Source: Hyaloraphidium curvatum SAG 235-1
Taxonomy: Eukaryota; Fungi; Monoblepharomycota
Length of the DNA: 64,000 nucleotides
Direction of reading: 5' to 3'
Assembly (NCBI GenBank): GCA_025558095.1
Contig: JAIVFI010000032.1
Span: forward strand, 434,001 to 498,000
The notes under the pieces were generated by a model, which was not told the origin of the DNA, did not search any database, and saw only the letters and a list, made by a program, of their open reading frames with translations. Position 1 is the first letter of the stretch. The number at the start of each line of letters is the position of its first letter. Positions 1-64,000 of the stretch are shown here, in pieces. A program made the position numbers and the translations under genes.

Positions 1-807
1 CTCGGCCGCAACATCGACCCGTTCCAGCACCCCGACATCGAGGACCCCGACGGCACCCCGCGCGCGCTGCTCGACGTGGGCTGCAACCTCGGCTGGTTCT
101 CCCTGCTGCTCGCCTCGCGCGGCGTCCGCGCCATCTGCGTCGAGCCGATGCCCGCCAACGCCGCGCTCGCCACGGCCTCGGTGTGCGAGAACGGCCTGCA
201 GGGTCGCGTGCACGTCATCGTGGCCGCCGTCTCGGACGTCGGGGGGGCGAGCTGCGCCATCGAGGCGGACCTGGCCAACGTCGGGGACGGAAAGCTCGTC
301 TGCGGCCCCTCGGCGGGCGGCGGGACCCCCAGCCGGGAGCTGCCCCCGCTCGCGAACGTGCTGTTCCCCGCGCTCGCGCCCCCCGTGTTCCAGGCCGTCC
401 CCGTGACCACCCTCTCCACCATCCTCCCGCCCCCCTCGTCGGTGTACCCGCGCGGGGTCCGCATCCGCGCCGCCAAGTTCGACGTCGAGGGGTTCGAGGA
501 ACTCGCGCTGATGGGCTCCCCTTGGCAGCGCGACCCCGCCCAGCGGCCGCGGCTGGTGGTCGCCGAGGCCGACCCGGACCTGCTCGCGCGCGCGTCGCGG
601 TTCGCTTCCCGCCAGAACGGGGAGTGCTGCTCCGCCGGTTCCCTCGCCGGCAGGCTCAAGGCGATGGGGTACGTACTGATGCGGACCAAGGACCACGGGG
701 AGGACGGGCCGCGGTACAGGCCGCTGGGGGAGGGCGAGGTGGAGGGGTGGGGGCAGGGGAGGAACCTGTTTGCGGAGCTGAACGCGTCGGCGATACCCTG
801 GCCGTGA
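1..807 (+). CDS. FkbM-family SAM-dependent methyltransferase (5' end outside window)
   Basis: Frame open from position 1. Motif I LLDVGCNLGWFSLL, VEP-x-P-x-N and KFDVEGFE are typical of FkbM/Methyltransf_21. Confidence 0.85.
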   Translation, partial: LGRNIDPFQHPDIEDPDGTPRALLDVGCNLGWFSLLLASRGVRAICVEPMPANAALATASVCENGLQGRVHVIVAAVSDVGGASCAIEADLANVGDGKLVCGPSAGGGTPSRELPPLANVLFPALAPPVFQAVPVTTLSTILPPPSSVYPRGVRIRAAKFDVEGFEELALMGSPWQRDPAQRPRLVVAEADPDLLARASRFASRQNGECCSAGSLAGRLKAMGYVLMRTKDHGEDGPRYRPLGEGEVEGWGQGRNLFAELNASAIPWP

Positions 808-1484
808 GCGCGGGGGGATGGGCGGGCGGGCCGGTGGTTGGGTGGATCGTGTGTGATGTCTATTGCACCTGGTCGGGCGGGTTGTGTGGAGTCACATGTG
901 CCACGGTCCTCTCCCCCGGCGAGCCCGATCGGACCAACCAGCGTCTGGATCGGCAAGCCAGCATCACGATCGGTATTTGCCATGCCATGTTGCCGGTTCA
1001 GCGGTGTGCTCTCCCGATGCTGGGATGGTGCGGAGCAACCGCCGGCCTCCCCAGCCCGTGGACCCGTAACCCTGCGCCGGCCGTTCCCCCGGTCCTCCGG
1101 GCCTCCTTCCCCCCGCCAGCCCCGGAACACGTCCGCAAACACCCGCGCAACCGGCCTGCCCCCGGGCCCGGGCCGTCTCGCGGGGGTCTTCGTGGTGTTG
1201 CGCTCCGTCGCTTGGGGTCTCCGGCGCACCGCCGCGGCGCCCTTGCGCCGCGCTACCCTTTTCGGGCGAGCCGCTACAAAAGCAGCACCCCGACAGGACC
1301 GCCGGCAAACACACACCCGAAGGTGGGCATCGCGCCCGGCGGCCGCTCGGGGCGGCGGAGAGCAGCGATGGCCGGAAGCGCGGGCGATGCGCCGCGCGAC
1401 CCGCCGGCGACGCTCTCTTCCGCCACGCCCCGCAGCCATCGCTCCCGTTCGAGCACACGCTAACCCGCCCGAACCGCAGCAACG

Positions 1485-3075
1485 ATGTTCGCCCGCGCCG
1501 GCCTCGCCGCCGCCCTCGCCTCGGCGCTGCTCGCCACGGCGGCCGCCGACTACGCCTACCCCAACGTGCCCGGGGCCTTCCCCGGCTACGACCTCATCAT
1601 CAACGAGGAGTTCACCGGCCCGGCCCTCAACTCGTCCATCTGGACGCCCGACTGGGACTGCTCGGGGTGCGCTGCCCCGTCCGCCCCCCCTCCGGCCTGC
1701 CCCTGATCCGATCGGCCCTCTTCCAGATGGGGCAACGGCATGCGCGCCGCCTACACCTCGCACCCCAGCAACCTCTACATCAACGACAGCATGCTGCACC
1801 TCAACCCGATCTGCGGCCGGCTGCAGCCCAACAAGTCCATCTGCCAGCCCTTCACCGGGTATCCCGAGTGCGCGTGCGAGCCGACCAACGTCAACAACAT
1901 GGACGCGACGTCTGCGCAGATCACCTCGAGGCACAAGTTCGCGTTCAACAAGGGCAAGTTCCGCGTGAGGGCAAAGATGAGCACGGGGTTCTACACCTGG
2001 CCCGCGTTCTGGCTGTACAAGGTGGGTTCATCCGGACCGGCCCGGTGTTGCCCGCCGTGATCGCGGCTGACGTGATCCCCGCCGCCCGTAGAACTGGGAC
2101 CACACCAAGGGCGAGGTCATGCCCATCTCCGGCGAGGTGGGCCTTCCGCGGTGCCGCATCACGGGCGTGATCTGATCCCTCTCCCCCGTCCGCAGATTGA
2201 CATCATGGAGGGCGTCGGCAAGAGGCCCCAGTGGTGGACGGCCGTCATCCACTGTTGGTTTCCCCCCTCGCGTCCTGCCTGTCCCCACCCCTCACCCCCT
2301 TTCTCCTCGCAGACCTCGTGAGGGACCCCGCCACCGGCGAGGTCCGCGACCGCGTGCGCAACGAGAACGCCGACTGGTCCTCCAACCTCAACGACTCGTT
2401 CCACGTCTACGGCCTCGACTGGACCGACGGCTTCCTCGTCTGGAGCATCGACGAGACCGTCATGTGGCGCCTCAACTACGGCCGCCTCTTCTCGGACCCC
2501 AACAACATCAACGTGTTCGACGACGGGCTGTACTACATCCTCCTCGACGTCGCCGTCGGCGGCCGCATGTTCGGCATCGGGTACGGGAACCGCAGGCCGC
2601 CGTACGACGAGCTCTGCGCGGACAAGGACATCTTCTCGCCCACCCAGGTGCGCTGCCCCTTCTGATCGATCGCGAACCTCCCCTGACCTTTCCTCCCCCG
2701 CAGATCGACTGGGTCCGCCTCTACCAGGAAACCGGCAAGCACAACTACTCCTTCTTCCAGCCCGGCCCGGACATCGTCCGCGGCTCGTCCCACCCGCAGG
2801 GCATCAACCCCGCGGGCGCCACCTGCCCCTTCGACGGGTGCGTCGGGTCCTCCTGGAACGACCGCGTGGCGTCGATCGAGGCCGCCACCCGCACGCCGAC
2901 CGCCGTGCCGACCACCCGGCCCGCGGCGGCGGCGACCTCGGGCGCGGCGGCGGCGACCTCGGCGCCCGCGGAGCCCCCGGCGAACACCTCCCGGCCCTCG
3001 GGAGCGGCGGGGCTCGCGGCGTCGGCGGCGGCGGTGCTGCTGGCCCTCGTCGCGGGGCTGTTTGCGGCCCTTTGA
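1485..3075 (+). CDS. GH16 glycoside hydrolase (beta-1,3-glucanase-like), secreted, probably GPI-anchored; about 5 introns
   Basis: Signal peptide MFARAGLAAALASALL. Spliced product has TWPAFWL, catalytic GE/IDIMEG, FHVYGLDWT and IDWVRLYQ. Ala/Thr/Ser-rich linker and hydrophobic C-terminus. Confidence 0.88.
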
Positions 3076-3496
3076 ACCTGAACAGGGAGGTATACCCAGC
3101 TTTCCGGGTAACGTTATTCTATGTCTATGTCGGCAAGGGGCGCATCGTTGTAATCTCTTCACTGGCGAACTAGACGCTTCGTATTGGTAGCATTTGCGAC
3201 CATCTTGCCTTTCCGCCTCCGCCGTCCGCGTAGCTTCTCGGGGTTCATGCCGTCCGCTCGGGCCCGCAGCGAAGCCAATTCCCGAAATCGAACATCTGCT
3301 CCGTAAATCGAGCTCTTCGAGTGCAAGTCCGCTGATATCAGCGATCCTGATTGCGAACGAAGCGGGTGTGATCTGGGTCGAACTCCGCGGTCGTGCAAGA
3401 GGCAAAAATCGTGCGACGCGAACACCGTCTCCCAGGCTCGACAGAACTAGCACCTCCTCGACAACAAAACCCGCCGCATCTCGCGAAACCGACCAG

Positions 3497-4228
3497 ATGG
3501 AGCCCGCCGAGGAGACCGGGCGAGCCGCCGCGGCGGAGGAGCCCGAGGCCGGCCGGCCCAAGCGCTCGCGCAAGCCCGCCAACAAGGCCGATGCGCCGTC
3601 TCCGAAGGGTGGCGAGCCCCCGAAGAAGAGGACGCGGAAGGCGAAGAAGGCGGAGCCGGAGCCCGAGGAGCTTGCGGCCGCTGACGACGGAGCGGGCGGG
3701 GCTGGCCAGGAGGCGTCCGCTGCCGCCGAGGTCGCCCCTGCCCCCAAGAAGAAGAAGGCTGCCGCCAAGAAGAAGGTGGCCGACCCCGAGGAAGGTGGGG
3801 ACGCCCCGCCCGAGGAGGAGAAGGCCACCCCGAAAAAGAAGGCCTCCAAGAAGAAGCCCGCCAAGGACCCGAACTCGCCAGCGGAGCTCGCCCGCCAGGC
3901 CATGCGGGAGCGCGTTTTCAAGGAGCTGGACGCTGCCGAGTTGATCGCCAAGGAGGAGCTCGCCGCCGGCGTCGATGCCAGGCAGGCCGCCAGGCACATC
4001 GTCAAGGTCTACGTCGACCTGGCCAAGAGCGGCGTCGTTCATCAGGTCCATCAATCAGGCCACGGCCGTCGGGTACAAGGAGGCGAACAAGCGCGGCATT
4101 CCCGTTCCCATGTTCTAGGAGGACAGTGGCGCCGCGGAACGGACTCCTTTCTTGGTGCAGGCGGATGGACGGCCATGGATCATTTGGGGTTCGCAGAATT
4201 GAAGCGGAGATTCAGCAGGATGGATTAG
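3497..4228 (+). CDS. Lys/Glu/Ala-rich low-complexity protein (histone H1-tail-like); C-terminus uncertain
   Basis: Strong coding codon bias from ATG 3497 (PKKKKAAAKKK, KKASKKKPAK). Codon bias moves to the +1 frame near 4035 (stop 4118). Confidence 0.6.
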   Translation: MEPAEETGRAAAAEEPEAGRPKRSRKPANKADAPSPKGGEPPKKRTRKAKKAEPEPEELAAADDGAGGAGQEASAAAEVAPAPKKKKAAAKKKVADPEEGGDAPPEEEKATPKKKASKKKPAKDPNSPAELARQAMRERVFKELDAAELIAKEELAAGVDARQAARHIVKVYVDLAKSGVVHQVHQSGHGRRVQGGEQARHSRSHVLGGQWRRGTDSFLGAGGWTAMDHLGFAELKRRFSRMD

Positions 4229-4695
4229 CGCGGGACATCTACTTCTACTTCTTTCGATTTAGATTACTGGGGTCTAAGCAAAACGGAGTCAGAAGTGGTC
4301 CGTTCTGGTCCCGATCGCTGTCCTGTCAATGGGCTTCCGGGGCTGCGGCGTGCTTTGGCCTTTCGGACGCGCGCAAGTGCCGCCGATCTCCCAAATCCTC
4401 CAGCGGGAAGACGAATTCGACGCGATCTGATGCAATTCCGAATGATCTTTCATCATTTGCTGCGGTAGTTCTGGCGCGAAGGGCTTCGCCTAATCTCGCT
4501 TGGCTGTGCGTCCGATCGCGAGCCCAGCAACGGCACCACCGCAAGACCCACAGCGGCACCGCGCCGCAGCATCCTCTCCCGGCGCCGTACGCATCTCAAC
4601 CGACTCCTACGCCTAGCCCGCCGTCGAAACGTGGAGCGTCGCCGCGACCGGCACAGGGGCACCCGCCGCGGCCGCTTGCGACGCGCAAAACCAGG

Positions 4696-4974
4696 ATGCC
4701 CACCGCCGGCAAGCGCGTGCGGTTCTACCCCCGCGCACAGGTCTTCGAAACCTACTCCGCGGCCGAGTACGACCGCGCTCCCGGGGGTCTCGAGGAGGAG
4801 GGACTCGTGGAGGAGGAGCCGGTCCCGGTGCCGCTTATCAGCGGCGCGCAGCCGGGGTCCAGGGTGTTCCTCGTCGTCTGGAACGGGGCGGGAGCAGACT
4901 GGGGACGTGGAAATGCGTGGGATGCCGGGCTTTCGCGGCTTCCGGTCGCGGGAGGGGACGCGGTGACCGCATGA
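4696..4974 (+). CDS. Small (92 aa) putative protein phosphatase 1-binding protein
   Basis: MPTAGKRVRFYPRAQVFETYSAAEYDRAP: an RVxF motif followed by V-x-x-TYS-x-x-EYDR, as in the PP1-binding segments of neurabin/spinophilin and yeast Bni4. Confidence 0.6.
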   Translation: MPTAGKRVRFYPRAQVFETYSAAEYDRAPGGLEEEGLVEEEPVPVPLISGAQPGSRVFLVVWNGAGADWGRGNAWDAGLSRLPVAGGDAVTA

Positions 4975-5261
4975 TCGGGCTGCGTGGACGTGACAACTTG
5001 CTTCGTGCTGCACTGCTAGTCGAGCTCTGCAGTCCGCATCTGCTGAACTCTGTGACATAGTCTGAACTGGATTTGAGCACATATGCCTGTACATCTTGAT
5101 TGTTACCTCATGTTTTCGTTGAATTGATGCCCAATCTGCCTGTACACGCCTTGTGTTTTGTGCTGGAGTCGAAGAGGACCTGAAGCCGACGGGGCCGCGT
5201 TACGATCGTCCACACCAAGAGAGAGGTGGCGCAAAAAGCTCCATTCTAGTATTCTAGGCAT

Positions 5262-6484
5262 CTAGAGGGACGCCTTGAAGTCTCCAACTGCCTTCTGCAC
5301 CATGGCCTCGCTCATGGTCCAGCACTTCTCCGCCATCGCCCTGTCGTTGCCGTACTTGCCGTGCGCTTTCTGCAGGGCAGGTCAATCCTTCCCGTTCTGC
5401 AAAAGGTCGTCGAGCAGAAAGACGTACCGCCAGCTTGGCCGTGGGCATGTAGTAGCTGCCCGAAGGCACCTGGTGCCCCTCCTTGAGCGGTTCCACAGCA
5501 AGGAAGAGCTGCGTCAGCGCGCCCTTCTCCGGGGTGGGGCCAATGAGCCAGCTGATTGCTGGCGCAAGGTTGCGAAGCAGGAAGCTCTCCTGGTTGACCT
5601 GCAAACGAAAGAGTCAGGGATTGCGCTGCGGAGAACTGAAAGACCCGAACCTTGTTGGTGATCTCGGTGCGGATCATTGTCCCGGGGTGCAGCGCGGTCA
5701 CGGTGATGCCAGAGGAAGGTCCAAGCTTCTCCGAAAGCAGCTGAGTGAACCAGACCTGTTTGCACTTTCGTGAGAAAACGACCTCCGTGTCCATGTAGCA
5801 GACCCGACCTGAGCCAACTTGCTCGTCCCGTAGGCGCCCGTCTCCGAGTACTTCGCCTTGTCCGCCTGCTCCTCCTCGCTGGGCAGCCCCGAAGGGTAGG
5901 GCATCGCGTGTGATTCCGACGACACGTTGACGACGGTCGACGGGGCGGAGGCGCGGAGGAGGGGAAGGAGCTCCAGGGTGAGGAGGAAGTGGGACAGATG
6001 GTTGATGGCGAATTGGGACTCGTAGCCGTCCGGGGTAAGCTCAAACTTGGTCATCGCGACGCCTGTGGGACCATGAAGTTCAGTTTCGTTCCGTCCGCGA
6101 CGCAAGTGCCACATAACTGCGTTGTTCATGAGGACGTGGAGCGGCTTCCCGCTCTGCTTGTACTGGTCCGCGAACCGCTTCACGGCTTTGAGGTCCGCCA
6201 GGTCCACGTGGGCGAGCTCAACGCCGTCCTTCCGCCCGGCATACTCAAGAATCTCGGCAACGGCCTTGGTGCCTTTCTCGAGGTTCCGAGCGATAATGAC
6301 CACGTTGGCACCGCGCTTGGCCAGCTCGCGGGCAGAGATGTAGCCGATGCCGATGTTGGCACCCTGTTCGACGGTAAGGCAAGAGCAGGCTACGGGAAGA
6401 CGCCCGGGTGCTCACGGTGACGATAGCGTACTTTCCCGAGAGGTCGGGAATGTCATTCTCGGTGAACTTCGGGTTGCTCGCCAT
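5262..6484 (-). CDS. Short-chain dehydrogenase/reductase (retinol dehydrogenase/WWOX-like), multi-exon
   Basis: IPDLSGKYAIVT/GANIGIG, LHVLMNNA, DGYESQFAINHLSHF, VVNVSS, catalytic YGTSK, ALHPG. Confidence 0.92.
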
Positions 6485-6564
6485 CGTGGAGTGAGTTTGG
6501 ACTGGTCAACAAGGGAGGTCTTGACAACGCGCGCGTCGGGTAAACACGACCCGTCCAAACGCCA

Positions 6565-7071
6565 ATGGCGAAGCTCGTGACCCTCATCGTGGCCTCCGCA
6601 GAGAATCGGGCGATCGGGCTCGGAGGGCGTCTCGCGTTTCAGATACCGGAGGACCAGCGGTGGTTTCACGAGAAGACCGTCGGGGCAACCTGCGTACTGG
6701 GTCGCGCCGGTTTCCAGGATTGGTCGGCAGCCACGAGCGATGGACGCGTTCCGGTTGTCGTCACGTCCGTTCCGTCGGTTGTGAAGTCCCGCCCCGGAGC
6801 TTTGGCCGCGCGAAGCGTGTCGGAAGCATTGGACATCGCTCGGACACTGCCCGGGGAGATAATGGTCTGCGGCGGCCAGCGGATCTACGAGGAAACGTTG
6901 CCTATCGCGGACCGCCTGATTCTGACGTTGGTCCATGCCGAAGTGCCGGGAGATACCTGGTTCCCTGAATGGCGGCATTTCGATTGGCAGGAGAGCTACC
7001 GCCGCGAGTCCAGCGACGCAAACTACCGCTACACATTCCTTATTCTCGATCGGGCCCGGGGCCGGCTATAG
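6565..7071 (+). CDS. folA: Dihydrofolate reductase, bacterial-type, intronless
   Basis: LIVASAENRAIG, IPED (catalytic Asp), LGR, VCGGQRIYEE, DRLILTLVHAEVPGDTWFP; 168 aa. Confidence 0.88.
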   Translation: MAKLVTLIVASAENRAIGLGGRLAFQIPEDQRWFHEKTVGATCVLGRAGFQDWSAATSDGRVPVVVTSVPSVVKSRPGALAARSVSEALDIARTLPGEIMVCGGQRIYEETLPIADRLILTLVHAEVPGDTWFPEWRHFDWQESYRRESSDANYRYTFLILDRARGRL

Positions 7072-7111
7072 CCGCGTGCATAATCTATCACGGGCATGAC
7101 ACAAGCTACGT

Positions 7112-9586
7112 TCACAATCTGGGCTTCACGGGCACCATGCCGCTCAGGGCAATACCCCTGCTCCCATCGTCCTCCAACATGGGCTTGTAGAGAGTCCGAT
7201 AGAAGTCCGCCACTGGCCAGTTCTTGCCCTGATTCAGCGGCTCCTCGATCGCCCACTGGAACATGGTTTCGTAGACCTTGCCGTCGTAACGGCCCAGTGC
7301 CGAGTTGAGCTCGTAGTCGGAGAATCCTGTTTGAAAAGTCAATGAAGATGCAGTTGACCCGCAATCGATGGTTCCCACCCCAAGCATCAGTCAGCGCCAC
7401 CACGTCCTTTCGGACGTCGACGACGAGCTTCCGGACGACCTTCCGCAGCCATCCAAACTGCTTCCGGTCCAGGTACCCGTTGTGCGCGAAGTCCGGCTCC
7501 GACTCCATGGTAGACAGGCAGTAGAGGAAGAACATGCGGCGCAGGGCTGCGTGCGCGTCCTTGTCCAGGCTCTGCTCCAGCACCCGCAGCTGCTCGGCGT
7601 AGCAGGTGACGATGACAAACTGCCCGTGAGCCTTGGAGACCATGTTGCCCTGGATGCGTCGCGGGACTCAACGACGGTGCGCAACAGCCCGTCCGCGAGC
7701 AAAGCTTACCTCCCACTGCATGTCCATCACTGACTCCCCGTCGCGCACCTCGTCCGCAAACAACGACACGAGTCGCCCCGCCCGCACGGCAAACGCCTTG
7801 ACCAGCTTTTCAACGTCCAGAAGCTCCTCAGGAGACGAGGCCGGGAACACGAGCTGACCGTAGCCGGGCTTCAGCGTGTCGAGCAGGTAGCGCGTGGTCG
7901 GGGTCGCGAGCGACTCGTCCGTCTGCTTGGCCGCGCGCATCTTGGACAGAGTCTTAAGCAGGTAGCGAGTGCACTGGAGAGCGATCATGTAGTTGTCTCC
8001 TTCTCCTGTCACCTGTTATCACCTGTTAGGATCACTATCGAGCAACCCCATGGCCTACGCTTTACCATCATGCCATATCCAGCGTTGGAAATGCCGGAGA
8101 ATGAGGAGTAGCCGTGGCCGCCGCACGCTCGCCGCATGTCGTCGATGCCGGAATAGGCCATATCCGTCGTCAGCTTCGCCACAGATAAGAACCACCGAAA
8201 CAGGGGTTTTGATCCTCTCTACCCACCGCCTTGAGGGAGGAGCTGGTCGCGTGGGTTTCCGGCTGCTGTGCCTGGGCTGCCGCCGGATCCTTGTTGAGCA
8301 GCGCCGTGAACTCCAGGTACTGTCGCATCATATCTTTTCCGACAAAGAGCAACGCGTAGGCCTGTGCGAGCTTCGTGCAGATACGGTGCGACTGCTGGGA
8401 ATAGTTGATGATCTGCGTCTCGGCCGGCTTGCCGCTGCGGGCCGACCACTCGGCGCCGACGGCGTCGCCGATGGCCTTGGGATCCGCCGACGCCGTCTGC
8501 CGCCGCACGACCGAGTAGCGGGCGGCAATCACGACAGCCTTGGCCAGGGAAAAGGCGGAACCGCGGACGAAGCCCGCCCGAACCATCATCCTGAACGCCG
8601 TCCAGAATGAGTAAGATCCATCCCTCCAGACAGCTGGTTCCGGCAAGCAGCAACTCACATGGCGTTGTAGACGATCCGAGACGACACCTCGCGCTTGTAC
8701 GTCCCGTCCGACGAGATGGAGGAGAAGCGCGAGAGGAGGGCGGTCTTGGGAACCCGGAACTTCCGGAAGATGCAGAATCCGTTGTCGATTTCGTTTTGTC
8801 CGTACTTGGGCCCGATGTCGCCGACAAATACGCCCGGCAGCGGCGAGTGGTCCTCCTCCGAGCGGATCCGAAAGACGAAGTTGTGGGGGCCGTAGTTCTT
8901 CCCGCGGATGACGAGCCGCGCCATGAGCGCGACGTGGGTGGAGGATTTGCCCAGGGATCCGATCCACCACTTGGAGGCCGTCAGGTTCGGCGAGTCGACC
9001 TCGAGGCAGTCCTCCTCGGGCACGTAGTTGACCACCGTTTCGAGCCCTTGCACGTTGGACCCGTGGCCGAGCTCCGTCTGAGCATAGCAGCCGATGATGT
9101 TGAAGTTTGCGATCTTGGGCAGGAGCTCCCGACGCTGTTCCTCGGATGCCTCTGTTTCGATGATCGACACTGTCCCCCAGACGCCGGTACGCGTCAGACC
9201 AAGCCTCCCTCCGCGCCCAGACGACACCTACGGAACATGGACGTGTTCAAGCCCAGGGGATTCGCCGCTTCCAGCAGCCCGAGGCCAACGTTCCAATGCC
9301 GCATGTCCCACTTCCGTTCCCGGCACACCTGCACCAACCGCGTCGCCTTGGCAGCAGCATCGCGCACGCACTGCTCGTGGGACGCCCCGCCCCTGGTCCG
9401 CGCGAACACCGGGTCGGTTTGGAACAGGGAGAGCACCTCGTTTCGGAGGTTCCGCTCGTCGAGTGGCATGACGACCTTTTCGAGCGCGGCGACGCCGAAA
9501 GAGGCGTTGGCCCGCTCGTGCGCCAGGGAGAGGGTTCCGGAAGGGCCATATGGCTCGAGGTCGGCTATCGTGGCGTACGATGCCAT
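7112..9586 (-). CDS. POX1: Peroxisomal acyl-CoA oxidase, multi-exon
   Basis: IGCYAQTELGHGSNVQGLET, SKWWIGSLGK, GDIGPKYG, RYSVVRRQ, TGEGDNYM, LNSALGRYDGKVYE; C-terminal PRL (PTS1-like). Confidence 0.95.
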
Positions 9587-9823
9587 GTTTCAGGGCAGGA
9601 GCACGGAGTTCGGTTGCTGGTGTTTGTCCGGGCCGGCGCGGGCTCCGCCAAGGAAGCAAGATGACTCAATCGCATTCGGACAGCGCATGAAGATCGTAAG
9701 CCTACATCTTCACTCTATGGGCACCGGTATCGGTAACGGCAGCGCATGCCCGCCTTTACATAGATGCCGGACTTTTCCACAACCCAGAGGGCGCCGTTGC
9801 GGCAAGAATTTCCCGCCCAGCCG

Positions 9824-10681
9824 TCATCGGGCTTTATCCAGTACGGATCTCCGTTCTCGGTGTCGACACACTGCATGAGAGACGATCAGACGTGTACCAC
9901 AGAGGGAGGGCGTCCAGATATAGCCCACCCTGTATCCGGGAACGAACGGGGCGTCGGGGTCCCAGTTCTCCGCGGCACGGTCCGCGATGGGCGCGTACTG
10001 GAGCGCACTGTCCCTGGTCACGGACAGACATGCGCGGACCTTGCCGTTGCCCAGGCTGGCTACAGTCGACGCGTCTTGTTTAAACACCAGGTCCGCAACG
10101 CAGGCGGTCCCGTTGCGGCTGAGTTCCAGGAGGTACCTCGGGGTACCCGAGTAGAAGGGCCATACTGGAGCGGAAGAGTCAGAGGCTGCAGCGCTGCTCT
10201 GTCAGAGCACGCACCTTGAGAGGGGAACAGGGAATAGTAGTCGTCCGCAACGTTCCCGCCGCCACCGCCACCCGCGGCCTTTGTGGTGGTAAGGCGGCGC
10301 TTCGTCGTGGTCTTGCGGACGGAGGTCGTGCGCTTCCGCGTCGTCGTCCGCTTCCTGGTCGTTGTCCGCTTGCGCGTTGTTGTCTTCTTCCTGCGCGTGG
10401 TTGTCTTCTTGAGCTGGCGGGCAGCCAGGCGGGGGACGGCGGGCGCGGCGGGCGCGGCCGACGCGGCGACGGTGCCCTCGGCGGGCACCAGCTCGGAGGC
10501 GGCGGGCGCAGGAACGGCGGCCGCGTGCGCGGGCGCGACGGCGAAGAAGCTCTGCGGCAGGACCCGTCAGCACAGACGACCTGTAGCGGCCGGCGGCCCG
10601 GGAGCGCACCTCGCAGGGTGCCGAGCTCGCGACGGCGAGGATAAGAAGGGCAGCAGCCCAAAAGTGGTGGAGCCGGGGCAT
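9824..10681 (-). CDS. Secreted hypothetical protein with a cationic Thr-rich repeat linker; 2-3 introns, 3' end uncertain
   Basis: Signal peptide MPRLHHFWAAALLILAVASS. GT-AG introns join ...APCE/SFFAVAP...LAARQLKKTTTRRKK...GGGGGNVADDYYSLFPSQ/VWPFYSGTPRYLLELSRNGTACVADLVFKQD. Confidence 0.6.
10282..10412 (-). repeat. Imperfect 18-nt coding repeat encoding (R/K)(K/R)xTTT units
   Basis: KKTTTRRKKTTTRKRTTTRKRTTTRKRTTSVRKTTTKRRLTTTK. Confidence 0.8.
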
Positions 10682-11157
10682 CGCAGCGTCAAGGGGTGTG
10701 AGTGACTCGATGAGGGACCAAGGCTCCTGCGCCTAGTATCCTGCGCCCCACAACGTCATCCGGATTTCTCATCCCGAAGCCAAAAACACCAAGACGCTCG
10801 CCGCACAAGAATCTGCAGGAGACGCCGTCGCTGTGCTGGGATTAGTCTGGCGATGGAAAATCCGCAGGAAACATGCTACGGGAAAGCGGAGAACGGAGGG
10901 GGCCTCGAGTTGCCACAGGATGTTTCAAAAGGCACAACCGAACTTCTTGACCGCGCGCCATACATAGAAGAGGAATTTGTATGCAAGCCGCGCGCCGCTG
11001 CAGGCCTGCTGCGTTCGAAGGCACCGCTCTATGTCGAACATCCGCATGAAACCAGTCCCACTTGAGTGACTGCGGCCTTCGTTCTGGGAAGAGCGAGGCG
11101 TCAATCCAATACAAGGGCTCCCTCGAAGCGCACACACACATGCTCGGCGAGCGCAAC

Positions 11158-11385
11158 CTAAGCGGTCGCGGTCGACTTCGGCCGCTTGCTCTTGGCCGAC
11201 TTGGTGCCCGAGTGGGTCTTCGCGCTTTTGGTGCCGCTGAACGACCGTGCGCTCTTCAGCGAGTTGTTGCCGCCCTTGCGGCCGCGGCGCTCGAGGGCGG
11301 CGGGCATGCCGGGGGCGGCCTCGACCGAGGCGAAGAGGAGCATGGCCAGGGCGGCGACGAGGAGGAGGAGGCGAACGGGGTTCAT
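11158..11385 (-). CDS. Small secreted cationic peptide precursor (75 aa)
   Basis: MNPVRLLLLVAALAMLLFASVEA signal, APGMPAALERR propeptide with dibasic site, then a K/S-rich tail with SGTKSAK repeated twice. Confidence 0.65.
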   Translation of the reverse strand: MNPVRLLLLVAALAMLLFASVEAAPGMPAALERRGRKGGNNSLKSARSFSGTKSAKTHSGTKSAKSKRPKSTATA

Positions 11386-12077
11386 GGCTTCGGTGGGGCG
11401 GGAGGGCGGCGGCTCGGGAGGTTTCTTGGCGCAAGGTAGCTCGGAGAATGTCGCGGTGGTGCCGATGCGCCCGTTTGGAGGCCCGCTTATCAAGGGCGCG
11501 CGGTGCTTCTTGGGGCTCAGCAAGTGGACCCTAGTCGGGTCGGCAGCATCAGCGACAGCAATTATGCCGGGTCACATGCTTGCGGCAATCCCACAATGCG
11601 CCATCTGTCCGCAGCTACCGCAGCGGCATTTCCGACTTGACTGGAGCGTGGATTGATGCGGGGATGGCGGGATGGTGGACATGAGCCAAATCCAGCGAGC
11701 GCAGGCATCAGCTGCAACAAAATGCCGGATCCCACGCCTGCGGCAATCCGATCGATGCGGTATATGGCCGCAAGTTGCCGCTGCGGCATCTCGCTGGCTG
11801 GAATGGTGGAAGGGGATGGCGGGATCGAGGAACTCTGCCTGACGCCCGCGAGAGCGCGTCAACGCCGCGCACTCTACAGAACCGGCCAACCGGGCGCGAA
11901 TCCGCGTCTTCAACGTGCCCTGTGGCCGTGGCGGACAAGCATAAAGTGTTCGACATCGTGTAGCGCGGCTTCCGAGCGGAAACATGGGCGCGATTACCCC
12001 CTTCGTGTCACGCGTCGGAGTCGGTCTCGCGCAACCTGGAATCCCGAGGCCTTCCTCGCCCTGCTGCCGCCGTGACC

Positions 12078-14300
12078 ATGACCGCGCAATTCCTTGGCGC
12101 CGTCCTCTACGCCCTCGCCGTGCTCTCCTGCGCCGCGGCCGCCCCTCTCGACCTCGGCCTGCCGAGACCAACATGGCTCCCATCGCGTTTCCCCCTCGCC
12201 CGTTTTTCGCGCCACGCTTCGATGGCGCAGAACGTCCATCTTTACTGGCATCTCGAGAAGGAAGCCGACCGTCTCCTTGTGGGCGTCGCGGCCTCGTTCG
12301 ACCACGAGGCGAAGGGAACCTGGTTGGGTGTCGGGTTGTCCCCCACTGGAGGGATGAAGGCGAGTCGGGGACATGTCTCTCTTGGCGCAGAAATCTTACC
12401 GCCGGCCGCCGTTGTTCATCTTTGTCTTGCAGGGTAGCGACATCGTCGTTGGCTTCACCAAGCACTCGGGGGAGTTCGCCATCCAGAACCGGCACGCGGG
12501 CGGGTTCTACCAGCCTCAACTTAGCGCGCTGCAGTTTGTCGAGCTCGCGTTCGGAACGCAGGAGGGCAACGTGACCGCCTTTGTTTTCTCACGACCCCTC
12601 GCGATCGGGCTGCCACCGTCGTGCTCCGACTCGGACTCTGAGCTTCGCCAGTGGATCAACCCCGACCTCCGCCTTCAGCAATGGATCATCTTCGCCTCGG
12701 GTTCCATGTCTCCGGATCGCTTGGCGCCCATGTACCATGGCCCTGCCGACCGCGGCCAGATCGCCGTCTTTTTCGATGGTCCCGGACCACTCCAAGGCGA
12801 CGACGACTCGACGGAAAAAAAGGTCATCGAGCTGCGGCCTTCCGAGCCAATCAATCTCCCAAGCAACGAGTCCACGGTCTACTGTGAGCCCTTCTTCAAG
12901 ATGCAGACCAACCAGTCCTAAACAGTCCCTGCTTTTAGGCTACACTTACCTCGAACTGCCCAGCGGGGAGCCGTACGACGCGGTCTCCCTGATCCCGATC
13001 CTACCGGCCCGCGACGCCGCAATTGCGATGCGGCCCCATCACTTCATCATCGTGAGTCTCGTTTTGGATCATGCCCGCCAGCGGAAGATGTTCTGAGCTT
13101 CCATCCCGCAGTACAACTGCCGCCGCGAGGACGCACGCCGCAGCGCCGCCGAGCAATTCGCCTCCACCAAGTGCTTTACCCCTGGCCACGGCCCACAGCT
13201 CTACACTCCGTGTGAGCGGGTCTGGGCCGGCTGGGCAACGGGCGGCGGGCCTCTGAAGATGCCGCCGGACGTGGGCATGCCGCTGCCGTCCGCAGTGGTG
13301 CTCGAGACGCACTACGACGGTCACGGCTCGCACGGCGCCGGCGGGGAAGCCGCGGACAACAGCGGCATGAGGATCGAGTACACGCCGGAGCTTCGGCCCA
13401 AGGAGATGTCGGTCATTGAGCTGGGCGTGCTCAACTCGGCAATTTTCGTGCCCGCAGGCCGTGAATCCTATTCGCTGGTTGCTGTCTGTCCCGGGATCTG
13501 CACTGCCGGCTTGAACAGCGGGGTGAAGGTCGCCGCTAACTGGTGAGTTGCTTTGAAGCACGGCGGGGCGGGCAATGAGCTAATTCATACACAGGTTTCA
13601 TATGCATGCCATCGGGTCGGCCGCATCCACGTACCTGCTCCGCCGCCGTGCCAACGGCACGACTTCGCGCATCGACCTCGGCTCCGTGACCGATTTCGAC
13701 AACTCCTACCAGAGTCAGCAACTGCTCTTCCCCGATTCGGCGCCGGAGCTCCTTCCCGGCGACACCGCCGTCAGCACCTTCACCTGGGACTCGCGCTCCC
13801 GTCGTGAGGTCACCCCGGGCGGCCTCAGCACGCAGGAGGAGATGGCGATCAACTTCCTGCACGTGGTGAAGAAGCGCGGCACCGAGGCGGCCGACTTTGG
13901 GCAGTGTTACGCCGCGGAGCCGCTCCAAGACCCCTTCGAAGGCACGCAGGGCGTCTACTGCGACGGTACAGGTGGCGGAGACGGGCCGATCCCGGCGAAA
14001 CTGCCCGAAGGTTGGACTAGGGAGGCCGATCGGGAGGCCAGGTGCTCTGCAGCCCCGGCGAGACCGCCGGCGGCCCACCGACTGCTCTGGCCGAGCGTAT
14101 TCGCTGTTTTCGGCCTGTTCGCGGCGATTGCGTTCGCGATGCTGGCTCTGAGGGAGCTGAGGAGGGGCCGTGTGCGGCTTCCGCTGCGCGATCAGGACGG
14201 CCAGAGCTTGCTTGGGTCGGGCGAAGGCCCCGGCGACACCGAATCCCGGGAACGGGAAGAAGAGAACGCAGTGATCATCGAGCAGCAGAGGAGCGTGTAG
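12078..14300 (+). CDS. DOMON + copper type II ascorbate-dependent monooxygenase (DBH/MOXD1-like), with C-terminal TM; about 4 introns
   Basis: Signal peptide; DOMON WLGVGLSPTGGMK/GSDIVVG; copper ligands PHHF, ETHY, FHMH and GGLSTQEEM; DNSGMRIEYT; C-terminal hydrophobic helix. Confidence 0.88.
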
Positions 14301-14557
14301 ATATCAATTGTAGCTGAAGAAACACAGCTTGGGTGCACGTGATGCTGGGGCCTGGGTCCGGGTGGAAGATCCTTGCCCGCGCTGCGCCTCACTTGCGGGA
14401 GAACACCATCTGCGGCCACAAAAGGGTTGCGGGCCGCACAGGCCCCGGAAGGCTCCCAACCTCTTGTTTTCTTTGCCGTCGCCGCCTCCGTTCAGCGCGC
14501 TCCGCTCCATCTTCTTTGCCGCGGTCGCCGACTCCTTCCGCGCCCGCCGCCGCCACC

Positions 14558-16019
14558 ATGGCGCAGATCCCGACCGATTGCCTGCTCCTTAGCCAGTTCT
14601 TGAATGCCGCCCAGGCCCGCTGGCGCAACCCCGCCGAGCAACCGGCGTGGTACTCGAACTTCTCGCGCTCCTGCTGCGAGCAGCCCGGCGGCGACCGTCG
14701 GCTGCAGGCGCGCTACACCGTGCCCATCGGATCCGAGTCGGCCATCCAGTGCGTGCGGCCCAACGGCTTCATATCGGGCTCGGGAGGCTTCATCAACGGC
14801 GTGCCCGTCGAGAAGTTCACGGAACCCAGGATCATTTCGCTGCAGCTCACGGGCGAGGACATGGACCTCACCGGCGACCTGTCGCGGGTCGGCGTCCCAA
14901 TTCAGGGTATGACGGAGCTCATAAACTTGTGAGACCAAGGCCGCAGCAGGGGAAGACTTCTAGTGCTGACTCTGCCTCCGCAGGGACATCTCCAACTTCA
15001 AGGGCCTCACGGGACCCCTCCCGACCTTCCCCGTCGCCTTGATCAACCTCAACTACCTGATCCTGGCGAACAACTCCCTCTCCGGACCCATCCGGGCCTA
15101 CCCCACCGTCAATCTGCCCCCTAGGATCGAGAATCTGAACCTCGAGAACAACAACTTCTCGGGCGAGGTCCAGATCGTCCTGCCGAACCTCACATACGGG
15201 CCCCAAGTGATCAGCAAGCCTATATTCCAGTGCATGCTGCGCGGAACGACGGGGAACGACGGCATGTGCCTGGGGCCGCATGTGCCGGACACCTGCTACT
15301 CGATCAACCAGGGCTCCACCACCACGCCCCTGCGGAACTGCACCGCGGCCGAGCTGCAGCCGTTCAACCCGCCCCCGGACATCATCACCACGACGACATC
15401 GCGCACGACGACGACGCGGTCGACGACGTCGAGGACCACGACGACGCGCACGACCCTGAGCACCATCTCGACTTCCACGACGACCTCCGTCTCCTCGACG
15501 CCGCCCCCCGGCTCCGTGACGGTCAGCTCCACGTCCTCCGGCACCAGCACTGGGGTCATCGTTGCCTCGGTCCTGATCCCCGTGCTCATCTTCGGCTCCA
15601 TCATTATCACCTGGCTCTGCTGCCGCCGCCGCCGGCGCGCGGCCGCGCAGATGGTCGACGCCTACCCCAAGCCCGTGGATCCTGTGGTCGTCACGGTGCA
15701 GCAGACGTACTACCCGGCGGCCAGCGTGTACCCGGCGCAGGGCTACGGCGTGCAGCCCGGGTACGCTGCCGCGCAGCCCGGCTTCGTGGACACGGCTGCG
15801 GCCCAGGCCGTCCCGGCCGCCCAGCCCGTTGCACCCTATTCGGACCCGTACGACGCCCCGCCGGCGTACACGGACGCGATGGCGGATCCGGCAGTTAGCG
15901 ACGTGGATGCGCTCGTGGCGGCCCTGCCGAACGAGGGATCCTCGTCGGCGCCAGCGGGAGGTTCGTCGGCTCCTGTGGCGGGCACGGCTTCCGCCGACGA
16001 AGTGAAGCCGAAGGAGTGA
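14558..16019 (+). CDS. Leucine-rich-repeat single-pass membrane protein with Ser/Thr stalk; 1 intron
   Basis: LNYLILANNSLSGPI and IENLNLENNNFSGEV LRRs with Cys caps, Thr-rich stalk, TM GVIVASVLIPVLIFGSIIITWL, CCRRRRR, PPAY in the tail. Confidence 0.8.
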
Positions 16020-16293
16020 CGGACAGAAGAGTAACTTGCTTCGGAAGTGGAGCTAGTTTGGACTATGGATATCCTGGTTGAGTAATGCATACGGGGGGGC
16101 TGAGCGTCGAATGGTCGAATGCTACCTCAGCGAGAGAAGAACCGAGTGGATTGAACCTAGATCGACGATCCTCCATTGTCCCTCGACCAGCGAACGAGAT
16201 GCTTGTGCGGACTCGGCTGTTTAGGGCGCGGGGCCGCCGGCCGAAATCTCCGCCCGATTCGAAATCTCACGGCCGACGCGTTCGCTCCAATCT

Positions 16294-17520
16294 ATGCTGC
16301 TCCGCTCTTCTTCCGCGAAGCGTAGCCTCCACGGCGCAGCCGTTGCCGCGCCGGCTCCCGCCCCTGCCCGCGGGAAACGCGCGAAGCTCCAATCCGCGCC
16401 GGAAACTCCACCTCTCGACAACAGCCCCTCAAATGCCCCGACGCCTTCGGCAGACCCCGTGGAACGCGTCGAACCGTCGGGTTCTGGGGCAGCCGATGTT
16501 CCGCTCCTGGACCTCGGGCCCCTGACGCCCGCGATGATCCTCCGCCGCCCGTCGACTGCCATCAAGACTCCCTACGTCGCCGACGTCGTTGTCCTGGACG
16601 GCACCGTCCCTTTCCCCTTCCCCGTGCCGCAAGTCGAGGGCACCGCCAAGGCCAAGCAGGCCGCCATGCAGGCCGCGCTGGACGCCCTCCGCTCCAAGCA
16701 CGGAACGAAGCTCGCCCACGCCCCCGCCCTGGACTGCGCCGGCATCGTCGTCCCCGGCTCGCGGGTGTGGTGCACTCCGAGCTCGGAGAGCTCGCAGACG
16801 GACCTGGCGGTGCAGCTCTGCGAGGAGGCGCGGGAGGACGGGTCGTGGAGCACCGTCGGGTACCACCCCTCGCTCGCGGAGAAGATGTGCGAGGAGATGC
16901 TGGCGAGGGGATCGCTGGCGCCGTACCTGGGGGAGCACACGGAAGTGGGGTCGCAGAAGACGTTCGGCAAGTCCAGGGTGGACTACGTGCTGCTGCACAA
17001 GGACGGGTCGAGGACGCTGCTGGAGGTGAAGAATGCCGTGGGCGCGGACTACCCTGCGGGCCTGGTTCCGGCGACGCGGAGCCCCGTGGGGGTGTACGTG
17101 AGGCCGGCGGAGGGCTTCCGGCGGAGCTCGATCTTTCCTCACGGGAGCAAGAAACCGGGGATCGGGGTGGTGAGCGACAGGGCAATCAAGCACGTACACG
17201 AGCTCGGGGAGCTGCACGGGACCAAAGTCGAAGAGAAGGAGGTCCGGTGCGCCGTTCTCTTCGTGGTCAACAGGTCGGACTGCGAGGCGTTCAGGCCGTG
17301 CCACGAGGCGGACATGCTGTTCGCACAGTGCCTGCTGCGGGCAAAGAACAAGGGGGTGACGCTGATTGCGGTGGCCGTGCGGTGGGAGGGGGGCAAGGCG
17401 TTCATGGACAAGGTTCTGCCCGTCGAGTTTGACGCCTCCGTGAGGGAGGAGGATCTGGACGCGGACTTGCTGGCCAGGGTGCTCAAGTTCAACGAAGAGG
17501 GCGGAGGGAAGAGGAGATGA
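16294..17520 (+). CDS. sfsA: SfsA-family (sugar fermentation stimulation) PD-(D/E)xK nuclease-like protein, intronless
   Basis: N-terminal OB-like segment (PYVADV...LAH..PGSRV), SRVDYVL...LLEVKN, IFP, SDRAIKHVHEL, AVLFVVNRSDCEAFRP. Confidence 0.82.
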   Translation: MLLRSSSAKRSLHGAAVAAPAPAPARGKRAKLQSAPETPPLDNSPSNAPTPSADPVERVEPSGSGAADVPLLDLGPLTPAMILRRPSTAIKTPYVADVVVLDGTVPFPFPVPQVEGTAKAKQAAMQAALDALRSKHGTKLAHAPALDCAGIVVPGSRVWCTPSSESSQTDLAVQLCEEAREDGSWSTVGYHPSLAEKMCEEMLARGSLAPYLGEHTEVGSQKTFGKSRVDYVLLHKDGSRTLLEVKNAVGADYPAGLVPATRSPVGVYVRPAEGFRRSSIFPHGSKKPGIGVVSDRAIKHVHELGELHGTKVEEKEVRCAVLFVVNRSDCEAFRPCHEADMLFAQCLLRAKNKGVTLIAVAVRWEGGKAFMDKVLPVEFDASVREEDLDADLLARVLKFNEEGGGKRR

Positions 17521-17635
17521 CCGTATCTGGTGCCATGATAGGTCTAACGCTGATATTGACCGTGAAGATGAATCCATCGCGGCTTGCACCGGTGAATCCG
17601 GGTGGCGCCTGCCCGCCGCCGACAACAACCACACC

Positions 17636-19560
17636 ATGCCACCCCGCCGCAAGTCCCAGCGCATCGCCGCGCTCGACACCGATGATTCAGGAGCATACGT
17701 CCCCGTTGCACCCATCTCCGGGTCCCTGACGGGCATCCCGGTCGAGGTCCAGCACCAAATCTTCGAGCTCGTCCTTGCCGACGGCGGCCTCGGCGCGGCC
17801 TTCGCGCTCGCCCGGACCTGCAGGGACCTCCTCGTCGCGTTCCGCGGGCTCCCGCTGTGGCGGCGCGTGGCGGAAAGGCACAAGTTCAAGCAGGTGCGGC
17901 GTCCCCCCCGGCGCGGCCGGCGCCAGCTCACCCCCGGCGGCCCTCCCCCAGAGGTCCAAGAAGCTCCCGCTCGACGAGCGGCTGGTGGTGGAGAAACTGC
18001 AGAAGAAGGAGCAGCACCTGTGCCACAACCTCGCCTGCCTCGGGCTCACCAAGCTCCAGTACTTTGTCCCCACGGGACCGGGCCGGGAAGGGCGGTTCTG
18101 CCCGGCATGTCTCGCGGGCCTGTGGGCATTTAATCCCTGGATACGGAAGCAGTCGGGCGCCTCCAAAGAGTGGAAGGACGCAAAGGCCTTGACGAACTCG
18201 GGCAGCCGGCTGAACAAGGGCCGGGTGCTCGAGCTGGGCCTCAAGGACGCGGTCGTGAGGACGATCCCGCACACGGTAGAGTACCGCCGGACTTCGGGAG
18301 GCTACCTGGGCGGCACCGTCGAGTACAGGGAGCACCTCGTGGGTTCCACGGCGGCCATAGGTGGACGTTCATGTTGCTGACTCGGCGTTGCGCGGACAGT
18401 ACAAGCCCACCGACGTCCTCCTGAAGCAGTACCGGCTCTACGGCGGCCAAGGGGGCGTGGATGCCAGGAAGGCCCAGGAAGCGCGGGATCTGCGCAAGAA
18501 GGCCGCGGCGCTGGTGCCGGAGATGCTCGCCGCGGCGAGCGGCAAGCTGGGGATCGACATCGGTTGGACCGGCAATCACCCCGTCTTGGAGGCCATGGAC
18601 AGCTCCTCGAACCCCAAGAAGGCGGCCGAAAAGGCCGTGCTGGATCTCGCGCACGAGGCCGCGGCGCGGGCTCTGGTTCCGGCGGCCCTGCACTTTCCCG
18701 GCGTCGCGTTCGTGCCTGAGCGCCCGCCCGCGCTGGACGCCCTCGAAGCCTGGTACGCCAAGCAAACGGCCCGCAAGGCGGCGCACGAGGAGCTTGACGG
18801 TGCGGCGGCCGCGCAGGTTGCCCGCCTTCAGGCGCGCGCCGCCGATCTCGGCATCGAGTTCGACGTCCTCGGCCGCGTGCTCCCTTCGCTGCGGGTCGGC
18901 TATCTCTGGGATGATCAGAAGCTGGAGGAGCAGATGATGCTGCTTCGCATCGAGAAGGACGCCGGGATCCCCGCCGATGCCGGCACCGGGCTGACCGACA
19001 ACGAGCGCCTCGCGCGCGCCGAGAAGCAGATCGCCGCCCGCCGCACCTCGCCTCCCGACCCCGACTTTTCCCCGCTCCGCGACGACGAGCTGCCCCACCT
19101 CCCCCCGTTGCACCGCGCGGCAATCGACGCCGAGATCCGCCGCACCGCGCAGGAGCTCGCGGACCGCGAGGCCGCGTCGCGGGACCCGGCCGCGCTCCCG
19201 GGGCTCGAGGTCCCCGCCGACGCGCCCGGGAAGCTGGGGATCGGCGCGGCGGTGCTCGCGGGGCTGTGGAGGGGCGCGCTGGCCCGCGCGCTGCGGGGAC
19301 GGTTCGAGGATGCCCGCGCGGCGTGGGAGGCGGCGGAGGGGAGGGGGGAGTTCGGGCCGGGGGAGTGCGCCTCCGCCGTGCCCGCGCTCGCGCCCTTTGC
19401 CGAGCTCGTGCGGGAGTACCCCGTTGCCCCGCCGAAGCCGGCGGACGGGGACAGGAGCTACTACTGCTCCAAGTGCGGGTACTATTCGAGGCAGCTGACG
19501 ACGTACAAGGAGCTCGAGCTGCGGCACGGATGTGGGGAGGAGTGGATCAAGAAGAAGTAG
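17636..19560 (+). CDS. F-box-like protein with Cys-rich segments; 2 introns
   Basis: SLTGIPVEVQHQIFELV...LARTCRDL...LWRR F-box pattern; CHNLAC...CPAC and terminal CSKC; GT-AG introns at about 17894-17952 and 18339-18399. Confidence 0.65.
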
Positions 19561-19696
19561 CGCAGAAGCGGCGCAGCGAGACCAATGGGGGCCAGAGGTG
19601 TTTCAGCAATCAGCAAACGACCGTGACGCGAGCAACCAGGGCAGAGCCTCCAACCAGTCCCCTTCCAGTCCCCCTCCAATCACAGCAACCATCCCG

Positions 19697-20842
19697 TCAT
19701 CGCAATCCCTTCCTCTCCAACCACTCCGAAATCAGATTCGCCACCTCGTCCGGCCGCTCCAACGCGGGGCACACCCCGGCCCCCTCGAGCTCCCTCTCCT
19801 CCAGATCGGCGCACAGCCGCCTCATGTCCGCCCTGTTTGCCTCGCTCGCGAACCTCTGCCACGTGCCCGCGGCGAACATCACCGGGCACGCGATCCCGTG
19901 CGGCACGCCCCTCATTTCCTGGACGGTGTTGGCCTCGGCGTTCCACCACCCGATCGGGCCCGCCGTGCCGCCGATGGACCGCAGCCACGCGACGAGGAAC
20001 GCCTCGTCCTGCGGGGACAGCAGCGGGCTGGGTGCCACGCCCGCTTCGAGAATCCTGAGGGCCGCGGTGCGGTCGCGGATGTCCACGGCCGAGAGGCGGC
20101 GCACAACGGCGAACTCGGCCTCGCCGCCGCCGCGGAGGAAGCACCGCAGGACGAATTCGGGGTGCGCGTCCGAGTCGGCGACGGCGAAGCGCGATTGGTA
20201 GTAGGATTTGAAGCCCAGCAGGGGGTCGGCTTTGGCGGCCAGCAGGGCGACGGGGATGTAGATGGCCGCGGGCGGCTGGTACGGCACCGAGAGGAGCACC
20301 AGACCCGCGGCGAGGTCCGGGCGGAGCAGGGCAAAGTGCGAGGCGGGGATCGTGCCCCAGTTCTGGCCCACGACGACGGCGCGCGGCACGCACAGGTAGG
20401 CCAGCAGGGCCGCAAAGTCGTCGGCCAGCCCGCGCACCGAGTACGGCGCCTGACCCCCGGGGCCGTAGCCGCGCAGCGTGGGGCAGATTGCGCGCAGGCC
20501 GCGGGCCGCGAGCGCGGGGATCAGGCGGGCGTACGCGTGGGGGCCGGTCGGGAAGTCGTGGACGAGGAGCAGCGGCGGCGCGCCCGGCCGCCCGCCGCCG
20601 GTGTCGACAAAGTGCAGCGCGCGCCCGCCAAAGTCGAAGGTCTGCAGCGGCAGCCCGGCGGCGGCCTGCAGCTGCGCGGGCGTCCACGGCGGGGGATGGG
20701 AGAGCGGCCGGCCGGGTGGGCCGCGGGCCTCGTCCCCCGCGGGCACTACTGGCACCGCCGCCGACGACGGGTTCGAGAGGAACGACGAGTCGTCGGAGAC
20801 CGTGGTCGCGTCCGTGCTAAAGTCGGATCCGGCGTCGGACAT
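19697..20842 (-). CDS. Epoxide-hydrolase-like alpha/beta hydrolase with degenerate catalytic residues
   Basis: LLLVHDFP, PTLRGYG, VVVGQNWG, ALLRPD, LSVPY, LERPDEV follow the soluble epoxide hydrolase pattern. Confidence 0.8.
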   Translation of the reverse strand: MSDAGSDFSTDATTVSDDSSFLSNPSSAAVPVVPAGDEARGPPGRPLSHPPPWTPAQLQAAAGLPLQTFDFGGRALHFVDTGGGRPGAPPLLLVHDFPTGPHAYARLIPALAARGLRAICPTLRGYGPGGQAPYSVRGLADDFAALLAYLCVPRAVVVGQNWGTIPASHFALLRPDLAAGLVLLSVPYQPPAAIYIPVALLAAKADPLLGFKSYYQSRFAVADSDAHPEFVLRCFLRGGGEAEFAVVRRLSAVDIRDRTAALRILEAGVAPSPLLSPQDEAFLVAWLRSIGGTAGPIGWWNAEANTVQEMRGVPHGIACPVMFAAGTWQRFASEANRADMRRLCADLEERELEGAGVCPALERPDEVANLISEWLERKGLR

Positions 20843-21445
20843 TGCGACGCGGGCGACAGGAGAACCTGTAGGGATCAGGGACCTCTCGGCATGTCCAAAA
20901 GCGCCCGAACCACCCGTCTTCGACGGCAAAGCCCGCTGGATTACCCCTAAATCCATCGGATCAGGCCTCTGGCTACTGTGTCGTCTTGTCGTGCGCCTTC
21001 GCAGTAGAATCGCGCTCGTCAAACTCGTGAGTCAACGTTTCACTTTCCGACCCAGCGCAACGCGGACCCATCCCGTGACCTCCCTGTGATAGCTTGTCCG
21101 CCATAATGCCAGGGATCCGTGGATGATGGACCGCTCACGTCTGCTTCGACCCCGACAGGCTCGATGCCGCCGATCACTCGTCGTTTCCGGCGACGGCGAG
21201 GCCCGGGCGTCAGCATAGGGCCGAGCAGGCAGGAGCGAGATCTGCTGGCAAAGAGATGCCTTATTCGCATTCGCAATCGTCCTCCGTTTTGCGAGTGAGT
21301 CACCCTCCAGGATCGGCGAATGCCGCAGGCCGGCTTGTTGATGTGTGGCGGAGCAGCGTCCGAAAAGTCAGTCAGTCACAAACACCCCAGGCATTCCCAC
21401 TCCCCGGTCTGTTCCCCGGTCAAGGAGTGGAACGTGGGCCGCACG

Positions 21446-23996
21446 ATGCCGGGACAACCGCATGAGCCCGGCGACCGGGCGGGGCGGCGCCGCCGGGGCC
21501 TCCTGGCCGGGCTCGCGCTGGCGGCGCTGCTCCCGCTCGTTGCGGCGCAGGCGACGCCCAACGCGCCCGCGGACTTCACGCCCGCCGACCCGGCGAAGAT
21601 AGCCAAATTCGTCGACGTGCTGCCGGTGCCGCCGGTGGTCGCGCTGACGTGGTCGAACGCCAAGCCGCTCGCGCGCCGCCGGGCGCCGCGGCAGGACGCG
21701 GACTCGGACCCGGAGCCGGCGAGCTTCCCGGATGTATTGGGCCCCGACGAGGACTGGGCGGCCGGCCGCGCATGGCAGGCCGCGGCCGGGGGCAAGGTGC
21801 CCCGCGCGGTGGCCAACCGCGCGCGCTCGCTCGCCGTCAAGATGGCCCCGTGCCGGCACCGCTTCCACTCGTCGCTGCAGCCGACGACGCTCTTCTGCTA
21901 CAACGGCGTGTACCCCGGCCCCACGGTGGTCGCCCGCCGCTTCCGCTCGACCCAGATCACGTGGACCAACGCCCTCCCCGCGACCCACATGCTCCGCGCG
22001 CAGCTCCGCGCCAGCGCGCCCAACCCCTACGTCAACATCACCACCAACGCCACCGTGCACCTGCACGGCGCGCAGTCCCTCGGCGGGGCCAACGATGGCC
22101 ACCCGCTCACGGCCTACAAGCCCGGGCGCTCTCAGGCCTCGTGGTACCCCAACCTCCAGCGGGCGACCCACCTGTTCTACCACGACCACATGATGGGCGC
22201 CACCGGGCCCAACTTTTACTCGGGCCTCTACGGCAACTACATGATCCGCGACGGCGTCGAGGACTGGCTCATCTCCAAAAAGCGCCTCCCCCCGCGCGAC
22301 CGCGAGATCCCCCTGGTGATCGCCGACAAGCTCGTTTCGTCCTCCGGTGGCCTCGTGTACGCGCTTTCGGGCGGCGTGCTGGTGGGCAACGTCATGTCGG
22401 TCAACGGCAAGCTGTACCCGTACACGGCCGTCCAAGCGACCACGTACCGCTTCCGCATCCTCAACGCGAGCAACGGGCGCTTCCTGAACCTGTGGCTCGA
22501 GACGGCGTTCCCGGGCGTGCGCGCGTGGATCGTGGGGAACGACGGAGGCCTGCTGGATGCCCCCGTGGAGGTGCGCAACCTGACCAGGGCGCCCGTGGGG
22601 AACAGCGACCGGAGGGTGCTCGTCGAGGGGAGCGGGCGGGTGGACCTCGTGGTGGACTTTTCGGGGGTGTGGAGGGGAGGGAACTCGACGACGGACAAGA
22701 GGGGTTGGCGGGAGGTGAAGCTCGTCAACTCGGCGTCCTGTGGGTTCCTCCTCCTCGGGTGCTGTTTTCTGCCCTGTCGCTGACGGACTCCGCGCTTTGC
22801 TTCCAGACTACTGGCCGGGAACCCCGCTGCCCAGCTCGTCGTCCGTCTACAGCGTCATGCAGTTCCGCGTCGCCCGGCCGCGCGCCAACACCTCGCAGAG
22901 CCGCACGACCCTGCCCTCCAAGTTCCCCGCGGACCCCTACGCCGCCACCCCCGCATCGCAGATGGCCGAGCTGGCTGCCCAGCAGTCGGGCGACCGCCGC
23001 GTCTCCCGCTTCGGCTACGCCCGCGCGCCGCAGGGCCACCCCGCGGACCCGTCGCAGGTCCCCGTCTCGCGGTACCGCACCCACTCCTTCTCCGTGGCCT
23101 TCGACGCCGAGCTCGGGGTGCCGCTCCACCTGCTCAACGGGCTGCGGTTCATGGACCCCGCGACGGAGATGCCCGTGCAGGGTACCTACGAGAACTGGCG
23201 CATCTGCAACCCCATGAACATCGCGCACCCCGTGCACCTGCACGCCGTGACCATGGCGGTCACGTACCGCCGGCCGTTCGACGTGGCGGTGTACGCGGCG
23301 TCGGGCGCAAGGCAGACGGTCGTGTACACGGGCAGGGCCGCCGACATCCCGCGCGAGGACAGGGGGTGGAAGGACATGGTCGTCGCGCTGCCGGGGGAGT
23401 GCGTTAACGTGACGGTGGCGGTGGAGGGGTTCGCGGGGGAGTTTGGGTGGCACTGCCACTCGCTCGAGCACGAGGACGGGGACATGATGCGGCCCCTGCG
23501 GGTGCTTCCCGCGGGCAGCCAGCAGGTGTTTGCGACCGTTGCGCCGAGCACCACCACGACGGCGGCGCCCACGCGAACTTCGACGTCGCTGACCACGACG
23601 ACAGCCTTCACCCGCACCCCCGAGCCCCTCGGCCCGGGCCCCTTTGCAACGCACGTGGTCGAGGTGGCGCCGCTGGACGACGCCACGGGCAAGTACCTGA
23701 TGGCCTACCGCCCCTCCAACCTCACCGTCAACCTGGGCGACACGGTGCGCTGGGTGTGGTCCGCGGATCCGGGCCAGGCGCACTCGGTGGAGCACTACGC
23801 CGACGCCTCCATCTGCCGCAGGTTCAGGGACTTCGAGGCCGCGCAGAGGCTGTTCTCGGACGGGAGCGGGAGCACGGGGCGGTACGCGCCGTTCCAGTTC
23901 AGCTACCAGTTCGTGAACAGGGGGAGGTGGACCTACGCGTGCTCGGTGGGGGAGCACTGCCTGTACAAGATGGCGGGGGCGGTCACGGTCGTGTGA
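21446..23996 (+). CDS. Multicopper oxidase (CotA/bilirubin-oxidase-like) with an extra C-terminal cupredoxin domain; 1 intron
   Basis: KFVDVLPVP, TVHLHG, FYHDH, HPVHLH, WHCHSLEHEDGDMM; Thr linker; then GDTVRW...HSV...YACSVGEHCLYKMAGAVTV. Confidence 0.92.
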
Positions 23997-24316
23997 TCCG
24001 GCTGACGCTCGGGGCTGCCGTCGTTCTATATCCTCTATTTGGCATATGTAACACACAGAGCGCGGATGCGCATAGAACAGCTGGATTGACTCGTAGATAT
24101 TGACTGCATGTGTTGACACTTTGGCACGAACATGAGACGGATTGGAGCATCCCGGACTGTTAACCATGGAAGCGCCCGTGCTTCAGGCGATCTTAACGAA
24201 ACAGACAATCTACCATCTGATACTTGCTGCCATCGTGGGTGAGCGAGTGAAGGCGGGTGAATGACACTTTGCCACTCGTCGTTGAACCACCGAACTGTCC
24301 CCCGCCCGTCGCCGCC

Positions 24317-27300
24317 ATGTCCGACAGCACGGCGCGGCTGCCTGCGGAGCTGCTTGCGGCGGTGTTTGACCGCGCCATCGACGGCGGCGCGCCGCTCGGC
24401 ACGCTCAGCCTGGTGTGCCGGCGGTGGGGCCGCGTGGCCTCTGCGCGGTTCCACCGCAAGCTGTTTGCGCGGCTGTCGGCGGCGCATCCCGGCGCGGCGT
24501 GCGGCGGCCGGCTGCGGGCGACGGTGGTCGACGAGGTGCGCTCCTACTTGCGGGGCGCGTGGGCAAAGGACCTCGGCGTGGCCGGCGAGAGGGAGGCGCG
24601 CGAGAGGCTCAAGTGCCAAATCTGGGCAGAGGAGGCCCAGCGGGAGGCGCAACCTGGCGAGCAAGTGGACCACAATGGCGGCGATGGGGCCGGTTCGGAG
24701 GCCTCCCCGGGAATGCCGAGGAGGGAAGCTGTGGACGCTGAGGGCGCCCTGGCCGCCCACGAAATCTACCGCGCCGCCGTGCGGGCCCACTTCCGCGGAG
24801 TGCTGCACGGGCCCGTCTCCCGCGAGGACTACGAGGCCGCACGTTCTGTCCAGCTTGCCGCCCTCGACGCGGACCCGACCTCGTCTGCCGAAGCTGCCGG
24901 CATCTCGGCCCTACTGTTCAGGCTGGCACACCTCCGGCTGCGGTCGCTGCTGCGCCTGAGCAAGAACTCGATGCTCTTTGTCGACGGGGAAGACCGGATC
25001 CGCCTCGTCAAGCAGCCTTCGGGGCCCATAGCGGGCCCGCCGCCGACCCTGTTGCCGTTCCTCCCGCGCGTGGACGCCTCGTCGGATCCCATCGCGCTCT
25101 TTTCCCCCGCGGGGACGCGGATCGTGTTCGTCTGCGCCAAGGACGTGTCGCCCGATTCGGTGATGCCGTTCCCGGGCGGTCGGGCCAAGGAGGAGAGGAA
25201 GAAAAAGAACGTGCCCGAGTGGCCAAACTTCGGGCCCGACTTCAACAAGCGCTGCTTGGTCAGCTGCTGGGTGGACGGCACCGATTGGCGCGAGATGGAT
25301 CTGACATGGGTGAGTTGCTTCCGCTTGAGAAACGTGAGAGCTCTCCAACACCTCGTTGCCTGTCGACAGGAGGGATCAATCCACTTCTCCTTCACCCTCG
25401 CCCCGCCTCCCGGCCACGAAGCAGACCGCCCCGAACCCTACATCATCCTCACGCGCGACTCATCCTACGGCTACCTCATCCTCACCTCGTACCCGCTCTC
25501 CGCCTTCCCCGAGGGCGGCGTCGACCTTCCCTCGCGGATGGAAGGCATGCGCGAGATCCGCGGCGGCGTCGGCGTCGCGCTTCCCGATCCCAAGTCCAAG
25601 GGCGAAGGGGGGTTCTGGGTCTCGGGGCACGAGTACTTCCCCGCGCTCGCGGACGCGCGATCGCCGCTGGAGTCGCTGGTCGACGGCGCGCCGCCGAGGG
25701 AACGGGACCGGTTCGCGCCGCAGCCGGGGACGCCGGCGTTCTTCAGGGCGATGCTGCGCGAGGCGATGCTCCCCGGATCGTCGTCCACCATCACGTCGGT
25801 GCACGACCCGTTCGGGAACGACGGCAGGGTGCTCGTCAAGGGCGGCGAGGTCGTCGTGGTCGGCTGGGTCAAGGGCGACGGGTTCTACAACGAGGAGGCG
25901 ACCGCGGCAACGGACTCCGAGTCGGATTCCGACTCGGATTCGGACACGGCGAGCACCACTTCGTCCCACGACGCCTGGTTGGAGGACCCGAAGCCTGCTC
26001 CCGACAAGGTCCGCCCCCCGCCGCGCGAACTCACCCCCTTCCACTCCCACCCGTACTCGACCTCGACGCGGCAGCCGACCCTCTTCGTCTCCACCCTCCC
26101 CGACACCGCCATCGTCGCGCGGCTCCGGCGCGTCCCCGACCCGGGCCCCCTCGACGCTGCCGCGATGAACCAGATCTGGGCCGCGGGCGGCGACCCCGCC
26201 GCGCCGCCGCAGCTTCCCGCCTGGACGCTGGACGTGATCGCCGTCGACCTCCGGCATTCGCAGCGCGACAGGGAGCGCCGCAGGAAGCTCGAGGCGCTGG
26301 TGGAGGACATCAGGCAGCAGATGCACTGGGATGCGCTGCACGCGCGGGCGGGCAAAGGGAAGGGGAAGCCCGCGGGGAACGTGCGCACGATCGGGGACTA
26401 CGCACCCGACACGGAGCAGCTCGAGGTGGACAGGCCGTTGTGGAGCGCGGACGAGCACATCCACGGGATGAAGGAGCTCTGGGGGCGCGAGCCCGAGGAC
26501 GATCCCGAGATGATGCGGGACAACGGGAACCAGACCATGCTGATCGCGCCCACGGATCCCGCCGAGGGGAGCTCCGTGCAGAAGGACGGGTACGTAACGC
26601 TGCAGGCGGCGGCGTCGGCGGACGAGGAGACGGGGTACCTGGACATGCTGAAGGAGGCGGCGGGGGACCTGTACGAGGGGAGGAAGCCGGCCAGGGTGCT
26701 CTGCAGGCTGCCGCTGCCGTCGGCGCTGCTGACCTGGATGCGCGACGAGCCGGACGGGGACGACGATGGCTGGCGCGTGGAGGATCTGGGTATGCCGGTG
26801 CCGCCGCCTCCGCGGCCGGGCCAGGCGCAGGCCGGCTTCGGCGGCGCGGCCAACGTGGCCACGCTGGCCACCGCCGCCGCCAACCCTGCCCAGCAGCAGC
26901 CGCCGCAGCGCGGCAACCCGGCCGAGATGCAGCACCTGCTCCGCAACGCCGTGTTCTACCTCGATCCGTCGGGCAGCGGGCTTGCGGCGCTCACGCGGCG
27001 GGGCGGGGCCGATTCGGCGAGGACGGTGTGGATCGTGGACCTCGGGAGGAGGTACGAAGGGCGGCGGGGGAGCGTGTGGGATCCGTTCGGGGTGGCGGAT
27101 TATGAGGAGGGCGCGGAGGAGGACGAGTTTGGGCGAGAGAGGAACGAGAGGATCGAGACGGTGGAGCAGCTCTGGGGCACGACGCTGGCGACGTACGTTT
27201 TCGACCGGCCCGTGAGGAGCTTCACCTGGATCTCGGGCGCGCGGTTCGTGGTGGTCACCGGCGACCGGCCCGTCAGGCCGGCGGGGACCCTGCCGACCGC

Positions 27301-28014
27301 GGGCTCCAACGTCGGCGGGCGGACGCTGAACGAGGCGACGGCGTGGGACGAACCGGCGGCCGGCTCCCGCAAGTTCTCCAGGGAGGACCTGCTTTCGACC
27401 TGGCACCTGTTGCAGGTCACCAGGAAGGAACACGACAGGCCGCCGAGGGCTTGGGAGACCGCAGCGCCCGAACCGGGCGCGGCGAACAGGATTTCGCCGC
27501 GGACGACGCTCGCTGTTGAGCAAGTCGGCACGTCGAGAAGGCTGCATCTTCCGCAGCTCGTCATGCCGGACGGAGTCATGCCCCTGGCGGACGCCGGCGG
27601 GATCGGTTGGTCGCTGCGCTGCTGTCCGAGCCTTCCGTGGTTCTGACCGGGCCTCCCGTCTCGACAGCTCATCTAGATCCCGCAAACATTTCGACCAGCG
27701 GGAACCTGTTCGCCAACGTTCTTTCGACGGCACAGGCGCGGATGATCGCGACCGTCCTCGAGCCCGAAACGGTCCCTGCGCAGCCGCAGCCCTCCTTCGC
27801 CGCCAGGTTCGGCCGGGGGATCATGAAGCTCGCCGTCAAGGCGGCGGACGCCTACTGGGGAACCAAACTAGAGGAGGCCTTGGATCAGGAGCCGGAGCAG
27901 GAAAGGGTCAAGAGCCTCGTGCGGATCGCCAGGGTCGTCTCCGCGGAGGGGGACGAGGCGGATTGGGAGTCGGTGGACCTGCCGGGCAAGTTTGCGCGGT
28001 TCTCTCCAATCTAG
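24317..28014 (+). CDS. Large F-box-like hypothetical protein; about 2 introns
   Basis: RLPAELLAAVF...LSLVCRRW F-box pattern; more than 1100 codons with coding bias; last exon about 27669-28014. Confidence 0.7.
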
Positions 28015-28247
28015 AGCGAGATATGTACATAGAAACAGATGAATTGCTACGGAATTTGTGATGATCGGTGCAGAACTTGGCGATGATGTGGCCGGCGGGA
28101 AACGGCCAGGGATCGATCGGAGCGGCGATCCGATGTGGTCCTCGACGAATGAACTTCGGGCTCGTCGGCATCGCCCTCCGACCCCGAAACAGGCCACTTT
28201 CTCCGCTTATTCCGATTCATTGGATCCTCCTTCGCACGAACCGCGCC

Positions 28248-30059
28248 ATGTCGGCACCCTCGAAGCGCCCTGCGGACGATGGGGCCGAGGTTCCGGCCAA
28301 GAAGCCGCGCACCACCTCCGAGGCCCGTCCGGCGCCGACCGGGCCGCCTGCCTCCCGCACGGTGCTGCATTGGTTTCGTGTCGACCTCAGGACGGCGGAC
28401 AACTCGGCGCTGCATGCCGCGAGCGAGAGGGCGCGGGCTCTCGGGGACGCGAACCTCGTCGGCCTCTACGTCGTCTCCCCGGCCGAGTGGGCCAAGCACG
28501 ACATAGCTCCCGTGCGGATCGACCTCTGGATGCGGACGCTGGAGCTGCTCAAGGAGGACCTGCAGTCCAAGTTCGGCGTGCCTCTTGTGGTGGCCCGAGC
28601 CGAGAAGCGCCGCGACGTCCCGGAGCTGGTCGCCAAGCTCGCCAATGATCTGAACGCGGCCGAGGTCACGTGGAACATCGAGTATGAAGTCAACGAGCTG
28701 GCTCGCGATGCCGCGACGAAGAAGCTTCTCGAGGCAAAGGGTGTCAAGGTGACCGAGAAGCACGACCAGTGCGTCGTCCAGCCCGGTCTCGTTCGCACAA
28801 AGGTTGGTTAATCTGGTGATCTGGACCATATCGATGTTGCTTAACATTCTCCTTCCAGGAATCGAAGATCTACACCGTCTTCACCCCGTTCAAGAACTCC
28901 TGGATCAGGCACGTTGCTGCCGACACGGCAAAAACCCTCGCTCTTTCCCCGAACCCCGAAGCGAACCGCTTCCCCTTCTCCAAATCCCACACCACCATCT
29001 TCGATTCCCATTTTTCCGTTCCCGAGGCTTCCGATATCACCCCCGAGCTGCATGCCGAGCTCGCCGGGTCGGACGAAGCCAAGCTGCGCCTTTCCCGGAT
29101 CCGCTCCCTGTTTCCTGCCGGCGAACCCGCGGCGCAGGATCGCCTGCACGCCAAGTTCCTCGCCAAGCACATCAAGCAGTACCACGTCGAGCGCAACCTC
29201 CCCGAACACTCGGCGACGCCCGATCTGTTTGCGGGATCGTCCAGGCTCTCGCCTTACCTGTCGTGCGGATCGCTTTCGGCCCGGCAGTGCGTGGCGGCCG
29301 CCCGGACGGCCAACAATGGAAAGCTCGAAGGCGGGAGCGAGGGGATCGCTGTCTGGATCTCGGAGATTGTCTGGAGGGACTTCTACCGCAACATCCTCGT
29401 CGCCTTCCCCCGCGTCTGCAAGAACAAAGCGTTCAAGGAAGAGACGGAGAAGGTAGCATGGAGCTACGACGAGGAGAAGTTCAAGATGTGGTGCGAGGGG
29501 CGGACCGGCTTTCCAATCGTCGACGCCGGGATGAGGCAGTTGAAGAAGGATGGCTGGATGCACAACCGGCTTCGCATGATTGTGGTGGGTCACGAAAGCT
29601 GTTCGATGACTTTCGTTGTTCCTCATCTGAAGATTCAGGCAATGTTTCTGACCAAGGACCTCCTGATCGACTGGCGCCTCGGAGAACGCTACTTCATGAA
29701 GAACCTCATTGACGGCGACTTTGCTTCCAACAACGGGGGATGGCAGTGGGCCGCAAGCACCGGAACCGACGCCCAGCCCTACTTCCGCGGTTGGTGTTGA
29801 GCTGTTACGGGTTCGTTTCGAGCTGACCTCCAATCCGCCCGCAGTTTTCAACCCCCTCCTCCAATCGCAAAAGTGCGACCCCTCGGGCGTCTTCATCCGC
29901 GCCTACGTCCCCGAGCTGGCCGCGATGAAGGGCAAGGCGATCCACGAGCCCGACTCAGAGGCGAGGAGGAAGGCAGGCTATCCGAAGGAGATGGTGAAGC
30001 ACGAAGAGGCCAGAATCAAGGCGATCGACGCTTTCAAGAAAGCGGCCGGGAAGTCGTGA
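28248..30059 (+). CDS. PHR1: Class I CPD DNA photolyase; 3 introns
   Basis: LHWFRVDLRTADNSAL, YTVFTPF, SRLSPYL, WISEIVWRDFY, GRTGFPIVDAGMRQL, GWMHNRLRM, DGDFASNNGGWQW, QPYFR/VFNP. Confidence 0.95.
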
Positions 30060-30218
30060 AGGTCAAGCTGTAATCTTCCTGGAATTGTCATGGGCCGTTT
30101 GGGCGTTGCCGACACTTTAGCCGCCGGTCAAGCCCCGACAGGGCTGGGCGCATTGCCCCGACCGGACACCTCGGATCTCGGAATCAAACGTCCTCCAGAC
30201 AGCTCCTTTCCGCTCGAG

Positions 30219-31383
30219 ATGCCTCGTCTCCGGAAGTCCCTCGATGGCAAGGTCACCATGGCCGCCGTGGGGTTGTGTGTGCTCCTGGACATCGGTGCGA
30301 CATGCGCGCCCACCCGAAGCGTTCGGAGTGTTGACTACCATGCCACGCAGCCGCTCTGGTGTTCATCGCCATGGCTGGAGCCGGTCCTCTTACCAATTCG
30401 TCGCTGTACTGGGGCAAGTACGTGGGAGCGCGGGTTTGTAAACGGCCGACGGAGTTTCGCTGCTTCTGGAGTTGTCTGATCCTCACTTCCTCTCTCCATC
30501 TCTCGCCCTTGAATGATCCTTCTTTCTTCTCTCATCTTCCGGCCCTTTGTTCTGTCTCCCGCTCGTCCCTGCCCAGTACGCGGGAGCTACGACGACCCAG
30601 GACGTGACGACGGGGATGTGGGGCTACTGCCGGACAAACTCGACGGCGACACTCAACCCTTTTGACACCTGTGCGACATGGTGGAATGGCACGGCACCGT
30701 TTTATTACTGGTGTGCATCTCCTATACGAGCGAGGCCCGGAGCTCGTTGATTGACTTGCGCTTCTCAGGTACTCGCTCTACTTCTACTACTCGATCGTCA
30801 GCCTTCAGATCATCTGCTGCGTCACTCTGAGCGTTGGGGCGCTGACTCTCCTCGCGCGTAACCCCCGCGGACTCATGATCGCCGGCGTTGTCGCGGCCTT
30901 CCTCTTCGTGCCGTGCTTCTCGTGCATGACGTGGCTGAACTACAATGTCTCGATCTACCTGGCTCCCTACGAGAGCTACAGCAACGGACCAGCTTTCACC
31001 TGTGAGTTGTTCTGCCATGCGAACCAATCCTCATGATCTAAATGCTTGCAACAGGTGGAATCATTGCCTTTGCTCTGCTCTGGGTATCGATGATTCTCAA
31101 GTGCTTCGCCAGCATGCACGGGGGGTCCGACGCCAAGGAGGTTGCGCTGGAGCTTTCTCCCGATGACATGGCTGCCGCCAAGCAGCAGGATGCCCTCGTC
31201 GGGATGCCGCCTACTGTCTACGCCCAAGCCGTGCCAGCTTACTCTGTGGCCGTCCAGCAACCCATGTATGCGGCGCCACCGGCTGGGGCCATGTACGCGG
31301 CGCCTCCCACCGGGGCGTCCGTCACGTACGTGGCTCCGCCCACGGGAGCGCCCGTGATGTACGCTGCTCCCCCGGTCAAGTGA
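30219..31383 (+). CDS. SUR7/PalI-like multi-pass membrane protein with a Pro/Tyr repeat tail; about 4 introns
   Basis: N-terminal TM, TGMWGYC motif, further TM segments, tail MYAAPPAGAMYAAPPTGASVTYVAPPTGAPVMYAAPP. Confidence 0.55.
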
Positions 31384-32446
31384 TGGACAGATTTGGGCGG
31401 GCAGGAGCCACTAAGACTGATGTGTTCTCTGCATCATGAATGTTCGTTGATCGATCGACGGTGATCACCTCAACCCCTGGTCGCAGTGTCGGCCGCGCTG
31501 AAGAACAGTCTTCCCATCCAAGTCGGCAGCACAGAAGTGGCCTAGGATGGCTTGGATGCGCGCAGAATCTCCCCCACGTTGTCGGATCCCCGTGCAGCGT
31601 GACGACCGCCTTCAACCTCGGCTTGCGTGCGACGGCCTCGGTGTCCTTCTCGGCGCCGGCCAGATCCTTGACAAACAGCAGCCCAGCCATCCTTGTGAAA
31701 CCAATCGGGTTCCACGACACAGCCCCGAGAGCCCCATCGATCCACGAAGAGGGGGAGAGGACAGAGAGCTGATACGAATGGAAGCCGCATGTCGTGATGC
31801 AGGCCAGAGAGCCGTCGAGGGGAGTTCCGGGATCTCGGAGCTTCACGATGAAGCAGAGGTCGGCGAAGCTGGCCCAATCAGTCACGCCCACGCTCTCGAT
31901 CGAGAAATTGCTCCTCGTCTCGGCTGGCATCTCCTCGATCGAGTAGGCCAGTGCGGCGCGGTTGGCCAGCACTTCCGCGTCCCTCGCAGGTCCGGTAACC
32001 TTGGCATCGGGGAAGAGCTCGAGCCACTTGTCGACGAAAGTGTCGTGGGCCATCGTTGCAACGAGGACCGAAGGCGTTCCCAGCTTGGTAATGACCTCGA
32101 CGGTCTGCTTCCGATCGACGGGCGGAGGGCTTTGCAGTATCAGACTGCCGTCTTTGCCGACGTGCACCACGCAGTTGGAGGTCCCGTGCGGCATGTGGTA
32201 CGCCACGACGAAAAGGCTTTCAGCGACGCGCACCGGGCGGGCTTCGGCCTGACCCATGCCCAGCGCCGACAGAACAGCGCGCGGGAGCATCTTGAGAACG
32301 GCGCTGGAGAATGCGGTTGCCCCCAGGACGAACTTCGAGGCGAGGGGGAGGGCGGCGGCGTTGCGCCGGACGGCCGCAAAGACCTCGTCGCGGTGGGTCG
32401 CGGCGCGCTCGCGCTGCTTGGCATCGGCGTCTGCAGAGGCCGACAT
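31376..32446 (-). CDS. DUF4336-like (metallo-beta-lactamase-fold) protein; 3' end uncertain
   Basis: DGSLILQSP, LGTPSVLVATMAHDTFVDKWLELFPDAKV, VTLHGD. Confidence 0.55.
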   Translation of the reverse strand: MSASADADAKQRERAATHRDEVFAAVRRNAAALPLASKFVLGATAFSSAVLKMLPRAVLSALGMGQAEARPVRVAESLFVVAYHMPHGTSNCVVHVGKDGSLILQSPPPVDRKQTVEVITKLGTPSVLVATMAHDTFVDKWLELFPDAKVTGPARDAEVLANRAALAYSIEEMPAETRSNFSIESVGVTDWASFADLCFIVKLRDPGTPLDGSLACITTCGFHSYQLSVLSPSSWIDGALGAVSWNPIGFTRMAGLLFVKDLAGAEKDTEAVARKPRLKAVVTLHGDPTTWGRFCAHPSHPRPLLCCRLGWEDCSSARPTLRPGVEVITVDRSTNIHDAENTSVLVAPARPNLSIT

Positions 32447-32660
32447 GTCTTCCAGAGTGTTCGCAACGCGTCCTTCGCGGGACGTCTGGGGGCGAGTCGA
32501 AACGGCGCGCCAATGAGTCATCACTTATTCATCACGAACGAGTCCCGCTTCCGTCCGCACTGACTGGCGTCCGATTTTCTTGAGCATCACGCAAAGCTGC
32601 GCTTTTGGTTCTCTCCATAATGTCTCAAGCTATTGTACATCTCATTTATTCGCCCACTTG

Positions 32661-33393
32661 CTAGGCGATCGCCTCCACCGACAGCACTGATCCGTTCAAC
32701 GACGCCTTGCTCTTGGACCTCGTCATCTGCTGCCCCTCCTTCGGCTCCACCTGCTTGTACGGCTGCGCGTAGGGGTCCACGGCCGTCGAAGTCCTCCCGT
32801 AAGGCATCGTCGCGGCCTGGTTGTTTGCGATGTACGCCGGCCCGGGCGTGAAGGCCGCCGAGACGGGCGACACGGCGTTTTCGGCCCCCTTGCCGCGGTG
32901 ATAGATGACAGCGAAAGCGATGTCCAAAAGACACAACAGCAGGGCGAACCCGCCGATGGCGATCAGCTCAATAGCGATGGCGCCGAACCAGACGTAAACC
33001 AGGGCCCAGACTGTAACAAGGCCCGCGGCAAGGATGGTGCTCGCGCCGATGATCGCTTTGTGAGCGATTAGGGCGCGGGCGCTGCCGCGGGAGGAAGCGA
33101 CAAAGACCGACACGCTCCCAGCAAAGAGAGATGCCCCGAGAAGCACCATGATGGAAGATCCGGCGATGACGAGGACGCCGGCGTCGCTGTAGGGGTCGTA
33201 GAACGGCGCGTAGAGGATCAACAGGCTACGCATATAGGGAGAGGACGGAAAAGCGGGGCGTGAGGATTATTAGCAAGCCGCGTTCGAAAATGAAGGAGGA
33301 GACCTACTAGGTGCCGTAGCCCATCGCGGCCAAGGAGTCGAGGAAGAGGAAGGACGAGATGGCGACCATGGCGGTCATCCTGTTTCCGGGCAT
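32661..33393 (-). CDS. Four-TM membrane protein (tetraspanin-like topology, short loops); 1 intron
   Basis: Four hydrophobic segments after splicing GYGT/YLLILY; hydrophilic tail. Confidence 0.6.
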
Positions 33394-33850
33394 GGCTGCT
33401 CGGATCCGGTCGCGGGGCGGTGCGCGGAGTTGCTCGAGGAGCGGGGAACCGGGCGTCGCGAGGGTGGCACCGCCGAGTGAATCGAGCGCGCTGCCACATC
33501 GCTCGTCAGCTCTGCATTCCTGTGAGAGCAAAGATGGGGATCAGACCTTGAAATGGACGGGATTTAGGCCGTTTGCGGGGGATTTTTGGTGGGAGATTCG
33601 TGGTGCACGGGCCGCTCGCCCATCGCCCCGCCAAAGGCGAGTCGGAGATGACGGCGACCTGCTCCGACCTGATCATCAGACAGACGACAATTTATCTAGA
33701 TGTCAACTGTACACTGTACATTTCGCATAATGTAATATGCCAGACACAGCTGCAAAGCTAGCTACGTGCGCTCAGTCAAGCATGCAAGACCATAAGAGTG
33801 ATCGACAGCAGAAAGGGACCGGGTATCGAGTCGCAGGCCCTCTGCGGCCA

Positions 33851-35215
33851 TCAGCACTTCACCACCTCCTGCGCGGCCAGGGGTTCCACGGCGGCCGCGA
33901 TGGCCGCCTCGGGCTCCGCCTCTGCGGCCCCCGCCACCGACGCCCTGCCCTCCCTGACCGCCTCCCTCACCTGCACCACCCCGTCCTCCCCCGCGATCTC
34001 GAGAGCGAACGCCAGCAGCTCCTCGAGCACCGCGACCACCCTCGCCCGCCACGACTCTGCCGGCTCCCCTTCCACCCCGGGCCCGAGCGCGTGGTCGTAC
34101 GCGGCCACGAACCGCGCGTAGACCAGCGCCCCCTCGAGCTTCAGATCGACGCCCTTGGAGCGCATGAACGCGTCGGCGCTCCCGATGTGCGCCTCGAGCT
34201 CGCCCTTGGGAGCCGCGGGTGCGCGGTGCCGCGAGACGTACCGCTCCAGCATGCCGTCGAAGGCCACGGGGCCGGGGCAAGCACGCTCGAGGGGAAGCCA
34301 GTACGCGCGGTAAACGCGCTCCTGCTCGGGCATGGAGAGGTCGGCGAAGGAGGCGAGAACGAGGTTTCGGACTAGGTCGCATGCGTCAAATTTGATGCCA
34401 GGGGTTGGGTTGTAGAGCAGGGCGCCGGCGGAGAGGAGGGTCTTTTCCTGGAGGTACTGGAAGACTTGACAGAGGTCGAGTTCCGGGGATAGGAGCTCCA
34501 TGTACATGATGGTCATGCGCTTGGTCGCGGCCTCGGCCATCGCGAGCAGATCGGTCGACGAAAGCACAGCGGCCTTGGCGTCGAAAAGCTCCTTGACAGT
34601 GCCGAGGTACGCTCCGGCGGAGCCCAGGTTCCCCGCGCCGTCGGGAAGCAGCGCCGCGGGACAGATCAGCCTGAAAAACGGCCGGCGGTCGGGAAAGCTC
34701 GGCAGCAGCCGCGACCATGGCAGCGAGTCGCCCTCGTCCAGCGCCTCGACGGCGCGTGCCAGCTCGGCGTCCTCGACGGGCAGGGAAAAGACGGTGGCGT
34801 GCAGAGCGTCGGCCGCCGCGATCAGGTCCGCAGCCACGGGGCCGTTCGCCCCGCCGGCCCCGATCCCGAGCGCCTTGGCCCTCAGGGCGTCGCGCAGGGC
34901 GGCGCAGAGCAGCATGGTCGTTGTGATGCGCTGCTGGCCGTCGATGCAGAGCAGCGTCCTGCCGTCGGACCGCCGCCTGAAGAAGGCTTTGCCGGTGCGG
35001 TGCCCCGACGGCCCCGCCGCGGCGGCGTCGCGCCACCACTTGGCCGCGACGGCGGCGTCCCACCGGTAGCGCCGCTGCATGATGGGGATCTCGAAGCGCG
35101 GCGAGGAGGCGAGCAACGCGGCGAGCGTCATTGGCCGAACGTCTGTACGGCTTCCAGCATCGTTCAAGCCCGGGCACGTCGAGGCGAGGTGCCGCAGCGG
35201 CCGCGGGCCTGCCAT
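33851..35215 (-). CDS. DUF262-domain protein (GmrS/SspE/DndB-like ParB-Srx fold), intronless
   Basis: FEIPIMQRRYRW, LCIDGQQRITT, VFQYLQ, and a C-terminal DLVRNLVL element. Confidence 0.85.
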   Translation of the reverse strand: MAGPRPLRHLASTCPGLNDAGSRTDVRPMTLAALLASSPRFEIPIMQRRYRWDAAVAAKWWRDAAAAGPSGHRTGKAFFRRRSDGRTLLCIDGQQRITTTMLLCAALRDALRAKALGIGAGGANGPVAADLIAAADALHATVFSLPVEDAELARAVEALDEGDSLPWSRLLPSFPDRRPFFRLICPAALLPDGAGNLGSAGAYLGTVKELFDAKAAVLSSTDLLAMAEAATKRMTIMYMELLSPELDLCQVFQYLQEKTLLSAGALLYNPTPGIKFDACDLVRNLVLASFADLSMPEQERVYRAYWLPLERACPGPVAFDGMLERYVSRHRAPAAPKGELEAHIGSADAFMRSKGVDLKLEGALVYARFVAAYDHALGPGVEGEPAESWRARVVAVLEELLAFALEIAGEDGVVQVREAVREGRASVAGAAEAEPEAAIAAAVEPLAAQEVVKC

Positions 35216-35693
35216 GGCACTGGCAGGCCCTCCGGTGCTGCTGACGGCACTTAGGGGACGAGTTGTGGGACAAATAAACTCCGTGATGCGCCGCAGCAAT
35301 ATGCGGCGTCGGTGGCAACAAGGGACCTCGTATTTCCCGAAAAGGGCCGAGCCGAATCGCGCATCGACGGGTCATGGATGTGCGAAAACGCAGCTGAAGT
35401 ACTGCTTCGGCCTCCCCGTGGGTTTCTAGCCGGGATGGCATCCACCGAGGGATGAAACCGAGCTGTCCTCGAAGTAGGGTCCGGCATCAGTTGAAGGCCA
35501 CAACAACAGCGACCGATTCCGGTTATGGATTCACGCTCTCCATTGCCGGTTGAGGATTCTCGAACAGCTGCCGGGCATCTTCCATCTGCGTCGAAGGAAG
35601 GGAAGAATCCAAGCAGAACGGTACGGTCGAGCTCAACAGTAGCTTCCTTCCATTCCACCCCATGATCGAGCACCAGATATTCCAAGAAACGTC

Positions 35694-36616
35694 TCAAGCC
35701 GACCCGGCTCCGCCCTTGTGGCTCGCCAGCCTGCTAGGGCACCCCTCCACCTTCCCCGGATCCCCACCGCCCCGCTCGTACTCCTCGCAGATCGTCCTCA
35801 CGAAATCCGCCGGCTCGTGCCCCCCCTCGCAATCCTGCCACTGCCCGCCGTCCACCAGGCACCGCATCTTGCCCGCCACGTGCACGGTGCAGCTCTTTTT
35901 CGCCCCCGCGGCCCGCGTGGCCTCGCCCGACGCGAAGAGGAGCTCCTTTCCGAGGTCCGAGTCGGCGCATTTGGTGATTTCGGCGGGGTCGAGCCCGATC
36001 CGCGCCGCGCAGGTCGCCAGGAGGTCGGCTGAGGGGATTTCGTAGTACTTTGCAGATTGGCAAGTGACGAACTTGAACCAGTCGTTGGGCGAGGAGCCGG
36101 CGGGCGGGGACTGCTTGAACAAGTGGTAGGCGCAGAGCTGCTGCCTGTTGCCGGCGCACTCGGTGTCCCCCTGGTCGATGGAAACGGGGTCACGCGATGC
36201 AGCGAACCCGTCTCGGACGGCCACCCACGTGCGGGCAGGAAAGAACCCCGTCGTTCATCCTCACGATGTAGTCGGTCCTAATCTCGGCGATTGCCCCGAC
36301 CTGATATTGGACCCGCCGTGAGCACCGCAGCACGCGTGCGCGTGGCCGGTCCGTTCACCTTTGCCACCGCCTCCGCCAGGATGGGCTCGCAACGCGCGGC
36401 GTCCGGGCACCGCGACATGACGTACGCCGTCACGGGAACCGGCGCCGGCCCCGCGCGGCGCAGCCCGAGGTCGGCGGCCGCGTCCTTTGGAGAGCCGGTC
36501 GACGCCGCGGGCTTGGCGGCCGGCGGCGGCGACGAGAGCGAGACGAGCGAAATCATGAGGCACAGGAGGAGCATCGCCATCGATGTGGACGAGCCCCCGG
36601 AGCTGTTCGTCGCCAT
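35694..36616 (-). CDS. Gamma-interferon-inducible lysosomal thiol reductase (GILT)-like protein, multi-exon
   Basis: Signal/TM, VTAYVMSRCPDA..CE, G-x-x-ECAGNRQQLC, KSCTVHVAGKMRCLVDGGQWQDC. Confidence 0.85.
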
Positions 36617-36902
36617 CGTGCCGGAGTCGGGTGACACGGACGAGTGGAGACGAGTGACGGGCTGCTTGGCCGCCTTCGGTGGAGCTTCGAAACTTCCCAC
36701 GAATCTGGACTCATTTCAACCGCCAAAAGCCGAGGAAAACATCGAATTGGACGAATAGCTAAGCTACAAGCTCGAGAAAGTTCTGTCTAGCGACGAAAGT
36801 GTCGGATGCCGGGGGTGCAGGGGGCGATCAACGCCCACCCGCCGCGGTGCTCAAAAGCCGGCGCTGGGGTATAGAGGCAATCTACAGATCGGCGTCGCCG
36901 GC

Positions 36903-39525
36903 TCATTCGTCCGGCGTCGGCTCGGGGGTCTCGGGGCCGCCGCCGGCGAACGGCGGGGGGTTGCTGGCGGCGTAGAACTCGCGGTAGTGCGCGACCGACT
37001 TCTTGCTCCTGGCAAACTTGAGGCCGCACGCGTTGCAGAGCCTGCGAGGGATAAGGAGAGTCAGGCATGAAACTGGCATAGACCGGATCCCGAGAAACCC
37101 ACGTCTTCTCCCCCGTCGGGCCCTTCCTCCACTCGGGGCTGTGGTTGGTGTTGCACCACTCGCACTTCTTGGGCGCCTTGGCATGCGATGTGCCCGGCGG
37201 CCTCGGCGCCCGCGGCGCGCGGGGCCTGTCCTTCTTCTGCCGCTTGCGCGCCCGCGCCCGCGCCCCGCCGTACTCGCCGTCCGCGCCGACCAGCCCGCCG
37301 TCCGTCTCGCGGTCCGAGTCCGTGTCCGAGTAGCGGTCCGCGCCCGTGGACCAGGATTCGGCCTCCGAAAACTCCTCGATCGTGTATCCCGGGTCCGCCA
37401 GGGGCTGGACGACGACCCCGTTGGGCCGCTTGCGCTCGGGCGACGTCGGCGTGGGCTGCCTCTCTTCGTCGTCGCCCTCGGGGCCCGGCCCGACTGGGCG
37501 GAGCGGAGGCGGCTTGCTCTTCTTCTTGGCCGGCTTCTCCTTCTCCCGCTCCTTGTTCTCCTTCTTGGGCGACGGAGCGGGCGGCACTGCTTCGGGCCCT
37601 GGCGCAATAGAGAACTTGAGGATGGTCGCGCTCGACAGCGAATTCATGGTCCGGCGCTGCGTGTCCGCGATCGGCTCCAGGTTGTGCTCCGGCGGCGGGG
37701 TGAGGCACCGGGACGGCGCCTCGTAGAGCTCCCACTGCATCTCGCCGGCCTTGGAGGAGCCCGGATGGCCCTCGTGATCGCACTCGTAGTGCAGAGAGGG
37801 GGTCGAGGGGGGATCCAGCGAGGCCATGGGGCCGGGGTGGAGGTAGCCGTTGAAGGTGGGTGCTCCGTCGGCGACCGAGGGGAAGGGGAGGCCGAGGAGC
37901 GGGGTGTTGGGCAGGGTCGCGTTCGGAGTGCGGAAAACACGGAAAGGGCGCCCCGTTTCCGCCATCTCGGAGCCGTCCGGGAAGAGCGCCCGCGGGTCCA
38001 CGAAGATGTTGACGGGAGATCCGATGCCGAGCAGCGACGGCGAGCTGAGGAAACTGCTCGAGGTCTCCATCGGCGTGTCGCCGTCCGCCACGGGCTCGCT
38101 GTGCAGCTCCGCGTACTGGGGCTCGTGGTGCGAGGCGTGCATCATGCCCAGCCCGAGTCCGATCGCTGGGTTCGCGGCCGCCGCCGCCGCCGCGAGCCGC
38201 GCCTTCTCCTCGCGCATCTCTCCGCGCAGGCGCTCCAGCCAATGCTGCTGCACCTCGTCCGTAACCGTCCCGAGGTCGCCGAACCTGCCGGCCTGGAGGA
38301 GGATCCTGCATGCGACCTCGGGGATGCCCTTGGTGGCGTCGAAGAGCATGGGGAGGAGGTAGTACCCGACGGGGCTCTCCTTGAGGGCCATGAGGTGGTT
38401 CGGGTTGTCCGCCATGGCGTAGGTGACGAGCTGGCGGACGAAGCCCAGCTTCTCCTGCAAGCACTGCGTGAGCACGGTCGCAAAAGGCGTCGCGTCGCCG
38501 GACGCGGAGCCGGTGTTCAGTTCCGAGGTCATGAAGGCTGAGACCCGGCTGTAGATGGAGGCAACGGCCTGCTGGATGTTGACGTCGAGGTCCCACTCGA
38601 AAGGCTTTACGACGTTGCGGGCCTCTTCCGCAAGGAACACCTGGTAAGCCAGCCGCGGGTTGGAAACCACGAGGGAATGGAGCGCGGCCATGCAATTGAT
38701 GCGGAACACGTGCCACCGGTTGAGAATCTCCGCCAGCACCTGATGTGCGCGCTGACGCTGCTGGTGCTGAGCAAGAGCCTCTAGAGCTGCGCCGTGGGAT
38801 CCGAGGGTAGCGGGCGGGACCGAAAGTCTGTCCGCAGTCGGGTGAGGAAAGGCGGTCGCAGCCGGTTGTTGGTCCGAAACAGGATGCAGAGGCGGGCGAG
38901 CAAAGACGGCGGCAGAGGACGGCACAGCAGGTGTCTGCTGTTGTCGGGGATCGGAATGCGTGAGCTGCACAAGATCAGGGGCAGTTTCCGGTGCAGTGAG
39001 TGTCACTTTCGGAAGCGATGCCACCGAAGGAGGTTCAAGCTGGATGGCTTGGGCCGTGGCAGGCTGGTCCAAGCCGATTTCTGCTGCAGAAGCGTCTCCG
39101 GCGTCCGTCATGATGACCTCCTCAATCTCCAGCGGAGGGACAACGCCGTGCGAGTCCATGAGCGGCGACGCCGAAGGCCGACTCGAGCCGTCGACCGGCC
39201 AGCCATCCGGGCCCGACGCACGGGCCACCAGAGTGTCCGTCCGTTCCAGAGTCTGGGGGAAGCTGAAGTCCGAGAATGCTATGAGCGAGTCCGAGCGCGA
39301 GAGGGGCATTGCGGGCAGGGTCAAGTGGTCGCCCTCGACAAGAGTTGTCGCCGACAGGAGGCCCGTGGGGGCGGATCCTGGCGTCGGCGTTTTGCTGTCG
39401 ATGACAAGCTCCGGCAAAGGCACATGAAACTGAAGGGAATGAGACACCTTCCGGCTTGGTCCGCCATTGAGATCAACGAACGTGTCTTCCCGGGAAAGGG
39501 AGGAGAAATGTCGGAGACCTTCCAT
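36903..39525 (-). CDS. GATA zinc-finger transcription factor (C-X2-C-X18-C-X2-C); start uncertain
   Basis: CEWCNTNHSPEWRKGPTGEKT/LCNACGLKF across an intron at about 37041-37101; long disordered N-terminal region. Confidence 0.9.
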
Positions 39526-40524
39526 GGGCCAGAACTGGCTCGTCAACATCCGATTGTCCAGAAAGACGCCGAGGTGCGAACACAATCGCGCAAAAGATAC
39601 CCAAGTGAGCAGAGGGGCACAATACGGCAAACTCGAACTCACAGGCGCACGCCGCAGCAGCCAGCTGTTGCAAGGATACTACCGCGAAGACGGTGTCGGA
39701 AAGTGACCTGGCGGAGCAGAATCAGCCTTCGCTCTGGAACAAAGAGCAGCAAAAGAGCGCCGTGCACGGTGCCATGCCTGCTGCTTTCGAGAGTGCTGTT
39801 GTCCACCCCCCGTGCGAGTTGGCGGAGCAAGCACAGGGCCTTCTCCCCATCCACCCCGAGATAACTCCCCGTGCAGTCCATCATCGTCCGGAATGGGACA
39901 ATGCTCACCTCGAAGGATGTCCGCGCGCTCACGGGAGAGCGGGATGAGGGGGAGCGACGCGCGGGGAGTCGGCATGCAGCGAGTCGACGCCGCAGTCCCC
40001 GAATCCCGGCAGCCCCGCCAAACAAAGCTCAATCCCAAGATGCAGGACAAAACCGAGTCTGCCGGCTCCTAGTATCCCTGGCTGTCGTCGTGCACGAAGG
40101 TCCGGGAGGTGTACTCGTGTCGTAAACAGCGCTTGTTTGCGACCGAGAGCGTGCTCCTCCGCGGCGCCGCTCAGCAGCCGTTTCCTTCCTGCTGCGGCGA
40201 TGGCGCAACTTGGCAGTCCGAGGAGCCAAATGCCGACCGAGAATCGCCCCAGTTGGGCAGATGCGCCGGTGATTCGACGAGCTGTGTGGTTGTCGGGGAG
40301 GCGGCCTCAACAACCGACCGCCCGGACAAACAGCCCCGAATCACTTCGCGCTTACCACCAAACTACGGCACGAAGAAGGCAAGCATGGCAAACATTGTTG
40401 TATTCGACACCGATAAAGCCATTTACTCGGGCCCTTAAGCTCGCATCGTCGAGTTCATTGCCACGAAAGCGGTCACCCGGTCCCGCCGTTTGCCACTAGA
40501 TCCGCAATGCGCCCCACAACCTCA

Positions 40525-41481
40525 TCATCTTAACCAAAAGACCAAATTCCACCGTTCTCCGTGTCCTCCGGGCGGCACAAGCACCTCGTGCCAAACATCG
40601 CCGAGGTGACAGACTGCCCATCCTCGTTCGTGCTTCACCTGCACCTTCCTCCTCTTCTTCTTGTCCGGTTCCCGGTCGAGAGGGTCCTCAAATACGAGCG
40701 TCGTCTCCGAAGAGTCGAAAAGGCAGAGGTTCAGCGTCACGCGGGCGCTGTCAATATGCGCCGGCAAAGGCGATTGCTCCCGAGGAAGGTAGCGAATCAC
40801 AAAGACATGGTGGGGATAGCGGGCGGCAGGGACAACTGCTGGGTCATCTCGCCAGGAAAGAAGGTCCTCCAGATCAGGGTAGAGCCACGATGCGGCAGGA
40901 TTTGATTCAGGGTAGCTGAACATCGCCATGCCGTTGTGATGCGGGAACAGGGCCCGTCAGCATCCCGTTGCGGCGTTCGCACAGAATGGCCAAACCCACA
41001 GCCGGCGGAGAAGAGGTCCCATTGTCTCTAGCAGCTCCGCAACGAATCCTCGGAAACTTGGAAGAGACTCTCGCTCCGTCAACACGTGGCCGCTATTCAA
41101 CACGGGGTCACGCCGGGGCCAGTGCACTTTAACAGCCGCTTGACCGTACTAGTGGTGCAGTGCGTTCGGTTTCCTCGAACCGGCCGGCTTGGGCAAGTCG
41201 TCCGCGTCGTCGCGCTCAGGAAGGTCCCCGCGGAACTCGCGAACGAACCAATCGCAGCCGTCCTCGTTCAGCAAAGGGAAAGAAAACACCGCGTGCTCCA
41301 CGATTGTCCGTATAGCTCCGGAATCCGGCTCCGAGGGATGGAGCTTGGCAGGGAACGCAGGGTGCAAGAGCGCGGCGAGCGGTGGCGGCGGCGAAGGCGA
41401 GGACGGCGAGGGAGACATGGCAACTCCTGCAGATGAGACAGACGCGAACGACGCCGCCAAATGCCGAAGACGCGTTGTCAT
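40525..41481 (-). CDS. 2-oxoglutarate/Fe(II) dioxygenase (OGFOD2/PLOD-like); 2 introns
   Basis: KPNALHH/YG, FVIRY, AHIDSARVTLNLCL (HxD), WHEV, GERWNLVFW. Confidence 0.85.
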
Positions 41482-41568
41482 TGAAGTCCGGCGATCGACC
41501 GGTCTGTTTTGAGACGCGACGTAGTAGCGCCGGGCCGAAACGGTGCCGATCTCGCCTTGCTGAGCGAA

Positions 41569-42708
41569 ATGGGTCCCGATGGCGAACGAAAGATCAGAAT
41601 CACGACGCCAGAAGGGCGAGCGCTCGTCGGCGTCCTCTCTCTGCGGCCGCCAAGGCCGGGCCGACGGAAGCGTGACCTTTTCCTTGTTCTGCACGGAATT
41701 TTCGGCCACAAGGACTACCTGATGCTACCTCAAATGGCGGCGAAGCTGCCTGTTTCTGCTCTTCGATACGATTGTCAGGGCTGCGGGGAGAGCGACGGGG
41801 TGGACCGGAACTATGGCGGATACTGTGGGTCTTCTCCGCGGAACGCGGACATCGCCGTCGTTGACGTAAATGCCGTCTGCAGACGACGATCTGGTGGACA
41901 TTCGCTTCATCGTCGACCTTTTTGAGCGACCGGAGGCCCATCGGACATCGTCTGGGTTCCCCGTCCGCGTCGTGGAACACGACGGACACCTTTCTCCTGC
42001 CGACGACCTTCTGTCGCTCGGTTTCGAGGTCACCGGCATGATTGGCCACAGCAAGGGTGCCCACATTATCTTCATGCATCTCGGTTCCATCTTCAACACG
42101 TCCATCTTGGCGAACCTGCCCGCCGCGCCGCCGTCGCGGGACGGCAAAGTTTCTGCCCGCCTGCACGACACTCCCCGCACGACGAACGTAAAGTATCTCG
42201 TGGATCTCTCGACGAGATATGACATGGAAACGCTGCGGGAACGCTACGATTCGCGTTGGGCCGAGGCGGAGAAGGAAGGGGTGTTCACCGTTGAAGTGCC
42301 GCCGTTCCATTACATTCCCGGCAAAGGGATCATGGAGAAAGGGCGGGAGAAGGAGCTGGTTTACATGGTCGATCTCGTCGAGTTCATGAAGATCCCCATG
42401 GGCGGTCTTGGTTGGTAGAGAAACGTTTCTTCGGAGTTTCACTGATTCTGACACTTACTTTTCCAGCGCGGTCGATCCCTCCGAGCGTCGCCACGCTCAT
42501 CACCCACTGCAAAGGTGACACCCTCACCCCCCCGTGGCACTCTGTCGAGGGCTTCCATCGCGCCATCCCGCACTCGGACCTCATTCTCCTTGACGGCGGC
42601 GACCACAACTACTCCAGACCGAAGGAGCTCAGCACCCGGATCGTGGATGAGATTTGCTCCTGGATTAACAACGGGATGGCGAAAGAAGGGTCGCCCGCGA
42701 AGATGTGA
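41569..42708 (+). CDS. Alpha/beta hydrolase; 2 introns
   Basis: LVLHGIFGHKD, RYDCQGCGES, IGHSKGA (nucleophile Ser), HCKGD, DGGDHNY; C-terminal AKM. Confidence 0.85.
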
Positions 42709-42721
42709 CATCCCGATGTGG

Positions 42722-44411
42722 CTAGAGCTTGCGCATCATCGCTGCCACCTGCTGCGAGTAGGACATCTTGGAGTAATACTCAAGGTCGTACTGCTTCTTT
42801 GTCAATGACGGGTCATAGAAGTGCAGTCAACCACCAACCTTGCGCAGCACCTGGTGGTAGAGCATTCCCGTCTCTCCGAGAGTCTCCCGCAGAACGGTGT
42901 CCTCGGCGAGGTTGGCGAGCGCCTCTTCCAGCGTCTTTGGCATTGGTACCGCATTCTTGGGCTCGTCCGTGGTCTCGGGGGGGAGCTCCAGTCCACGTGC
43001 CAGTCCGTCCATCCCTGAGGCAAGGAAAGCGGCGAGCCCGACATACGGATTCGCAGTGGAATCGTAGGCCCGGATCTCTACATTGTCACAACGCGTGCCG
43101 TACGGCGGAGAGGACACCCGAAGGGTGCATTCTCGGTTCTCCCGGCCCCAGGTGACGGCCGTGCATCCGCTCCACGCTCCAGTCTGCATTGCCTGCGATC
43201 AGGGATTCATTGCCCCGGATGGCTAAAAGAGCTAGCGCTCACCGCGGTCGCCCTCGCATAACTGTTGATGGTCGGCATGGTGACGCCCGCAATCGCTGGG
43301 AGGTGCTCCATGATCCCGGCCATGAAGCATTCGGCAGTCTTGGACATCCCCGCGGCCGACGACGGATCCGGGAAGATGTTGATCCCCGAGGCATCCACGA
43401 GCGACATGTGGATATGGAGCCCATTGCCCTGCTCTCCCTTGAAGGGCTTGGGGAGCAGCGTGCATCCGAGCCCGTGCTTGCCCGCGATCGCATCGACGGT
43501 CTGGCGCAGGAACAGCAGATCGTCCGCCGCGCGGAGCATGGGCACCGGGGCCAGGCTGACTTCATAGGCACCGGGAGCGGACTCGGGGTGGAAGGTGTAG
43601 GGAGTGATGCCGACAGACGCGAGGGTGTCGACAATCTCGCGAACGCACTTGCCGCCGAGGCTGCGGTAGGCGGCGTCCTGGCAGTACACGTACTCGTCCA
43701 CGGGCTTGGGCAGACCGTCTGCATCGAAGCCGTCAAACTGGAGGATCGTCAGCGACGGCATGGGGGTTCAATGGAGCGGCCGGCCCACCAGAGTGAACTC
43801 AATCTCCATGCCCACGATGGGCTCCAGCCCGTACTTGGACTTGAGCAGCTCCAGCTGCTTCTTCAGCGTGTTGCGGGGGCAGAAGGAGGCAGGCACCTTG
43901 CCCCCGTCCGGCGTGTAGTCCCAGACCTCGCCGATGACACACGCGACACCGTCCTCATACGGGAGCACGCGGAGCGTCTCCAGGTCGGGCAGGAAGTTCA
44001 TCTCGCCCGTGGCGCCGACGCCGGTTCCGGGGAGGATAAGGTCCGCGCAAAGGGGCTGCTGGTAAACCACATTGGGCTTGCCGAGGCCCGTGGTCGCCAG
44101 CTTTGGGAGCCGGAAGAGCGGCACCGAGACCGACAGCATGATGTTGCTTTCAAGGGCATTGTCAGATGAGGGATGCGTACGGAGAATGAGCAGAATGCGT
44201 ACTTGAGGTTCAGCATCGCGATCCGGATCCATTTGACGCCCATTGTTTCGAGCTTGTCGACCAGCGAAGCTTCCGACTCGGTCTCCAATAGTACGTCCGA
44301 CGAGTGCGCATTCCTGACCGAGAGGGGCGGAGTGGCGAGGCGGGAGACCTGCTCCAGCGGCAGCTTGGTTTCCAGGGCGTGGACAAGCGGGAGGGGCGAG
44401 AGGGCGGACAT
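42722..44411 (-). CDS. Glutamine-synthetase-like protein (FluG C-terminal/gamma-glutamylamide synthetase type), multi-exon
   Basis: CPRNTLK, GMEIEF, HPESAPGAYE, LPKPF...GNGLHIHMSL, NSYAR, WGRENRE, NVEIRAYDSTANPY. Confidence 0.9.
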
Positions 44412-44758
44412 TCCGGCGCGCGGAGGCGACAACGTTGGCAGGGCGCTGGCGAGACGGTTTCGCGGCACCGCGTCGGTCCGAGGTGAAGGAAGAGAGGCAA
44501 TAAAGCGTCCTGCAGGGGTTGGACGCGGCCGATGACCCGATTTGAAGGTGTTCGCCGTCTATCTTCGGCGCGCAATCTCGATCGATCCGCGTGGCGGTGC
44601 AATTCGCTACCCGCAGCGCGTGAGGCCTAACAGCGCAAGACGGCTAGAAGCTCTACCGACCTGGGATGATCCAAGGTAGTGAAGCTCTCTGATGGTAGAC
44701 TACATGGGTGGCCGCCTGGCCTACATTACACTCTCCCGCTCCACCGAAGTCCAGCAGA

Positions 44759-46357
44759 TCACGACAGCACGCCCACCGCCCACGCCCCGACCGTCACCCC
44801 GCCCACCAGCACCCCAAAGAACCCCAGCTGCCAGAGCAGCGGCACCCCCACCCACGCCACGAACCTCATCAGCGGCACGTAGGTCGCCAGCACCGCCGCC
44901 GCGATCGTCGCGAGGTCGTACGCCCCCGGCTCCGCGACGATCTCCTTGGAAACGAGCTCCGCCGCCCGCGAGCCGACGACCTCCAAATCGCGCACCGTCT
45001 TCTCGTCGCCCCATTTGCCCGTCTCGGAGAAGGACCGCAGCGCGAGGTCGATCTCGAGCCAGCGGTCCGTGAGCCACGCGGCGAAGGCGTCCAGGCGCGC
45101 GGCTTCCTCCGGGGGGAGGTCGTGCGATGCCGAGGGGGAGGGGGAGCGCCCGCGAGCGGGGGGTGTGGCGACGTCGGCGCTGCGACCGCGTGGGGGCTCG
45201 TCGTCGACGTCCGACGGATTTTCGGAGGGGGGAATGACGGTGAGCGTCGGCGTGGGCGCGGGGGAAACGGCGGCGGCGGCGGGGCGGCTGCGGAGCCCCG
45301 GGCGTTCGGGGTTGGGCCTGATGAGCTTGGGTTCCTCCGCCGGCGCCGAGGCAAGGCCCGCGATCCCGGGGATCTCCTCCACCGGGAACCTCCACACCCT
45401 CCACTCGACCGACGCCGGTCCCTCCCCCCCGAAAAAGACCTTTGCAGGCGTGTACTCGTCCCACGCGTACTTTCCCTTGGCCAGCGGGCTGTACGCTTGC
45501 GCGACGAGGTACAGCGCCCGCGTCGCCGGCGGGTCCTTGGCCAGGTGGCGGAGCACCGAGTAGAGCCCCATGGCGCGGGGCATGAGCGAGGCCTGGAAGG
45601 GGTGCGGCACGCCCTGCTTCTCGGCGTAGGCGCGGGATTTCTCGAGGGTTTCGGCGACGATGGTGGTGCCTTCGGCGTAGATGAGGGTCCAGTAGCCGCA
45701 AGCGTCGGTGCGGATGAGGTCCCTGGAAGGAAAGGGGGTCAATTGGCCGTCCGAGGGGTGTGTTCCGCCGCCAACCCACATGTAGCGGTCGAAACTGCGC
45801 CTGTCGCTCTGCCAGTCGCGCCGCAGCAGCACGAGCTCGAAGTTGCGGATGCCGTTGCCGATCAGTGGGATGTTTCCGATGTCGGCCTTGAGGAAAATCT
45901 TCAGGTCCGGCCCGCGGCCGCCCTTGGCGGCCACGATCCACGCGTAGATCCAGTCTAGCAAACTCTGGTGATTTCCAGTGAGCACCGGATCCTTCTCCTT
46001 GTACAGCGCCTCGAGCACCCCGGGCGGCGCCTGCACCACGACCTTTGGCGCGCCGGCGGGCGTCGCCGCGAACAGGTTCATGAACACGAGGACGAACGAC
46101 GCCCAGAGGCCCTCGGTGAAGCGGATCCCGGAGCGGTAGACCCATCTGAAGCGCGCGCGCCATTCTGGGGGGACCTGCTCGCGCAGGCGCTGCACAAAGG
46201 TCGGGAGGTGCTGCCGGCGGCCGTAGTCGGGCTTGGCCGTCAACGGGTAGATGAGGAGGAAGGGAATTTGAAGGGCCAAGAGCGAGCTCGTAACTAAAAC
46301 CATGAGTCCCATGAAACCGGCGAGGGCGGCGAGTCGGCCGGCCATGGAGCGCGCCAT
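44759..46357 (-). CDS. Lysophospholipid acyltransferase (PlsC family, LCLAT/LPGAT-like); probable in-frame intron
   Basis: NHQSLLDW (HX4D), FLKADI, LRRDWQSD, YAEGT, PR; N- and C-terminal TM segments. Confidence 0.9.
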   Translation of the reverse strand: MARSMAGRLAALAGFMGLMVLVTSSLLALQIPFLLIYPLTAKPDYGRRQHLPTFVQRLREQVPPEWRARFRWVYRSGIRFTEGLWASFVLVFMNLFAATPAGAPKVVVQAPPGVLEALYKEKDPVLTGNHQSLLDWIYAWIVAAKGGRGPDLKIFLKADIGNIPLIGNGIRNFELVLLRRDWQSDRRSFDRYMWVGGGTHPSDGQLTPFPSRDLIRTDACGYWTLIYAEGTTIVAETLEKSRAYAEKQGVPHPFQASLMPRAMGLYSVLRHLAKDPPATRALYLVAQAYSPLAKGKYAWDEYTPAKVFFGGEGPASVEWRVWRFPVEEIPGIAGLASAPAEEPKLIRPNPERPGLRSRPAAAAVSPAPTPTLTVIPPSENPSDVDDEPPRGRSADVATPPARGRSPSPSASHDLPPEEAARLDAFAAWLTDRWLEIDLALRSFSETGKWGDEKTVRDLEVVGSRAAELVSKEIVAEPGAYDLATIAAAVLATYVPLMRFVAWVGVPLLWQLGFFGVLVGGVTVGAWAVGVLS

Positions 46358-47197
46358 CGCGGTGGCTGCGCGTCGGCGGTGGTCGGCAGACGAGCAACGA
46401 TCGAACAAGCGGTCCAGTTGACGAGCAAGATGTCCTCAGGCCGTATCTCTGTGCTCGAGCGTGGGTGGTCGGAGTTGCGTGCTTCTCAGGGTCCCCTCTT
46501 GACTTTCGTCCTTGTTCGTCCTGCGACACCGTTCGCAGGGGTGGTTCAGTATACCACATCTCGGGTCGATACCGAACGCATTCCTCATTCCTTCCTCCAA
46601 ACCGCCACAGACCCGCGATGCCCGATCCGAACGCGTCTCCGGCCCCCTCCGCCCTGTCTCCCCTCATCCTCGACCACCTCTCGGGGCCCAGCATGCCCTC
46701 CGCCCCAGGATTTCAAACGAATTAGAAGAACAGCGTGCTCATTGCAGACCGCATACAGCTTCCGGTACGTATTGTCGGCTAGATCGCCCTCTTTCGGTGG
46801 GACGATGCGGGCTCCCGCGAGGACTGTGCGAGGAGGTGGGGACACCACGATCGCCACCCTAAAGAGAGAAGGATGGCAGCCGGTCGGGAGCAGCTGATTC
46901 CGGGTGATGCGACGATCGAGGCCGACGGCGGCTGATGGGTGCCGACGGTGCCGACAGGGCCGACGAGGTTGGGTGAGCCTCGGGGTCCCCGGGAGCCATC
47001 CACCAGACGGATCCTGGCCGGAATAAATTCAGAGATGCAGGAGGACCACAGCAGATGTAATGGGAGCTCCGTTGCTGCCCGTCACTGCGTTGAAGTCGGC
47101 CCGATCGATCAGGGACGGTGAGCCCCCGCCGGCGCCCCCAGCCGCAGGCACGATCCCCCACCGCCTCCCCCCGCGCATCGCGCCCGCCCCCGCCGCG

Positions 47198-48751
47198 ATG
47201 GGCCTCCGCCGCTCGGCGCCGGCGTTCCTCTTTGCGGCCCTCGCGCTGCTGCAGCTGCTCCGCCCCGCGGGAGCGCAGGTCGTGCAGCGCAACAACGGCG
47301 GCAGCGGGACGCGGACCACCGTGTACTACGCCGCCCAGACATGGTCAGTTCCACGCAGCCTGGTCGGGAAGTGATGTGCGCGTGTCTGGGAGGCCGCGGC
47401 GGGGCGGATCCGGGCGATGCCGTCGGATTCGTCGGGGCCGACAGGATGTGACTGACCCCTCCCGCCGCCCCCCCCGCGCACCCCCGCCCCGATCCGATCA
47501 GCTGCCCCGGCTGCTCGTATGATACCGATTGCTGGTGCGTCCGCCGTCCACCGGCGTCGTGACCCCGCTCACCCGCCCCCAGCTGCGCCCGCGGCGTCCG
47601 GGCCGCCACGACAACTGTCACGACAACAATCACCTCCGGCACCACCGACACCCCGACCGACCCCGTGACGCCCACCATCACGCTGACCCCCGCGCCCACC
47701 GTCGTCTTTGCCCGCGACGCCCCCCGCCGCCTCGAGGCGCGCGACGAGCCCGACCCGACCTCGCCGATGCTCGAGAACCTCGGCGCCGAGCTCGTGGACG
47801 AGGAGGCGTTCGCCGAGAGCCCGGCGCACCGGCTGTTTGCCAGGCACCTGTGCCCGTCGTGCAGGCCGGGGGTCAACATCACCTCGCCCGTGCGCAAGAA
47901 CGGCAGGCTCCTCGCGAGGACCAACGGGGGGAGCAGCGGCGACGTCGTTGTCCAGGAATTCTGCTGCACGAGGCCGACCGTCACCGTAACGGCGACCGCG
48001 GTGGTCCGCAGGGGACCAGTGGGTTGCCGTGCGCGGCCGGACCGGACTCGAATTCTGACCACCGCTGTGACAGCTCCCGACCGTCACGGGCCGCATGTAC
48101 ACCTCCTCCAACCGCAACGCCAACTTCCGGGCCGGGGTTGACCAGCCCGCCGCCAACACCAACATCGTCCTCCTCTCCGGCTCCTCGACCATCTCGTCCG
48201 CCAAGACCGACAAGGACGGCGTCTTCCGGTTCAAGCTCTCCCGGCAGGCCAAGCCCCGCGAAAAGTTCACAGTCGCCCGCTCCGGCAACACCCGCTCGGC
48301 GCTGGCGACGGTGACCGCCGACGCGACGGGCAAGCTCCCCGCCTCGATCCGCGTGGCCCTGGCCCCCGCCCCGCCCGCCGCCCCGCGCATCTCGGCCGTG
48401 CAGCCCGCCGCGGGCGGCGCGGCACGCAGCACCTACGCCGCGGGGACCGAGGTCGTCGCCACCGGCACCTCGCCGGCGGGGGCGACGGTGGAGATCTACG
48501 ACGCGGGGGTGCTCATCTGGCTCGGCCAGGCGAGCGGGACGGCGTGGTCGGTGCCACTGGGGAGGCTGGCGCCGGGGACGCACACGCTGACGGCCAAGTC
48601 GGTGGTCGGTGGGTACACCCGCGCGCCCGTCGAAACGAGGATTCGGGGCTGACCAATGGCTTCCATTGCAGGGTGCCAAAAATCCGCCTCCTCCTCCGTC
48701 TTCCGCGTCACCGTCTCGAACCCCGCCTCGTGCCCCTCGGGGGCCAAGTGA
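47198..48751 (+). CDS. Secreted Cys/Thr-rich protein with SdrD-B-like and bacterial Ig-like domains; about 4 introns
   Basis: Signal peptide; CCPGC..CCC; RLFARHLCPSC...CC; TVTGRMY..NRNANF..GVDQP..TDKDGVFRF; GTSPAGATVEIYD...LAPGTHTLTA/..SASSSVFRVTV. Confidence 0.7.
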
Positions 48752-49465
48752 TCACCGCCGTTTGGCAACACCTCGCCCGCATGGTGCGGGCCGCGTTGGG
48801 GATTGGAAGGCTGCGTCGCGCCGTCGTCTCGGCGAACCGTGTATGTCGCATGGGACATGAAATATCTATCGCTTTGGGACCACCGTGAGGGAGTAGTGGT
48901 CCCCAATATCCCGGCGTGTCCGATGGCGGATGGGGGTGGGTTGGGGATTGGCGGTGGGGGTGGCCGTACGAGCGAGTGAGCGGCCGGCCGGTGGCGAAAG
49001 CCCGCAGGTTCGGAAGGCGGTCGCGGGTCCGAGGGCAGGAGATCGCGGGCGCAGCACTCGGTCCAGGGGAGCTTTTGTCCGATCCGGGATGCAGCCTGTG
49101 CGGCACGGGCCCGGGATCGGTTCGTTGGGATAGTGGGTGCCACTGGGTGCTGGGTCTAACCATGGGGGACGGACCGGGCAGTCCCGGCCGTGTCCCGACC
49201 GGAACCGTGCCGTTCAAACGACGGATATGATCGCAGGCGATGCCAGCCCTTGCTTTGGGGACCCGAGCCCGGCTGTGGGCACGACGAAGCTTCCGAATTC
49301 CTTCCCAAAGCGGGAAAAATGGACCCGGCCGCGCACAAAAGCCGGCTGGACCGACCCCCCCCTTCCGCTCCGCGAAAAACCCGGCATCCCCCCGCACCAC
49401 CGAGGCCCCGTAGCCGCGCAGAACAGCACCGCCCGTCTCCGCTTCAAGCCGAGCAAGCAAGCCAG

Positions 49466-51508
49466 ATGGTCCGCAACGCCACGCTCGCCGCCCTCGCAGT
49501 GGCGTCGGCCCTCGCCGCGCTGGTTTCAGGCATCGACGCCACCCCCATCATCTTCGAGCGCCAGGTCTGCCGCCCTCCGCCACTGCCTTCCCGTGATGGA
49601 CATCGCCTGACCCGTCCCTTCCCGCTCCTCCCCTCCCGCGATGCCTCGCCCAGGCGGCCGACCCCGCCTGCGTCGCCCCGCAGGGCGCCGCGCCCGTGCA
49701 GATGGCCAAGCTCTGGACCTGCATGCAGCACGGCACCGGCGCCGCTTCCTACATCGCCGTCTCGACGACCCCCGGCGGTAACCCGGCGTGCCTGAGCAGG
49801 GACGCGAGGAACTGCATCTGGACCTCGGACGAGTGCTGCAAGGGCCTGGTCAACACCGCGGGATCCACGGCTCCTTTCCTCGAGTGAGTGTGGATGAGCG
49901 AGCCTGCGCTCTCTCGTGCGGATGGTGGATGGGCCCGCTGCGTCCGGCGTTGCCTGCCTTGTCTCGATTCGTTGATCAACCGCTGATCACCTCCCCTTCC
50001 GCCCTTCCGCAGGTGCGGCCCTCCCCACGCCGCCATTTGGGGCGACTCCGGCATGGTCGATCCGGAGGGATGGTGCATGAAGGCCATGGACATGCTCGGC
50101 GACGAGGACCTCGGCGAGGCCAGCCGCGGCCGCGTGTTCATCAGCGACAACGAGACCGCCACCGTGCACGTCGTCAGCCTTGACGGGTCCTCCAGCAGCG
50201 AGAGGGCTTCCTTCGTCAGGTCCATCCCGGTGGGATACAAAGGCGCGTCGGTGCAGGCCAACGCGGACGGCAGGTTCGCCTTCCTGGCGCACTACGCAAA
50301 CGGAAGCAGTGGGTGCTCACCGACGGGCCTGGCTTTTGCTCGTTACCGACTTTTCGTCACTGCTATTCAGTCGAGGTCATCGACTCCGGGCTTTACCTCG
50401 AGGCGCACGACGATCATTTCCACCTCGAAGACGCCGGCGCTTCCCTTCACCCGTTCGCCATGCGCGGTACCAGGCCCACCCACATCAACGTCCATGATGG
50501 TCTCGGTGAGTTGATGCATTCGATCAGGCGCTAGTGATGCCAACGCGCCTCGATGCAGTTGTATACTTCTTCGACGGGGACGCCTCCACCAATGCCACGG
50601 TCGCCTACTACAATGCCTCGGACCTCGAGGCCAAGAACGCGACCATCACCCCGCGGACCTTCGTCGCCGCCGTCGGGCACCACGGCACTGCCGTGCCGCA
50701 CCAGGGCTACTTCGTCGTTTCGACCTCGCGCAAGAACGGCACCACGGGTTCCCCGGTCGCATCGGGCGTCACCGTCAGGCCCATCTCCGATCCCACCAGG
50801 GTGATCTACGAGGCCGACAACTGGTCAGTAAGCCCAGTTGCGGTTGCCGCGATAGACGCGGCGCTGACGTGGTTGGAACGCAGCACCTCCCTGCACGGAG
50901 AAGCCACCGCCGGCACGCACATCGTCTTCGGCTGCATCGAGGGCCTCCTGGACGTCGATATCGTCAACGGAACCGTCACTCACAAGCTCGTCCCCTACCC
51001 GGCCAACTCCACTGGGCGTGTCGGCACCCTCAAGTCCCACCACGACCTGGACTTGACCGTGGCCGTGCAGGGCAACTCAGTTGTGGGTCTCTTTCGGACA
51101 CTTTTGGCCAGCGGGCAGCTGACTTTCCTTTGATTCAAGCTCTCGTACAACACCACCAGCGGCACCCTCCTCAGCAAAGGCCTTCCCGGCGGCACCAGGC
51201 CCTATCGCTTCGACATCTCGGCCGACAAGAGCTTCGTGGTCCTCGACGCCAACGGTACCCTCCACCAGCTCGACCCCGTGACCCTGGATCCGATCGCCGG
51301 GAAGCAGGCCATCCGCACCATCGGCGACGAGGCCAAGGGCATGCTCGCCGTCGGCGGCGACAGGGCCGTGGTCACCAAGGCCGGCGAAAGCACGGTGCAG
51401 GTCGTCGACCTCGAAGGCAACAGGATTAGGGGCAACGTGACCATCCCCGGAAAGCCCTACGCGATGGCGGTGGCCGGCGTGGTTTCCGCGGAGCCTCACG
51501 ACCATTGA
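49466..51508 (+). CDS. Secreted AztD-like zinc-binding beta-propeller fused to an N-terminal Cys-rich module; 6 introns
   Basis: Spliced product: IDSGLYLEAHDDHFH, RPTHINVHDG, FFDGD, GHHGTAVP, CTSLHGEA, FGCIEGLL; ends EPHDH. Confidence 0.75.
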
Positions 51509-51713
51509 AGGATTTAGAGCGAGGCTGCGAGGCTGCAGCGCAGACATTGGGGCTTAGAAAAGCGAAAGTTGGTGACGGGGTTTGTTTTTCGAACGCGGAG
51601 GCATGCATCTCCTTTGCTGCTGCAGAGCCATTTTTCTATAGAAGACGCGAGAGGAGCGTGCGTCAGCTCTCCTCTTCCTCACAGCGATTGACTCTCACGA
51701 GATTGCCTGTTCA

Positions 51714-52586
51714 TCACTTGTCCGCCTCCTTCAGCAAACGCTCCACATCCTCCTCCTTGCACAAGCCATCCAGGAACAGCGTCCATTGCGCGACCATCTG
51801 CGGGTAGTACATGTCCGTCCCCGGGATGTGCAGGATCCCGTTGGCATCGCAACGTTCGCGCAGCACGGCGCCGGGCATCTCGTGGTCGAACGCCGCGCGG
51901 GCGCCCGACAGCGCGGGGAGGAAGTGGGGCACCGTGTCTAGGGCTGCGTCGCCGATGGGCGCCGCGTTGACGAACAGGTCCGCTTGCGCACCGTCGGGGA
52001 ACGGTTCGGCGCCCAGCTTGGACGCAGCCTCCCTTGCTGCATCCGGCCGCCGCCCCGTAATAAAAACCTTCAACCCCATCGTCTTCAGCACGTGGACAAC
52101 GGCGGGCGTCACGCCCCCATAGCCGTAAACCACGGCTGACCGCGCCTCGATTCCCGCCTTTGCCAGACCGTCCCGCACCGCGATCTGGAACCCCAACGCG
52201 TCCGTATTGTACCCCTTCAGATTCAAGGTGCCGCGTTCCCTGACCACCGTGTTGACGGACCCCACTGCCCGCGCGAGGGGGTCCAGCGAGTCCAAGAACG
52301 GCACCACGGCGGCCTTGATGTCCCGAGATATCGCGCCGCCCACGGAATCGAGACCGCGGAGGGCCCAGACAAACCGTTGCGGGGAGATTTTGCCGCCGGG
52401 TTCGTCGCTGGAGATGGGGAGATACGCGATGTCGGCGCCGAGTAGTTCTTGAAGCAGTTTGTTGTACCGCCGCACGGAGGAGGGGCGCCCCGAGGTGGAG
52501 ACGATCAGGCGGGTAGAGGCGGTGATCCGGACCCCGGTGGACGCGTCCTGGCTCGCTAGAGGGGCGGCTGCCGGGTGGGGAGACAT
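51714..52586 (-). CDS. Stand-alone shikimate/quinate dehydrogenase-like protein (AroE family), intronless
   Basis: LDSLDPLARAVGSVNTVV, GYNTDALGF, VYGYGGV, LFVNAAPIG, PGTDMYYPQ. Confidence 0.85.
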   Translation of the reverse strand: MSPHPAAAPLASQDASTGVRITASTRLIVSTSGRPSSVRRYNKLLQELLGADIAYLPISSDEPGGKISPQRFVWALRGLDSVGGAISRDIKAAVVPFLDSLDPLARAVGSVNTVVRERGTLNLKGYNTDALGFQIAVRDGLAKAGIEARSAVVYGYGGVTPAVVHVLKTMGLKVFITGRRPDAAREAASKLGAEPFPDGAQADLFVNAAPIGDAALDTVPHFLPALSGARAAFDHEMPGAVLRERCDANGILHIPGTDMYYPQMVAQWTLFLDGLCKEEDVERLLKEADK

Positions 52587-52675
52587 TGGAGTTGAACCCT
52601 GGCCATCGGCGATGCCCTCCTGAACCCGCCAGATTGCTCTTCAAGTTCGTAGCAATACGGCACGTTCAATGAATC

Positions 52676-52705
52676 TATCGACACACATGGTATCGACACA
52701 CATGG
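52676..52705. repeat. Perfect 15-bp tandem duplication (TATCGACACACATGG x2)
   Basis: Seen directly in the intergenic DNA upstream of the aroE-like gene. Confidence 0.85.
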
Positions 52706-52756
52706 CACGATTTTCGACCTGCGATCCACGGATGCTTCTTCTGCGCCAACGGCGTG

Positions 52757-55054
52757 CTACGGGCACGGCTTCCTGGACCTTACGACGAGATCTGCGGAGG
52801 GAAGGGATGCATCAGCATCTCCGAGAAAAAAGGATCCGTTGTAGAAGAACTCACTGGCAACAAGGTGGAAATCGGTCTCGTCACCTGTGCTGGAAGATAG
52901 CCCGATGTTGAACGTCTTGGGGATTGGAGTTGGGGCGGGCAGGCTTGTAACGTTCTTGACTGCGGCAAGTTCATGAGAGACGAAAACAGCAAGCATGGTG
53001 ACCGAAACTCACATCCGTTGCCATCGTTGAGATCCAGCTCCACGGTCAGCAATTGGGGTCCCTCGTCGGCCGGTGTCAGCGTGACGCGGACGGTCCTCCT
53101 GCCCGCATCAACATTGTCGTTGTTGTAGTCCTTGAGCCCCATGATGCGGTTCGAGGTGGCCAGCCAGCAGTACCCCTTGTCGCTGTTGCCCGGCCCGCGA
53201 ACCGTGATGACGCCCCCGGTGCGCATCGTGGGCGGCAACTGGGCGCCGTAGGTGCAATTCATGCCCTTGAACCTGGTGGTTGTCTCGGCATCCAGGGCAA
53301 AGTTCCCCCAGACATCGATCCCGACCCCAAGGTAGCCGTTGGCGACGCCGGGATAGGTGGTGAGCTGGCCCAAGCGGTTGATGACGCCAAGGGCCGCGTA
53401 GCCCAGCGAACCGCCCGACGGGCCTGCGGATGTGAGGCTGAACTGGCCGTCCGAGAGGAACAAGGCGATCCCGTCGGCGCCGGTGCCGCCGATCTGCCAT
53501 TGGTCGAAGGTGACCTCGAATCCGTCGGCGGCACTCGTGGCGCGGCGGAGGAGCACGGAGCCGACGGCGTACTTGGCGTTCGTCGTAAGGCGAAGGCCAG
53601 TGAACGGGACCGTGGGCTCGAGGGGCTTTGACGGATTCTGCGGTGCAGGGAAAGAGACGTTGCAGCTGCCACGGGTGGCGGCGCTGACGATGCAAGCCTG
53701 GTCGAGGAGCATGTCGCTGGTAGGCAGATTGGCGTCGTCGAAACGCTGCTCGAAAAGGAGGCAGCCCTGACCTGGGCCAGGTGGGCCAAGAGGACCGGAG
53801 AATGTCGTCTATAGACTCGGGGATCAGCCTGACGTTCTCATCGAAACCCCAGACGAGTCTCACCGTCGATGGAGTCGCACTGCTGGTGCTTCGGGTGGCA
53901 GTCGTTGCCGTCGTCAGTGACGGTGTTGCCGTGGTCGTTGACTGAGTTGCCGTGGTCCTTGACGGAATGGAAGATGGCGGCGCGGTTGGTGGAGCCGCTT
54001 CGGTCGTTCCGGGTGGAGCCGACTCCGTCGTTCCGGGCGACGGCGCAGGCGGCGAGGGAGCAGGAGGCGCAGAAGTAGCCGTAGCGTCTTGCGATGCCGT
54101 CGACGCCGATGGAGCAGCGGCACTCGTTGAAGCAGCCGGCGGGGTGATGGGGATGAGGAATGACGCACCCCCGGTGGCGTCCACCACGGCCTGCGCGAGG
54201 ATCGCGCCGGTCGCAGGGTCGACTGCGGTAACCGGCGCGCCGCGAGGCTGCGGGGGGACGTTCATGGTGAACCGGCCCTGGGCGTCGGTCGTGACAGTGC
54301 CCAGGAGCCTGGACGAGGGGGCTCGCGCCTTGGATGCCGTGCCCACGAGGAGCTGGATCCTCGCGTTGCCCAGCGGGGTGTCGGGCGGCGAGCTGAACAT
54401 CCCGTTGCTGTCGAGGTCGTTCCAAATCCTCCCGGCGATGGTCGCCAACGGAATCTGGGAAACATGGTATGCGCGGCCATCGTTAAGTAAAGGATGACAG
54501 GTGACGGTGATGAGGGCACGGTCTGCGTGGTCCGGAACGAGCACCCACCCTGGCCACCGTCCTCGTCCTTGTCCGCGTGACTGTCTTGCGTGCAGGGCAG
54601 CAGAGCTGTGCGTTCGAAGCGGCGATGCCCCTTGCGATGGCCTGGGCGACTGACATAGCGGATCGGCCGGCCGGGCACCGTGGGCAGAGGTGCCTGGCCC
54701 AGAGGCGCGGACCTTCGGAGACCTCATAGGCCAGCGCACTGTCGTCGTCTGCCTCGTGGTCTCGGGCGTACAGCCTCGGCGACTTGACGGTTACGGTGGC
54801 CGTGCGGACCACGGTGACAGGTCGGGCGTCTGCGGCCGCACAGCAGCAAGGGCCGTAGTTTGCGGCTTTGGGCCGACACTGCGGGTGGAGAAGCGGTCCG
54901 GATATGAGCGTTTGGGGAATCGTAGCGGCCGGAGCTATCCCACGGTGGAGCCGGCCACAAGCGGGCGCGGTCCGGCGGCGGCGACGGGATGAGCGCCGAT
55001 TACGAACAGGGCGGCCAGAACCGCGGCACAGGCGAGCAGGGCTCGTGCCTCCAT
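52757..55054 (-). CDS. Secreted protein: Cys-rich motif + SdrD-B-like domain + Ser/Thr/Pro linker + bacterial-type legume (L-type) lectin domain; about 5 introns
   Basis: Signal MEARALLACAAVLAALFVIG; RLWARHLCPRC...CC; IAGRIWNDLDSNG..DTPL..TTDAQGRF; LRLT, GADGIALFL, GGSLGY, GYLGVGIDVWGNF, IGLSSSTG. Confidence 0.78.
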
Positions 55055-55874
55055 TCTCAGCGCAGCTGCAGCGGACACGGTGTAGGCCGAAGCGTGGGGG
55101 ACTTCGGCAGGTCAGCAGGTGGAATTGCGCCGCTCCGGCCGCATCGGGCCGCTTGGCCGTGGCGCAACCTGGCCGAAACTCGCGCACGACGGCCTTGTAG
55201 TTTCCTATCGCTCGATCCAGAATGCCCGGTGTGAGCTCACCATCCAGTGCTGCTGGGTGAGGCCATCTTGGCGGTTCTGGCGGCTCGGCGCTCGACGGCT
55301 GCGGACGTTTGCGGAAGGGACCGTCGGTCCAGACCGTCACCATTCGGCCACATCGAAAAGCCTATCCCACGGTGCAATGCGGAGCCTACGTACATGATGC
55401 TGCACAGCTTAAGTAGGCCCTCGGGAACCCCCGCCACACCCACCTTCACCCCCAGCCCTACCGCCTCCTCCTTTTGGCCAGCGAAAATGTACATCCGCTC
55501 GCAGGGCGGCCCGGCCGAGGGCGCTGCCAACGCGAGCGGGCCCAAGGATTCCCGAGGAGAACTCGGAACCAGTGGCGTGGTGCCCCTCTGGAATGCGTAC
55601 CTGGAACGGGGCGATCGCCCTGCAGCATGCCGGAGTACAGGAATGCGCGCCGGTCTCGGCGTTTCTGGCCTTGATCGAGGGCTTGGATCGAGCGAACGAC
55701 TTGCAATTATTCAAGTGTATCGTATCTTCTCTCGGAAGGAAGAGTCTTCCGAGCTGCTCAACGAAGGCCCTGTTGTTGTCTTGTGTTTGCGTGTTTGACG
55801 AATACCGCTGTGGACCTTGTCGTGCCGTCCGATCACCGTGGACCCTGTCCCCGTATGTCTTTCCGAACGGCGAG

Positions 55875-56846
55875 ATGAGGACCGGTGTCGTGCTCGCGGC
55901 CGTTGCCGCGGCCACCGCGGGCCTCATCGGCCTCGCCGCGCGCTCCGTCGCCCGCGAGGCCGCCCGCCTGCGCGCCCTTCCCGACCCGATCCCGCGCGCC
56001 GAGCTGTTCGCCGACCCGCCCGGCGCCGTCACCCACACCACGCGGCCCGACGGCACGAAGCTGCGCGTCGTCGACACGGGCGGCGACGGGCCCGCGGTGG
56101 TGCTCTCGCACGGCTACGGCGTCACCGCCAAGACGTGGAACGTCGTCGCCCACGCCCTGGCCAAGAAGGGGTTCAGGGTCGTCACGTTCGACCAGCGCGG
56201 CCACGGCGGATCGACCGTCGGCGCCGACGGCATCGCCACCCTCCCCATGGCCGGCGACCTCGTCGCCGTCTTCGACCACGCCGGCGTCACGGACGCCGTG
56301 CTGGTCGGCCACTCCATGGCCGGCTTTCTGTCCATCGCCGCGCTCACCGAGCTCGACGGCCTCGCCTCCAAACTGAAGGGCCTGATCCTGTTCGCCTCGT
56401 TCGCGGGCGACGTGGGCCGCAACGCGCCGCAGAACAAGGTCCAGATCCCGCTGATCAAGTGGGGCATCCTGCAGCGCATCGTCTCGGGGGACGACGTCGG
56501 CGCGCTCTTTGCCGCCTCGATCCTGGGGGACCGCCCGTTCCCGGCGGCCATCGACGCCTTCCTCTCCGAGTTCCGCGCGCAGGACCTGGCCCGCCTCACG
56601 CCCATCCTCGAGGCCTTCGAGAAGGAGGACCGCGGGCCGCTGCTCCCCAGGATCACCGTGCCGACGGTGGTCATCTGCGGCAAGGCGGACAAGACCACGC
56701 CCCCGTGGCAGACGGCCAGGCTGGTCGAGGGGATCCCCGGGGCCAGGGAGGTCTTGGTCGAGGGGGCGGGGCACATGCTCAACTGGGAAGCACCGGATGC
56801 GCTGGTCGAGGCCGTGGTGGAGCTCAGCGGGAAGGGCGGGGCTTGA
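55875..56846 (+). CDS. Alpha/beta hydrolase, intronless
   Basis: DGTKL, VLSHGY, FDQRGHGGS, LVGHSMAG, GKADKTTP, GAGHMLNWEAP. Confidence 0.9.
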   Translation: MRTGVVLAAVAAATAGLIGLAARSVAREAARLRALPDPIPRAELFADPPGAVTHTTRPDGTKLRVVDTGGDGPAVVLSHGYGVTAKTWNVVAHALAKKGFRVVTFDQRGHGGSTVGADGIATLPMAGDLVAVFDHAGVTDAVLVGHSMAGFLSIAALTELDGLASKLKGLILFASFAGDVGRNAPQNKVQIPLIKWGILQRIVSGDDVGALFAASILGDRPFPAAIDAFLSEFRAQDLARLTPILEAFEKEDRGPLLPRITVPTVVICGKADKTTPPWQTARLVEGIPGAREVLVEGAGHMLNWEAPDALVEAVVELSGKGGA

Positions 56847-57103
56847 CGTGGGGTTCGACGATCGTGACTGGACCGTGGAACCCAGGTATAGGTATATGTT
56901 ATGTATTCAGTCCTTGGATCGAGTTATGTGGGTGTTGCGAAGCCATGGCCTCCTTTTCCCTTTCCCTTCTTTCGACTCGCCCGCCCGCACCGGACATCCC
57001 GGGACAAACACCGCACCCCAATCTCGCAGCAGAACCATGCATTCAGCACCTTCCCGTGCAACAGCGAACAGCAGAACAGCAGGCAGCAAAACGGCAAAGC
57101 AAA

Positions 57104-59465
57104 TCACGCGCACGCCGCCTCCCTCGACGCCACCCATATCCCCGACGACGCCACGTTGGTCCTCCCGCACGAGTCCACCGCCCTCGCCTCGACAAAGTAG
57201 TACCCGCACCCCGCCGGCAGCGCGGGCAGGCGGAACGACGCCGCGTTGCGGTTGCGCGCCGAGGTGACGGCCACGGGGGCGCCGCACGACGCGGCGGTGC
57301 ACGAGACGCGGAAGAGGGAGAGGGTGATGGAGGTGGCGGGGAGGGCGGCGCCGCGGACGTCGCGGGCGGTGGCGGAGAGGGAGAGGGTGCGGCCGGGTTC
57401 GGAGGAGGCGGGCGGGGGGGAGAGGGAGAGGGTGGGGAGGTAGGGCGATTTGGGGCCGCTGGGGAAAAGGAGGGGGGGGGGGAATGCAGTCAGCGTCCGG
57501 CGATGCAATGAAAGAGGCAGGGGATGCTTACCAGGCGAGGACGGGGTCGATCCACTGCCCGTAGTTGAGCCCGGCGCCCGTGAGCGCGGTGCGCAGCTCG
57601 AGCCGCCGCACGCCGACGAGATTGACGTCCACGGCGGCGGCGGCCATCGCGCGCGACCGCGGGGTCGATGCGAACACGCGGCGCCCGTCGGCCCAGACCG
57701 AGAACACGACGCGGGCCGAGGCGGCCGAGGCGGCGTCCAGGCCGTACGCGACCCGGAGGCTGCCGCACATGCCGTCCAGCCGCACGGCGACGGTGCTCGC
57801 GCCCCTGACGCCGAACCCGCGCGCGTACCTGCGCCCGCCGACCCGCATGGGGCGCACCCGGCCCCGCACGGCGCCGATGCGCCCGTTGCGCGCGCACGGC
57901 CAGCCCATGGCGGTGGCGCAGGTCCAGGCGGGGGAGGAGGAGGGCGCCTGCGAGAGCTCGGAGAAGGCGCCCGAGAGGGGGGGGACGGTGCCGCGGGTGG
58001 TGATGAGGCAGGGGTCGGCCGGGGGCGGGGGCGGCGGCGGGGCGGCCGTGGTGGTGGCGGTGCGGGTCTGCGTCCGCGTCTGCGTGGTCGTCGCCGTTTG
58101 GGTGGCCGTGTAGGTCGTCGTTGTGGTGGTGAGCGTCGTGGTTGTGGTCGCGGGGTTGCGGAAGGCGGCCACGACGTGCGGGTGCATGTTGAGCGTGCGC
58201 GCATTGTCTGCCGAGTTGGCCGCGCCGCTGTCCACCCCCGTGCGCTCGTTCAGCCCGTTGGCGGTGTAGCTCACGTCCGGGTTGGAAAAGTACATGACGC
58301 GCGGGCACTCGCCGGGCTGCGAGTCGGGGCACTGGTACGCCATCACGGTGCGGAAGAGCTTCTGCGGGTGCTGGTAGCCGTAGCTGTACGGGTACACGCC
58401 CGGGCCGCCGGCGTTGGCGCGGTCGTGGTGCGCGCCCATGTTGTGCCCGAGCTCGTGGCCGAACGAGTAGACGCCCGCCGCGCACGCGTGCGAGACGACC
58501 GAGTAGCCGTTGTCGGCAAAGTCGACCGAGGGCTCCTGCATCTGCCAGCCCACGCCGCAGCTCGTGGTGAGGGAGGTGAGCAGCACGACGAGGTCGGCGG
58601 CGTACTGGTCGCGCAGCGCGCGCACCGTGCCGGGCGTGTCTTGGGTGATGGCGCCGAGCAGCTGCACGAAGCTCTGCTCCTGCACGTCCAGCTCCTCGGC
58701 GTGCACGAGGCGGATGCGCTGCACGATGCCGCTGTTGCGGTAGGCCTCGTTGGTCTCGTCCGTGGCGGTCTGCGCGATGGCGCGGATCTGCGCCTCGCCG
58801 CCCTGCGCGGCCCGCGCGCCCGGGGTCCACAGCACCATCACGTCAATGATCGGGTCGCCGCCCTGGCGCTTGGCCAGCTCGACGAGCTCGGCGGTGCGCT
58901 TGGCCAGGCGGCGGCGCTCCTCGGGCGCCTTCTGCGGCGGCACCAGGGGCTGCATGCCCTCGGGCACGCGCGACTCGTCCAGCTCCGACACGCGGTGCAG
59001 CCGGCCCGACACGGGGGTGATGGCGTACACCTTGTGCGAGGTGCGCACGGTGCCGGCGACCAGGCCGCCGGTGACGGAGAGCACGACGGCCGAGAGCGGG
59101 TCGTCCTTCACGGCGCCGAACCAGGTGAAGCGGTCCGCGGCGACCTCCTCCACGCGATCGCGCACGGCGACCAGCGGGGTGCCGAAGAGCGGCAGCAGCA
59201 GCTCGGGCGGGCCGTAGGCGGCGATGGCGGGCAGGTCGACGAGGGCGAGCAGGCTCCGGTTGGCGAACGGGTCCGCGGCGGGGTTGGCGTCGGCGGCCAT
59301 GCCCCACCGCGGGAAGGTGAGGAACGACGCGGCGCGCTGCGCGAGCGGGGCGGCGGCCGCCGGGGCCGCCGCGATCGCCAGCAGCGCGAGCAGCGCGGCG
59401 CCGGCCACGCGGGCGGTGCTGACGGGGGCGGCGCGGGAGAGCGTCCGCCGCGGGCCGCCGGCCAT
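57104..59465 (-). CDS. Secreted metzincin (M12/reprolysin-like) zinc metallopeptidase + Thr/Pro linker + NPCBM/NEW2 domain + C-terminal beta-sandwich; 1 intron
   Basis: IDVMVLWT, LRDQYAADLVVLL, HELGHNMGAHHD, FRTVMAY (Met-turn), YFSNP; NPCBM-type MRVGGRRYARGFGV...VVFSVWADG...VDVNLVGVRRLEL...WIDP. Confidence 0.88.
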
Positions 59466-61700
59466 CCGGGCGGCGTGCGGCATGTCGCGCGAGTCCGCCG
59501 GCGCGGCGGCCGGCCGCGATTGGCGCGGGGAGGCCGGAGGGGCCGCGGTGCGGCGCGCGCGGGCGGGCCCGGCGCCCGGGCCGCGGACCGCAACGCTGCG
59601 GCCCTCCGCGGCCGGGCTGTCCATGGGAACGGGGTAGGAACGGCGGGTATGGCTGTCCATGGTGGTATGAGGTGGTGCGCCGGTTTGCGGCAGCCCCCGG
59701 GCCTTTCAAGGACATGGCCACAGCGCCCCAGCCTATTCGAGGGTCGTGACCTCAGAGTTAGGGACACCCCCCCTGCCTTCCCGTGCGTCCCCTGCCCCTC
59801 CCAGACCCCACGAAGCTCTGCATGTTGCTCCTCCGGGCGATAACGGCCACATGGCGGCCCTCCCACGGGCCCCCGCCGGCTCCCATAAGCTTCGCGTCCC
59901 GAGCCCCATGGGGCTGGTGACCGCCTCAAGCCGCAGATGACCAATCCCACCTTGCCCCCGGGGCCCCGACATCCCGACAGGGCGCACCAGCCTCCCGACC
60001 GGCCCGCCGGAGTCGCCCACCGCCGCCTCCCCCGCCTCTCCACCCGCTCCATGCCTCGTGCCCGGTGGCCGGGCAGCGCTGGCTGTCCCGATCGAGGCCG
60101 GGTCGTGCTCCGCTGCCGTAAGCAGGGCATTTTCGGGGATCGGCGCTTTGGCGGTGCGCGGGCCGGTCGGGGCGGCGAGGCGGGCGTGGCACCCCGGAAC
60201 CCCGCCACCGGGATGTGGCGCGGCGCACCGGGTCGGAGGCGCCGGGGGGGGGGAGGAGCTCGGGCGGGGTCCGCGGTGGCAAACACAGCCGCCTTGCCGC
60301 ACAACGCACAGCAATCAGGGGGTGCGGCATCGCCTTGGGGGGGCAGAGAGGTGCGTGCCAGGGGCGGATCGGGCGCCGGGGCGTACCTGACGACGGAGGT
60401 CGGGGGAGCAGGTGGGCGCGGCATGCATTCGGGCCCTGCGATGGGCGTGTCGGGGATCGTCCGCCTGGGTGTGTAACCATCGCAGGCAGCTGGGCGCCGT
60501 CGGCCCATCCGCGGAAAAGGTTGGCGGGCCGGACGCAAAGCGCATTGGAAGCAGACATGACGCCGTCCGGTATCTTAGGGGCAGGACAGGGTCCGGCGCA
60601 GAGGACCGACTCGGCCCCATGCCCGCGCCCTGTCCGATCCGGAGTGCCGTACCACCACCGCCCGCCAACGCACTGCCGTCCCGCCCGAACAAGCCGGCCG
60701 CGAACTATTCCGCCGCAGTCCTTCGCGAACTTCGGCCTCGGCGGGCGCAGGCCCCGGAACCTGGCGTGTCCGGACGCCTCCGGTCGCGGGCAGTCAGGAC
60801 AGAATCTTGCCCGGGGCGGCATTTACAAGCCCAGAACGAAGATACGTATCGACCGGGGCGATCGTGGGGGAGCCGGGAGCGCGCCAGGGGAAAGTGGTGC
60901 CTTTCCTGCTTGCCGGGGAGCGCCGGCTGCACGACGAGGACTTTGGCGCAACCTGGACGCCCGCTGCAGAGTCGGGTGTGGCAAGGTGGACTTCGGGGTT
61001 GTCCGCACTGCCGCAGAAGCGACGGGGGCCGGACGGGTCGGGCCGACCGTTTTTCGGACAGGCGGCCGGGGATCCGAAAGACTACCGAGGGAGCGGGGAA
61101 GGCCCCGGGTCCCCGGGGGACCGCGAGGGCGGTGCGCCACAGTAGAGGACGCGGGGTTGACGGGAAACCGGCAGGAAAGAAAGCCCATCGCCTTTTTGCG
61201 TCGGTCTTTACATTCGCGTCGCCCGAAACCGGGCCAGCTGAGTCCGCCGCCGGCCTCGTGCCGAACAGCGGGGTTTCCCCATCGGTCGGCGCCAAGGAGG
61301 GAAGGAGGGGGCGTTGCGTCGGCGATCCCGCCGCGGGCCGCCCCCACGCGGCGCGATCGCGCCCCCCGCGCCCCGCGGCGCATCCCGACCCCCGCGGCCC
61401 CGCAGATCCGCCTTCGTCGCCGCCGAACGGCCCGCGATGTTGTCGGCGGCCGCGATGGATTGCCGGCCACCAGCCCGTCAGCGTGCAAGGCCACCGAGTT
61501 TCGCCGGTGCACGACCACCCCGGGGATTTGATCGAGCACCAGCCCGGCACCCGCCCGCGGCGGGACAACGGAGTTCCGGCTGCCGACGCCGCGCGGCCGC
61601 ACGCGCAACGCCCCGCATAAAGCGTCAACGACAAGGCATCGCCGCCGGCCACCGCTCCCAGCCCCCACGACCGGTTTCCGAACGCGATTCGCCCGTGAAG

Positions 61701-62869
61701 ATGCCACGCCCCGCGATGCTCGCGGCCGCCGTCGCCGCGCTGCTGCTCGCCGCGCCGGCCGCGGCCGCGCCAAGCAGGCTCGTCAAGCGCGCGACGGAGG
61801 GATGCTGGAACCTGCCCGTGGTGAGTACCGGGGTTGCGGTGGCGGCGAGGGCGGGATCCGGCACCATGCCGGCGCGCTGCCGGGGTTGACGCCGTCGGCG
61901 GGGGATCACGGGCCCGACTTCTCTTCTCGCACGGATCTGACCTCTCTTCCCTCCACCCAGTCGAGCGACGGCACGTGCGGCTTCAACGGCTACCGCTGCC
62001 CGCAGGGCTCGTGCTGCTCCGCATGGGGCTACTGCTCAGGCGGCGCCGACCCCGGCACGCACGACCTCTGGTGCTCCGCCTCGCACGGGTGCCAGCGCCA
62101 GTTCGGCAAGTGCTTCGACAACGCCGAGCTCCGCTGCGGGCACGGCCTCGGCCACGCGTGCTCCGCCTCGGGGCCCGAGTGCGCGACCGGGTGCTGCGTC
62201 AACGGCGCCTGCGCAAACACCCACATCTGCTTCCCGCCCGCCGGCAACGGCGCCTCGTGCACCGCCTCGGACGGCCAGCAGTGCCAATCGGGCTGCTGCA
62301 TCAACGGCGCCTGCGCCGACGCGGGCCAGTGCTTCCCCAACGGCAACCCGGCCCAGGCCGTCACCCTGATCGGCGCCAGCCCCATCCACGGCAACTACCA
62401 GCCCGCTTCTCCGCCGCCGCCGCCTCCCGCCCCGGCCCCGGCCCCGGCCCCGCAGTCCCCCGCACCCTCGGGCGGCGGTGGCTGGATCGAGGGCTTCGGC
62501 ACCTGGTACAATGCGTGCGTGATCCCCCCGGCTTGGCAACGGAACGGCCCGACCTGACCCCCCGCCCTTTGCAGCTGCGACCCCGCCCAGAACCACGGCT
62601 ACGTCTGCATGGGCTCCTGCAACGGCAACTACATCGACGACTCGATCCCCGCCGTCGCCCTCAACGCGGCGCAGTACAACCACGGCCTCTGCTTCGCCTG
62701 CATCGAGGTGTACGACCCATCCACGGGCGTCACCGCCAGATTCTCGGTGCAGGACCGCTGCGCGGGGTGCGCGTGGGGCGCGATCGACCTGACCCCCGCC
62801 GCGTGGAGGAGGCTGGGGAACGATCCGTACACTTCGGGGTACAGGAGGATGAGGTGGCGGTTCTGCTGA
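61701..62869 (+). CDS. Secreted CBM18 (hevein) + Cys-rich repeats + Pro linker + expansin/RlpA-like DPBB protein; 2 introns
   Basis: Signal, then LVKR; DGTCG..CPQGSCCSAWGYC; two C..C..GCC.NGAC repeats; GFGTWY, GSC, VALN..Y..CFACIEV, VQDRCAGC..IDLTPAAW. Confidence 0.88.
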
Positions 62870-63112
62870 GCGCGCTGCCGCCGGGTGACGGGGACGCGGG
62901 GGGTTATACCGGGCACCGCGCGGTCGCTGGTTGGCCGCGCGGGCCCACGGCGCAGGGAGCCGTTGTGAAAAACCGGGGAGCAGGAGGAGGTCGATACCCG
63001 CGGGCAGGCCCGCGGACCGAATCAGTTAACACACATCAGTGTATTGTAACACGTCGGAGGATAGAGCGGCCGGGAGCCTTACCGTCGAACCTTGCGCCCC
63101 ATCCGGCCGCGA

Positions 63113-63349
63113 TCACGGCCTGCAGACCTTGCCGTGCCCCTTCCACGCCGCCCGCTGGCAATCGGCCCCACAGTACCTCGCCCTCCTGCACCTCGAGCAC
63201 GTGAGCAGCAGGATCGGCTCCTGCTTCCGCCCGCACGTCCCGCACCCCTCGTTGACCAGCGGCGGCGGGCCGGCGGGGGCCCTCTGCGCGCGGGAGAGGA
63301 ACTCCGCCGCGGAACGTAGACGTCCCCCGAACGGACGAGGTACTCGTCC
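63113..63349 (-). CDS. MYND-type zinc finger coding segment (no in-frame start; exon or frameshifted gene)
   Basis: Minus-strand frame not in the ORF track: CGTC...LLTCSRCRRARYCGADCQRAAWKGHGKVC followed by RP and a stop. Confidence 0.75.
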   Translation of the reverse strand, partial: GRVPRPFGGRLRSAAEFLSRAQRAPAGPPPLVNEGCGTCGRKQEPILLLTCSRCRRARYCGADCQRAAWKGHGKVCRP

Positions 63350-63362
63350 TCAGACGTCGGCA

Positions 63363-63731
63363 TCACGCCAACCGGAGCTCGTAAAAGACGTTGAGCGGGT
63401 CGTCCACGTAGTCGCCAAAGGGCCCGATTCTGCGGAACCCGGCGCGTTCGTACAGCGCTATCGCCTCGGCGTTCAGGATGCCGGTTTCCAGGCGTGCGAC
63501 TCCGATGTGTCGCGTCCGCAGGTGGTCCAGCAGAGCCCCGAGCATTTTCCGCCCGAGCCCGAGCCCCCGGAACTCCGGGAGCACGAACATCCTCTTAAGC
63601 TCGCCGTACCCCTCGCGGACGGCAACCGCCCCCGTGGCCGCGGCGATCCCGCCGACGCGTGCAACCAGGAAGCAGACGTTCGGGGCGAGCAGCGCGGAGG
63701 CGCCCAGCATGTGGTTGCATTCGGGCGGGAA
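63363..63731 (-). CDS. GNAT acetyltransferase, bacterial-type (5' end unresolved)
   Basis: GELKRMFVLPEFRGLGLG, RLETG...AIALYERAGF..IGPFGDYVDDPLNVFYE. Confidence 0.85.
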   Translation of the reverse strand, partial: FPPECNHMLGASALLAPNVCFLVARVGGIAAATGAVAVREGYGELKRMFVLPEFRGLGLGRKMLGALLDHLRTRHIGVARLETGILNAEAIALYERAGFRRIGPFGDYVDDPLNVFYELRLA

Positions 63732-64000
63732 CTAAACAGAGTGGCTACATTGCGGAAGCGGGAGACACGGGTAAGCATGCCGCGGCGCGACAGGAGGCCA
63801 TGAACAATGCCTATGGTATCTGGCGCCGGATGATCGCCGACCACACTGGGCTGGAACCGCGCACTTCGCTCAACATCCTGCGGACCATCGTGGAAGCCGT
63901 CGGCCAGTACGGCAACCCACTGCTCATTAGCAAACCGTCGACGGACCTTCTACGCGGCAAATCGGCGCGGGACGTGACCATCCGTCGCGCACTCCGCGCG

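Follow-up and report, generated by a model that had tools for sequence, protein, structure and literature searches.

The locus at 49466..51508 on the plus strand of the window, which is the whole stretch of 64,000 nucleotides of Hyaloraphidium curvatum DNA that was analyzed, is an expressed seven-exon gene whose product contains a β-propeller of the wider AztD family. We favor the reading, and consider it fairly probable, that a bacteria-derived AztD-like propeller and a grafted Cys-rich module form a secreted protein that captures extracellular zinc. In bacteria, the only setting in which it has been described, AztD is a periplasmic or lipoprotein zinc chaperone serving an ABC transporter (PMC6689063).

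The 530-aa translation of the seven exons was an exact match, in a script comparison, to KAI9008693.1 (P0001), a GenBank "hypothetical protein" of Hyaloraphidium curvatum, and an exhaustive protein search with a single exon block returned the same 530-aa entry at 99% identity. One transcript contig from a public run (X1) aligned to exactly seven exon blocks with 0 mismatches. All six GT..AG introns claimed in the earlier, sequence-only reading had been removed in this contig. In order along the plus strand, on which all features given here lie, the introns measured 89 nt (49565..49653, GT..AG, transcript joint 49560>49650, cut +4), 129 nt (49884..50012, GTGAGT..AG, phase 2, within the Cys-rich module), 62 nt (50309..50370, GTGGGT..AG), 53 nt (50506..50558, GTGAGT..AG), 60 nt (50824..50883, GTCAGT..AG), and 57 nt (51083..51139, GTGGGT..AG). 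Intron 5 was in frame and stop-free, and it interrupted the codon of the disulfide residue Cys342. Since the contig covers all seven exons, the signal peptide, the Cys-rich module, and the propeller lie on one transcript, and the earlier view of module and propeller as one protein, not separate transcripts, was correct. The 5′ UTR spanned 49380..49465, the contig piece starting at 49380 with sequencing adapter beyond. The 3′ UTR (51509..51635) overlapped the 3′ end of the transcript of a convergent neighbor, and the contig ran to 51635 and then into this minus-strand gene.

The gene is carried on a 572-kb contig and is flanked by eukaryotic genes with introns, and its GC3 (0.889, versus 0.828 in the adjacent gene) fits the host. 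These features, together with the presence of the fused module across many contigs of the genome, argue against a locus that stems from contaminating bacteria or from faulty annotation, an explanation for which the bacterial nature of the nearest relatives could be cited (the nearest Atlas clusters were all bacterial). That explanation was refuted by the transcript, in which six spliceosomal introns had been spliced out, and its probability is practically negligible.

Exon 1 (49466..49564) supplied the start codon and the signal peptide (residues 1–33). It had a hydrophobic core with a mean Kyte-Doolittle value of 2.1 over residues 5–21, and as judged from the sequence the signal peptide is predicted to be cleavable and the protein to be secreted. 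Exon 2 (49654..49883, residues 34–110) encoded the N-terminal portion of the H2-like, Cys-rich module with Cys 39, 56, 79, 87, 94, and 95. Exon 3 (50013..50308) contained the module–propeller junction, comprising the module end (Cys 111 and 131; to about 50088), an acidic linker, and, according to the predicted model, the first propeller strands. The module recognized in the sequence-only reading was thus present, but its length was about 100 aa and not roughly 85. Its eight Cys probably pair as four disulfides. The mature part of KAI9008693.1 carried 12 N-glycosylation sequons. A script scan found no dibasic processing site downstream of the module in this protein, so that a reading of the module as a pro-domain removed by Kex2 cleavage was unsupported.

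The propeller occupied residues ~148–526. Exon 4 (50371..50505) carried the site-2 motif HDDHFH (residues 221–226, with His221/His224/His226 at 50406–50423) and the PTH motif (244–246) with site-1 His246 (50481–50483). Exon 5 (50559..50823) carried the FFDG blade and the HHG motif (294–296) with site-1 His295 (50681–50683), as placed by the transcript and the alignment. In exon 6 (50884..51082), which aligned to PdAztD residues 211–259, the C..LHGEA motif (342–349) held Cys342 and site-1 His346 (50894–50896), and the FGC motif held Cys359 (50933–50935). Exon 7 (51140..51508) contained the last propeller blades, the C-terminal HDH with His530 (51503–51505), and the stop codon (51506–51508). All the motifs quoted earlier were found where they had been placed.

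The propeller of KAI9008693.1 belongs to the wider AztD family as one of its remote members, and the HMM and structural matches given below are far stronger than chance would produce. The AztD HMM NF038015 matched the whole protein with 111.4 bits (E 3.9e-32, residues 189–521), and the exon-by-exon matches were collinear. The curated NCBIfam cut-off of 400 bits was not reached, and two bacterial relatives were likewise under it (104 bits for P0004 and 142 bits for P0007). Sequence search with the exons retrieved PdAztD (6CK1) and CkAztD (6CMK), and the identity to characterized AztDs was 21–24%. The propeller and the module were modeled separately, and in the propeller model most of residues 150–526 had a pLDDT above 90. 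When it was compared with the PDB by Foldseek, the best nine matches were AztD chains without exception (E 4.5e-25 to 2.8e-23, TM 0.85–0.88 by target, rmsd 2.7–3.2 Å), and the next matches appeared only at ~3e-10 (~1e-10), so that about 15 orders of magnitude separated AztD from other propellers.

The published zinc ligands of PdAztD are H124/H167/H218 at site 1 and H99/H102/D104/H408 at site 2, and its disulfide is C214–C231 (PMC6689063). In an 18-sequence alignment, the site-1 triad corresponded to His246/His295/His346 in nearly invariant columns and the disulfide to Cys342–Cys359 in invariant columns. The ungapped alignment of exon 4 to PdAztD residues 90–130 equated His99/His102 of site 2 with His221/His224, and the C-terminal His530 was equivalent to His408. 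At the position of Asp104 the Asp was absent and His226 stood in its place, giving an all-His site 2. The proposal that the His clusters lie on the AztD zinc sites therefore held for six of the seven ligands, and the seventh position was also occupied by a metal-binding residue. The resulting HxxHxH variant of site 2 was common to the bacterial relatives P0007, P0017, P0008, P0012, P0004, and P0006. Sequence, ligands, disulfide, and predicted fold thus all upheld the AztD kinship. Taken together, the Hyaloraphidium protein shares with the AztDs of Paracoccus denitrificans and Citrobacter koseri (6CK1, 6CMK, 6N01) an eight-bladed propeller (in the model), the site-1 triad, the His99/His102/C-terminal His set, the disulfide, and a predicted extracytoplasmic location. 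It differs from them in its low identity, in its score (111 versus 400 bits), and in the His for Asp104. Its gene, moreover, is a eukaryotic one interrupted by six introns, and the product carries N-glycosylation sequons and an extra Cys-rich module at the N-terminus.

Such distance from the characterized AztDs, with a score under the family cut-off, would also suit a repurposed propeller that binds another metal (Ni, Cu, Co, Mn) or a nonmetal ligand and has no zinc role. The all-His site 2 could shift metal preference, and the nearest Myxococcota gene had no zinc context. We consider this explanation unlikely: each ligand position is filled by a metal-binding residue and the disulfide is kept, and the HxxHxH members P0004 and repeats 1 and 4 of P0002 fell in the clade holding the ZIP-fusion domains of Diplonema.

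The propeller was single-copy in the Hyaloraphidium genome. In an exhaustive search of 1.84 billion representatives, the exon 5–6 block found only 16 proteins at E 1e-3, and no other fungal relative of the propeller was present among these representatives. The only other eukaryotic relatives found were those of Diplonema and Picocystis. The tree was small (34 rows) and its branches were long (1.39 for Hyaloraphidium); in it, the Hyaloraphidium protein grouped with two Myxococcota sequences (98/96) within a clade made up of sequences from Myxococcota and metagenomes (95/92). The three eukaryotic lineages lay in three different bacterial neighborhoods, and a forced single eukaryote clade was rejected (−86.6 log-likelihood units, p-AU 8e-5). 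An ancient, vertically inherited eukaryotic gene that was lost almost everywhere would explain why three distant eukaryotes carry relatives, and the six introns and host composition agree with it. However, the separate neighborhoods, the cost of joining the lineages in one clade, and the lack of a further fungal relative make this very improbable. The acquisition of a bacterial AztD that then gained introns and a signal peptide, as the sequence-only reading had put it, was instead borne out by the Myxococcota-dominated clade in which the protein is nested, the rejection of a single eukaryotic clade, the host-like GC3, and the 12 sequons. There is good support for a bacterial transfer with introns gained afterwards, and the donor of the propeller was most likely a bacterium related to Myxococcota.

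The two nearest relatives, sister to the Hyaloraphidium protein in the tree and up to 32–33% identical to it, were the Myxococcota AztD-like lipoproteins P0007 (MAG IP29b_bin.34) and P0016 (MEM9069927.1). Both are uncharacterized bacterial lipoproteins without the Cys module and without introns; P0007 carries HDDHFH as in Hyaloraphidium, whereas P0016 does not. The AztD-like family is sparse in Myxococcota, where only the starting genome matched among 251 sampled genomes. Zinc or other metal genes were absent near the closest bacterial relative (L033), and a Myxococcales homologue in the clade adjoined a TonB-dependent receptor. A metagenome scan for the propeller gave just two bacterial relatives (27%). 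Word-index searches, which say little on absence, returned for the whole sequence, besides the protein itself, a single protein each from a metagenome and from Phreatobacter, and three proteins for the 18-sequence profile.

As to possible partners in zinc handling, a ZIP search of the genome gave ten matches, representing about eight genes, on contigs C2, C7, C8, C16, C17, C18, C25, and C26. No ZIP gene was found on the 572-kb contig (C32), and the ORFs adjacent to the AztD-like gene had no ZIP domain, so there is no pairing like that of PRA1 and ZRT1. PF01297 (ZnuA/AztC-type) was absent from the whole genome, in a search whose control was positive in 11 of 14 genomes, and, unlike Paracoccus denitrificans and Citrobacter koseri, Hyaloraphidium has no aztABC operon. 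With no ZnuA-type acceptor, the sole characterized AztD mechanism cannot operate as such. A scan of 1 kb upstream of the gene found no ZRE-like or CAAGGT motif, although the chytrid motif itself may differ from the sequences scanned.

Fusions to importers occurred elsewhere in the family and, together with the TonB-dependent receptor beside the Myxococcales homologue, link the wider family to zinc uptake. A homologue in Caldilinea was fused to ZnuA, and KAJ9458053.1 of Diplonema papillatum (P0002, "Histidine-rich membrane protein KE4-like protein 1") joined a ZIP transporter to five AztD-like propellers, with the site-1 His in repeats 1–4 and the site-2 motif in repeats 1 and 4. This protein resembles that of Hyaloraphidium in combining AztD-like propellers with a eukaryotic host, but its propellers are in tandem with ZIP, it lacks a Cys-rich module, and it was acquired separately, grouping with Pseudomonadota. 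The Picocystis relative had a His/Asp-rich tail. The AztD family thus made its way into eukaryotes on three or more occasions, and in every case its form is unable to use the bacterial acceptor: a predicted secreted protein with a Cys-rich module in the fungus, a five-fold ZIP fusion in Diplonema, and a protein with a His/Asp-rich tail in Picocystis. Nature has in this way set up a test of whether ZIP transporters can receive zinc from AztD-type propellers.

The protein may also bind zinc without being an uptake zincophore, acting as an extracellular buffer or sequestrant (against competing microbes or excess) or as a loader of secreted zinc enzymes. The ligands are kept, yet there is no linked transporter and no AztC-like acceptor, and a gene for a secreted reprolysin-type (M12) zinc metalloprotease, which could be one such client, lies 6 kb from the AztD-like gene. 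In addition, AztD is not essential for growth of P. denitrificans in low zinc (PMC6689063). On the other side, the zinc importer fusions, with ZIP in Diplonema and ZnuA in Caldilinea, point to uptake delivery and not withholding. We regard a buffer or loader as a real but minority possibility, and a zincophore role for the Hyaloraphidium protein as plausible.

The role proposed for the protein, secreted zinc capture for a membrane importer, is that of the fungal Pra1/Aspf2 proteins. However, these HRXXH zincin-like proteins differ in fold and family from the AztD-like propeller, and the Hyaloraphidium gene has no divergent ZIP neighbor as in PRA1–ZRT1 or aspf2–zrfC. KAI9008693.1 had no Pfam match to PF13933 (HRXXH), and PF13933 was also absent from a genome search run without a positive control, in agreement with the earlier statement that the protein is distinct from the Pra1/Aspf2 family. 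The gene is a candidate zinc-acquisition gene of a fungal lineage in which no Pra1 homologue was detected.

According to the favored reading, a bacterial propeller would have been acquired and then naturalized by the gain of six introns, a GC3 like that of the host, and numerous N-glycosylation sequons, and the Cys module would have been grafted on from a pre-existing paralog. The protein would be ordered as a cleavable signal peptide, the ~100-aa module of eight Cys, a short acidic linker, and an eight-bladed AztD-type propeller. Zn(II) may be bound at two sites, a pore site of His246/His295/His346 and a transfer site of His221/His224/His226 and the C-terminal His530 located on the N/C-terminal extension. 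Once secreted, the protein would capture zinc that is scarce outside the cell. In a genome that lacks ZnuA/AztC-type binding proteins, a different acceptor would have to receive this zinc, and the ~8 ZIP importers are the most plausible source of one. The H2-like module would sit just ahead of the N-terminal strand flanking the transfer site; its role may be to attach the protein to the wall or to a partner at the surface.

The module belongs to a family with more than 30 paralogous copies in the Hyaloraphidium genome, located at N-terminal, internal, and C-terminal positions and once ahead of a beta-lactamase-type hydrolase. One paralog (L014) had an intron at the same place and in the same phase as intron 2. 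The fusion of an AztD to the module was thus real, on one transcript, but the module is no special partner of the propeller. It had also been likened to repeats in oomycete and chytrid secreted proteins; no relative was found there, and the match was instead to the fold of the H2 ectodomain. By sequence, a word-index protein search with the module returned only itself, which says little on absence, and a viral contig scan gave no match. In the Atlas, the module had no usable match by sequence features and nothing over TM 0.43 by shape.

In a VIA-align comparison with the PDB, the module model matched the ectodomain structures 8INI, 9L7W, and 9UZO of H2, a protein of the poxvirus entry–fusion complex, with Z scores of 9.6, 8.5, and 8.0, respectively, the next match being at 3.3. 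The superposition with H2 at Z 9.6 had an rmsd of 2.3 Å over 81 residues, and Foldseek returned poxvirus H2 at E 3.6e-3 (prob 1.0). On this modeled structure, the module matches the fold of the poxvirus and giant-virus H2 ectodomain, a five-stranded sheet with three helices stapled by disulfides. The likeness in sequence was nonsignificant: only 1 of 29 module copies matched Pfam PF03356 (E 0.21), and the module profile matched MPXV H2 at E 1.1. The module further differs from H2 in having four probable disulfides instead of two and no type II membrane anchor, and it occurs in predicted secreted fungal proteins, whereas H2 is found in virions. Given this fold match, the module is a possible cellular relative of a protein in the poxvirus entry machinery, the origin of which is obscure. 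In a wider scenario, which we put forward tentatively and think rather doubtful as a whole, zinc scavenging unrelated to Pra1 would rely on an AztD propeller retargeted to ZIP with an H2-like docking module, Diplonema would have reached the same coupling independently by fusion, and the module family would represent the first counterpart in cells of an entry–fusion complex component of poxviruses and giant viruses, one that zoosporic fungi and giant viruses have exchanged. The CC, ECG, GY, and WC motifs of the module aligned with Cys148, Cys162, LGYSG, and Trp181-Cys182 of H2, and a search of a viral structure library with the module model returned giant-virus proteins as well as poxvirus H2.

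The window DNA is eukaryotic and GC-rich (66%), and the gene at 49466-51508 (+) consists of seven exons, whose borders were read from the sequence and then independently confirmed by a transcript contig. This contig, from the sole public run covering the stretch, aligned to all seven exon blocks with 0 mismatches and skipped six GT..AG introns of 89, 129, 62, 53, 60, and 57 nt. As a contig without the six introns could not derive from DNA, the run contains RNA; expression of the gene, and the splicing proposed from the sequence alone, are thereby confirmed. The exon model stood in its spliced form, except that the end of exon 6 was corrected to 51082 (+; donor GTGGGT). An exhaustive protein search with the exon 5-6 block led to the 530-aa database protein P0001 (GenBank KAI9008693.1, "hypothetical protein DFJ74DRAFT_711787", Hyaloraphidium curvatum, from a 571,848-bp contig), and a script comparison revealed that the seven concatenated exons translate exactly to it.

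Intron 5 (50824-50883, +; 60 nt) is in frame and without stop codons; its retention would add 20 residues and replace the codon of the disulfide Cys342. The spliced form alone was present in the transcript contig. The transcript begins at ~49380, and its 3' end overlaps that of a convergent shikimate-dehydrogenase-like gene, so that the assembler joined both transcripts into one contig of 3,137 nt. A further 63 nt (51636-51698) were skipped by the contig; since they read as GT..AG on the minus strand, they represent an intron of this convergent gene (ORF 51714-52586, -), located near its 3' end.

The exon translations matched the NCBIfam model of AztD, NF038015, collinearly (profile positions 45-84, 88-147, 166-219, and 269-355). 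P0001 as a whole scored 111 bits (E 3.9e-32, residues 189-521), far under the 400-bit cut-off of this narrow model and in a range similar to that of the bacterial relatives P0004 (104 bits) and P0007 (142 bits). Sequence search with the exons recovered both solved AztDs. In the AlphaFold model (18 relatives in the alignment), pLDDT exceeded 90 across most of residues 150-526, and the best nine PDB matches of the propeller were AztD chains (E 4.5e-25 to 2.8e-23; TM 0.85-0.88 by target, rmsd ~3 Å), followed by generic propellers at only ~3e-10. AztD has zinc site 1 at His124/His167/His218, site 2 at His99/His102/Asp104 with the C-terminal His408, and a conserved disulfide, Cys214-Cys231 (PMC6689063). 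When P0001 was aligned with PdAztD, His246, His295, and His346 corresponded to site 1, in that order; His221, His224, His226, and the terminal His530 to His99, His102, Asp104, and His408 of site 2; and Cys342-Cys359 to the disulfide. Replacement of Asp104 by His is the sole departure from the PdAztD ligand and disulfide positions, and is common to several bacterial relatives, including the closest, P0007. The kinship with AztD claimed in the sequence-only reading is thus well supported by profile, sequence, fold, and ligand and disulfide alignment.

The 31.9-Mb H. curvatum genome contains one copy of the propeller. Among 1.84 billion representative proteins searched exhaustively with the exon 5-6 block, only 16 reached E 1e-3; apart from P0001, their two eukaryotic members were one protein of Diplonema papillatum and one transcript product of Picocystis salinarum. 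In a genome scan, Myxococcota MAGs provided the nearest named relatives (26-33% identity). A maximum-likelihood tree of 34 sequences, small and with long branches, was rooted on four canonical AztDs. P0001 grouped with two Myxococcota sequences (support 98/96), nested in a clade of nine whose other members came from Myxococcota and metagenomes (95/92). The five Diplonema domains grouped with Pseudomonadota sequences, and the Picocystis sequence branched apart from both the fungal and the Diplonema sequences. Constraining the eukaryotes together cost 86.6 log-likelihood units, and a single eukaryotic clade was rejected (p-AU 8e-5). The proposed bacterial origin of the propeller is therefore well supported; an identity of ~30% is too low to narrow down the donor further. 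Given the Myxococcota placement, together with the six introns, a host-like GC3 (0.889 versus 0.828 in the neighbouring gene), and the 12 N-glycosylation sequons of the mature protein, the best reading is bacterial transfer followed by long residence in the host.

The Cys-rich module occupies residues ~36-135 of P0001 and contains 8 Cys. A genome search revealed more than 30 further copies across many contigs (27-51% identity), located N-terminally, internally, or C-terminally within long open frames. In the paralog L014, an intron (GTGGGT...CTGAC...AG) has the same place and phase as intron 2 of the gene, in which the module gives way to the propeller within exon 3. These observations, together with the copy number, indicate that the module was taken from an existing family and not invented for this gene. 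It is also joined to an unrelated secreted enzyme: at L007:358-2181:- (contig C15), a copy lies between a signal peptide and a beta-lactamase/DD-peptidase-type serine hydrolase domain (PF00144, E 1.5e-52). The other module-bearing frames examined had no Pfam domain. Insertions or in-frame stops within the module at L023:416-775:- and L028:444-857:+ suggest additional introns, differently positioned, by which intron content would vary across the family. A second, more distant Cys-rich type (consensus C..SC.D.G.Y....C.G.D...C.W...C..L.P....CP...GWC) occurs in tandem with several copies, and in several proteins directly upstream of the module (L009:3005-3349, -; L008:1132-1482, +; L010:1176-1514, +; L028:59-418, +).

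The module model (29 paralogs in the alignment) reached pLDDT 87 and pTM 0.81. In an all-against-representatives structural search, the vaccinia and mpox H2 ectodomains ranked first (Z 9.6, 8.5, and 8.0; rmsd 2.3-3.0 Å over 81 residues), the next entry being at Z 3.3, and Foldseek also placed the model on the H2 ectodomain. In a viral model library, the best matches were two unnamed proteins, Catovirus and Tupanvirus proteins (23-27% and 19% identity), and poxvirus H2 proteins came after them. Pfam PF03356 matched one of 29 module copies at a non-significant E of 0.21, and the module profile matched MPXV H2 at E 1.1, likewise not significant. In the latter alignment, the CC, ECG, GY, and WC motifs fall on H2 Cys148, Cys162, LGYSG, and Trp181-Cys182, which are disulfide and A28-binding elements (bioRxiv 10.1101/2023.08.28.555102). 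Judged from the modelled fold, the module and the H2 ectodomain are probable remote homologues. The module earlier proposed as a fusion partner is indeed fused to the propeller on one transcript, and is now regarded as a member of a large family of H2-like copies; no support was found for its suggested likeness to oomycete or chytrid repeats beyond the H. curvatum genome.

A zinc-scavenging role of P0001 appears likely, based on the complete ligand set and the partners of the wider family elsewhere. Five propellers are fused to a ZIP transporter in Diplonema P0002 (PF02535, E 5e-52), a Caldilinea homologue combines its propeller with a ZnuA domain in one fused protein, and the gene of a Myxococcales homologue adjoins a TonB-dependent receptor. 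About half of canonical AztD genes adjoin a ZnuA-type gene (PMC6689063). Against a simple "zincophore" label, a genome search placed all ZIP matches on eight other contigs and none on C32, the contig of this gene, which excludes a PRA1-ZRT1-like pairing; a genome search found no ZnuA-type protein; and no metal genes surround the closest bacterial gene. No Pra1-type domain was detected in the genome, in a search without a positive control. The AztD transfer site lies on an extension built by the N- and C-terminal strands (PMC6689063). In the model, the module joins directly ahead of the N-terminal strand of the propeller, a position from which it might influence docking.

P0002 (KAJ9458053.1, 2432 aa), named only "KE4-like" in the database, has its ZIP domain at residues 2114-2422, after the five tandem propellers. 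The site-1 His residues persist in repeats 1-4 and the site-2 His motif in repeats 1 and 4; neither is left in repeat 5. The 735-aa protein of an uncultured Caldilinea MAG (L036:5530-7734:+) is, by its predicted domains, a natural chaperone-acceptor fusion (AztD-like propeller and ZnuA solute-binding domain; PF01297, E 1.8e-88). The Picocystis salinarum green-alga transcript P0015 (EukProt/MMETSP) encodes an AztD-like propeller that carries a long His/Asp-rich tail and is hydrophobic at its C-terminus. In the window, 6 kb from the AztD-like gene, an ORF at 57528-59660 (-) combines an M12/reprolysin-type zinc metalloprotease domain with an NPCBM domain at its C-terminus, and is probably a secreted zinc enzyme.
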